Source: Octopus vulgaris
Taxonomy: Eukaryota
Reading direction: 5' to 3'
NCBI GenBank assembly: GCA_951406725.2
Contig: OX597819.1
Location: 110,298,001 to 110,362,000 of the forward strand
Length of the DNA: 64,000 nucleotides
The notes beneath the pieces were generated by a model. It was not told where the DNA came from. It searched no databases and saw only the letters and a program-made list of their open reading frames with translations. Position numbers and translations under genes: made by a program. This document shows positions 1 through 64,000 of the stretch, one piece after another. Within the stretch, counting starts at the first letter, position 1, and every line of letters starts with the position of its first letter.

Positions 1-87
1 GGATGGTTTTGGGTGGATAGTCTTTTATCATAGGCCTACAAGCCATACACTTGAAGAAACTTCAAAATCACTATCAATAAAACTATC

Positions 88-130
88 ATGTGTGTGTGTG
101 TATATATATATATATATGCATGTATGTATG

Positions 131-200
<70 letters not shown>

Positions 201-231
201 TGTATGTATATATATATATATATGTATGTAT

Positions 232-278
<47 letters not shown>
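88..278. repeat. compound (TG)n/(TA)n/(CA)n microsatellite
   Basis: Dinucleotide runs are directly visible and are the source of the YI/CV/HT ORFs. Confidence 0.95.
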
Positions 279-279
<1 letters not shown>

Positions 280-414
280 GAGTCATAGCTACAAGTTTGT
301 AACAGGTCTGAAAATTATTACATAAATATATCTCTACATTGCATATATTTGCATCAAATTGTACTTGGGATTAAAAATTTTTATTTTAAAAAATGTTCCA
401 AACTTTTGGTCATG

Positions 415-420
<6 letters not shown>
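278..420. mobile_element. short MITE-like element with ~27 bp imperfect TIRs (Tc1-like ends)
   Basis: The left end CAGAGTCATAGCTACAAGTTTGTAACA matches the reverse complement of the right end TGTTCCAAACTTTTGGTCATGACTCTG. It is flanked by (CA)n and (TG)n. Confidence 0.55.
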
Positions 421-485
<65 letters not shown>

Positions 486-493
<8 letters not shown>

Positions 494-835
494 AGAGATA
501 GAAACACCCACAACTTCATCAACTCCAAATAATATTAACTCAACCAAGCTATAAAATGTTAAATAATATACTTACTATTTATATATTTATAATCCCAAAA
601 TCTGGGGAAAGTAGACCTGACAATTGGGAGTGCATAAACATAATGAGTTTTGGAATGAGACTTTGTGTCTTAACAATACCATATGTACCCCCATGAAACA
701 CATATAGTTCGTAATATGAAAATTTGGGGATTATGAATATTTATAGTAAGTATATTATTTAACATGTTATGGCTTGGTTGAGTTAATATCGTTTGGAGTT
801 GATGAAGTTGTAGGTGTTTCTATCTCTAACAATAT
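486..835. mobile_element. foldback/MITE with ~115 bp inverted arms
   Basis: 486-601 (ATATTGTTAGAGATAGAAACACC...ATAATCCCAAAAT) is the near-perfect reverse complement of 721-835, with a ~120 bp spacer. Confidence 0.8.
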
Positions 836-1070
836 TTTGATATATATGAATTAATTATTGAGAGTAATTCAATTGAATATTTTTAATTTGAATGTCTCAT
901 TCCTATGACACTAGAATTGATATTCCCTAATTATTATAATTATTATTACAGTCATCTGCTAAAATAAGTCTTTTTTTTTTTTAAAAAAAGTCACTACATT
1001 ACTGACCACCAGTAGATCATATCTTCATATAGTTAATGTATATTTAAGTTTGCAAATATGAGACTAACAG

Positions 1071-1808
1071 AAGTATGGAAAGCCATTGGTGCCAAGGGCC
1101 AAAATCGCAAAGTATGGAAAGCCGTCGGGGCCAAAATCGCAAAGTATGGAAAGCCGTCGGGGCCAAAATCGCAAAGTATGGAAAGCCGTCGGGGCCAAAA
1201 TCTCAAAGTATGGAAAGCCGTCGGGGCCAAAATTGCAAAGTATGGAAAGCCGTCGGGGCCAAAATCTCAAAGTATGGAAAGCCGTCGGGGCCAAAATCGC
1301 AAAGTATGGAAAGCCGTCGGGGCCAAAATTGCAAAGTATGGAAAGCCGTCGGGGCCAAAATCGCAAAGTATGGAAAGCCGTCGTGGCCAAAATCTCAAAG
1401 TATGGAAAGCCGTCGGGGCCAAAATCGCAAAGTATGGAAAGCCGTCGGGGCCAAAATTGCAAAGTATGGAAAGCCGTCGGGGCCAAAATTGCAAAGTATG
1501 GAAAGCCGTCGGGGCCCAAAATTGCAAAGTATAGAAAGCCGTCGGGGCCAAAATCGCAAAGTATGGAAAGCCGTCGGGGCCAAAATCGCAAAGTATGGAA
1601 AGCCGTCGGGGCCAAAATCGCAAAGTATGGAAAGCCGTCGGGGCCAAAATCGCAAAGTATGGAAAGCCGTCGGGGCCAAAATCGCAAAGTACGAAAAGCC
1701 GTCGGGGCCAAAATCGCAAAGTACGGAAAGCCAGCAATGCCAAAATCACATAGTATGGAAAGCCAGCAATGCCAAAATCACATAGTACGGAAAGCCAGCA
1801 ATGCCAAA
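1071..1808. repeat. 32-bp minisatellite, about 22-23 copies
   Basis: Unit AAGTATGGAAAGCCGTCGGGGCCAAAATCGCA, homogeneous in the centre and diverged at both edges. Confidence 0.97.
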
Positions 1809-2848
1809 GATTTATGTAGATGCTTATGGTATCTGATATGGATATCTGATATGGTATCTGATATGGCCACACAAATACAACTCTTGAACATTCAGATTTC
1901 TTTGTCAAATGTAAACCTTATTTATTCACATTGTTTTGAATTAATCATGCATTTTCTCATAGCTTCACAATTTCTATGATGTGGTTGTTTATTTTTAGAA
2001 TGACCTTGTTTAACATAAAACCAGGAGAATATCTGGACCAGAAATGGCTGGATTAAATGCTAGAATTAAGCCCACTTTCACTATCAAAGCAGGGATTAGC
2101 CTAGGGGTCCCATGACTAAATATTTTAGGGGACTATCTATCTTTTATCCTTTTCTTGTTTCAGTCATTGGACTGTGGTCATCCTGGGGCTCTCTCTTTAA
2201 GGGTTTATTACATATACATTAGCAATAAGTAGATATCAGTTATTAGTGGTCAGTTACATAGTGACCTGGTAAACGTGAAATGCCAGTAGTGATGGTCATT
2301 ATAATAGAGGACAGCTGATCTGTTGATGTCAGTGTTGGATGGTCAAGAAATATAATGACCAGCTGAATGGTAAAAATACAATTTTCATTCTGATATTTTG
2401 TTCATTATATTGTCTATTTTGCAGTGGTAGTAAAGGTCAGACGAATAAATATTACTAAAGCATTGCTTTACAGTCAGATGCCCGTCCTGTCATTAAAGAT
2501 ACTTACTTCACATGCTTGTAACTGAAACATTTTTCTTTCTTTTTCCATCTCTTCTGCAATCTGCAACAAAGAAAAAAAGGAATTCTTCTGATTTTCATTT
2601 ATGCATTACACTTTACCATTTCTCACTCTCTTTCTCTGTAATTGTGTGTGCAATTACACACACACACGCACAAAACATGTATGTATGGATGGATGAATGA
2701 GTGAAAGAATGAATAAAATGACAATTGCCTTAGTGTTTAGCATGTCTGCACAATTTATGGTGTGTCTGGATTATGATTCCAGTAGGCACTGAAAAACATT
2801 TTTGTCCAACCCATGCAAGCATGGAACATGATTATATGCATACATGTG

Positions 2849-2902
<54 letters not shown>

Positions 2903-2909
2903 GAGATAG

Positions 2910-4800
2910 AGAGGCAAGTGTGTGACACTTGTGAAGACCTGTTGAGGCAAGTGTGTGACACTTGTGAAGACCTGTTGAGGCAAGTGAAAATCAAACCAAA
3001 TCAAAATAGATGAACATCAATGGAATTTGTATCTTTGTGGTACCAGTACCGGTGGCACACAAGAAAACCATCCGAACGTGGCCGTAGCCAGTACCGCATC
3101 GACTGGCCTCCGTGCTGTGGGCACATAAAAACACCATCCGAAGACCCGGCGACGTAGTCAGTCCACCTGTGCATACCTTCCTTCTTATGACACTTGTGAA
3201 GACCTGTTGAGGCAAGTGTGTGACACTTGTGAAGACCTGTTGAGGCAGAGGCAAGTGTGTGACACTTTGTGGAGACCTGTTGAGGCAGAGGCAAGTGTGT
3301 GACACTTGTGAAGACCTGTTGAGGCAAGTGAAAATCAAACCAAATCAAAATAGATGAACATCAATGGAATTTGTATCTTTGTGGTACCAGTACCGGTGGC
3401 ACACAAGAAAACCATCCGAACGTGGCCGTAGCCAGTACCGCATCGACTGGCCTCTGTGATGTGGGCACATAACAAACACCATCCGATCGTGGTGGCCCCT
3501 ACCTGGGACGTAGTCAGTCCACCTGTGCATACCTTCCTTCTTGTGACACTTGTGAAGACCTGTTGAGGCAAGTGAAAATCAACAAATCAAAAAATCAAAA
3601 CAAATCAAAATAGATGAACATCAATGGAATCTGTATCTCTGTGGTACCAGTGCCGGTGGCACACAAGAAAACCATCCCAACGTGGCTGTAGCCAGTACCG
3701 CATCGACTGGCCTCCGTGCTGTGGGCACATAACAAACGCCATCCGATCGACCCGGCATCCGAAGACCCGGCAAGACTAGTCAGGTCATAGCCCGTGGCCC
3801 CTTCCTGGGACGTAGTCAGTCCACCTGTGCATACCTTCCTTCTTATGACACTTGTGAAGACCTGTTGAGGCAAGTGCTAATCTAATCAAATCAAATGACA
3901 CTTGTGAAGACCTGTTGAGGCAAGTGATAATAATAATCATAATCATAATCATAATCATAATCATCATAATCAAATCAAATCAAAACAAATCAAAATAGAT
4001 GAACATCAATGGAATTTGTATCTTTGTGGTACCAATGCCGGTGGCACACAAGAAAACCATCCGAACGTGGCGGTAGCCAGTACCACATCGACTGGCCTCC
4101 GTGCTGTGGGCACGTAACAAACACCATCCGATCGTGGCCGTTCGCCAGCCTCATCTGGCACCTGTGTTGGTGGCACATAAAAACACCATCCAAAGACCCG
4201 GCAAGACTAGTCAGGCCATAACCCGTGGCCCCTACCTGGGACGTAGTCAGTCCACCTGTGCATACCTTCCTTCTTATGACACTTGTGAAGACCTGTTGAG
4301 GCAAGTATGTGACACTTGTGAAGACCTGTTGAGGCAAGTGTGTGACACTTGTGAAGACCTGTTGAGGCAAGTGAAAATCAAACCAAATCAAAATAGATGA
4401 ACATCAATGGAATTTGTATCTTTGTGGTACCAGTGCCGGTGGCACACAAGAAAACCATCCGAACGTGGCCGTAGCCAGTACCGCATCGACTGGCCTCCGT
4501 GCTGTGGGCACGTAACAAACACCATCCGATCGTGGCCGTTCGCCAGCCTCATCTGGCACATAAAAACACCATCCGAGCGTGGCCGTCTGCCAGCCTCGTC
4601 TGGCACCTGTGTCGGTGGCACATAAAATCACCCACTACACTCTCGGAGTGGTTGGCGTTAGGAAGGGCATCCAGCTGTAGAAACACTGCCAGATCTGACT
4701 GGCCTGGTGCAGCCTTCGGGCTCCCCAGACTCCAGTTGAACCGTCCAACCCATGCTAGCATGGAAAGCGGACGTTAAATGAGGATGATGATGATGATGAT
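2910..4800 (+). repeat. tandem array of five ~250-400 bp units resembling an RTE-type retroposon 3' region, with nested 33-bp subrepeats and a (GAT)n tail
   Basis: AAATCAAAATAGATGAACATCAATGGAAT recurs at ~3000, ~3345, ~3603, ~3988 and ~4386. The subrepeat is GAGGCAAGTGTGTGACACTTGTGAAGACCTGTT. The array ends ...CCGTCCAACCCATGCTAGCATGGAAAGCGGACGTTAAATGAGGATGATGATG. The RTE assignment is from recall. Confidence 0.8.
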
Positions 4801-4814
4801 TATTATTATTATAT

Positions 4815-4850
<36 letters not shown>

Positions 4851-4852
<2 letters not shown>

Positions 4853-6250
4853 CATAAATACCCATGTAAATTGTGCACTTGTGTAATCTACGCAGGTGAT
4901 TTTCAGGATGAAAATTGTTAAGAAAAGCTTCTACTCATGTAAAATTCATACCTAAAAGTTTTCAGGGTAGGGGGAAAAGATTTTCAATTTAGTTGTATTT
5001 AGCATAATTTCACTTACTTATGATTAGATTTTACTAAATAAAATTACAAAGCGTTTGTGTTGTCTATATAAATAAAATGGTTTTGTGGAACTAACACATG
5101 TCTGTCAGTTTCCCTCGCTTGGTATACCCTCCCTGATGAGACTGACAATGTCAGTCTGCTTTAGCCAATCAGTTTACCCTCCTCCTCTCTCGACATTAGC
5201 ATTCCAATGATAAAAATGAATAAATGGAAAGTATGATGCTGATTGTGTTTGTGTGCAAGTAACTGTATGCAGCTGTGTGTTTAAGTGTGTATGTAACTGT
5301 ATGAAACTGTGTGTTTGTGTGTGCATGCATGCATGTACCTGTATGAGACTGTGTCTCTGCATAATCGGAAATTTACAAATTGTGAGCATGTATATATGAT
5401 ATAATGAAGGAAATTGTTGTATACAGTGTTCAGGTGCACTACGCCTAAAAAGATGGAAAAAAAAGCCATCAGGTATACTGTTGGTGGATTTCAGGAAGCA
5501 TGGAAGTTTTGAAGAATGTAGTGTCTCAACAGCTATCAACTGATGCAGGTAGTTTATTCCATGTTTCAGCAATTCTGAGCATGCAAAAAATGTTTCCGAA
5601 AGTCATGGGTACTGTGTTGTTTTTTGATTTTATAAGCATGTCCATGAGTGTTTGTTATATGGAATTCAAAAAGGTGTCTAAGGTTGTTGGAAAGATGGTT
5701 GATAATCTTGTTTATAATAAGCTTTATTTTACATTTCTTGCCCACAAGAGATTATGTCTGATCTTTAGCATACTACTGTATGTCTTCTCATCCATGATCA
5801 CAGGAAAAGTTGTTGGTAAGAATTATCAACAAAAACAAAGCTGATAAATATGCACTGATGTTGCAAATTATGTTTAATTACCAATAAACATCAGCTTGTA
5901 TGACACTTTACTCAACCGAGTAAAATATGTAAAATATGGCCCAGACCATGATTATCAGCATGTACTTCAGATTTCAAAAAGTAGTTAACCATTTAATGGT
6001 TTTAGTAAATTTATACAGAAAATGTAATCATTATACCATCCAGCATAAATAAAAGTCAACTTCGTTATATTCAAGTCAATTAAATGAGTCAACTTCCAGT
6101 ACGAATGTTTACATTTTGTACATTTTTTTTCACCAAAAGAAATTTCTAAAATAATTCCGGAAACAATCTACTCATGTAATTTACACACCCACTAAAGTTT
6201 GTTTTTACTTTTGTGAAAAAAATTGTGTAAATTACGTGGGTTTTTACGGT
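4851..6250. mobile_element. non-autonomous Tc1/pogo-like DNA element with degenerate TIRs
   Basis: The left end ACCATAAATACCCATGTAAATT resembles the reverse complement of the right end (ACCGTAAAAACCCACGTAATTT). Both ends lie in (TA)n. Confidence 0.5.
5470..5700 (-). mobile_element. CR1-like LINE 3' fragment
   Basis: The minus strand reads ...LRIAETWNKLPASV..., matching the CR1 ORF2 C-terminal WNKLP motif also seen near 17740. Confidence 0.6.
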
Positions 6251-6753
6251 ATATATATATATATATATACACAGTCATGGCCAAAAACTTTGAATTCCTC
6301 CCACACCATCCAACCGATTTTAATGATTTTTGGCACATAGGTAGATCACATGCCTTGAAGTTCAAATAAAGCTGGAATTTTTCGAAATCTTGATAATGCT
6401 TAGTTGGCATCAATTTTTGTGAGCTCAATCGGGCGTTTGAATGGAAATTCCTATAATGATGTTATTTTCCCTGCAGCTTTTGCATTTTTCCGCTTGTAAA
6501 ATTTCAGCAAAAACGATAGAATAGTCTCTAAGGAAATGCTTATGCAATACAATGTCAGAGGTGGGCTTAACTTCAACACGGAAAACACGAGCAATGCCAA
6601 ACCTAACAGCTACTATATATATATATATATATATATAAATGAATAAATGTGTTAAGGATGTCTGTGTTTACATTTGTGCTTCTCCAAAAATCACTGAGCT
6701 ACAAATCATGATGTTATTTCCTTTGTCAAATTGTCCTGTGGAATGTATTACAT

Positions 6754-6790
<37 letters not shown>

Positions 6791-6847
6791 CATACACACG
6801 CACACATACACACACACTTACTTAATTGTAAACGTTATATATTTCAG

Positions 6848-6948
6848 ATTCTCAACCCGAGGCTAAAAAGCGACGTATGGAGACTCTAGAGGTTGGATCT
6901 CAACAACTACTACAACAACATCCATTTCACTGCTCACAACCAAAATGA
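6848..6948 (+). CDS. probable 3'-terminal coding exon of a host gene (xSQPEAKKRRMETLEVGSQQLLQQHPFHCSQPK*)
   Basis: Acceptor TATTTCAG ends at 6847 and a phase-1 frame is open to TGA at 6946-6948. It contains an NLS-like PEAKKRR. AATAAA at 7061 is followed by a GT/T-rich tract, all in non-repetitive sequence. Confidence 0.6.
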
Positions 6949-7060
6949 TGATCTTTTATTCCACAGCATTGGCAGTTGTTTTCCTTTCATCAGCACAGTT
7001 CAGGGTCAACTTGGGCTTCATTATGGCCTTAACAATATACTACTTAGCAGTAAAAGAGAA

Positions 7061-7066
7061 AATAAA
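7061..7066 (+). terminator. polyadenylation signal
   Basis: AATAAA ~110 nt after the stop at 6948, followed by TTTGTTTT...TGTGTTTGTTGTTG. Confidence 0.45.
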
Positions 7067-7221
7067 TTTTATTTATTTTGTTTTACATGTGTTTGTTGTT
7101 GCTATTTAACCCAAGGTCAGTTATGATCTGGCCGGCTGTTGATCAAATGCATTCCTACCAGAACCATTCCGATCTTTTCTGGATATTTAAACCTACTTTA
7201 TCTGATGTAACATGTAACTCA

Positions 7222-7705
7222 ACATCATCATTTAATGTCCATTTTCCTCGCTGGCATAGGTTGGACAGTTTGACAGCAGCTGGTGAAGACAGGGGCCACA
7301 GCAGGTTCCATTGTCCGTTTTGCCATAGTTTCTACAGGTGCATGCGCTTCTTAATGCCAACCACTCTATAAGAGTGTAGTGGGTGCTTTTTATGTGACAC
7401 AAGCACCAGGGCTTTTATTTTTATGTGGCCCCATAACCAGTGCTTTTTTGCATGGTACTAGTACTAGTGCGTTTTATGTGACCCCCATGACTGTAGTCTA
7501 ATGACTGAAGCAAGTAAAAGATGAAAGATAAGATAGCTATTATATGGAACCGAAAGACTTTTTTCCTCATCCATCATTATCATCATCATTTCACATCCAT
7601 TTTCCATCTTGGCATGGGTTGGACGGTTTGATTGAGGACTGGCAAGCCAGTAGGCTGCACCGGGCTCCAATCTTATCTGGCAAGGTTTCTAATGCCAATC
7701 ACTCT
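7222..7705 (-). mobile_element. two fragments of the (GAT)n-tailed retroposon end seen at 4620-4800
   Basis: CATCATCATTT...TTTTCC...GCATGGGTTGGACGGTTTG at ~7223 and ~7581 is the reverse complement of 4740-4800. Confidence 0.7.
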
Positions 7706-7706
7706 G

Positions 7707-7947
7707 CTGCTTAATAATTGTAATCATGACTGAAAAACAGGCATTATGGTTCGAAATAAGGTCATGGAATGGTATGTACAAGAAGAACCGATTTTCTGGA
7801 ACTCCTGGTTCCAAAGACTTTTTTTTCCTTATTTACTGCTTAATAGTTGTAATCCTGATTGAAAGACAACCATTATGGTTAGAAATATGGTTATGAAATG
7901 GTATGTACAGGAAGAACCGATTTTCTGGAACTCCTGGTTCCAAAGTC
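7707..7947. repeat. direct tandem duplication of ~112 bp
   Basis: CTGCTTAATA...GAAGAACCGATTTTCTGGAACTCCTGGTTCCAAAG occurs at 7707-7820 and 7836-7947. Confidence 0.85.
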
Positions 7948-8133
7948 CTCCAAGATAACTGATTTTTCTGAACCAGGAGTGGTCATACTGGTCAACAGAC
8001 TCTAAATTAAACAAATGTGAAATTTAATCAAATAATTAAATTTAATAGAGATCTTTACATTAGTGTAAAAGTAATGCCTAGTATATAAGAGATGGTAGGC
8101 CATCAATATATGGTAAATAGGTGTTGTACCTGA

Positions 8134-8476
8134 AGGTGCATAGCTCAGTGGCTAGAGAGTCGGGCTCACAATCATAAGGTAGCGAGTTTGATTCCCTGGC
8201 TGGGCTGTAAGTTTTGTTCTTGAGCAAGGCACTTTATTTCACGTTGCTGCAGTTTACTCAGCTGTAAAAATGAGTTGTGATGTCACTAGTGTCAAACTGT
8301 ATCGACCTTTCCTTTTCCGTTGGAAAACATCAGTGGTGTGGAGAGGAGAGGCTGGTATGCATGGGCAACTGCTAGTTTTCCACAAACAACCTTTCCCGGA
8401 CTTGAGCCTCGGAGGGTAACTTTCTAGGTGCAATCCCATGGTCATTTATGACCGATGGGGGCTCTTTACACTTTAC
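8134..8476 (+). mobile_element. tRNA-derived SINE, family C
   Basis: A box TAGCTCAGTGG, B box GTTTGATTCCC and TTCTTGAGCAAGGCACTTT core. Related copies lie at 37279-37580(-), 26322-26545 and 26865-27070. Confidence 0.8.
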
Positions 8477-8959
8477 CTGTATCTGCGAATATATACGCTG
8501 AGCAGCATTTCGTCCGTCTTTACTTTCTGAGTTCAAATTCCGCTGAGCTCGAATTTACTTTTCGTCCTTTGAGGATCGATGAAATAAATACCAGTTGAAC
8601 GCCAGGGTCAATATAATCGATTTGCTCTCCCCGCCGGAATTGTTGGCCTTGTGCCAAAATTTGTAACCAATATATACATACAAATGTATACAAGGTGGTA
8701 TCAAAAAACTCTCGGACTAGTTCTTTGATGCGCCAACAATACTAATGTGTATATATTCACAGGTATAAATGCACGGACACTTCACATTCGTAAACACCTG
8801 TATAAAGAGGTGTGAAATTATAAAGGTATGAATAATGTAATCAGGCGACATTAAAAAAGGATGCTGAGATGCCGATAAATAAGAGTAAATATGAAGTCTT
8901 GGTTCCAAGACTACATTTTTTTGAACTCTCATTAAGAGTTGTGAAAATAGGACGATAGT

Positions 8960-9440
8960 ACTCTTTACTCTTTTACTTGTTTCAGTCATTTGACTGCGGC
9001 CATGTCGGAGCACCGCCTTTAATCGAGCAACTCGACCCCGGGACTTATTCTTTTGTAAGCCCAGTACTTATTGTATCGGTCTCTTTTAACTGCGGCCATG
9101 CTGGAGCACCGCCTTTAGTTGAAAAAATCAACCCCAAGACTTATCCTTTGTAAGCCTAGTACTTATTATATAGGTCGCTTTTGCCGTAACGGTATGTTAC
9201 GGGGACGTAAACATACCAACATCGGATGTCAAGCGATGGTGGTGGGGGAACAAGCACACACACACACACACGCATATATATATACAACGGGCTTCTTTCA
9301 GTTTCCTTCTACCGAATCCACTCACAAGGCTTTGGTCGGCTCGAGGCTATAGTAGAAGACACTTGTCCAAGGTGCCATGCAGTGGGGCTGAACCCTGAAC
9401 TATGTGGTTGGGGAGCAAGCTTCTTATCACACAGCCATCC
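8960..9440 (-). mobile_element. tRNA-derived SINE, family B
   Basis: Reverse complement of the copy at 57121-57592, with a small internal duplication of CTGCGGCCATG...GCACCGCCTTTA. Confidence 0.85.
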
Positions 9441-9477
9441 CTAAACAATATCAATGGGAAAACAATATGTATAAGAT

Positions 9478-9697
9478 ACTTGCGGTTGCTGAAAAGTCCC
9501 TGGTTTGGAGTAATAGAAAATACAGGAGCATCACTTGATTATGATTTTCTTCAACATATTCCCGTCCCAGATTCACACACTTATTGCAGCGGTCCTTCAG
9601 TTTTTCTTAAACCTGTAAAAGAACTCGGAGGGTTGGGCCTCCAATCAGCCCTTTCGCGATACACTTAAAACCAGGAACTTTTCAGCACCATCTCGCA
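9478..9697. mobile_element. mariner-type MITE
   Basis: TIRs GGTTGCTGAAAAGTCCCTGGTTT and AAACCAGGAACTTTTCAGCACC. Confidence 0.7.
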
Positions 9698-9850
9698 CGC
9701 GTGAAAAGCTTTTACGAAAGAGTATGCAGACACACGCATGAGGATACGTTCATGTGTATAAAGAGGATAGTAGATGTGTAGAAACGAGTTATCCTGAAAT
9801 TTGGATGGGGGAGGGGGGGCTAGTGGATTTTATCGACCGCAGTATTTCAC

Positions 9851-9992
9851 TGTGGAGGTGCAATGGCCCAGTGGTTTGGGCAGCGGACTCGCGGTTTCGA
9901 TTCCCAGACCGGGCGTTGTGTGTGTTTATTGAGCGAAAAAACTTAAAGCTCCACGAGGTTCCGGCAGGGGATGGTGGCGACCCCTGTTGTAA
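9851..9992 (+). mobile_element. tRNA-derived SINE, family D (5' part)
   Basis: Matches the 5' half of 43679-43972. Confidence 0.8.
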
Positions 9993-10884
9993 TCTTTCGC
10001 GAACGTTTACTATAAAGTCCTATATAACAACAACATAACGCACATAACAGCAACGCAATCACAAGGATCAACATCAAATAATCGCTTTTGTAGATATTAA
10101 AAAAAAAACCTGTTTTATGGCGCATTTCTGTTCTGGCGATTAACCTCAGTTCATCTCCAATGAAACAGATCTATGACTTAAAAGTGTTTAATCCGTGATC
10201 ATGCTAACATTATATTTTGCCAGAACAATGTGCACATTATCTAATGCATCTTTCTTTTAAGACGATAGAGTTTGATACGACAGAGTTGGAGGTTTGACTG
10301 CTATTTCTATAGTTGATCGGCCAGCTTGCCGTTTCTCCCAACCGTCGACTTTCTCACACACTCTGGTCACGCACATACATATATAAGTAAAACCAATGAT
10401 TGAATTTAATGTACTCACTAGAAAGTTTACAAACGAAAGATTGCTATCGTCTATGATCCTTAAACCTAAGTTTCTAAAGGATATACAGCAGTGTCTTTTC
10501 TGAATCTATCTACGTTGCAGCTGTTGATATTTCTCAACTAAAAAAATAAGAGGTAAAAAAAGAAAAAAAAGCCGACTTGGCGAAAGATAATCTGTTCTTC
10601 CTTAACGGAATATGTACTAAGTTTCTAGCTCTAAGGAGGATAGGCTCAAAGATTTTCTTGGCCAAACCTGTCTTGCAGGTGTTGACTTAGATTTTTTTTT
10701 CTGTTCTGTTTGCATTATTCGTTTCTGTACATGGCGACGAGCTGGAAAAATCATTAGCACGCTGGACAAAATGCTTAACGGCTTTTGACTTGACGTTCTG
10801 AGTTCAATTACGCCAAGATCGCCTTGACTTTTCATCCTTTCGGGGTCGATAAAATAAGTACCAGTGAAATACTTTTTTTATTTT

Positions 10885-11409
10885 ATGCGCCCTTTTCAAG
10901 ACTAGTCAGGCTCATGTGTCCAGTTTCCCGGATTCTGTGGCGTATGTGTTCCCCCCTCCAGCTGGACGGGACGCCAGTCCATCGCAGCATTACTCAAGAA
11001 ACAGGAAGAGAGAGCGAGAGAAAGTTGGGGCAAAAGAGTACAACAGGGTCGCCACCACCCCCTGCCGGAACCTCGTGGAGCTTTAGGTGATTTTGCTCTA
11101 TAAACACACACAACGCCCGGTATATATATACTGCTCAGATGCAGCACGAAGTTTTGTCAGTGAACAGGTCGCGGATTCAAAGTGATGTAAATATTTTGAC
11201 AAATTAAATTTTGAAGTGAATCTAACGGTTTTGTGTGTTTCTTAAATGGCTTATAAGCACCTTCCACGCTGCAACTGTTTGTAAAAATATTTTTTAAACA
11301 TAAACGTGGCCTTGTACGTCTTTCTCGTGTCACTGCTTGCGGGTGGCTGCAGCTACAGATCGAAACCGCGAGTCTGCTGCCCTAACCACTGAGCCATTGC
11401 GCCTCCACT
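10885..11409 (-). mobile_element. family D SINE interrupted by a ~240 bp insert at 11121-11358
   Basis: The halves 10885-11120 and 11359-11409 join into the reverse complement of 43679-43972. Confidence 0.8.
11131..11358 (+). repeat. Penelope-like HHR-bearing repeat, inverted copy of 11978-12218
   Basis: CTGCTCAGATGCAGCACGAAG...GGTGGCTGCAGCTACAG is the reverse complement of 11978-12218. Confidence 0.85.
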
Positions 11410-12229
11410 GACGCTACTGTTGATTATGACTTTGTATATTCTAACGTTGTTATTGTTATTTGTGATGTCGATGCTGTTGACTTCAACATTGTTGTTGAAT
11501 GTGAATCGTAGCTGTTGATTGTGACGGTTTTATTATTGTTGGTGACTTTGCTGTTGATTGTAACGCTTTCATTGCCGTTGTTTAGTTACGAATCAACCCT
11601 GAAAAAGGTGACTAATGATTAAAGCTTTCCAACCATGGCAACTCTGTTTGTGTGTGTGTGTTTTGTATCTTTAGGATATATTACACGGGTCTGCGACCAA
11701 AATTTGTTTCACATTTATTGGGTGAAAAAAATTCATAAATTTTTTACCTGTTGATTTCAAAGATTAGAAAGAAACTATCCAATCACGTACAGTTTCTTCA
11801 CAAAATCGATCATTGCCATTTACCAGTATGCCCAAATTTGACTATTGTCTTTTATTATTACTATAAACCACCGTATTTAAATAGTATATAACAGTATAAC
11901 TAATAGGCTTAATTTAGGAAAATAAGCATTTGCCAACGTTTAGGCCTCTTCAGTTACACAGAGAGGTGACTGCTTTACTGTAGCTGCAGCCACCCGCAAG
12001 CAGTGACACGAGAAAGACGTACTTTACAAGGCCACGTTTATGTTAAAAAATATATTTTTACAAACAATTGCAGCGTGGGAAGGTGTTTATAAGCCATTTA
12101 AGAAACACACAAAACCGTTAGATTCACTTCAACATTTAAATTTAATTTGTCAAAATATTTTCATCACTTTGAGACCGCGACCTGTTCCCTGACAGAACTT
12201 CGTGCTGCATCTGAGCAGTATATATATAC

Positions 12230-12282
12230 ATTTGTCAGTGAACAGGTCGCGGTCTCAAAGCGACGAAAATATTTTGACAAAT
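12230..12282 (+). ncRNA. type I hammerhead-like motif with G3:C8 core (GUGAACA)
   Basis: Stem I ATTTGTCA/TGACAAAT; core GTGAACA plus G; stem II GTCGC/GCGAC; GAAA; palindromic stem III ATAT; UU site. Decayed copies lie at 11153-11203(+) and 12146-12194(-). Confidence 0.65.
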
Positions 12283-12629
12283 TAAATTTAAATGTTGAAG
12301 TGAATCTAACGGATTTTGTGTGTTTCTTAAATGGCTTATAAACACCTTCCACGCTGCAATTGCTTTCGTTCCAGCATACGATCTCAGATCAAGTCACTCG
12401 CTATGCAAGTACATCTCCGTAATATATTTTTATTTTTTCAGTTATTTCCTCATGCCCTTTTTCTAAATGTATATATATACTGCATACATTGTTTTATTGT
12501 ATCACATGTTATATTTCAATGTTTCTTTAATGATATTATGTAAACATTTAGATGGTAAGTCAGATATATGCTGTTAAAAAATGTCCCCTTCCACTTTCTT
12601 TACAGACCTTCACATCACCTGAAGTAAGA

Positions 12630-14400
12630 ACGTCTTCTGGAAGGTGTGCAGCGAGCTCGGATAACTTTTGCTACATTTTTGGCGAATTTATGACTAAGAA
12701 ACTTCAAAGGAACATTAATGAATTTTTCAAAAAATCTTCCTATGCCTACTTTAGTCTAAAATTAGGAGACCAAGATAGGAAATGGGTCTACATAAGGCCT
12801 GCTCAATTTGTGTTGAAATACTGAGACAATGGAAAAAATGTATACAAAGAAGTCCTTTCGTTTTGGGGTTCCAATGATATGGAGACAACCTAAAACCCAC
12901 AGTGATGACTGCTACTTTTAGTTATTTAAGGTGCAGGGATACAATTCGAAGAATGGGATAAATATTGTTTATCCAAATCTCCCCTATGCATTGCGACCTG
13001 TTGCCCATGGATCAGACTCTCCAGTCCCATCACCACCAGGAAACCTTGAAGACATGCCCTTGAGTTCTGAGTAAGAGGACAGAAATAGCAATGGTTTCAA
13101 TAGCAGTAAAGGTAAAGAACCTCAATTATTTAACCAGTGTGAAATAAATGATCTGGTGAGGGACTTAAGGCTCGTAAAGGAGTCAGCAGAACTTAGGTTC
13201 CAGTCTTAAATTCAAGAATCTTTTAGCTCCTCGCGCGTCATTCTATTGGCATCGCAATCGCGAAAAAATAGATCTGCCCTGTTTCTCTAAATAAAATGAT
13301 TTAGTCTGTACAGATCTATTAGGCCTAATAAGCAAGCTACAACCTTGATGAAAGGAGACCCTTTATGGACTCTTCATAGAGAAGTCTTAAAGTTGTTCGA
13401 CGGCATAATGGGAATAAGCATACTTCCATCCTTGTTGGACACGCAGTGATCATGAAAGAAACATATGAAAATTTAGTGTCACTCTTGCACAAGATTAAAT
13501 TCAAAGATCAGAACTGGATGGTTTGTGGCAACTAGAGAATAATTTGCACGTTGTTGGACAATAAAAATAAATAAATAGCCTTCGAAAAAGTTTGGTTGAC
13601 CCGAAAAAGGTACTTCTACTTCCTCTACATATAAAACTTGGCCTCGTGAAACAATTTGTAAAAATTTTACCGCAAGATGGAGAAGGATTCGAGTATTTGC
13701 GTAGCCAGATTCCTGCTCTATCGGAGATCAAGGCCGAAGAGAGTGTATTTGGAGGACTAGATATAAGGAAATTCGTCAAGTGATTTGAAAACTCTCCGAG
13801 CGATCCTGAAAAAGATGCATGGTTTAGTTTTAAAGGTGTGATGAAGAACTTCTTGGGTAATCACACGGATCCTAACCACAAAGACACAGTGGAAAGAATG
13901 CAGGAAAAGTTCGAGGCCTTAGGATGTAAAATGAGCATTAAAGTTCATTTCTTACATACCCATTAGGATTTCTCTCTGGGAAATCCGGGGAATGTGAGTG
14001 AGGAGCAGGGGGGAAGATTTTATCAAGACATAAAGAAGATGGAATGCCAATATGATGGCTGACTATAAGGCGGCAAGCGGGCACATTCGCAAAATGCCGC
14101 AAAGCATTTTGTCCATCTTTAAGTTCTGGGTTCTGGGTTCAAATGCCACCGGGGTCGACTTTGCCTTTCATCTTTTCGGAGTCGATAAAATAAGTACCAG
14201 TTGAGCACTGGAGTTGTTGTAATAAGCTACTCCACCCCCCAGCCCCGAAAAAACGAAATAATTATGCCCTTGTGCCAAAGTTTGAAACCTGTATGATGGC
14301 CGACTGTTGCTAGATGTTGCATCGTGAATGCTCATCAAATGTTTACAAGCGAAAGAGCTCCAGGTATAGTTTCCAAATGAAAAAAGAGATTCTAAAGTGC
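12630..14400 (+). pseudogene. Chapaev3 transposase relic with stops and frameshifts, SINE inserted at ~14068-14290
   Basis: ORF fragments 12552-12824 and 13592-13783, plus out-of-frame motifs (NDLVRDL; GCKMSIKVHFLHTPLG; GNVSEEQGGRFYQDIKKME). Confidence 0.85.
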
Positions 14401-14760
14401 TGAACCAAAAAAAAAAAGGGAATAAATCCTTTTTGAGAGTCCATTTTTCCCACCTTTCAGTTGCACTTGTGCCATTTTATTTTTCTAAATTAAATATAAA
14501 ATTAATTTCTATTTCATTTTGTCCTACCATATATGGAATTACCTACAAATTTTGTATATTTTATTATTGAATTATCAAAAAACCTTTGATTATGGGAAAG
14601 AGTTTTTCAAATATTTTGAATTAGCTCCACAAAAATATAAAAAGTAACACAACGATTAAAACAATTTTCGAAAAGTTCCATTTCGCAGACCTGTGTTATT
14701 CAACATGTCTTTCCTTTTTTTAAGGTCGGACGTTATGCTGAAGGGATGTAACTGTTATTT

Positions 14761-15289
14761 CTAGCAGGTTAAACTACCACATAGAGGCTCACTCTTTGTT
14801 GTTGATAGAAGCAGTAATAATGGTAGCATGCTAATGCTTGCAGTAGCATTGGGGTGGTTTTCTACAGATTTAATTGTGGTGTGCTGGTTGAGCGTTGTGG
14901 TGGTAGTGGTAGTGGTGGTGGTGATAAAACTGTGATGGCCTTGTGGTGATGTAGAAGTAGTAGTAGTAGTGACTGTGGTGTGGTTGTAATGTTGGCGGTG
15001 TTGTTCTGATGTGACATTAGTGCTGGCGTGGTAGTGAGGGTGGTGGTTGTAGTAGCGGCGGTAGTGGTGGTGATGGTAGTGGACCTCATTGTCATCGTCG
15101 TTGTTGTAGTAGTGGTGTGGTGTTGTTGCTGTTGTTGTTGTTGCTGCTGCTGGTGGTTGTGGTGGTGTTGGCGGTAGCCTTGGCGGCGTGTATGATTGCT
15201 GTGATGAGCAATCGGAACTTTTTAATCGTATTGTTACACCGTGTGCCTGTGACATTTCCAACCTCTCATCACTGTCACTGGAAAATGAT
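14761..15289 (-). CDS. candidate low-complexity (Thr/His/Pro-rich) coding exon
   Basis: TTTTTTTAAG acceptor followed by ~175 open codons (SFSSDSDERLEMSQAHGVTIRLKSSDCSSQQSYTPPRLPPTPP...). Much of it is trinucleotide repeat, so it may be spurious. Confidence 0.3.
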
Positions 15290-16369
15290 CTTAAAAAAAT
15301 CACCACCACCACCATTACGCCCCCCATACCATCACCTCCACCGTACCACTATAGTATCATTACCCATGCCACCGCCATCGCCACACCCACCCTACCACGA
15401 CGCCACGTCGGGGACAGTACAGAGGGTGAATTACCAAAACAGTGGGAGATTTACATCGAGTCAAAAGGGAAATTAGCAATGACAATAAATAACAATAAAT
15501 CGCGGGCCTCCGTCATCTGGCAACGAGGATTAAGTTGTTCAGCCAACTGAATTACCTGCTCCTGAATTAATACATCAGTTACTGAGTATTTCACAGACAC
15601 GTGTACCCTTGGCATATTTCTCGGGCAGAGTCAGTATGGTATTGCGTGTATGCAACAAGGATGTACCTTATGAATTAAAGGTACAGCGAACTCGGTGGTC
15701 TTCTATACAGTTTTTGTCTACCCAGTCTTACTCATAAAGTGTGGGTTGACCCGGAGGTGAAGGAAATAACTGTCCAAGATGCTACGTAGTGGGATAAAAT
15801 CTAAGACCTTGTGGCTGTAAAAGGAAGTTTTTAATCACTCGTACATACTGCGCCTACTAATAAAGAGAACAACCAAAGGGGAGACAACCACAGAACGAGT
15901 GGGAACACTCTTCCCAAATTCCCGAATTGTACTGGTATATTAAAGATAAGTGACTCCATTCATGTCTTACTATCTGTCTAATGTAGCACATTTAGAGCTG
16001 GCCCATTAAATACTCCAATACTGATACTCTCGCCCATATTTCATAGAATTTATAAGGAGCAGCACCTTCCTCTCTATCCTCACCTTCCTTTTCAACTGAT
16101 ATTTGAAGAAGCAGATGTAGACTTGGTTAATCTGAAAAAAAAAAGCTCCGTCTTCAAATTTTTCACCTGCGTTCACCGCACAATTCTCTTTGTCGTAGCC
16201 ACCAAGTAGAGCATGACGACTCGTTCTTACAAAGAAAGACGGGGGAACTATCTTTACGATAGTCTCGGGTGATAGCTGGGTCTGTCCTTCATGAGAACAT
16301 CTGTTCGAATATAAACTCACAACTCAACAGTGAACGACCATTATTTGTGCATCAACTACCAAGTATTTT

Positions 16370-16778
16370 TGAAATAAACTCGACTGCTCTCACAAACGAG
16401 AATACTAAAATTGAACCCAACTTAATCTCAAACGTTAAGTAAAAAAAAAAACCGGAAGAATAATCCAGAATCTTTGTCCGGTACCGGATCGATCCCCCAA
16501 AATAATCAGTTTGTGCTAGTCACGAGGGCAAACATCCCTGAAACAAACACGACTGAAAACAATACCTCCACCTTAGTGAAGGCTGGCGTAACGAGATTAA
16601 ATAAATAAAAAATTTTAGAAGGGAAAAAAGGATCTTCTTCACCTAATATTCTACATGCTATTATTTATAGCATTATGAGGGCAGCGAGCTGGCAGAAACG
16701 TTAGCACGCTGGGCGAAATGCTTAGCGGTATTTCGTCTGCCGCTACGTTCTGAGTTCAAATTCCGCCGAGGTCGACTG
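16370..16778 (+). repeat. non-autonomous DNA element end, flank and SINE head; uninterrupted paralog of 20710-22750
   Basis: Shares AATAATCCAGAATCTTTGTCCGGTACCGGATCG, the terminal hairpin, and the flank TTAGAAGGGAAAAAAGGATCTTCTTCACCTAATATT with the second copy. Confidence 0.8.
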
Positions 16779-17570
16779 TTGATCTTTAGAGCAGACGACC
16801 CTCCTGATTAATGGGACTTGTCTTTTTCATAACCTACGAAACAGCTTACGCTCCTATACTGTCACATGTTTCCTCCGAAACATGTCACGAAATTCAAACA
16901 GTTTATACACACAAAAAGCGAAGTAGGCGCTAATTAGCTCCATCCGACATTTCAAGAAACGCTTCGTCTCTACGTTTCTGTGTGAAACTGGCCACTACTG
17001 TTTTCAACTTTTAGCAGTTTTTCTCTTCCCTGAGAACTAAACAGAGCCACATCAACCGAATCGTAGATGAAGCGACAGAAGACGCTGACTTAGATGGACT
17101 TACTTTTTCAGATGCTCCTGTACATGCTCACTACCTTCTCCTGGTTAACGCAGGTTTTCGTTAGCATTTAACTGTCCTTCAGTATGATTCCCATCAATTC
17201 GATTTCCGATGCGCTTTTGCTTCAGATCCTATATAGTGTTTGTGGACAATTTAGAGTGATGATGTTAGAAAATTCTCAAGGAGTGCTTCATGCTTGAAGA
17301 AGAAGTGCAGGATACGATATTTGATAAGCTGAGCCGGAAACAAAAAATTCAATGCATTAAAATTAAACAAGAAATGGAAGAAAATTTATTAACGTCAATG
17401 AAAATTACTCTCAAAGTGGGCAAACAAGAGAACTGTGCGCCTGTGTGTATATGTGTGAGTGTGTGTGTATGTGTGTGTGTCTGTCTGTACGTATGTATGC
17501 ATGCATGTATGTATGTATGTATGTATGTATGTATGTATGTATGTATGGATGGATGGATGGATGGATGGAT

Positions 17571-18480
17571 GTTAGTTAGTTAGTTAATTAATTTGGCTCA
17601 AAAGCAAATAGCAAGGCCATGTAGGGGGACATGGAGTTAAGTACAGGGTGGTGTTCATGTAAAGAGTTCAGGCCACTTGAGGTCCAGGGAGGCTTTGAAC
17701 AAAGCGGTCGTCAGCATCTTCACCATCTCGTCTGGCAGCTTGTTCCACGGATCCGCAACCCGGACGGAGATAGCTCCTCTCCTTCGATTGAGATGAAATC
17801 GTCGCAGGTAGAGCTTTTCGGAATGACCCCGCAGCCGACGCTCTGGAGCAGGAGTGAAGAACAGCTCTTTCGAGAGGTTACACTTTCCGCTTATGATGTT
17901 GTGGGCGAGAATGAGATCACCACGGCGGCGGCGTTTTTCAAGAGAATAAAGGTCGAGCGTCCTCAGCCTTTCTTCGTAGGACAAATTTTTGAGACCATGA
18001 ACCATGCGGGTAGCCAGCTTCTGGACTCTTTCGAGATGCTGTATGTCTTTGAGGAGATAAGGAGAAGAGGCTTGAATCCCGTACTCCAATATGGGTCTCA
18101 CCAGCGTGACATAGAGTGGTAGGAATATGGCTGCTGTGAGCATTCCGAATGACCGTCGAATCAAGAACAGAATTCCGCGTGCTTTGTTGGCAGCATGGAC
18201 GCACTAGGCCGAAGGCGAAAAGGAGGAATCCACGGAGATACCCGGGTCCTTTACCTGGTCGGTCCTCTCCAGCAGCAGACGACCCGGCTCGAAATCAAGT
18301 TGAGTTGCAGGAGGAGAGCCAACAGGCAGATGACAGCACTTTGACACGTTCAGACACAGGTCCCATTCGTTAGACCACTTCCAAATTTGGTGGAGGCATC
18401 GACGAAGATCCTCTATATCACCGCGAGGAGCGACCAGTTTGATATCGTCGGCATGGATGGATATACCTACGCCGAAGTGC
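17571..18480 (-). mobile_element. 5'-truncated CR1-clade LINE (RT end plus ORF2 C-terminus)
   Basis: Motifs HADDIKL, LNVSKCCHL, LVRPILEYG, LERVQKLATRMV, YSLEKRRRRGDLI and WNKLP. There is a frameshift near 18200 and a (CTAA)n tail. Confidence 0.92.
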
Positions 18481-18553
18481 GTACATGTAGGAGTATGCGC
18501 ATATGGATGGATATATATGTGTGTGTGTGTATATGTGTGTGCTTGTATGTATG

Positions 18554-18589
<36 letters not shown>

Positions 18590-18592
18590 AGA

Positions 18593-18623
<31 letters not shown>

Positions 18624-18679
18624 TGTGTGTGTGTGTGCGCGCATATATAAAGCTATATATGTATAACTATAAACTGGTA

Positions 18680-18994
18680 TTCCGTGAATTACGACGACCA
18701 ACGTTCCAGTTGATCCTATCAACAGAACAACCTGCTTATGAAATTCACGAGCAAGTGGCTGAGTACTCCTCAGACATATGTAGCTTTAACGTAGTTCTCA
18801 GGGAGAATCAGCATGAGAAAGTATATGACAAGACTGGCTCTTTGAATTACATGTACAACTCATTTTTGCCATCTGAGTGGACAGGGAAAACGCGAAATAA
18901 AATGTCTTGCTCAAGGAGACAACGTACCACCTAGGATCGAACTCACGGCCTTATGATCGTCAGCGGAATAACCTAAGCAATAAGCAACACGCCT
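18680..18994 (-). mobile_element. tRNA-derived SINE, family E
   Basis: On the minus strand there is a tRNA-like head (GAGTTCGATCC) and a TTGAGCAAGACA core. A related 3' piece lies at ~15510-15685. Confidence 0.7.
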
Positions 18995-19663
18995 TAATTC
19001 CATAACCATATGTAAACACATTAATAACAAAATATTTTTTGGGGACTGTAGTAAAAGCAGGAACAGATAGATTCGTTTCAATCTTGTTATGGAATTTCTT
19101 CAGTGATTGTGTCTTTTAACTAATACATTTAGTTAACACAGCTGGTAATCGCGCTGAGAGCGTTTTTTTGTTGTAGCAAAATCATAAAGAGCTGTGAACA
19201 TTTGAAACTTAAGCTATTGAGGTATCTGATCCTAACTCTAGATAAGCCCTTTGTAACAAAGGTTTTATAATTAATGCCACTGTTGACAATTTAAGATGGT
19301 ATTCTGTCACTGATGAAATTCCAATAAATATTGATACTAGGCTAGCTGCTGGCTGATCTTTCTTTTTCTTTTTCGACAAAGATATTCTACATAAGACAAG
19401 GTGTTTGCATCTGTCTATACGTAAGAGTGCTGGTTAAAAATATCTACAGCCGTATTCTATAGTAGTGTTGTATTCAAACAAAACGCTGTTAACCAGTAAT
19501 ACACACACACACACACACACACATGTACATACATAAAAATACACACACACACACACACGCACATATATATGCATGTATATATATGTGTATATATATATAT
19601 GTATGTATACGCGTATGTATGTATTTATAATTACATACATGCATGCATACATACATACATAAA

Positions 19664-19734
<71 letters not shown>

Positions 19735-20216
19735 ATGCGTGGACATGTGTATATGTTTAAGCGTATCTTCTGCATATGTTCGTGTGTTGAGGGAGTAAAG
19801 GGTTATATATAGATAGATAACCCGAGAGTTGCATATGTATAAACAACCTAATGGGTGTTTATCAATGTATAACATGGATGTTTATTAACACAATGCACAG
19901 TAAAATATACAGACTGTGAGCAACATTGCCACCCAGACAGCCGCATCTATGCAGATACATGCACAAATATATACACATACATATATACACCTACATGCAT
20001 ACGCAGAGAGATAATTTGGCATATATATATGTGTGTGTGTGTTTGTGCACCTACACACTCACACATACACGCATATGTGTGTGTGTGTTTACGTATGTAT
20101 GTATGTGTGTGTATATGTAGTTATGTGTGAGTGTCTCTAATTATCTTCTTATTGATTCAAGCCATTGGACTATCATCATAAATGCATGAACCCACACACA
20201 TATGTATGCATGACTG

Positions 20217-20248
<32 letters not shown>

Positions 20249-20292
20249 TTCTCTCTCTCTTTCCCCCTCTCTCTCTCTGTATATATATATAT

Positions 20293-20352
<60 letters not shown>

Positions 20353-20611
20353 GCTAGCAGAATGGTTAGCACGATGGGCAAAATGCTTAGCAGCATTTCA
20401 CCTCTCTTTAAGTTCTGAGTTCGAATTCTGCCGAGGTCGAATTCGCCTTTTATCCTTCCGGGATTGATGAAATAAGTACCTGTTCCGCATTGGGATCGAT
20501 GCGATTGAACTTACCACGTCATCTGAAATTGTTGACCATGTATCAAAATTTGAAATCAATATATATATTAAATCTGTTTTTAACGGTGGAACTGGAAATT
20601 GTTAAAATAAT

Positions 20612-22553
20612 AGCAATTACTGCACTGAGAAAGTGCAAGCCTCCGCCAAGGCAACACCAACGTCCTCTCAACAATTAGCTAGAGATGATTTTTAAAATGA
20701 GAATATCTGAAATAAACTCGATTGCTCTCATAACGAAAATACTAAAAATGAACCCAACCGCTCTCAAAAATTAAGTAAAAAAAACGGAAAAATAATCCAG
20801 AATCTTTGTCCGGTACCGGATCGACCCCAAAATCTAATCAGTTCGTGCGAGTATGTAGTAGTATTTTTTTTCTTGGTATTTTCTGTCGAATTGCTTTTGT
20901 GAAGTTTTAATTGTTGTGTTCTTTGCAGCATTCGTTCGTGCTTTCCCTCATTGAGAGTTAGCGATGGCTGACAAAAGAAATTTATTTTACTCAGACCTCA
21001 GCGGGTCGGAGCTTTCAACATCTGAGCAAGAACTGTTGAGGTCTATTGATTTTATGGACAAGGAATTGGAAGGAAGAAAGAGGAAGTTCGCGGACATCGT
21101 CCGAGAGTCGGATGACAATGTGGAAATAGAAATAGGCAAATTCAAGAAATTATTAAGTCGGGACGGTTACAACGCACAAGTAACCCCCATCGCATGAAAC
21201 AAAAGAAATAATGCAAAAAAGAACGGTGATGTACAAGACCTACTCGGTTAAGAAAGGTAAAATTGACCACATGACAACAGAGCAAGTAGAGAAGGTGCTG
21301 AGGCCAGTCTGGTAAGAAATAACATATCTTTTGGAGAAGTCGAAGTCGGGTACATATATGAAAATACGGCGAAAAAACACGCGGCACGAAGAGTTAGTAC
21401 TTCTATCCATGTATCTGAGACAGAGAGCGTCTCGGGTAAGGGTAGAAGGAATTCCACCAGAGATAGATGTGGCCTGGATAGCGGCCGCTGTTTTGGCTGA
21501 AATCGAGGACAAAATAGCGGTGCTCTAGGCCACGAAAACGAAAAGCGTGAATTGGAAAGGCCAAGTTTTGAACATGCTAATTCAAGGTTCAAATGAGGCA
21601 ATAGAAGAAATGGTGAAAACGGTGACTGTAAACGATACCATAATGAATGTAAGGGTGGAAGGCAGAATACCTCGCTGTTTCCAATGTGGCCAGAAGGACC
21701 ACATAAGAGCGAAATGCCCTCCACCGGATAAAAGAGTGGAGGAATTACAAGAAGAAGACCATAAAGAGAAGACACAAGAGAAGCCCCAGGAAGGACAAGA
21801 GGAGGAAGAAATGGATCCAGAAAAAGAGGAAGAATGGGAAAAATGGGAAAAAGAAAGAGAAGGAAGAGGAAAAAGACAAGTCTGATACACACAGAACTTC
21901 ACCCAACAATTACCCAAGGCCCACCCATACCCTCTTTGTTCCTCACTCGCCCTGCAGAAACTAAGCCTTCCCATTCCTCTCCATCACAAAAACAAAAGAA
22001 AAGATCACATTCACACAATGAGACCGAAATATCCTCTCCATGTTTAGCGTGTATAATATATGATGAGGACCTGTTTGAAAAGGCAATTGAATGGGAGAAC
22101 ACGGTTCATGTCGATGTAGAGGATGAGGAGGGAGTGGACGGTGTGGTGCTGATATTAACGGAACAGCAAAGGATGGAAGTAGAGAGGCACAACGGGGAGT
22201 ATGAATTGTAGAAGATTGACTTTGACGAGGAAAAGCTTCCACAGAGTATTGAATTTAAAGAACTGAAAAAGAGGTATAGCTTAGATATAACGGAGAATAG
22301 GAGAAAGGAAGCAAGTGATGTTACTTGATGGGGCAGGTAACACCATTTTCTTTTTCTAATTTTCTACATCTTTCATTATATCATATGTTTCATTTTATTT
22401 TATTTTTTTGTAATTGTTGTATGTCCCTCTATATTGGCCCTTTATGGGTAATAAAAAAACAGATCCCAAAATCTAATCAGTTTGTGCCAGTCACATCCCT
22501 GAAGCAAACACGACTGAAAACAATACATCCGCCTTTGTGAAGGCGGAGGCAAC
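20612..22553 (+). mobile_element. non-autonomous DNA element (Helentron/CryptonV-like ends) split by a retro-insertion
   Basis: 5' CCTCCGCCAAGGC and 3' hairpin TCCGCCTTTGTGAAGGCGGAGG. The superfamily is uncertain. Confidence 0.55.
20853..22461 (+). mobile_element. ORF1(gag-like)-only retroelement of L1/Tx1 type with poly(A) and ~30 bp TSD
   Basis: Decayed ORF from 20964 with zinc knuckle RCFQCGQKDHIRAKC and no RT. Ends in AATAAAAAAA. The flanks 20823-20852 and 22462-22491 match at 27 of 30 positions. Confidence 0.8.
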
Positions 22554-22644
22554 AAGAAGAGATTGAATAAGAAAAAATAACTTTAGAAGGGAAAAAAGGA
22601 TCTTCTTCACCTAATATTATACATGCTATTATTTATAGCATTAT

Positions 22645-23325
22645 GAGGGCGCCGAGCTTGCAGGCACATTAGCACGCCGGGCTAAATGCTTAGCTGGTAT
22701 TTCATCTGCCGCAACGTTCTGAGTTCAAATTCCGCCGAGGTCGACTTTGCCTTTCATCCTTTCGGGGTCGATTAAATAAGTACCAGTTACGCACTGGGGT
22801 CGATATAATCGACTTAATCCGTTTGTCTGTCCTTGTTTGTCCTCTCTGTGTTTAGCCCCTTGTGGGTAGTAAAGAAATAGGTATTTCACCTGCCGCTACG
22901 TTCTGAGTTCAAATTCCGCCGAGGTCGACTTTGCCTTTCATCCTTTCGGGGTCGATTAAATAAGTACCAGTTACGCACTGGGGTCGATATAATCGACTTA
23001 ATCCGTTTGTCTGTCCTCTCTGTGTTTAGCCCCTTGTGGGTAGTAAAGAAATAGATATTTCGCCTGTCGCTACGTTCTGATTTCAAATTCCACTGCGGCC
23101 GACTTTGCCCTTCGTCATTTGGGACTCAATAAAATAAATACAGGCTAAGTACTGGGGTCGATGTAATCGACTCATCCCCACCTCCAGCATCATCAAGGTG
23201 GAGAACTGGCAGAAACGTTAACACGCCGGGCGAAACGTTTAGCGGTATTTCGTCTGCCGTTACGTTCTGAGTTCAAATTCCGCCGAGGTCAACTTTGGCT
23301 TTCCTCCTTTCGGGGTCGATAAATT
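22645..23325 (+). mobile_element. tandem run of tRNA-derived SINE family A
   Basis: GTTCTGAGTTCAAATTCCGCCGAGGTCGACTTTGCCTTTCATCCTTTCGGGGTCGAT (or a close variant) recurs four times. Other copies lie near 8500, 10733, 14068, 16677, 20352, 25815, 33870(-), 35925(-), 39675, 42430, 46820 and 63670. Confidence 0.9.
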
Positions 23326-23500
23326 ACAAGCAGATAAAATTTAACCAATGTTTCAATTTACAGAATATTTTAGACAAAATAACTGGATTATTTACATTAT
23401 TTACATTTTTTAGAACTGAAAATAACTGGATGTTTGTTATGCCTGTAGCACTTTTAATTGATGATAGAGGTAGTTATTGCAATATCAGTATATCTATATA

Positions 23501-25050
23501 TCTATATATATAAAACTTAGAATGTGTGTCTGTCTGTCTATCTGTCTGTTTCCCTAAAACTTGAGAACTACAAAACCAATTTCATTCAAATTTTACACAT
23601 GCCTTACTTAGGGTCCGGGGAGTGTCATCGGCAAAATTTTAAAAAACTTTTTGCCTAGGGCGAGCCCACAGCAATATCATATCTTCTCCACTACGATTCC
23701 CTAAAACTTGAGAACTACACAACCAATTTCATTCAAATTTTACACATGCCTTACTTAGGGTCCATGTAGTTTCATGGGCGAAAAAAATGTTCAACTTCTT
23801 GCTTAGGGCGAGTCCATAGCAATATCATATCTTCTCCACTGTTTCAGTATTACGTGTTAAAAGTGAAACAAAAACATTTCTCTATTTTATGTCAAATACT
23901 TTCACTTTAACAATAAAAATTAGAGATAATGATAACAATTGAATTATATGTAGCAAGTAATAATTAAAATCAAACTAAAGTATAATATAATCGTAACATA
24001 ACAAAAGTAAAAATAGCAATTGGTATAAAATTGCATCAATGACTTGAACTTAAATATGTGGTTTCACATGAATGGGAATAAATTAAATTAAATCAACTGT
24101 GTACTGCTTTTTGATTCACCGTAAGGTTTGTTGTTATTATTACTGTTTAACTATTGTTATCACGTTTGTTGGTTCCTCGGAAGGGAAACGTTGTTGTGTT
24201 GCATTTGTTAAATAATTGTAAACTGTAAACCTCCCCCTTTTGGAGAAGGAGCTTTGGTTATTGTTTAAAACTTGAATTGTGTCCCTGTTTGGGGAAATTG
24301 ACAATATTTTTACCGTTTATACCGAAACATTTTTGTTAAAATGCCTTCGATAGAAGAAAGTCCAAAAATGAATTTCGCTGCAGCCGTCGGCGGGCGCAAA
24401 CTCATTAAAATTAAAAAGGAAGAAATACAAGCCTATTTCGGATTGATCACCGACAAAGACGGTGAATCTAGGATAACACCACAAAACGAAATAAAAGATT
24501 AAATTAAAGAAAAGACTATTATCTATAAAGTATACAATGTAGAGAAAAAAAGGATTTGAACACCTGAAGGAAAGCACCATTGAAAAGTGTCTTGGTGCGA
24601 CTATGCAAGATATCTAACCAGAGGTGGTAAGTTCCCCACAATAGAAGCAAGGTTCGAGTCAACGGAGTGTGCAAGGGAGTACTCGACTCGAATCTTGCAA
24701 AGTGGAAATATTTTATTTTTACCTTTATATCTGGGACGTAGGACGTCCCGGATAAAAATTAAAAATGTCCCCCCAGAAGTAGAGGTAGACCGGATTGTAG
24801 CCACACTTCTATACAAGAGGGAGGACAAGATACAATTGATCGAAATTGCAAGAGACGGGCCTACAATTCCAGTCTGTTATATATTTTGAGTATTGTTATC
24901 GCTAGCGATATCAAGATATAACTTTGTATTTTGTATTTTATGTGTAGATGTATATATATATATAGAGATGTACATGTAATATGAACACATATATATACAC
25001 ATATATACATGCACTAACACTATGACCCGGCAACGACGGGTCATAATGCT

Positions 25051-25052
<2 letters not shown>
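23501..25052 (+). mobile_element. non-autonomous Helitron-like element with an internal ~145 bp duplication and a retro-ORF1 fragment
   Basis: 5' A|TCTATATATATAAAA. 3' hairpin TATGACCCG-gcaacga-CGGGTCATA followed by CTAG|T at 25049-25053. Direct repeat at ~23550-23690 and ~23697-23840. Confidence 0.7.
24340..24860 (+). pseudogene. Tx1/L1-like ORF1 fragment, distant homolog of 21200-21530
   Basis: ILFLPLYLGRRTSRIKIKNVPPEVEVDRIVATLL aligns with LVLLSMYLRQRASRVRVEGIPPEIDVAWIAAAVL. Confidence 0.7.
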
Positions 25053-25090
<38 letters not shown>

Positions 25091-25250
25091 CATGCATGTA
25101 TACACCCGTCTCACATTCACTCCACCCCCATGCATGTGTACACGCACGCATACACACACATACATACATATGCATATATTTGTTGCCACACACTCTGCCC
25201 CTCCTCCCCATCTCTCTCTCTCTCTCTCCTTATGTTTCCCTTTAATTTAC

Positions 25251-25286
25251 TTTTCTGAAAAAAGAGCAACTTTCGAAACGTCAAGA
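25251..25286 (+). ncRNA. degenerate minimal type I hammerhead
   Basis: TTTT-CTGAAAA-aagagcaactttc-GAAA-CG-TC-AAGA; G8 is replaced by A. Confidence 0.4.
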
Positions 25287-25814
25287 CACTCATGCTCACG
25301 TGAAGCTCTCATTTCAAGCTGCGAGAGAAATGTGAGATAGACCATTTAGTCGTAGTTCATTTCATTGAACACAACAACTCAAGCTAATATCTCTTCTCCA
25401 ATTCCTGTATGGAAAAAGAGGAAATGATACACGAATTTGAGCGAGCAACAAACGTTCTGAAAAAACGTCTCTTTAATCTACCAATATCATTTAGAAGATT
25501 ATCAAATAAACACATCTTGATTTAGCCCTTCTTGAATCCGTTCCCTAATAGAAATCATGTTAACTGCGTCGGCCGCCTGCAGAAGCCATACTAGTGATTC
25601 TGGTATAATATTTTCAGATATTGATCGTGACTCTTAAACTTGTCGCAGTTGAGCCTCTTGATATTTAGTTCGCTTGAGCAACGCAAACGACTTACAAACG
25701 ATTTTGCCTTAATTAGTGTCCTGCGAATGTCTGTTCTACAATCAACTCTTGTCATTGTACAGTCATCAAAAACTTTGGCGGCATTCAATCTTCTGATCAT
25801 ATTGCCGTCAATAA

Positions 25815-26046
25815 TGGCGGCGCGCTGGCAGAATCATTAGGACGCCGGGCGAAATGCTTAGCGGTATTTCGTCTGCCGTTACGATCTGAGTTAAAATTCC
25901 GCCGAGGTCGACTTTGCCTTTCATCCTTTCGAGGTCGATTAAATAAGTACCAGTTACACACTGGGGTTGATGTAATCGACTTAATCCGTTTGTCTGTCCT
26001 TGTTTGTCCCCTCTATGTTTAACCCCTTCTGGGCAATAAAGAAATT
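25815..26046 (+). mobile_element. SINE family A, full copy
   Basis: Head GGCGGCGCGCTGGCAGAATC through to the tail GGGCAATAAAGAAAT. Confidence 0.88.
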
Positions 26047-26126
26047 AATATAATGCAAGTAGTAGAATCTAGGTTGAATCCATGTGTTCTCAAAGACGCT
26101 GACATTGTTAAGGTCATGATTTGCAA

Positions 26127-26189
<63 letters not shown>

Positions 26190-27204
26190 GAAAGAGAGAG
26201 AGAGATGGTTGATATCATCACTTTTAGTTTTTTCTATGATCACTTCATCCCAGATCTTTTTCATTTCTCTCCTACTCTTGAACACATATCTGAATGACTT
26301 CGCCTTTATATAGTCGTAGAAACATGGGGCTTAGTAGTTAAAGGTGTTGGAGTCATGGTCGTAAGATTGTTGTTTCAATTTCTGGACTGGGTAACGTGTT
26401 GTGTTCTTGAGCAAAACACTTATTTGACGTTGCTCCGGTCCAATCCTTCTTGCAACGGACCGGCGTCCTGTCAAAGTGAGGAATTTATACATCAGAGAAA
26501 CTGAGAAACCGGCTCTATGAGTCTGTATGACTCGGGAAGGACCTTTTCATCCTTGTTTAAGTATTTTAATCCTTGTTTTCATTGAAGAGTTCTGTGTACT
26601 TTCAGAAAGCAGAGTTGGTGCATAGACATTCAGTTATGTGACCTGCAGGCTTTCTACAAGGGAAGTAGGAAGTCAAATTAACCGCTCGCTAATGCTGACC
26701 GGTGTTTCAGTCAGTAGACTGTTCTTCAACAACAAAGCCAATGCAAAGCTGATGATGTTCTCCATAGAAAAGCCTTTCCAGAATAAGTTATAACAATCAC
26801 CAACCTAGTTACCAAAGAGCTTCATCTCACTCAGGGCAGAGATGTCTACACTAGCTTCTCAGTCCATTGGTTAAGGGCGATGCATTGTGTTCTTGAGACA
26901 CTTCACTTCACGTTACTCCCGTCCACTCTGATAGCAAAAACGAGTTATCCTGCGACGGACCGGCGTCCTGCCCAGGTGGGAAATATATATATATATGTCA
27001 TGGAAACCAGGAAAGCGGGAAACCAGCCTTTATGAGTCAGTATTACTCGAGAAGGTAACCTTTACCTTTACTCCAACATACCTATATCAACCTAATCACT
27101 GACACACCTACCAGTTTATCTACCTATATACGAGAATCTCTGTACGGCTGCTCGACCTAGGCAAGGAATCCAAATCTTTCTCAGGTCTCACTCTATATCA
27201 TAAA

Positions 27205-27400
27205 CAGGGGTCGCCATGCTGGAATCTACAAGTTTTTTTTCATTCTTTCCCTGTTTATTTTCTCTTATTCCTTTCTATTGAAGAGCGTAGTCTCGAAACG
27301 TAAAAGACTTTTTCATTTTTTCCGAGCGTCAAACTAATACACTTGCTTATTGTTCGTACACCTGTATTCATTTTTTGTTTTGCTATAAATTTCAACAATA
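27205..27400 (+). mobile_element. Penelope-like repeat with a minimal HHR-like motif (27271-27306)
   Basis: Paralog of 44485-44680. Motif reads CTTT-CTATTGA-A-GAGCGTAGTCTC-GAAA-CG-TA-AAAG. Confidence 0.55.
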
Positions 27401-27799
27401 CATAGGGTAATGTTGTCCAAGGTACACTATGACAGCAAAAATCTTGATGGACATAGTTTGAAGTTCTAGATGATCAAACCTCGATTTGTCACTAACAGAA
27501 TCTTCCCAAATAGCCATGTACCGCCGTAGCTACCCACTTGCTAACTTCCCACCTGCCTGTTTGCTTGCATTTTTGTCTGCATTCCTACCTACCTACCTAC
27601 CTACCTACCTACCTACCTACCCACTTACATACCTACCTACCTACCTACCTGCCTGCCTGCCCACATGCTTCCAAACAGCTGCACATAACACGTGGAATCT
27701 ACCACCAACATCCTACTATGTTTCTATGTTGAAATACAGCTGTTCTTTAAGATATTCACACACACACACACACATACGCACACACACACACAGACACGC

Positions 27800-27843
<44 letters not shown>

Positions 27844-28036
27844 ATCAAACAGACATACTCATGCACACACAGATTCTTCCCACACACTAACAGTTCCCAA
27901 CACATGCAATAACATACACACATTCTACACACCTATATATACGCTGACAAATATTTACACACGCGTGCGTGTATGCATGTGTGTATGCGTATTTATACAC
28001 ATATATACGCATAATCTCTCTCTCTCTTTCTCTCTC

Positions 28037-28088
<52 letters not shown>

Positions 28089-28110
<22 letters not shown>

Positions 28111-28585
28111 AAACCAAAGTGTACGTACGTCGCCATATGTATAATAAAAATGAATACAAAAAATGGGACAAGAACGCAAAACATCCAGACAGATGATACA
28201 AAAAAGGGACAAGAAAAAACAAGGACGGGTCATTCGGAGTTTTCTTTCCTCAGTCGAGTTGCAGATTATCTTTGCAATTTCGGCTGGTTACACTCGAGAT
28301 TGCTCCAATCTGTCCCATTTCTTCGTTTTTATTTTCGTCCTTGTTTTCGTATACATTCGTTGCTTTCTTCCAAGGAATCTAGTGCTCTTGGCTTAGTTTT
28401 TACTTGGGGCTGGCCAGATTGGAGCAAATCTGGAACTCGACTGAGGAAAGAAAACTCCGAATGACCCGTCCTTGTTTTTTCTCGTCCCTTTTGTGCATCA
28501 TCTGTCTGGATGTTTTGCGTTCTTGTCCCATTTTTTAATATTCCTTTTTATAATCATATGGCGGCGCAGTACACTTTGGTCTCTT
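28089..28585. repeat. back-to-back inverted copies of a Penelope-pLTR-like repeat; third copy at ~29180-29442
   Basis: 28089-28265 is the reverse complement of ~28425-28585, and the centre matches 29180-29290. The block is embedded in (TA)n/(TATC)n. Confidence 0.75.
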
Positions 28586-28613
28586 ATATGTAAGTACATC
28601 TATCTATCTATTC

Positions 28614-28773
<160 letters not shown>

Positions 28774-29441
28774 GTATATATAAATTTTATACGACTCTCG
28801 TATTCTTTCATTCTTTCTTTCCTTCTATCAGCCCTTTCACACTCTTCTTTCTTTCGTTCCCCCTCTCTCACATTTCCTGGCTTTCTCTTTATTCTCACCT
28901 TCCCTCCTCTTTCACTTCACTCTGTCCCTTTTCTTTTCTTCTCATCCCTCTCTAATTCTTCTATCCCTCTGCCTCTACCTCTTTCCTCTCTCTCTCCACG
29001 TGACCGGTGTTCCGTCAAGCTTGACCATTCTTTCTTGGTTCGACTACCATTCATGCAACATCTTTATTCCTCCCCATGCCGTAAGGCTTTACTTCCACAC
29101 AAGTCAGCTTAATTTAATTCATCCTTAGTCGAAAGACACCTGTTGTTAATGTCGTGTTATTTGCATTTGCATTTGTGTACCATTTCTCCGTTTTTTTCCG
29201 ACCTTGTTTTCGTATACATTCACTGCTTTCTTCCAAGGAATCTAGTGCTCTTAGCTTAGATTTTCCTTGTGGTTGGCCAGATTGGAGCAATCTCTAGTAT
29301 AACCAGCCGAAATTGCAAAGATAATCTGGAAATCGACTGAGGAAAGAAAACTCCGATTGACCGTCCTTGTTTCTTCTCCCTTTTTTGTATCATCTAACTG
29401 CCTGGATGTTTTGCATTCATGTCCCATTTTTTGTATTCCTT

Positions 29442-29479
<38 letters not shown>

Positions 29480-29497
29480 GGGGTCTGTGCGTGTGTG

Positions 29498-29570
<73 letters not shown>

Positions 29571-29587
29571 CTGTATTCATATATATG

Positions 29588-29633
<46 letters not shown>

Positions 29634-29715
29634 TGTATATATATATGTTTTTATATGTATATATACACACACACATATAACATATATATGTATACACATA
29701 TAAATATATATATAT

Positions 29716-29786
<71 letters not shown>

Positions 29787-29889
29787 CATACATACATGTA
29801 TATACATATATGTTGTTGATTGGGACAGGGAAGCACAAGACCGAGATGGATAGAGGAAGACAGTGCACAGTAATTGTTCAAGGTTTGAG

Positions 29890-30230
29890 GGAGAATGAAG
29901 CACGAGGAGATTAGGAGAAGGCTTAGAAGGAATGAACCTGTAGAGAATGAGGGAGTGTTGCTTTTTGTGTGTGTGATTTGTGAGAGGAGGTGCTTGAGTA
30001 TTGCGGGCGTGGTTAGCCATCAGACAACTCACAGTGAGCATGTGCAACATGTGGAAAAGTGTGCCTCTCAGTTGGAGGCGTGTCAAAAGAGTTCATACTG
30101 TGGCATCTGTTCCTTCTGCCAAGCCTGCACAGCTGTGCATTGTGTAATAGAATGTGCAAAACTTTCGCCGGACTCAAGAGTCATACAAAGGGCTTACATT
30201 GCATCAGCATTGACTCATATCAATGATTCT
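29890..30230 (+). mobile_element. decayed RTE-like LINE C-terminal fragment
   Basis: A terminal CNRMCKTFAGLKSH zinc-finger-like motif typical of RTE ORF ends. Confidence 0.45.
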
Positions 30231-30273
30231 TTCTTGCAATTGCTTTGCTCTTATTCGAGAAAGCAGCTAAGAG

Positions 30274-30372
<99 letters not shown>

Positions 30373-31872
30373 TGTATATGTGTAATTATGTACACAATAG
30401 GGAGCAAAACCGACGAGAGTGGATTATTGTTGCGGTTCACTTCAAGCATCCAACAACAGCGCAAATTGAATTAAGAAATTTCTTAACTTTCTTTGTTGCT
30501 TCGTACCATATTTAATACTTAACATAAACTATAGAGACTGACAAAAAGAGAAAGATCTCGTTGAGTTGATAAACAAGAAGAAAATCTGAGGAATTAAAAC
30601 AATGCATATCATCACTTACAATATCATCACGGATGGACACCTCACAAAATACTCCTGTGTTGGTATCAGTCCTGTTGGATTGGGCGCCATTTTATTACAG
30701 CATGAATTTGAAGTCGAATTTTACGTTATTTCTTGCGCACCGAAAGTACTTTAAAATCCACAAGAATACGTCGTTTAAGAATAAAATTGATATTATGCAA
30801 TTCCCAAAGCATCGTCAATGTAACAGATGTATTCCACGTGAATCAGTCGCAACCACAGGTACATTGACGAGGATAACTACTAGCAGTTATGTAATTTCAA
30901 ATTCAATTCTTAAGGCTACAATCTTACCTAGTTTGTAAATACATTTAAAGGATGACTTAACTACTCAAACAAAAGTCATTGCACCAAGAATTCGACAGGG
31001 AAACATTCAGCCATTATAGTTTATTTGCCTATAAAACGAAAGCTTATAGAGAATTCGGGTATCCTTTTTCTAGGTAATTGGATCCCATTTCCTTTTACAT
31101 TAATAGCGAAAATGCTATTTATCAGAAGTAACAGAGTGACTCGAGGTTCGTGAGTTTCGCGCGTTGGCACTTATCAACATACCAATATATATATATACAT
31201 ATATACGCATGCCTACATACATACATACACACATACATACATACATACATACATACATACATACATACATACATACATGCATACATACATACATACATAC
31301 ATACATACATACATACATACATACATACATACATACATACAAACATACATACATAAACTGAAAGATAGGAAGGTAGATGGTTAGACTACCTTCCTATCAG
31401 AAAGATGAATGAAACGATTAACAAAAATACAAATGTTATTGTAGACAGACGAGGAATTCTTGGCAGAGCATGTAGGCAGGTGAAATGGTAGGCAAGAAGA
31501 TTGAATTCTAGACATATAGACAGACAGGAGACTGGAGCGACAGACAGACAGGTGGAATGGTAGACAGAACAATAAAGGGTAGACAGGCGAAATTGTAGGT
31601 AGACTGGACAATAGACAGGCAGGCAGGCAAATGGAATGGTAGACAGATGAATGGAATTCTAGAGAGATAAATAGACAGACAAACAGACAGATAGATTGAT
31701 AGATAGACAGACTGACAATGGAATGTACGACGTGGAACAGAAATACAGCACATTACAACACAAGACACCTGTTAAGATGAGGAATGCGGAAGTTGATTAC
31801 GTCTTAGGATGTCTGCCAGCAATTATATATAGCTTCCTCAGGGTAACATGTGTGTGTGTCTGTATATGTGCG

Positions 31873-31904
<32 letters not shown>

Positions 31905-32144
31905 TGTATGTATGTATGTATGTATGTATGTATGTATGTATGTGTGTGTGTGTGTGTGTGTGTGCGTGCGTGTATGCATGTATGTGATTTTTCGCGTATG
32001 TGTCCGTAATTATAGTTATATTTTTGTTAAATATATGCGGCTTCATATATCCGCACACTCAGAGACATATACACATCTATATGCATATATATATGCATAT
32101 ATACATACATAGATACATTTATACACAGACACACACACACACAC

Positions 32145-32190
<46 letters not shown>

Positions 32191-32291
32191 GTATATATAT
32201 ACATATACATACATATATATATATATATGCATACACACACATATACTTACAGATATGTGTGTGTATGCACACGTATATAAACATAAATACA

Positions 32292-32332
<41 letters not shown>

Positions 32333-32528
32333 ACTGGTACACATATACATATGTGTGTAACTGTATATGTGCGTTCGTGCTTAGAACTGTTAATGTATGT
32401 ACACGAATACATTACTTTATGTTTCCGAGAACATATTTTAATAAATTTAGCAATATAAATAAATAAATTAATTATATATTAATCTGAACCGTTTATACGA
32501 TTAAACTACAACAAAATCTGTCAAGAAT

Positions 32529-32603
32529 GTGACGTCACTTCCGTTTTGCGTGGGCCAGCCGCCATTGACGTAAGAGCGATCTACGTTACTTTCTTTGGTA
32601 AGA
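32529..32603 (+). promoter_or_regulatory. candidate core promoter: overlapping CRE-ETS, a YY1-like site and a nearby splice donor
   Basis: GTGACGTCAC (32529-38) overlaps ACTTCCG (32537-43). GCCGCCATT at 32558-66, TGACGTAA, and G|GTAAGA at 32598. The patch is CpG-rich within AT-rich DNA. Confidence 0.55.
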
Positions 32604-33036
32604 GTGTGTAATGGTCATAAGATGGGATGATTATCGAGAAAGACCGAAAGAAAGAAAGAAAGAAAGTGAGAGGGGGATAGAAATAGGGAGAGGGAAAAAA
32701 GTGAATGTCATAGAGAGAAAGAAGGAGCTTGGTAATAAATAGAAAATTACTTTATGTACGTACGTATGTATGTATGTATGTATGTATGTGTGAGTGTAAT
32801 CCAGATTCACATATATATGTGTACATACGCACACACACACACACACACACACCCACACACCCACACACGCGCTATGATTTATTTTCGAACGCAGAGACGC
32901 CGTTAGACAGCTGAAATATTGGGCAAATTACCTTTACAAAGCGGAAAAATTTGTCAACAAGCATCCACATCCCTTGAAGACTCCGGTCAAATATTTTACG
33001 ATTAAACTAAACTGTCCGTTTTAAATAATATATATG

Positions 33037-33094
<58 letters not shown>

Positions 33095-34165
33095 AAAGTA
33101 TGGAAAATATATAAATGAAAAAACGGGGCATATATTAAAATACACACCCACAAATCCACTTATATTTACCGGTTTATTCCTTATTGGTTGTTCAGTTTCT
33201 TAATAAGAAGGAAGTATTACTTGACTTTAACTGTCCCTTATCATAGAATATAATTTACATAGAAGACAACGTCTCTCTCCGCTTAATATTCATTTGTTTT
33301 CAACTGCAACATTTAGTTAATAATTTTGTAGACAGAAACTGTTATGGCGTAACTGAGTCTCATCAGTGCAAAGCAATTTAGAGATGTGCAGAAAGTCAAT
33401 TGTTTGGCGTTTTGGTAGCCAAAAGTATCCACCCGTTAGTCAATAACCCTATTGATTTTTTGTCCCGAGTGAGCATAGTCGATCATATCGAACTCATTTA
33501 GGTAGCATTTATTTCATCGATGTCCGAAAGGTAAAAAGTGAAGTCGATCTCGGTGGTGATTGAAATTAGATTGAAATTGACGAACTCAGGTATGTCTAAA
33601 GATTCTGCTGACTTACTATACATAAATACAAAACACTAACAGTTTGCAAAAGCGTCCTGAAAACTTAAACATGTTGTCATTAGATATTTAATTACACAGA
33701 TGAGACTAATAAGGCAGCCGAAACATAGCAAATGGCATTTGCACAAGATGTTACGGAGTAGGATCGAACCCGGAACTTCGTGGTAATGAACTGAAATTCT
33801 TAACCATTCGACCACACTGTGCCTACGGCTAATTTTTATATAGAGGGAGATATATTCCTTCTTACTATAGGTATAAGAGATTTTGAGGGAAGTGAGGTGG
33901 GGCTAGTCGATTACATCGACCCCAGTACTTAACTGGTTCTTATTTTATCAATTTCGAAAGGATGAAAGGCAAGGTTGACCTCAACAGAATTTGAACTCAG
34001 AACGTAAAGACAGCATTGTGACCGGCGTGCTAACGACTCTGCCAACTAGAGGGAAATATATTAAAAACAAATTGAAAAATAAAACGAAGATATCAGTGAC
34101 ATGACTTCAGATGATTCATTTTAAGATTGATGTAGTGAATGTTGGCATAGTTATTCTCCTTTTTT

Positions 34166-34207
<42 letters not shown>

Positions 34208-34403
34208 TCATTACTTTGTTTTACGTCTTCCTATCAATCGTAACCTTTCTCCACCGCCACCATGCTGCTTCTTGGGGGTGTTGCCGTTAGTACTCAACAC
34301 GAGCCCGCTCGTTTCTTTCAGCGCTCGGGGCCGACATTTTGTCATTTGTTTATTTTTATGTTAAATACACGATCAGCTGGCCCACCCAAGGATGTAGACT
34401 CAC

Positions 34404-34445
34404 CACTGGAAGTTGATAATAGGATATCAGGGTATACGTTGGTAG
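34404..34445 (-). other. candidate 42-nt internal exon
   Basis: Acceptor TCTCCTACTTTTATCGGCAG and donor G|GTGAGT; the length is divisible by 3 and the sequence is unique. Confidence 0.35.
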
Positions 34446-34753
34446 CTGCCGATAAAAGTAGGAGAGCTTCTTCGGTCTTACAACACAGGCACAGATCTTC
34501 TTTGTCGATTATGTTTCTATCTCTCTTCCTTGTTTTCTTGGCGTTTCACTTTGCTTGTCAATCTCCCTCTTTCTCTTGTCGAAATTCTTTTTGGCATTCT
34601 TTTGAATACACAAGTGTGTGTGTATGTGTGCGTGTGTGTGTTGCACGCGCATATGTATGTATGTACAAGTGCGGATGTCTTTCTGCCTGTCTCCCATCCA
34701 TCCATCCATTCATCCATCCATCCATCCATCCATCCATCCATCCATCCATCCAT

Positions 34754-34891
<138 letters not shown>

Positions 34892-34964
34892 GTGTGTCTG
34901 TGTGTCTGTGTGTCTATCTATCTATATGTCGTTCTATATATCTACCTATCTATCTAATGTATGA

Positions 34965-35006
<42 letters not shown>

Positions 35007-35039
35007 AATGATATACAAATATATGCATATATACATACA

Positions 35040-35660
35040 TATATGTACATACCTACATCTATATGTATATATACATGCATATATGGGTACAGGACATAAA
35101 AAAACCGTTGAACACAATGTGAAACGAAAATACAAAAACAAAAACGTGGAAACGAACTTTTTTCAAACAACGAAAAAACAGAGTACAAGACATACAACAG
35201 AAGGAATATTCCCCTTCTTCAGTTGTCCCTGTTTCATCTACTCCACGTTCGAAGGTAAGGACAAGACGCGACTTCGTTGAAATAGGCCTTCCCGCAAAGC
35301 AAATTAAATAAAATTTGGGATTTTTTTGCGGAGGGGTAAAAATGGTAACAAGAACAGGACAGTAAGAACAAAACAAGACAGTAGAAACAGTAAAGGACAG
35401 AACAAAGAGAATAACACAGTAAAAACAAACGATGAGGGTTGTTAAGTCAAGAAGATGGAAAAATTACTCTGAACGCTTGAGACAGCTTATGAGAGAGACA
35501 GGATAAGCAGTCTGATCTTGGTGAAGATAGCAGTTGGAAAGATGGCTTACGTCTGATCACGTGTCACTGACGAGAGAGTCGAGGAGGAAGAGTAAGAGAG
35601 AGGGAACGGAGAAAGGGAGAGGAGAAGAATAGGGAAGGGTGGGAGAGAAAACCAGAAAGG
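35040..35660 (-). mobile_element. possible Penelope-like terminal repeat remnant
   Basis: Lies between microsatellites. The minus strand has a pyrimidine tract, CACGTGA and decayed HHR-like pieces (CCTTCGAACGT, CTGAAGAAGG). Confidence 0.3.
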
Positions 35661-35661
35661 A

Positions 35662-35760
<99 letters not shown>

Positions 35761-36388
35761 TTGTGTGTGAACATATATGTATAGGTGCCGTATGGACGAA
35801 TGCTTATGAATACGCTCATAACTACGAACTTCAAGGTTCGATTGCATTGTGTCATTGTCATTATATTTTTTCTTGTTTTTCATTTTTAAGCTTTATATTT
35901 TTTATCATATATAATATATTATTCCTTTCTACTCTTGGCACAAGACCCCAAATTTTTGGGGAGGGTACCAGTCAGTTAGATCGACCCCAGTACGCAACTA
36001 GTACTTAGTTTATCGACCCCGAAAGGATGAAAGACAAAGTCGACCTTAGTGCAATTTTAATAAAAAATGTAAAGAACATATATTATTCTTTTCTACTCTA
36101 GGCACAAGGTCCGAAATTTTGAGGAAGGGTTCCAGTTGATTAGATCGACTCCAGTACGCAACTGGTATTTAATTTTCCAGCCCCGAAAGGACGAAAGGCA
36201 AAGTCAACCTGGGCGGAATTTGAGCTAAAAATGTAAAGACAGACGAAATACCTATTTTTTTACTGTCCACTAGGGGCTACACACAGAGGGGACAAACAAG
36301 GAAGACAAACGGATTAAGTCGATTATATCGTCTCCAGTGTGTAACTGGCACTTATTTAATCGACCCCGAAAGGATGAAAGGCAAAGTT

Positions 36389-37163
36389 ATCTGTCTTGCC
36401 CGCTTATGTTCTGGTGTTCGCTGAATTTTCTCTGGAGAACACTTTTTCTTTGTAGTTAGATCGGATGTGATCTTCTTCTAGCGTATGGTTATCCACCTAG
36501 TGGTTTAACCCTAAATATACATATGTATTGAAATTTTTTCTGATTTTTCAGATTTTTTATATATGCTGGGCTACTGGTTTTAAATTGATATTAATCAAAT
36601 TAATATTCAATTTATCTCCCTCATTATTTAAATTTTAAAATAATTATGTTCTCTAATTGGCAACATTAACTGCAGTAAATTATCTGCTGCAGAACTGTTT
36701 CCGGTATTTAGCGCGCCAGAACTTAGACATTTGAAAATAACCCCAATGTAATCGGTAGAACTAAGCACGTATCTAGTTTTATATGGAAAACTAGTCTTTA
36801 GTTGTGCAAATTATATTGAATTCGAACGATCGTACTGGCGAGTCTGCGGACGAAGGATTACGTAAGTAATTTATTCGGTAATACACGAAATCGGTTTATG
36901 ATTAATTCTTGATTTTTATATAATTTTTCATCTGTCTTGCCCGCTTATGTTCAGGTATTCGCTAAATTTCCTCTGGAGAACATTTTTTCTTTGTAGTTAG
37001 ATCGGATGTGATCTTCTTCTAGTGTATTGTTATCCACCTGTATGTTTATCCACATGTATTGAAATTTTTTCTGATTTTTCAGATTTTTTTATATATGCTA
37101 GGCTACTGGTTTTAAATTGATATTAATTAAATTAATATTCAATTTATCTCTCCTCATTATTTA

Positions 37164-37170
<7 letters not shown>
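36389..37170 (+). mobile_element. partial tandem repeat (~245 bp x2) around a decayed HHR-like motif; Penelope pLTR-like
   Basis: 36389-36638 resembles 36930-37170. The spacer has CGGACGA-AG-GATTAC...GTAATAC-AC-GAAA-TCGG-TT at 36847-36896. Confidence 0.6.
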
Positions 37171-37218
<48 letters not shown>

Positions 37219-37278
37219 CGCGCGCGTGTGTGTGTGTGTGTGTGTATGCGTGTGTGTGTGTGTGTGCGTGTATGCTGA

Positions 37279-37580
37279 AACCCACTTCGGTCATGACTGA
37301 CCATGGGATCGCATCTAGAAAGTTACCCTCCCAGGCACAAGTCCGGACAAAGTTGTTTATGGAAGGCCAGCAGTCGCCCAAGCATACCGGCCTCCCCTCT
37401 CCACGCCACCAGCGTTATCCAAGAGAAAGGCAAAGGCCGATACTTCTTGGAACCTGTGACATCGCAACTCATTTCTACAGCTAAGTGAACTGGAGCAACG
37501 TGAAATAAAGTTTCTTGATCAAGTTCACAATACGCAGCCCAGTCTGGGTTTCGAACTCACAACCTCACGATTGTAAGCTC
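37279..37580 (-). mobile_element. SINE family C
   Basis: Reverse complement of 8134-8476. Confidence 0.8.
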
Positions 37581-37699
37581 CAAATTTACTCAAAAAAATC
37601 ATATGGCTCAGGGCTATAGTAGAAGACACTTGTCCAATGTGTCGACAGTACCGGAGACCACATGGTTACAAAGAGGGCTTCTTAACCACACAGCCATAC

Positions 37700-38130
37700 A
37701 TACTCTTACTCTTAACTCTTTTACTAGTTTCAGTCATTTGACTGTGGCCATGCTGGAGCAAATCGACCCCAAGACTTATTCTTTGTAAACCTAGTACTTA
37801 TTCTATCGGTCACTTTTGCCGAACCGCTAAGTTACGGGGACGTAAGCACACCAGCATCGGTTGTCAAGCGATGTTGGGGGGACAAACACATACATACATA
37901 TACATACATATATATATATGTATGTATATATACATATATATATATGTATGTATATATATACATATATACGACGGGCTTCTTTCAGTTTCCGTCTACAATA
38001 TCCACTCACAAGGCTTTGGTCGGCCCGAGGCTATAGTAGAAGACACTTGTCCAAGGTTCCACGAAGAGGGACCAAACCCGGAACCATGTGGTTCGTAAGC
38101 AAGCTACTTACCACACAGCCACACCTACAT
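37700..38130 (-). mobile_element. SINE family B
   Basis: Reverse complement of 57121-57592. Confidence 0.88.
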
Positions 38131-38659
38131 GCGTATATTCCCAATAATAACAATTTCGAATATAAGCATAGTACATCACTGGTACTTTACTTATTCTTTT
38201 TCGACCCGGGGATTAGGAATGTAAAGCTGACCTCGGCGAGATTTGAACTCAGAACGTAGAGCTGTCACAAATATGACAGGGGCATTTTCTCTGATGCTCT
38301 AACGACTCCGCCTTTCCTCTACCATGACATCTAATACAATTATAAGAAAATAGATTTCCTTCGACAAACGAAATGGGAGCAACTTGAAACTTATTGTTAC
38401 TAATTTCGTCCGTGCCTGACCGAAATCTAATCTGTTGATGGGTGGTAATAAGGCCACCCGTTAGGGTGCTCTATAGTGGGTGTTGTGTGATGTCAACGAA
38501 GGAATGGTATTGGAATGATATAGGTGTGTGTTGGGGTATATGTGTATTCAAGGTTGAGGGAAGGTTAATACTTTTTCATCGACATCACTATTACTGTGCC
38601 AATGATAACCGTCATTCGCTTGCTCCTCCTCCTTCTCCTTCTCCCCGCCGTCGTCTTTG

Positions 38660-39005
38660 TAGTAGTCATCGTCATCGTCATCGACATCAGCGTCATCAAT
38701 ATCATCATCATCATCATCATCATTATCATCATCATCATCATCATCATCATTACCATTATCGTTGCCATCTTAATCATCATCCTCGCTATCTTGGGCAACG
38801 TCTTATCATTATCGTCGTTGTGTCCCCGCCGCCGCCGCCGTCTACATCGTCGCTACCATCCTGATCAACTTCATCATCACCACCACCACCACCACCACCA
38901 CCACCACCAATAACATCATCATCATCATCATCATCAACATCATTATCGTCGTCGTTGACATTATCATCATTGACGTCGTCGTCGTCATCCTTGTTACCAT
39001 CATCC
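38660..39005. repeat. (CAT)/(CAC)/(CGT) trinucleotide low-complexity tract
   Basis: Directly visible. Confidence 0.9.
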
Positions 39006-39892
39006 CCAATTGTCGTTTTCATATTCCTTCAACCTCTCCATTATCAACCATTATCCTCACATCCTCACGTTCGTGAATTGGTCACAGACAAAAAGCATTA
39101 TGTAATCGGTCGAAATGCTAAAGATAGCAGAAAGATCTTCTTTAAATCACAACCTATTGCCCCAGGTAAAAGAAATCAAGAAAGGCGCAGCTGTGTAGTA
39201 AGAAGTTCGCTTCCCAACCACATGGTTCCAGGTTCAATCCCACCTTGGGCAAGTGTCTTGGGCCAACCAAAGCCTTGCGAGTGGATGTGGATGTGGTAGA
39301 CGGAAATTGAAAGAAGCCTGTCGTATATATATATATATATATATATGAGTTTATGTGTGCGTGTGTTTGTGTTTGTTCTTGTCCACCACTACTTCTTGAC
39401 AACCGGCGTTGGTGAGTTTACCTCCCCGTAACTTTGCGGTTCGGCAAAAGTGACTGATAGAATAAGTACCGGGTTTCAAAAACTACGTACTGGGATTGAT
39501 CAATTCGGCTAAAAATTCATCGAGGCAGTGCCCCAGCATCACTGTAACATATAACAGGATACAAAGAAAGAAGCACAATACTCTGGACCAGAAAAAGGAT
39601 GGCATGGCTGGCTGGAACAGTTTCTATCATAGGCCTGAATGAGACAGACCAGGGGTTAAACTACATCCTCATCAGCAAGAGAGCAAACTGGTACGATCCT
39701 TAGAGCGTTGAAGAAAATGCTTTACGGTATCGTTTCTAGCTCTTTATGATCTGAGTTCAAATACCGTTCCTATTGACTTTGCTTTTTATCCTTTTCGGGA
39801 TTGGTAAAATAAAGTACCAGTGAAATGCTGAGGTCGATGGTACGACTAACCTTGCACCCTCAAAATTGCTGGCCTCGTGCCTAAATTAGAAA

Positions 39893-40433
39893 CCATAACG
39901 ATCACCATCATTATCATCATGATCACCATCACCACCACAAACACCACCACCATCACCATCACCACCATCATTATCATCATCATGACCACGGCCACCATCG
40001 CCATCATCATCATCATCATCATCACCATCATGATAATCATGACCACCACGATCACCACCACCACCACCACCACCATCATCACTACCACCACCATCCTCAT
40101 CGCCATCACCATCCTCACCACCATCATCGTCATCATCATCATCATGACCACCACCACTACCACCATCATCGCCATCATCCTCATCATCATCGCCATCATC
40201 ATCATTATCATCATCATGACCACCACCACCACCAGCTTCACCACCACCATCGTCATCATCTTCATCATCATGACCACCACCACTACCACCATCATCACCA
40301 TCATCAATATCGTAATCGGTACATGAGCAGCAGCAGCACCGTTACCACCGACACCGCCGAAGTCGCCGCCGCCACCACCACTACCACCACCACCACCACC
40401 ACCAGCAAGAGCAACACCACTAACAATAATAGC

Positions 40434-40473
<40 letters not shown>

Positions 40474-40475
40474 TA
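39893..40475. repeat. (CAT/CAC)n followed by (CAA)n
   Basis: Directly visible. Confidence 0.92.
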
Positions 40476-40963
40476 ACCGACTATACGTTACCAATCTCAG
40501 AAAAAATACCGTAACAGCTGTTCCTAAAAAATTAAAAGTGTAAAAAATAAATAAATAAAAATGCTCTCCTTCTCTAAAGTACCCCCCCCACACACACAAA
40601 CCAAAACGAAAATCAAACACCTCCTTCCGTTTCCTTTCCACCCGCTTCAACTTACTTGGAAAGACGTTTCTGTGGATAAGAGCAGAGTGAGAGGAGAAGG
40701 CTGGAATGGTAAACTGGCACTTGTTATTGTTGGTTAGTCTGTGTATTGTTGTAGGAAATATGCTTTCTTCTCCTTTGTTTTGACGCAAGTAATATATTAT
40801 TTAGGTTATTACAAACCTTTGGAATCCTTAAATTTAGAAACAGAACACTTGGTGTTCATTAATTCCTTAATGACGTCTTATTTTTGTTTCTGTTATGCCA
40901 GATGGCCATAAACAAACAAACATACATACACACGCGCATACTCGCAAGCACATATAACGTTCA

Positions 40964-41011
<48 letters not shown>

Positions 41012-41171
41012 TAGACTCACTCACGTGCATAATCGCACACACATTTATACACACATACGCACATAGACTCCCCCACTTTCATAAACGCACTCACACGCTC
41101 TCGCACACAAACACGCATACATACGCGCATGTGCAAATATACAAGCATATACATACACACACAAATCATGT

Positions 41172-42400
41172 GGAAATACGCGGATGATCTCACCGTAATC
41201 GTGTCGGACTCCAGGCACTGCACTAAAAGAATATGAGGCGATGCATGCGCAGAAGCAAAATTCAAACAAGAAAAGTCAGTGGACATGCAACTCGAGAATG
41301 TGAGAGGCAGGACCATACTGTCCAACAGCGTCCTGGGACTTCGGATGGGGTGAATCGGTTATATTACTCGGGGTCTGGTTTGGTCCAAATCTCCAAGTGA
41401 AAAAAACTGGAACGCGGTGACGAACAAAGTAGCCAATCTCACCGAGAGATCGGCCGAGAGGAAGGTGTCCCTGAAAGGTCGGGCAGAGGTGGCGAATGCA
41501 TACATCATCTGCGTCATATATTACCGCCTGATCGTCGTGCCTTGCTCCAGTTCGCGTCTGAGCAAACTGGGGTGCCTACTCTTTCACTTTCTGTGGGACT
41601 TGTTCCACTGGTCAAGCACTTCATTTCTTGTCAAAACCCACTGAGTAGAGGGCTGGACATGCTGTGGCAGCTGATGCCCTGACATGCACTGAAGCTGTGA
41701 CATTTTTAGTGTTTCCTTGACTGAGCAGGTGTGGTTGTCGTTTGTCAGGCTCGCTTTTATACAGCTTTTTGAGTTAGCTGCAGTTCCGGATCATGCGTAG
41801 ACCGAAGCAGGGCGCCTGTCATTAAAGGGACGTCAAGCGATCACAGTCCACTGCCAATGGGACAAAGCGGATGGCGAATGTTCCATTTTGGCATTCTGTA
41901 AAAGTTTTGTGACAGGAAAGAGTGACAACGTTCTCGGGAAAACTTTGGGTGTCGATGAAACTCAACTGGCTGGTCTATTCCAAGGACTTTCCGAGCCCAA
42001 GGATAATTTCCAGACATTTCGAGATAAATTTTACGGGCATGGAAATGCTATCAGCTGGGCCTTCCCAAGATGCGCGCAGAGCAACGAAACTTTTCTGCAC
42101 GCACTTTTCTAGTGGGTTTATGTCGAAGACATACTGTTGCGTGCTGAGTCCATTGTGAAGATTATCCCCATGCCTTACTTTTGGCCGAGAAGGACAGGCA
42201 GTGTTTATCTATCCGATGGCCTTCGCGAAGGAGGTTGTGTGGTGGACCAGATTGAAAGGGTTGAAGACAGACACCTTCCTCATTGGTCAAGCTCCCATCA
42301 CCTTTTTCAAATAACACTTGGAAAGGCAAGTGAGGTCTGCCCTCAAGCAAATTTTGTTGGGGAATGTGACAAGGATGTTCCGAATGAATGGACCAGCTCT
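41172..42400 (+). pseudogene. Tx1/L1-clade ORF2 (RT and thumb) relic
   Basis: KYADDLTVIVSD at ~41174 and ERKVSLKGRAEVANAYIICVIYYRLIVVPC, with many stops. Confidence 0.75.
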
Positions 42401-42836
42401 ACGTATGCTCCTATAGATACAGAGAAGAGCCTGCTTTCGTCCGTCTTCACAATCTGAGTTCAAATTCCGCTGTGGCCGTCTTTGCCTTTCATCCTTTCGG
42501 GGGTTGATAAAATAAGTACCAGTTGCGTACTGGGATCGATACAATCGACTTAGCCCCGCCCCCGCCACAACTGCTGGTTTTGTACCAAAATTTGAAATCA
42601 TTATTATTGTTATTAAGGCAGCGATCTGGCAGAATCGTTAGCACGCTGTACGAAATGCTTAGGTTGTATTTCGCCCCTCACTACATTCCGAGTTCAAATT
42701 CCCCCGAGGTCGACTTTGCATTTTATCTTTTCAAGGCCGATAAATTAAATACCAATGAAACACTGGGTTCGATGTAATCAACTAGTCACCCCACCCCAAA
42801 TTTCGGGCCTTGTGCCTTTAGTAGAAGCTGACAGAG

Positions 42837-42897
<61 letters not shown>

Positions 42898-42931
42898 ATT
42901 TCTATCTATCTAACCCTCCCCTCTCTCTATC

Positions 42932-42984
<53 letters not shown>

Positions 42985-42991
42985 TTGTCTG

Positions 42992-43024
<33 letters not shown>

Positions 43025-43678
43025 ATTTCTATCTATCTAACCCTCCCCTCTCTCTCTCTATCTATCTCTCCATCAACTGTCTGTATGTATGTCTGTGTTT
43101 TGTGCGGTAGTACGTATTAGTGCACACTCCCATGTGGACTTATCGGAATATGTTATTCTGTTTGAAATTCTGTAAATGTTCAATTGAACAACAACAAAAC
43201 CACATTTGACATGATTAAATAAAAACAAACATTTCTTGCGAACGTTGCGGCTGTGAATTGTCGTCGAGGATGTTTCCGTTGGCGGTACTGGCAGTGATAG
43301 AGTTGGTTAGGGTTTTAGAGTAGCAGAAATGATAGATTAAGAGAGTAGATTTTGTCTAGTAACATTCCGAGTTCAAATATCACCGGAATCGACTTCGCTA
43401 GATCCAGCCTCTCATACCTATCCTACAAAGTCATTCTAAAAATAAGCCATGAAATCATCGAAATCTCGAAACTATGAGAGAATGCATGATTAATTCAAAA
43501 CTATGTGAATAAATAAACATTACATTTGACAGAGTAATCTGAATGCTAAGGGGTTAGAATTCATTGTACAGGACACCACAACTGATTGATATATGAGAGT
43601 AAGTTCGCCATGAGATGAGATAACATAGGAGCTTCTACGGTAATATATATAGTAGCCAAATTTTCATACGAGGAGGCA

Positions 43679-43972
43679 TGTGGAGGCGCAATGGCCCAGT
43701 GGTTAGGGCAACGGACTCGCAGTCGGAGGACCGCGGTTTCGATTCCCAGACCGCGCGTTGTGTGTTTATTGAGCGAAAACACCTAAATGCTCCACAAGAC
43801 TCCGGCAGGGGGCGGTGGCGACCCCTGTTGTACTCTTTCGCCACAACTTTCTCTCATCCTGTTTCTTGAGTAACGCTGCGATGGACTGGCGTCCCGTCCA
43901 GCTGGGGGGAACACATACGCCACAGAAACTGGGAAACCGAGCCTATGAGCCTGGCTAGGCTTGAAAAGGGCG
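43679..43972 (+). mobile_element. SINE family D, full copy
   Basis: A box TGGCCCAGTGG, B box GTTTCGATTCC, and a CTGCGATGGACTGGCGTCCCGTCCAG domain. Confidence 0.85.
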
Positions 43973-44171
43973 ACGTTTATCGTTTAATACGAAGAGGTAT
44001 ACGAAATGAGTAGCCCTTAGAAATACGGGACCTATGTAAACCATTCTGCCTAAATAATGGTACTAAAGATACAATATCCCTGCATATCTCACGTCTATTT
44101 TCATTCCTCCATTTCACTCTCTATTTCATATCTTATCTAGAATAACTATTATTTGACCATTTTCTCACACC

Positions 44172-44219
44172 GTCTCCGATGAAGTGATATATAAAATATC
44201 CCCAAAACAGCTGTAAGAC
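44172..44219 (+). ncRNA. minimal type I hammerhead, probably inactivated
   Basis: GTCT-CCGATGA-A-GTGATAT..ATATCCCC-AAAA-CAGCTG-TA-AGAC. Stem III is palindromic; changes are G12A and U4C. Confidence 0.6.
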
Positions 44220-44430
44220 CTATTTATAAATGTTCTGAAATGCTTCACAGCCTTGGATTTTTATCTCATTATGTTGATTTTTTTATATATACACATGCTG
44301 ATATATGATCTACGTTGGACTCCTCATTCGCATAACCACCGAATCTGGAGCTTAACTATAGTCTGTCAATAGCAGTTACTCGGCATTACCTGACACCTTT
44401 GGGTATTCTTGGCACCATTACTTCTCATAA

Positions 44431-44488
<58 letters not shown>

Positions 44489-44551
44489 GGACCACTGAAA
44501 TCTACAATCTTTTTTCACTCTCTCCCTCTCTCTGTATATGCTCTCTTATTC

Positions 44552-44586
44552 CTTTCTGTTGAAGAGCGTAGGCTCGAAACGTAAAA
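44552..44586 (+). ncRNA. minimal type I hammerhead-like motif with A6U core
   Basis: CTTT-CTGTTGA-A-GAGC-GTAG-GCTC-GAAA-CG-TA-AAA. Confidence 0.55.
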
Positions 44587-45023
44587 TACTTTTTCATTTC
44601 CCCCGAGCGTTAACCTAATAGACTTGCTTGTTGTTCATATACCTGTCTTCGTCTTTTGCTTCCTTATAAATTTCAGCTATATATATATAAAAAAATCATA
44701 CAAATGTAAACACTGGCAGAAACACACTTTCTACTCATATAAATGATAACGATAGTCACTGTGGTTTGAACAATTAGTTTTACGTCCACCCCACTACTAT
44801 AGAGAAATTCTTTCCTTAGCCTTCGAACATTCTTTCAATCAACGTACCCTTCCCTCTCCACTTGTTCCCTACCTATTATTCCTTTATCCCTTCTCTTCCT
44901 ACTATCTAATTTTGACGTCAATTCTTCTAACGGTTCTTTAAAAAAAAAAACACTCATTATCGCTTTGTTTACCATGTAGGCAATCATCGAAATTTTTGTT
45001 TGTCTTGTTGTCGAGAGAGGCTC

Positions 45024-45116
45024 CCTTTCTTTCCTGATGAGAAGATTGCATAATACACCCTTTATTCCTTTGGAATGAAAACATGCTGTCTTCGAAACAT
45101 ATGTCGAGAGTAAAGG
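45024..45116 (+). ncRNA. type I hammerhead ribozyme with intact core
   Basis: CCTTT-CTTTC-CTGATGA-GAAGA-(43 nt)-TCTTC-GAAA-CATATG-TC-GAGAG-T-AAAGG. Predicted cleavage follows GUC at 45105. Confidence 0.85.
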
Positions 45117-45196
45117 AATTTTGTTAACATCTTCGTTCGACTCCATTCTTTCATTTATTCATATATATATATATCTGAAATTTATAGGGAAGCAAA

Positions 45197-45258
<62 letters not shown>

Positions 45259-45647
45259 GTATATGCATATGCATCCATATATTTATATCCTTATAAGTGC
45301 GTACACATACAAACACGCATGCACACACAGACACACACACACACACACATATGCAAACACACACATACAAACAAATCCACACACATATATATATATATAT
45401 ATATACCGAGAGAGAGAGAGGGCGGGACAGAGAAAGAAGGGTAAGGAGAAAGTGTGTAAGTGTGCTCAATGTAATTTTGTATATAAAACCCAGTATATAA
45501 TGTTTCAATATTAGCTACTTTATCTATCCCGAACTCTCTATTAACCATTGTTATTTTAAGGGCGTCGTTGCCAACTGTCACATCTCCATCTTAATCATGG
45601 TTCCGGGTAAATAACAAATGGATATCTCACCTTTTATTAAGTAAACG

Positions 45648-45702
45648 ACAACAACAACACAACTGCTGCTGTTACTGGTACTCCAGCCTCCTCCTCCCCT
45701 CG

Positions 45703-45735
<33 letters not shown>

Positions 45736-45844
45736 TACAACAACAACAACTACCACTACTACTACTACTACTACTACAACAACTACTACTACTACTACTA
45801 CCACCACCACCACCACTACTACTACCACCACCACCACCACCACC

Positions 45845-45915
<71 letters not shown>
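45648..45915. repeat. (CTA)n/(CCA)n microsatellite
   Basis: Directly visible. Confidence 0.92.
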
Positions 45916-45917
<2 letters not shown>

Positions 45918-47171
45918 CTGACGATTAAGGGTTTACAAAACCGATGGAGGACAATACAGAACGATACAATACGATATGATGAGAAGCGTGTAAACAGGAT
46001 TGATTGCGAAAAACGTCTGCAATAACCCAAGCAATTATTCCCCAAAAGAACAGAAACTTCCGAGGGCTTCTCGTAGAAACACCACAAAACCACATCGCCC
46101 TTACCTGTAGAGCAAGGTCATTTTCTTAATCCTCATCTCTTATCGGCAGTTGCATGTTCAGAGCAGTCCCGTTCACTCGGACCATCCTTTCCACATTTAC
46201 TCATTTTCAGCAAATTTGCTGGAAAACAGTACTTCCCTCTCCGGCCTCATTTTCCTTTTCTCCATTCCCAGTTTCCTTTTTCCTCAATAGCACTGCCGGA
46301 CCAAAGATTTCTACAAATTTATCCATGGGCCCCGGTTCGATTGTCCTCTGTAACAAACCAACCATTCACACCGAAGCTCAGAGACTCCCAACGCGTCTCC
46401 CGCTACTATGCCTCTATAGAACGCCATAAAGGAACTTCTGTCGATTGCATTGCTCAACTGGCAGAGAACTGTGAGCGTCTGACGATAGTGCAGGTGCTAG
46501 GTGCCTTGCCTCAGCCTAGGCTCGATCCAGGACCGCAGCTCAGTTAAAAGAACGGGCTGCGGAAAAGCTCTTCCGACAATCGGCAAATACACCTTCTCCT
46601 TCGTCACATCATTGGTTTCTCACCCCGTTCCTTATACAATCAGCTGACTTCAGTCTTTCCTGCATTTTTATACTCTCAGAGCTGATTTACCTCAAGAAAG
46701 GATGGAATAAAGTACTACAGAGACGGAATGTTAAACTCTACAATTGCCATTACAAATACACTTCTATATATCTTGCAAACGCTACATCGACAGACTTTTG
46801 CTATGGCACGCCCTCGAAGGAGGCAAGCTGGCAAAATTGTTGGAACGGCGGATAAAATGCTTATGGGTTTTTCTTTCGGCTTCAGGTTCTGCGCTCCAAT
46901 TCTGCCGATGCTGATTTTGCCTTTCAACATTTCGAGGTCGATAAAATAAGTACCAATCAATTAATGAGTTGATGAGCTCGACTAAACCCCACTCCCCCAA
47001 AATTTCAGGTTTTGTACCCGTCGTAGAAAGGATTATATTATTTGTCTTTTACAATGATACGTCATGAAAGTATGACAGATTAATTAACTAAATTAAGCAT
47101 TAAACATATGAATTGTTACAATGATGCAAATACAAAGACGTCTTGCAAACAACTTGCACATGCAAGTGCTA

Positions 47172-47341
47172 CCAGTCAAAAGCTCCGCATAGCGGAAGTC
47201 AGCAAGTGTATGGGGTCATCAGGAGAGAATGCGCACCGTTTCGGGGCCTACCTCTCGACGGCATCAATGCGCACCGATATGAGGCCCCGCTTGCTAGATC
47301 AGCTGGTTATCAAATAAAGCTCAATTTCTAACCAGCTGATC
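47172..47341 (-). ncRNA. structured GC-rich element containing all hammerhead strands in non-canonical order
   Basis: The minus strand reads GGGGCCU...CCG-UC-GAGAG-GU-AGGCCCC-GAAA-CGG-UGCGCAUU-CUCUC-CUGAUGA. It is flanked by a 13-bp perfect hairpin and a terminal hairpin followed by UUUU. Confidence 0.45.
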
Positions 47342-47507
47342 CAGCTGATAACAATAGAAAATGTTATTTTGTTGTAAAGGAATAAGTTTTCCATGCTTTT
47401 GACAATTTAAATATATCTCTCTATTGTTGGAATTCTGCGTATTTACAATATTTTTGAAATGATGTATTGGCTGTGAAACAAGAGTAATAATAATAATAAT
47501 AATAATC

Positions 47508-47559
<52 letters not shown>

Positions 47560-50500
47560 GGCTATAATGGTACGATTATAATTGTAACGGCAATGATGGC
47601 CGTCTCCCCGCGAGCCACTCAGAGCTCAAAAATGATAACATTATCGTAGCACCAAAATGTTTTTGGAAACTAAAAGGAAAACTAAATCAGTATACCAAAT
47701 CGCTTGTCCTATGGTTAATCTGGAAGCGCGTCCCCCAGGGAAGAGCCAGCCTTGGATCGAAAAGTCATCAACTGGCACAAACTCTTCTCCGAATACGGAC
47801 ATGGATGGTCACTTGAACGGGAAATTCCCCAACTCGAGCCCTCCAAGTTCACCACCACAACCACCACAGAAAGAAAAATGTAAGCGGAACAAATGGACCC
47901 GAGAAGAGTATAAAGAAGTAATATACGCTTATTACTATGCATTAGATAGGCCATCTCAATAGAGACACACCGCAAACTTTTACAGTATATGGAGAACACG
48001 GAATCAAGACAGTAGACCCTATTTAGACGAGGACAAATTGGCAATTGTGAGGAGGGATATCCTTAGAAATAACAGACTCACAGACAGTGAATTAAGCGCG
48101 ATCAAGCACACAACGGAAAATGACATAAATATAAGACACAAAGGAAATGAAGAATCAGATGAAGAGAATAGCCTTACACGAGGCTTAATTGAAAGACTGC
48201 CATCTGACCAAAGCACGCAAAGGCCTGAAGATACGAGAAATTCTATTGAACCTGTTAAAGATAGTCAGGAAAATGATAAAACAACAGTAATTGAAGATCC
48301 CGCATTTGCTGAAGAACACAGAGAGTCTATGGCAGAAATGAGGCAGAAAATCCTGAATACGCTTGAAGTTGTAAGACATACAAGTATGAATGATAGAAAA
48401 CCACTTCATAAACTCTCATATACAAACCAAAATAAAAAAACAAATCAAAATTGGCAACTATGTAACAAATGAAATAATACAAGAATTAAAACCTGATTTC
48501 ACTGAGTTAAATGAAATTATTTACGCTTCTGCTAGGGCAATTGAAACCAGCTGTATGCCCCCGAAAAAACAAAGAAAAACCAAACCTGGGAAGAAATCAA
48601 ACCCGGAGAAGTAAAATTGAAAAAGAGATTGAATTTATGACAGGGGAAATATCAATATTAAATGAACTAATATGTGGAAATGATGTAAGATCCAGAACAG
48701 GAAGAAAGATGAAGAGAAAATTTGGATCCTCACCAAGAGAAGAACTGATATCAATAAAAGAAACGCTGAAACAAAAAGTCCAAGCAAAAGCTCAAGGAAT
48801 ACGAAGATTTGAGAAGAGAAACAAGTTTTAAAAGCAAAATAAGCTGTTCACATCCAATGCCAAAAAATTCTACAGAGAAATAGGGAAGGAGAAAGCAACC
48901 GTTAAAGACCCCCCACCCATGGAAGAAGTTCAAAACTTTTGGAAAAGGATTTGGAGTGACGAGAAGACGTACAACATAAATGTAGACTGGATTATACAAA
49001 CAGAAGGATCCTACCAAAATTTACAACAACAAGCATGGGAAGACATCACAATAGCAGACCTAAGAAAGGCACTCACGAAGGCCCATAATTGGAAATCCCC
49101 CGGTATAGATAGGATGCCGAATTTCTGGCTCGCATCGCTCCCATGCGCATACGGTAAGCTAGTTCAGCTGCTCAATGGAATTATGAGAGACCCAAAGAAA
49201 ACACCTGAATGGTTAGCAAGTGGTATTACTTACCTATCCCAAAGAATAAAGAAAACCAAACCCAAAAAAAACTATCGGTCTATAACCTGTTTATCCACCA
49301 CGTATAAAATCCTAACATCTATCCTGGCGGAGAAAACATATGCATTCATGGAGAAGAACGATATTTTCCCCATTGAACAAAAAGGGTGCCGCCGAGGCTC
49401 ATATAGATGCAAAGATCAACTGCTAATTAATCGTATGATCCTTGAGAACTGTCACAACAAGCGCAGAAATCTCAGCTCCGCATAGATTGACTATAAAAAG
49501 GCCTTCGACAGTATACCGCATTCATGGATCTTGAAATCGCTGGACATCTTCAAAATTTCCCCTGTGATTTCAAGCTTCCTGAAGCATAATATGTCGTTGT
49601 GGAATACGAATCTCCAATTATACCACTCTAATGGAGTACTTGCCTCAGAGAATATAAACATCAACTGTGGCATTTTTCAAGGTGACTCACTTTCACCTCT
49701 AATATTCTGCATAACCCTAATACCCCTTACAAGTGAATTAAACAGAACAGGGTATGCGTATAAAATTGTCAAAAAAAAAAAATAAGCCATCTATTTTATA
49801 TGGATTACTTAAAACTCTATGGTAAAGACGATAATGAACTTGAAGGCATATTGCGCACTGTGAAAGCATTCAGTGATTACATCGGGATGGAGTTTGGGCT
49901 TGAGAAGTGTGCCAAGGCCACTTTCCAGAAAGGGAAAGTGAAGACCACAAATTCAGTCGTGTTAGATGTTGACACAGTCATAAGAGAGATTGAGCAAGAA
50001 CAAACCTACAAAAATTTAGGGATAAATGAAGGCTCTGGTATTCAGCATGCAAACATGAAAGAGAAGATCAGGAAGGAATGTTATAGGAGAGTTTGAGCAG
50101 TCCTGAAATCTGAACTAAATGCACATAACAAGGTGTTAGCTATAAATTCCTTAGCAGTTCCAGTTGTTACTTATAGCTACAATGTGTTGAACTGGAATAT
50201 GAGTGAAGTAAAGAAAGTAGATAGGAAAATACGCAAGCTGCTGAGTTGTAATATGATGCACCACACAAAGGCAGACGTAGATCGCCTTTACCTCCCCAAA
50301 GCCCAAGGAGGTCGAGGCCTGATCCAATTTGAACTAGCTTACAAAACAACCACAATTGGACTGACCAAATATCTTGAAATAACGAATGACTGGATGCTAA
50401 AGCTCGTGGAAAATCACGAGAGACGAAAGAAGCTCCATTCTATCACAAAGGAAAGCAAAACATTTGCTATTGATCTCGTGCAGGATACCCAAACTGAACA

Positions 50501-51506
50501 ACCAGAGGGAAGTACGGCAACTATTGTTGCAAAGAAGGTGAAAATAATGGCAACGAAAAAAGCGCACGAGCAATTGGCTGATAGGTGGGAGGAGAAACCT
50601 CTGCACGGCAAATATGTGGCCCGTAGCAAACAAGCTGATGTTGACCAAAAGCAAACCCATCAGTGGCTACGGAGCTCAGGGCTAAAAACAGAGAGCGAAG
50701 GTTTTATCCTGGCTGCTCAAGATCAAAGCCTATTAACCCGGAACTACCAGGCCAATGTGATGAAAAATGGAGCAGACCCAAAATGCCGATTCTGCAACGA
50801 CATGATTGAAACAGTGGACCACCTAATCTCTGGATGTAAAGTCTTAGCACCAGTGGAGTATAAATTAAGACATGACAGAGTTGGCCAATATCTACGTACA
50901 CTGGCTAATAAGTCGGCATTACAATATCAAAACTGCGGACAAGTGGCATAATCACCACCCTGAAGCTGTAACTGAAGGAGAAAATGTAACGATTCTGTGG
51001 GACTTTCCAGTACATACAGACCGAACCATCAAAGCCAATAAACCGAATATTGTTGTGAAAGACCAAAACAATAAAGTTTGCTTATTGATCGACATGAGCA
51101 TCCCCTGTGATCATAATATCTCGGTGAAAGAAAATATAAAGACCTGCTCATTGAAATTGAGAAAATGTGGCATCTCAAGGCGGTTACAATACCAGTGATC
51201 GTAGGAGCACTAGGAATGATCAAGAAGGGAACCGAAAATTATATGAAAATGATCCCTGGCTTACCATCCCTGCAAGAAGTCTTAACTGGTACATCACATG
51301 TATTGAGTAGAGCATTGTCGATGTGAGAACTATTACTACCCATGTATTTTAATTTAACTTTATTTCTATCAAAAAAAAAAAAATGAACGAACTAGTGAGT
51401 TTAGTTTAATGGCCTACCAATGTATACTATGAGTTTCTTTGCCCTAGGAGTCGGGAAGACACTCGGCAAGAAATGGAAGCAAATTTGAAAGAAGAAGAAA
51501 AACCCA
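47560..51506 (+). mobile_element. near full-length R4/Dong-clade non-LTR retrotransposon inserted in (TAA)n
   Basis: A single long disrupted ORF runs 47657 to ~51326. Motifs: KRNKWTREEY; RT motifs KSPGID, EQKGC, GIFQGDSLSP, YMDYLKLY; CRFC..ETVDHLISGC; RLE region ILWDFPVHTD..NKPNIV..LIDMSIP. (TAA)n lies on both sides (47485-47559, 51511-51625). Confidence 0.93.
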
Positions 51507-51509
51507 TAA

Positions 51510-51597
<88 letters not shown>

Positions 51598-51852
51598 AAA
51601 TTAAAATAATAATAATAATAATAATCTAAGATTACTTGCTGTAACCCAGTGGGAGTGTTCTTCGCATCTAAGGCTACTTGTTGAAGCCCGATGTTAGGAT
51701 TGTTTTCTTTTCCAACATATGTTCGCGTGTTACGCTTTTAACAAATTTGACTAAAGAAAGTAATGGAAAACAAAAGCAAAACGTAAATCGAAAATCAATC
51801 TTAATCGTTTATGTATCAAAATAGAAGAACTACAGCTGCTTACATTTATTTT

Positions 51853-52200
51853 GCGTTGAGTCAAAAAGTCATGCAATATTTTGGTAACTTATTTGCATTA
51901 TTCATCAAGTTACAACAAAAGTTGCCTAGCATTGAAAGTAGAGGCCATCGTGTTGCACCGCCTGAGGCCACCTTTCTACATGTTCTTTGATCCTGCGCTG
52001 ATACCAGTTTTTGTCTTTCCATGAGAACTCCTTCATTGAAGCTGCCACCTCCTTTTGGTTGACAAAGCGTCGCGATCGCAGGAAGTGAGCCATGGTTCGA
52101 AACAAGTAATAATCCGAGGGAGATACTTCCGGACTATATACTGGGTTTGGCATCAGTTCGATTCTCTCAAATTACTGGAGTTCATTCTGGGTCGTTGCAC
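51853..52200 (-). mobile_element. mariner transposase 3' fragment with a TIR remnant
   Basis: PVYSPEVSPSDYYLF (YSPDLAPxD motif) ... ERW..VQHDGLYF. Confidence 0.88.
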
Positions 52201-52919
52201 GTTTATCTGTGCGGTTTTCATTTCAATGGTATTGATTCGGGAGAATCAGAAGCAACAAAATGTGGAAAATATTTATAAATGAAGGTATGGCCTGAAGGAG
52301 CTGACAAGGTTTTTTAGACACAAGCATGGCTGTGTGAACCAGAAAGCTCGTTTTACACCCATGTGGTTTCGGATTTAGTCCTACTGTATGACACCTTGGG
52401 AAAGTACCTTCTACTTAAGCCATGAGCTGATCAATGCGTTGTGAGCGAATTTGGTAGATGGAAACTATGTGGAAGAATGTATAGGTTAGTTACGTGTGAT
52501 GCTTCACAAAATGTTACTACTTCCCGAAAATATCTGATCTGGATTTCAAATGTGTCCACTGTTGTGTAGATTTTGGGTGATTAGACATTTCTTCTCGGAT
52601 AAAAAGTTACGTTCTCTCCCATTTTTAGAAGGCTCTGAAATTCCAAAAATCATCCATTTAAAGTTATGGCTGGAAACTCAGTATTTTAAATGCTGGACAT
52701 AGTAGGACAATTTTGTCACATTTTCTAGTCTCAACGTATCAATACTTTTCACAATAATTCTCCATATTTCCCTGCATGTTTCAATGAGAAAAACTCAGTT
52801 CCACCGTCTAAGAATCATGCTTCTCTTCAAAAATTGGGACTAATAAACGATGTTTGATGAGTCTTTTACGGACAATAAAATAAAATAGATACAACAGAAA
52901 AATCTGTAGTTACTATTAT

Positions 52920-53322
52920 TCATATGTGTGTGTGTATGTATATATGTTTGTATGTATGTATGTATGTATGTATGTATGTGTGTATGTATGTGTGTGTGTG
53001 TGTGAGTGTGTATGTATGTATGTATGTATGATATACGCATACATGACTGTGTGTATACAATATCATAATGTGCAGCTAATGCACAGAAAATAAAGAACTC
53101 AACATAATATACTATAAATCTACATCAGTGGATGCGTAGTAAATGCACTTAGTATCTATGAAGATAAGATGCATGCAAGCAGTGCACAGAGTTGCAACAA
53201 TATTGCACTATCGAAATAAATGTAAAAAACGAGTATGTTGAAATATCATTGATTTCTCCCTGATATGTATGTGTTGGCCGTTTGTATCGATATATACATA
53301 CATACATACATACATACATACA

Positions 53323-53380
<58 letters not shown>

Positions 53381-53635
53381 CGTACCAACATAGACACATC
53401 GACAGACAGACACACACACACAGATATATACATACACATAGATATGTGTGTTTAAAAGTAAACATATTTAAGCACAAATACCTGATTATGTTTATAAATA
53501 TGCATGTATATATGTATATAAATGTATATGTATATATGCATATATATACACATTTATATGTAATATAAATGTATATATATATATACACACACATGTATTT
53601 ATATGTACATATATATGTGTATATATATGTATATA

Positions 53636-53668
<33 letters not shown>

Positions 53669-54016
53669 GCAAATCATTCATCTATACACATATGCAAATA
53701 TATGTGTGTGTGTTAGTGTGAATGTGTATGCACGTGTTTTTAGGTATGTGTATATATATATCACACACAGACTTACATACAGATATACATACATGCATAC
53801 ATACATACACGCACACATATTTATATAGACAAATTCATAGACACACAAAGCCTACCACACGCGCGCAAACTCCCTCATACACATACATTCACGTGCACAC
53901 ACTCATATATGAAACACAGATCAACAAAGATATGTACATATGTATGCATGTGTATGCATACATGTATGTGTGTATTTGTATATATACAAGTATATGTGTG
54001 TGCGTGTACATATATA

Positions 54017-54058
<42 letters not shown>

Positions 54059-54241
54059 TCATATATTTAAGCACTTAATATATGCATATATATATACATT
54101 TATATATGTATGTACATTATGTATACATATAGATGGGTGTATATACTTGTGTATACAAATCTCTACTTCTTACTTCCCATTTAATTTTATGCATTCTCTT
54201 TTGTGCCTCTAATAATATTTAGCTATACACACGCACACACA

Positions 54242-54273
<32 letters not shown>

Positions 54274-54387
54274 TACAGAGAGAGAGAGAGAGAGACACAC
54301 GCACACACATAGAGAAGTGCATACACCTACATAAATCACACTTTCACATAGGAATAAATATACAGATACACCACATACTCTCTCTGT

Positions 54388-54418
<31 letters not shown>

Positions 54419-54450
54419 AAATACACACACACACACACACACATACACAG
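52920..54450. repeat. degenerate (TA)/(CA)/(TACA) microsatellite field
   Basis: Directly visible. Confidence 0.9.
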
Positions 54451-54499
54451 AGATTAACAAATATACAAGTACACGTAACTATCATTTTCTTTTATGCAA

Positions 54500-54604
54500 A
54501 AGCTAGCGCAACCACCATCTACATTTCTACTACTACCGCCACCATTTTCTATCTTCACTCCCATTAACGCCTCTAGTGCCACCACCACTAACTCTACCAA
54601 GATG

Positions 54605-54678
<74 letters not shown>

Positions 54679-55271
54679 CACCACCACCACCACTACCACC
54701 ACCAAGATTTCTACAATCACCAACAACGCCAGCAAAACCGCCGTCATCACCACCACCAACCACCAAAACCACCACCACTACCACCACCACTACCACCACC
54801 ACCACCACAACCACCACCACCACCATCACCACCGCTGTCGACCACTGTCATTATCTCTGCTACTTCCATAACTGAATTACATATACACAACAACTAACAT
54901 TACACCACAACTATCATTCGTTGTTAGCAGGTTCTGTCCAATATCTCCAAACACGCCCACGCCAAACTACCATTAAACCACTGTCGTCGTCACCACCACC
55001 ACCACCACTACCATCACCACCTGCACCACTGCTGTCACCCTCCCCCACTATTCCTGTCGCCGCCACCACCACCACCACCACAACCACCACCACCACCATC
55101 ACGTCCACCGCCACCACTTTCACCACCACTACCACCACCATCACGTCCAACACCAGCACCATCACCATCATCATCACCACGACTCCTACCAGCACCACCA
55201 ACAACAATATCACCAAAATCCCCACCATCACCACCACCACCATCACCACCACCACCACCACCACCACCACC

Positions 55272-55303
<32 letters not shown>

Positions 55304-55945
55304 CAACTACAACCTTGAGCAACAGCCGGTGTAATAATTGTCTCCACCTTCATCACTACCTCAATACCATTATCACTTTCGTCATTCCACCATTAGGAAT
55401 AAGTCGTAAAACCATTGGTACTACCACCAAAACAACACTACCACTAATGCTACCATCGCTATGATTATCCCTACCATTAGCCACATCATTATCATTATCA
55501 CTAATAACATTATTATCTGAACACTACCCCCGAGACTACCACTGTTACAACAGCTACAACCACTACCGTTGCAACCACCACTCATCACCACAGCAATCAC
55601 TACCATCATCGCACCCTTCCCCAACTGCCACCATCATAAACATCATTTCAGCATCACCACTACCATCTTCATCATTATCACCACCAGCCAACACCACCAC
55701 CACCACCACCACCACCACCACTACCACCACCTCCACCTCCACCACCACCAAAATGCTCAATACCATCACTACCATCGTCAGCCTCATCATCACTATCACT
55801 ACCATTATCCCCCCCTCCAAATACACTACCCCCACAACCATCAACACCACCAACACCGCTACCACCACCACACCACCACCACCATCATCAACGTCACTAC
55901 TACCACTACCACCGTCAGCACCACCACCACCATCACTACCACTAA
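54500..55945. repeat. (CAC/TAC/CAT)n compound trinucleotide field
   Basis: Directly visible. Confidence 0.92.
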
Positions 55946-56151
55946 TTACCGTATCTTTCGCTATCGGGCGCCAACATTTTGGAAATGTCAACAGAGTTCC
56001 CATTAAGTTTCTTCTTGTCTGTTTGGTCCACCGGATTCCCTAATCGTCCACTTCCGCTTTGTTTTTATATTTTTCACAACTTACACATCTTTTTCATTTC
56101 GCTTTCGCCGTCGTTCTCCTCATTGCTCTAACTGCTGCTGTTGTTGTTGTC

Positions 56152-56426
<275 letters not shown>

Positions 56427-57120
56427 CAGTGTATTGTGCGGTGGTTGTTTCTGTTGTTCTGGTTGTTGTTTTCCTTTGTCAGAATGACAGATGTGTCGCA
56501 GTTGGATTTGCTGATTTTGATGTTGATGGTGGTGGTATTTATAGTGATGATGGACTGTTAGAGAAATAGCACGAGCAAGAGATAAATAACGGATTCTTTC
56601 AGTCATTCATCTATTTTATCACTTATTTATTTATCTTTTTATTATTCACATATTCATTCATCATACAATTCATTCAGTTATTCTCTCCAAATATTCATTC
56701 ATTCGTTTAAACTTTCCTGCCAATTCATTCATTCAGTTTAATTCAGTTCAGCTATTCTATCGTTCAGTGATTCAGTTATTCCATCATTCTAGTTATTCCT
56801 CACTCAGGCTATTCTTTTGTAATTCAGTTATTTGGTTTATTCCTTACATCATTCTACCATTGATTGCTAGAACCGTTGAATGTCTTGAAGTATTTGTTGT
56901 GGCTTTTTGTATTTTGTGTTCAAAATCACACGAAATCAGCTCTAATTTTTATCCACACAGAATCGATATAATCAACCAGACGCCTCCCTAAAATTTCTGA
57001 TCTTGCGCCTATCTTAATAATCATTAGTTGGACAAAACGCTTTGCCTTATTTTTATGCGAAGCGAATATTGAAATTATCACGTAAAAACGGTAGTTTATT
57101 TTCATTAACGTTTGGTGAAT

Positions 57121-57331
57121 ATAGGTGTAGAAGTGGCTGTGTGGTAAGCTTGCTTACCAACCACATAATTCCGAGGTCAGTCCTACTGCGTGGCACCTTG
57201 GGCAAGTGACTTCTGCTATAGCCTCGGGCCGACCAAAGCCTTTTGAGTGGATTTGGTAGACTGAAACTGAAAGAAGCCCGTCGTATATATGTATATATAT
57301 ACATACATATATAAAATATATATATATATAT

Positions 57332-57367
<36 letters not shown>

Positions 57368-57592
57368 CATGTATATGTTTGTGTATCTGTGTTTGTCCCC
57401 CAACATCGCTTGACAACCGATGCTGATGTGTTTACGTCCCCATAACTTAGCGGTTCGGCAAAAGAGACCAGTAGAATAAGTACTAGGCTTACAAAGAATA
57501 AGTCCTGGGGTCGATTTGTTCGACTAAAGGCGGTGCTCCAGCATGGCCACAGTCAAATGACTGAAACAAGTAAAGGAGTAAAGACTAAAGAG
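57121..57592 (+). mobile_element. SINE family B, full copy with an internal microsatellite
   Basis: tRNA-like head, CACCTTGGGCAAGTG core, and tail ACTGAAACAAGTAAAGGAGTAAAG. Confidence 0.9.
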
Positions 57593-57659
57593 TATAGCGT
57601 TAAGTAGAAGAAATTAGTATCAGTAAACGATAACTGTTTCAACTCTGAACCATATCAAC

Positions 57660-58480
57660 TTGCCTTTCGTAGGTCAGCAGTGATGGCCAAACCACTGTTT
57701 ATCATTTCCTCCTGGTTTCCAGCTCTTTCTGCTCATTCTGTTGCCTCTTTAATCCAGTACTCAGTTACCTTTCACTTTCCTTTTTCTCTTATTCCACTCA
57801 CTGCAAACATTCTCCATACTGACTGGCCAGGGAATTCTCTGCAGCCAACTCCGACTGGGATTAACCATGACTACCATTCCTCCTCACTGTCTAGAGCTTG
57901 GTACGTTTCCATTCAAAGACTTGATCGCACCCTTCCTCCACCACGGCCCTATAAGCTCAATCAAAATTATTTTCTCTGCCTTTCCAGACAACATAACATC
58001 TGGACTTGACGTTGTTTGGACGACATAGGGAAACTGTAGTTTTCTCCCAAGGTCTAGTTTCATATCCCTTCACTAGGCTCCATATAGTAGACTACCTGTT
58101 CATTTTGCTGTCCTCACTGGCTTTTCTTCCTCTCTTACGAATTTGATTCCTGGCGTTGTTTTGACCCCGCTGTTAGGATGCCTTGTCACTTTCCTCTTCC
58201 AAGGAGAGCGAGTGTCGCAAGTACCTTATCACGGTGTCACTTGTATCTCCCTTGGGTAAATGCTGTTTTGCAACCTGGCAAGTTGTGTGCTATGGTGCCC
58301 CTTTCTCCACAAAGTCTACGCAGCTGGTTCTCTTTCAAACTCCATATGTGAAGGTATTTTGACGTTGGAAGTGTGTTGTACACTAACCACAGTAAGAAGG
58401 AGATACAGAAAGGTTCAAGTCTCCGCAGGTACGTCCACGTGATATTCCGTTCGGGAATGTTCCATTTGGTCCAGGCTCCC
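57660..58480 (-). mobile_element. HERO/R2-group (RLE) non-LTR 3' fragment
   Basis: The minus strand reads RLCGERGTIAHNLPGCKTAFTQG..HRDKVL and TTSSPDVMLS..KIILIELIGPW (PD..IEL..PW endonuclease motif). Confidence 0.75.
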
Positions 58481-59286
58481 TGCTGTATATATGAAATTAT
58501 TGAATTATAGAATTAAGTGAATGACTGAATTACAGTATAATGTGAATGGTAGAATAAGAAAATTACAGAATAAAGTTAGTGGTAAAATAAGAATTACAGA
58601 ATAAAGTGAATGATGGAATAACTGAATAACAGATTAACATGAATGATGGAATAATCATATGTAAAAAAAGCCAGATGTCTTCAAATCTGGGAAGTTCAAA
58701 TATCTCCAGGGTCACCATTGCTTTCATTCCTCCGGGGTCGGTAGAATGAAATAGCTGTCGCGTAGAGGGATTCATTTAGTTGACTAGTCCCTTTTCCCAG
58801 ATTTGCAGCCTTGTAACTTTATATATCCTTATTCTATGATTCACGTGATTCTGTAATTTAGTTATCCCACTATTCGCATTAGTTCTGTAATTCTGTAATA
58901 CACTTTTAACTGTAATTCATTTATTCCATCATTCACGTTATTCAGAAATTCAGAAATTTTCCCATTCAGTTTATTCTACAATTCAGTAATTCTATCATTC
59001 ACATTCGTCTGTAATCAAGTAATTCATTTATTCGACAAATCTTGTAATTCCAGTATTTCTTCATCTAAGTTTTTCTGTATTTATGTTATTCCATCAGTTG
59101 TTCAGCTATTCCGTCATTTATTTATTCTGCAATTGAAATTATCCGTCATTCTATTATTCTCTCATTTCCGGTGTCATTCAGCTAATTTTGTAACTTTAAA
59201 TATTCTCTTATTCTACTGCCCTGTAATTATGTTGCATTGTAAATCATTCCGGCATTATACATATCATTATTCTTTCGCACAATCAT

Positions 59287-59348
<62 letters not shown>

Positions 59349-59463
59349 ATTTCGGAATGGTCATTTTGCCAGTTTACCCAATAAAAACACATGCACTATA
59401 TATTTGGTGTTACTTTGCTTCAGCGTTATTTATTTTTTTACATTAATCTTAATCTTATTTCGG

Positions 59464-59503
59464 CCAGAGTTCTTTCGCCACACTCCTGTGACCGCATCAG
59501 TGG
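59464..59503 (-). ncRNA. minimal hammerhead-like motif with A9C core
   Basis: CCA-CUGAUGC-G-GUCAC-AGGAGU-GUGGC-GAAA-GAAC-UC-UGG. Confidence 0.45.
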
Positions 59504-59755
59504 TCCTTTGCTTTCTTCTTTCTTATTTGTGTGTCTCTCCTTACTAACCGTCAACCATTTTGTATTTCTATTGTATATGTCTTCATTTGCGCATGCATAT
59601 ATCTCTATGTGCGTCTATGTTTAGTTAGTGTGTGTGTGGGGGGGGGATGCCTGTAATATTTGTATCTCCTGTTTATATACGTTCATGTCATTTGTTTTTG
59701 TTTTGTTTATTCGTATTTTGTTCATGTGTTTAGACCCACTTATTATTATTACTAC

Positions 59756-59810
<55 letters not shown>

Positions 59811-59811
59811 G

Positions 59812-59864
<53 letters not shown>

Positions 59865-59946
59865 ATTATTATTATTATTATCATCATTATTATTATAATA
59901 ACAATAATAATAGTAATAATAATAATAAAAAAAATGTATATAGTTA

Positions 59947-60336
59947 CTAGCAGTATCACCCGGTGTTGCTTGGGTTTGTTTCGACCCTTTAGAATTGGAA
60001 TTTATGAAAAGTAAAAATTTTGCATTATGCAACTTGTTATTCTCTTTAAGTGAACATTTTTCCAGTTGAAATACACCGGAAAATGGTGACACAGCAGTCA
60101 AAAATCGTAAAAAATAGGGATTTCATAGAAAAAAAGGACCTTTCTGATGTAGATAATTTTTGGTGTTAACATGGTCCGATTTGAATTTTATCTTCTTCAG
60201 AATGAAGAGCAAGCCTCCTTCTATCATACTCTCAATTTTGGTCAACTTGCGCTGCAGGGTCTCGCAGGAGATAGTGTTAGTTGAAGGCTACGAAACCTGC
60301 CACACACAGACAACTTCAGCTTTATATATATATAGA
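59947..60336 (-). mobile_element. non-autonomous Helitron-like element
   Basis: The minus strand starts A|TCTATATATATATAAAG and ends with hairpin ACCCAAGCAACACCGGGT then CTAG|T. A second 5' end lies at ~60430. Confidence 0.7.
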
Positions 60337-61619
60337 TTTGCTACACACTACTTTCCATCCTTAATAATGAAACTTGGTAGATCCAAAAGTTAAACACACA
60401 GAAACACAAGTTGAGTTTTATATATATAGATTTCTCAACGGGGATTTCAGGGGAGAGTTTCAGGGAGTCGCTGGCGATGTATCGTGATGATCAAAAATCC
60501 GGCCTGCTAAAATTTGGTTAAAGTGATTCAAACTGCAGACTCAACGCAAAATGGTCACATTTAATTCAAAGCGTTAAAAATGTTATGAAAACAATTGGTA
60601 TGTCTTCACAAAGTCCAAACGATTAATACGAAAAAACCCTACAGGCTACATCACGAAAATTCATATCTTTGCCGAATTTCTACAATGTTTGCGGCGATTC
60701 GTTTTTATATCTTGATTTTTTATTTTTCATGCAAGTTACGCATGCTTGCACGCGTGGTGAACACAGTTCACGTCAAACAGCTGACTGAGTAAAGTTCGCT
60801 ATTCAATGCATGGGATAAAGGCCTAAACAAACACATTATCGATTTTTGCACTTGCGAGATGAATTTCGGAACAGAAATAGCGCAGTTCAATTTACTGCTT
60901 AATTTTTCGTTCGAAATTATAAACAAATTACAACACGCAGACAAAATCTCTTGCGATGAATAGATTGAAGAAATCATGCAATCTATTTAAATAAATCTCA
61001 CTGAATAAAAAATATAACCAGAGGCGTATTTGGTTATGTTATAAAAATGTCTTAGCAGTAATATAGGAAACCTGTCATACTCGAACAAAGAAACAAGATG
61101 AAGCCGTTAATATTCGCTCTGAAAATCCTGTCTGTAAGCAGAACAGTGAAAATATGCAAGACATTCTAAAATTCAAGATGTGAATTTTTATATCCTTCGT
61201 TATCAATATTCTATTGATGAGGCTTTGTCTCTTTATTAGCAGACAGACAGACAAGCAACTTGACAAACAGGCATACAGACAGACAGGCAGAGGCGATGAC
61301 ATACAGAAAGTGAGAAAAGCCGACTGGCATGCAGACAGATAGACTTGTAGACACAATACACGGGGAGAAGGACAGAATGAAAGTGGAGCAAAGTGAGTGA
61401 CAGGCAGATATACACACAGACAGATAAGCAGAATGAGTGACAAACATCACAGACAGACAGACAGACAGGCAGACAGACAGACAGACAGATAGGACAAATG
61501 ATGAGAGTGGCGGTGGAAGCTAGGATAACATTCATTCACAATTTTGTGGTGAATGAGAGGAAGAGAAAGAGTATCTGTATGAGGGAGACGATAGAAAAGG
61601 GAATGGAAGTGATTTGGGT

Positions 61620-62245
61620 GGGTAATGATGGATGACTGTGGTAGTGGTGGGGAGAACTAGGGATGCTGATGATGCAAGTGGTGGTGTTGGTGTTGGTGTT
61701 GGTGGTGGTGATGGCAGTTGTGAAAGTGGGAGAGGCAGTGGTGAAAGTGCTGGTGTGATCATGAATGAGGTGGTAGTGGTGGTGGCGATATTGGGGGGAG
61801 GCAATGTTTTCAATGGTGAATAAGGTCTTGGGTAATGAAGATTACGATGATGATGTTGATGTTGATGATGATGATGATGATGATGATCGTGGTGGTGGTG
61901 GTGATGATGGTGGTGGTGGTGGTGGTAATGGTGGTGGTGGTGGTGATGGTGGTGGTGGTGATAGTGGTGGTGGTGATGGTGGTGGTGGTGGTGGTGATGA
62001 TGATGACGATGAGGATATGTGTGTGTGGGGGGCTAAAAGCTGATGATGACGACGACAAATACGACGATGATGGTGCTAATGATAATGATGGCAACGGCAG
62101 TGGTGGTGGTGGTGGTGGTGGAAAAGATGGGGGCGGGATCGGGGGCGGTAAAGGTAGAGGTAGAGACAGTTTGGAGTGGGGGAGATTTTGAGTTAGGGTG
62201 GTAGTGGTGTTGGTGGTGTTGGTGGTGTAGGTGGTAGTGGTGGTG
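61620..62245. repeat. (GGT/GAT)n compound trinucleotide field
   Basis: Directly visible. Confidence 0.9.
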
Positions 62246-63119
62246 TTGCAAACGCTTGTTGCAGAAGTGATTAATTCTAAACTCTGCTACTTCCGAAGAG
62301 TAAAGGGAATTAGTAGAAACCAAACCCAGAGGAGACAGTTGGTCGAAATCAGGCGACCTCCGTGGGAAACTGTGGGGGACACAAGCTTTGACTTTTCAGA
62401 AAATAACGCGCACTGTTTTAGCACCATCACCACCAACATCATCATCATTAACAACAACAACTACAACAACATGAACCAATCAACTACAACAGCAACAACA
62501 GTGGTAGCAACATCAATAATGACAACAGAAACATAATCTCGACCGGTTAGAAATAGCAGTGAAATTTTCGACAATTAACATTTTAATGTCTTTAAAAAAG
62601 AAAGGACACACATGATAATTTGTTTTTGTATTTGGTTTGTTGTAACATATTTTGTTGTATTTTGGGTAGGTCATTATGCCAATGATCATCACACGCACTG
62701 GTTTTATTTCAGACAGATCTGAAGTAGACTTGGAGAAGACCTGGAGCAAACCTCGAGTAGAGATGGCGTGCTATTGATGAGGTTGCAAACGGCGACAAAA
62801 GAACTTCGACAAACTTAGATGGTTGATTGATTAACTGAACAATTAATCAAGCAATTGATTAGTTAATTAATTAAATGGTTAATCAATTGACTCATAAAAA
62901 TAAGGAAGTGAAATAGAACCAAGGCATGTGTTTTTAGTGACGTAATGATCCATCTAAGATACAACATAACATATATAATAACATAGATTCGATGGGCAAT
63001 CTGGATCCCAACATTTTGACTTCTAATTTATAATTGGTATTGTAAAAGACATGCCATACATTCAAAACCGAGATGGATTTGAATGTGGCCGTTCTATTCT
63101 TCAAATGGTTTATTTATAC

Positions 63120-63420
63120 AATTTTGGTGCTGTTCTCTATTCTACCCCATTCGTTGACCGTGTGGTCGTTGGGGCGTTCGTCGATGAAGTCGCAACCAGA
63201 TTTCTCCCTTTCTCTTGGTCTTCTGCTGCTGCCTGTGAGCCGGTGAAATTGAGACCTGTCCACTCTTTGTTGTTACAAGCCCATCTTTTCCTTGGCCTGT
63301 CTTGCTTTCGTGTCTTACAGGATTATCTTTTCCAGGCAGGAGTTTCTTGTTACATGGCCATACCATTTTAATTTCCGATTTCTCTATCATAATTATTTTA
63401 GTCATTTCCACAACTTTTTA
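63120..63420 (-). mobile_element. RTE-like LINE 3' fragment
   Basis: The minus strand reads RKLKWYGHVTR...KIIL and NNKEWTGL, typical of an RTE C-terminus. Confidence 0.65.
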
Positions 63421-63872
63421 TCACAACTTACCAAGTTACTGATGTCATCATATTTCGTCAAGCAGTCGATAATTTAAATTTTTTATTCTGTTTTTTTCTT
63501 TCTTCCAGACAATATGAATACCACTTTTAGTAACTAGGTCTATTTTTGAACTCAAGACGCATTCAATAGGACCTTGGATCCTTCTACGTCAACTCATCTG
63601 GTCTCACATTCATCATTTAACTACACCCCTGTTTTTGTTGTGACTGAATATAATTTGAAGGAAAAAATAAAGGCGTCGATTTGGCAGAATCGTTAGAACA
63701 TCGGAATAGTTCCCAATGGTATTTATTCTGACTTTTTATGTTCTGAGTTCAATACCTACTGGTGAAGCTTGCTTTCATCATTTCAAGGTAAATAAAATAA
63801 ACATTTATATGTCCGGCGGAATCCATCACACTTCATGTCTGACAACAGCTATTTTCTTCCAGAATAAGAAAG

Positions 63873-63927
<55 letters not shown>

Positions 63928-64000
63928 CAACCCTCTGTACATGACTGGTTTATATGTAAATAAACATAAATGCATAAATCTGTGCTTACGTATGTATATT

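Follow-up and report, generated by a model that had tools for sequence, protein, structure and literature searches.

The hammerhead strands and the element that carries them

The window studied here is a stretch of 64,000 nucleotides from Octopus vulgaris (assembly GCA_951406725.2, contig OX597819.1, positions 110,298,001 to 110,362,000), and its minus strand carries the remnant of a mobile element, hereafter referred to as the window copy. A preliminary description of this DNA had listed a full set of hammerhead ribozyme strands in an order that differs from types I, II and III, and each of these strands is indeed found at the coordinates claimed for it, as read from the window:

47288-47282, minus strand: GGGGCCU
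47261-47252, minus strand: CCG-UC-GAGAG
47249-47243, minus strand: AGGCCCC
47242-47239, minus strand: GAAA
47238-47236, minus strand: CGG
47227-47216, minus strand: CUCUC-CUGAUGA
47276-47266 and 47238-47228, minus strand: two 11-nt repeats

The outer helix proposed at the same time is also present, with arms at 47296-47290 and 47206-47200 that form seven pairs, one of them G-U. The word CUGAUGA by itself occurs at chance frequency (10 found versus 10.4 expected), and comparison of the window with Rfam gives no match that reaches the gathering score, nor any hammerhead when the limit is relaxed to E<=10. The arrangement of the strands is non-random, for it recurs in G000, the 2.8-Gb repeat-rich genome that was searched, in some 2,300 candidate copies and, with other letters, behind distantly related ORFs.

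When window positions 47165-47355 are used as the query, 2,308 candidates are obtained in G000, and the 40 places that were scored match at 87-100%, starting from about window position 47329. The 30 copies that were fetched have a common 3' end and differing 5' ends, and the longer ones include the end of an ORF upstream of the UTR. A search with the protein piece of this ORF returned 22,632 candidates, several of them in open frames of about 1,100-1,175 codons, and the unit of the element is about 3,737 bp (3.74 kb). In the protein, Pfam identifies RVT_1 at residues 439-683 and nothing else at E<=0.1; its best relatives of solved structure (PDB) are R2 proteins, the endonuclease stretch aligning weakly, and its zinc-finger and C-terminal endonuclease motifs were recognised by eye. 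Judged by its single ORF, reverse transcriptase (RT), 5' truncation and dispersed copies, the element is a restriction-like-endonuclease non-LTR retrotransposon, and the stretch in the window is identified as the last ~195 bp of this high-copy element. Its C-terminal motifs suggest that it is HERO-like, its homologs carrying no names. HERO is described as a mostly non-specific clade in the available text of PMC4640811. Membership of the Penelope-like elements, which requires a GIY-YIG domain, was rejected on the Pfam result, and membership of the retrozymes was rejected because the element is coding. The parts of the element in and next to the window copy are:

47135..47329, minus strand: 5'-truncated RT/restriction-like-endonuclease non-LTR copy, ORF stop plus 3' UTR (from the G000 copies)
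47329..47345, minus strand: fold-back arm at the 5' truncation junction, which repeats 47309-47293 in inverted orientation and belongs to the window copy alone
47321..47323, minus strand: TGA stop of the element ORF (placed by alignment to longer copies)
47183..47198, minus strand: small hairpin (four pairs in 7 of 7 close-lineage rows; conserved at the level of sequence, without covariation)
47135..47168, minus strand: last hairpin and fixed 3' end of insertions (from the ends of protein-selected copies)

The 3' end at 47135..47168 is the predicted start of reverse transcription, and the small hairpin is a candidate protein-binding site close to it. The small Pol III or Helitron-like unit suggested earlier is in fact the 3' UTR of a retrotransposon, which reaches about 47135: the element passes the U-tract, its 3' end lies about 35 nt further, and its 5' ends are variable. 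The 5' hairpin thought to bracket that unit does exist, as 17 bp with one mismatch; the bracketing role falls away, as the hairpin lies outside the family. The other copies match from query base 20-43 onward and lack the fold-back arm, which therefore arose at the 5' junction of the insertion in the window. In the vicinity, a TAA microsatellite, (TAA)25, is present at 47485-47559, 150 bp from the copy, and positions 46817-47050 belong to another dispersed repeat, with more than 10 copies in the window at 68-88% identity.

Fold, conservation and classification of the ribozyme

Alignment with an intact copy shows that the window copy lacks 13 nt between 47276 and 47275, which correspond to the 3' arm of a hairpin (Y) and the 5' strand of stem II. 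The strand order of the family is X5'-Y-II5'-T5'-[III3' UH I3']-linker-[II3' GAAA III5']-T3'-[I5' CUGANGA]-X3', and the following parts of it, together with the outer helix, are seen in the window copy:

47290..47296, minus strand: 5' arm of outer helix O, which extends helix X; differs among relatives, continuous with X in L076 and L081
47285..47288, minus strand: 5' strand of helix X, partner of the four C after A9 (two-sided changes)
47276..47284, minus strand: 5' arm and loop remnant of hairpin Y (alignment to intact copy)
47269..47275, minus strand: 5' strand of helix T, which links stems I and II at their far ends (covariation, junction scoring of relatives)
47252..47261, minus strand: block S, with the stem III 3' strand, the GUC triplet and the stem I 3' strand (sequence, copy starts); predicted cut between 47257 and 47256
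47251-47249, minus strand: 3-nt linker between block S and block G (sequence)
47236..47248, minus strand: block G, with the stem II 3' strand, GAAA and the stem III 5' strand (covariation, alignment)
47228..47234, minus strand: 3' strand of helix T (covariation, junction scoring of relatives)
47216..47227, minus strand: first half of block C, the stem I 5' strand plus CUGAUGA, whose last base is A9 (sequence, covariation)
47212..47215, minus strand: 3' strand of helix X, immediately 3' of A9 (covariation, junction scoring of relatives)
47200..47206, minus strand: 3' arm of outer helix O (comparison with intact copy, folding)

Hairpin Y follows directly after the 5' strand of X, and stem II directly after Y, so that A9 meets G10.1 across a four-way junction of the core, X, Y and stem II without unpaired bases. 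Covariation identifies the intact family fold as a six-helix pseudoknotted hammerhead and, on the same comparative evidence, this hammerhead is non-circularly permuted (order S-G-C), with its backbone opened between A9 and G10.1. The core words CUGANGA, GAAA and NUH are present in the window and in eight relatives, and in the intact family form stems I, II and III adjoin the core in register with covariation. The earlier proposal of a pseudoknotted hammerhead outside types I, II and III, with A9 not directly joined to stem II, therefore holds in the homologs, and it is its assignment of individual helices that changes. In the family a second GGGGCC, deleted in the window copy, provides stem II with its 5' strand, and the GGGG that had been drawn as stem II pairs in the family with the CCCC right after A9, as helix X. 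The two repeats, for which a competing rod had been drawn, pair as helix T within one molecule, tying stems I and II, so that the dimer considered earlier is unnecessary.

The long form, which includes the 13 nt, is found in 26 of 28 protein-selected, 16 of 16 near-full, 12 of 13 5'-selected and 18 of 18 young copies that could be read at this site, and the short form in 15 of the 29 copies chosen by their likeness to the window. Deletions at the Y/II site have several lengths and occur in mixed backgrounds; in a table of variable sites, short and long forms each carry both alleles, and a tree, which included flank columns, left them unresolved. This pattern fits repeated slips during copying. 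The window copy can form stem II with the X strand only, and it is possible that the short form folds as drawn in the preliminary description; the window copy itself is likely to be inert debris.

In an alignment of 10 rows from the close lineage, pairing holds for 93.3% of the 297 cells, compared with 43-58% in slid controls, and two-sided changes are seen in 7 of the 31 pairs (helices X, II, T and III), where a shuffle test is inflated by kinship, according to a warning of the tool. Helix X shows two-sided changes in three of its four pairs and has other letters in L081, L098 and L206. Among 13 loci found through the protein (10 metagenome and 3 genome contigs), the core descriptor matches eight, versus none of 12 viral loci; two of the remaining five align with damaged cores, two end too early and one is a weak match. 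None of the 12 pattern matches in viral contigs has the fold, and no protein relatives were found among the viral contigs. When the junction is scored in 10 sequences against 300 shuffles, L076, L081, L083 and L098 lie above all of them, L080 and L084 above all but one and L061 above all but two; the score is weak in L099 (31/300), and L077 and the window copy lack the four-way junction. The out-of-sample lineages L081 and L098 keep all helices and the 0-nt junction linkers with unrelated letters. A pattern check of two more G000 families, at 33-40% protein identity, finds the six helices, with 0-nt junction linkers, in L202, L206, L208 and L209, four copies out of nine loci printed, with decayed cores; the damaged cores of L078, L079 and families B and C are likewise read as decay. 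All six helices are thus seen behind related ORFs at 33-56% protein identity, with wholly different letters. The stretch C3-A9 (with position 7 alone free), GAAA and NUH are kept where the stems share no letters, and position 7 is U, G or A in the relatives, variable as in known hammerheads. In the eight relatives that were scored the stem I-stem II linker measures 1-5 nt and helix T 3-8 bp. As the homologs keep the core and the stems with compensatory changes, and every one has the same order, the feature is not the one-off rearranged relic that had been considered. Clearly, it is real and conserved, a hammerhead-class variant whose setting is new and which the window represents by a damaged copy.

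A nested-folding program, which cannot score pseudoknots, prefers in L061 and L076 a rod that hides the core, the Y strand pairing with stem I-CUGAU, and in L081 and L098 it already forms X and Y. The preference for the rod implies that the active fold has to compete, and it is possible that the core-hiding rod is an off state. A hammerhead on the plus strand was rejected by eye: the long form has a CUGA-like word there, but no GAAA in register.

Assignment to types I, II or III was also rejected, as the order is reversed with respect to the nested circular permutations and Rfam gives no match. The preliminary description had taken natural hammerheads of types I, II and III to be circular permutations of one order; non-circular hammerheads are known (PMC10085705), though the available text of that study has none with the A9/G10.1 split. 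There, Eckert et al. (2023) describe the hammerhead as blocks S, G and C, each assumed to be uninterruptible, with cleavage shown for SGC, CSG and one GCS example; type SGC was reported from metatranscriptomes, and of the new RNAs a single one, a bacterial GCS candidate, comes from a known genome. In type SGC the linker between stems I and II is typically 3 nt and a helix joins the other ends of these stems (PMC10085705). The family considered here shares with type SGC the core letters, the cyclic S-G-C order, the short I-II linker, the tying helix and the two pseudoknots, whereas it opens the backbone inside block C, which is closed by the four-way junction and two extra helices; its three inter-block links are all covalent, and an animal genome contains thousands of copies of it, both unlike the types in the available text (PMC10085705). 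Of the features that define type SGC, the order S, G, C, the short I-II linker and the tying helix are found, and an intact block C, with the stem II 5' strand at most 2 nt after CUGANGA, is not: this strand lies 5' of block S, and the bases past A9 pair with the upstream strand of X. Insertions at A9/G10.1 are reportedly tolerated in a viroid hammerhead, and the literature search returned no paper on this. A hammerhead opened between A9 and G10.1, or a hammerhead in HERO elements, is undescribed in the literature searched, of which subscription journals and Repbase Reports form little part, so an earlier notice is possible; the available text of PMC7650587, PMC13725137, PMC13580325 and PMC10162972 does not describe the split fold.

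Copy ends and the proposed life cycle

Cleavage of the RNA after GUC should leave some cDNAs that stop at this point. In a search for copies in which the three bases before the predicted site all differ from the element, nine G000 copies (L161-L169) are found to begin at the first base after GUC and to end about 120 nt downstream; eight of them have unrelated flanks and one (L167) is fused to an internal piece of the ORF. In an independent sample, 1 of 30 young copies (L160) starts at the cut as well. Control starts at -9, -3, +9 and +16 gave 0, 1, 1 and 1 raw matches and 0, 1, 0 and 0 true junctions, the -3 match being a real junction, the +9 match lying inside a longer match and the +16 match being an internal variant; the excess at the cut has a p of about 6e-5 on raw matches, four controls being few, and the -9 control bars flanks ending in T, as 8 of the 9 real flanks do. 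These starts indicate that the ribozyme very probably cleaves in vivo. AT precedes seven of the nine copies, and the 3' ends of the element also lie near AT, a weak sign of target preference or microhomology.

The 3' ends are equally well defined. Of 30 protein-selected copies, 29 end +116 to +125 nt after the cut and the other continues as a tandem, which makes it quite probable that reverse transcription is primed internally. From the cut it is about 120 nt downstream to the unit start and about 315 nt to the first ATG in the frame of 1,175 codons. In six fetched loci a partial unit of 315-1,981 nt leads without a seam into a full one, forming a tandem, and among young copies the length of such partial halves extends from some tens of nucleotides up to 1,981 nt. 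In a sample of 30 copies with the first 206 nt of the unit, whose ranking favours copies spanning the whole query, 25 extend upstream into the preceding UTR with no added bases, so that there is no fixed 5' end; 18 pass a second cut site (two sharing a flank), five are truncated inside, none starts at the cut, and none of the 25 second-round copies stops at the second cut site. The cut-site junctions of aligned intact copies are exact, with no bases gained or lost. Private variants are common to both halves in three of the six tandems (one in L061, three in L069 and four in L070, relative to 13 loci), and the other three, whose overlaps are short, have no shared variant. Three near-full copies (L108, L110 and L130) start at +95/+96, in the last UTR hairpin, perhaps a second stop site.

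Internally deleted forms are also seen. Eight of the 30 copies with the first 206 nt have an internal deletion that rejoins the 3' region, and in runs X1-X3, which belong to one study, a 1.25-kb form skips 2,483 nt and is joined head to tail with the ribozyme intact (L061:4595-8335), at a depth of 76-144 compared with about 5-40 for the middle of the ORF. These runs were analysed as contigs, presumed to derive from RNA, and tandem DNA copies would give an equal head-to-tail joint; a circle and a tandem transcript are indistinguishable in contigs, and the joint is therefore only a hint of a circle. The exact deletion joint is absent from the best 30 of 116 G000 candidates and from the listed part of run X16 (76% read), and, as individuals may differ, its absence from the genome does not count as evidence for a circle. 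The 1.25-kb form is a candidate retrozyme-like parasite.

Taken together, these observations suggest a life cycle that we consider reasonably probable as a whole, in which the conserved six-helix hammerhead cuts the element RNA, and reverse transcription starts about 120 nt downstream and crosses the cut on a rejoined circle. Read-through of a partial-plus-full tandem would produce an RNA with two ribozymes, and cleavage would release a unit with both ends clasped together by helices X, II, T and III. Since these four helices retain the upstream end, and stem I and the core remain with the downstream piece, the cut ends would stay together, which would favour their re-ligation; this end-clasping topology offers a reason for the permutation. 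Target-primed reverse transcription would then begin at the internal start, cross the cut site and continue round the circle for a variable length, generating short copies such as the one in the window, full units and more-than-unit tandems, and a few percent of events would halt at the cut and leave the ~120-bp copies. That the crossing takes place by way of a ligated circle, and not by a jump or on uncut multimers, is somewhat favoured.

The cut could also be crossed without a circle, if the RT jumps from the 5' end of the RNA to the adjacent helix-held 3' end, repeated jumps giving the tandems. R2-type enzymes do copy across discontinuous templates, the ~120-bp cut-start copies resemble strong-stop products, and the joint in L167 between the cut and the internal ORF could be a mis-jump; R2 end-to-end jumps usually add bases, however, whereas the junctions here are exact, and we regard the jump as unlikely. 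Quite unlikely is an arrangement in which the ribozyme makes the 5' end of the next tandem unit, as an aid to processing or translation of the kind that HDV-like ribozymes provide for R2, and insertions derive from partly uncut read-through RNA by the internal start. The position of the cut upstream of the unit start and of the ATG is in agreement with such a role, uncleaved multimeric RNA would explain equally well that most copies read through the site, and uncut RNA is the main in vitro substrate in a Penelope-like element (PMC11167929, available text). Yet linear copying of tandems could only shorten the upstream halves, and long ones persist, as do private variants shared between the halves.

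A hammerhead-derived structure that binds protein or acts as a switch without cleaving, with the GAGAG starts reflecting a pause of the RT at a helix boundary, would be consistent with the competing rod, the predicted minimum-energy fold in one lineage, and with the clustering of deletions at the Y/II strands, where the enzyme would stumble; it is very improbable, as the core letters are kept where the stems share none and the starts fall on the exact predicted base rather than spreading over helix ends. As for a scrambled one-off relic, a dimer-only ribozyme or a small Pol III or Helitron-like element, the window copy does lack the 5' strand of the family stem II, and it has self-complementary 8-mers and a 5' hairpin. 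These 8-mers, however, form in one molecule helix T, which is not self-complementary in L081, L098 and L206, the order is identical in all homologs, the hairpin is private and the element extends beyond the U-tract, which leaves hardly any probability for such an origin.

Related retroelements and wider meaning

The comparisons that follow refer to the available text of the cited papers. The element shares with the Penelope-like elements its partial tandems, a hammerhead at the unit boundary, an internal RT start, which has been described in a Penelope-like element (PMC11167929), and a fixed extension past the ribozyme; its protein resembles that of R2 and has, at the C terminus, a restriction-like endonuclease and not GIY-YIG, and its ribozyme is full and pseudoknotted whereas theirs is minimal type I (PMC11167929, PMC7761336). 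For retrozymes, circular templates and longer-than-unit cDNA have been proposed, as has hammerhead-cut RNA; the same features are suggested here, where cleavage and circle are inferred, but retrozymes are small and non-coding with type I or III hammerheads, (PMC7761336), and the octopus element is autonomous, with open frames of 1,112-1,175 codons. With R2, HERO, NeSL, R4 and CRE it has in common one ORF with an N-terminal zinc finger, RT, CCHC finger and endonuclease, as well as variable 5' truncation and internally deleted derivatives like the R2 SIDEs (PMC4640811, PMC6765202). R2, from which ribozymes and deleted derivatives have been described (PMC6765202), has its ribozyme, which is HDV-like, at the 5' end and starts priming at the 3' end (PMC6765202, PMC4640811), whereas the hammerhead lies here within the 3' UTR, at a distance of 120 nt from the end of the insertion, and the 5' end is not fixed.

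The covariation observed in nature breaks a design rule of the best-studied ribozyme, the rule, as stated in the available text of PMC10085705, that CUGANGA and stem II are inseparable, and hammerheads to which Rfam is blind occupy thousands of copies in one animal genome. The non-circularly permuted hammerheads, previously orphan RNAs, would gain a biological job, and the R2-like retrotransposons, which now serve as genome-writing tools, are suggested to include a branch that primes internally and may use circular templates; until now this route was linked to Penelope-like elements and retrozymes. It is conceivable, at somewhat less than even probability, that a widespread autonomous clade of the R2 superfamily uses self-cleaved and self-ligated circular RNA with a seventh hammerhead architecture, whose knot would clamp the ends, together with rolling, internally started reverse transcription, and that deleted circles would parasitise it like retrozymes. 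The role of hammerheads in retroelements is testable in this family because young intact copies and fossil cut ends coexist.

Several further observations concern the element and its relatives. Several distant families (L081:1610-1700, L082:1245-1322, L202-L205 and L207) have a segment resembling a tRNA, with words like the A and B boxes, which was recognised by eye; it precedes the ribozyme in the 3' UTR and, in L202-L205 and L207, comes just past the ORF. The segment might serve the following unit as a Pol III promoter, and ARAGORN reports no tRNAs in L081 and L082. L098, L099 and L100 are retrotransposon pieces in contigs labelled as bacterial genomes, that of L098 also having three tRNA genes, and these contigs are likely to be host DNA within bacterial assemblies. 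In L068 and L073/L181, near-full copies lie head-to-head, resembling the 5' inversions that arise by twin priming.
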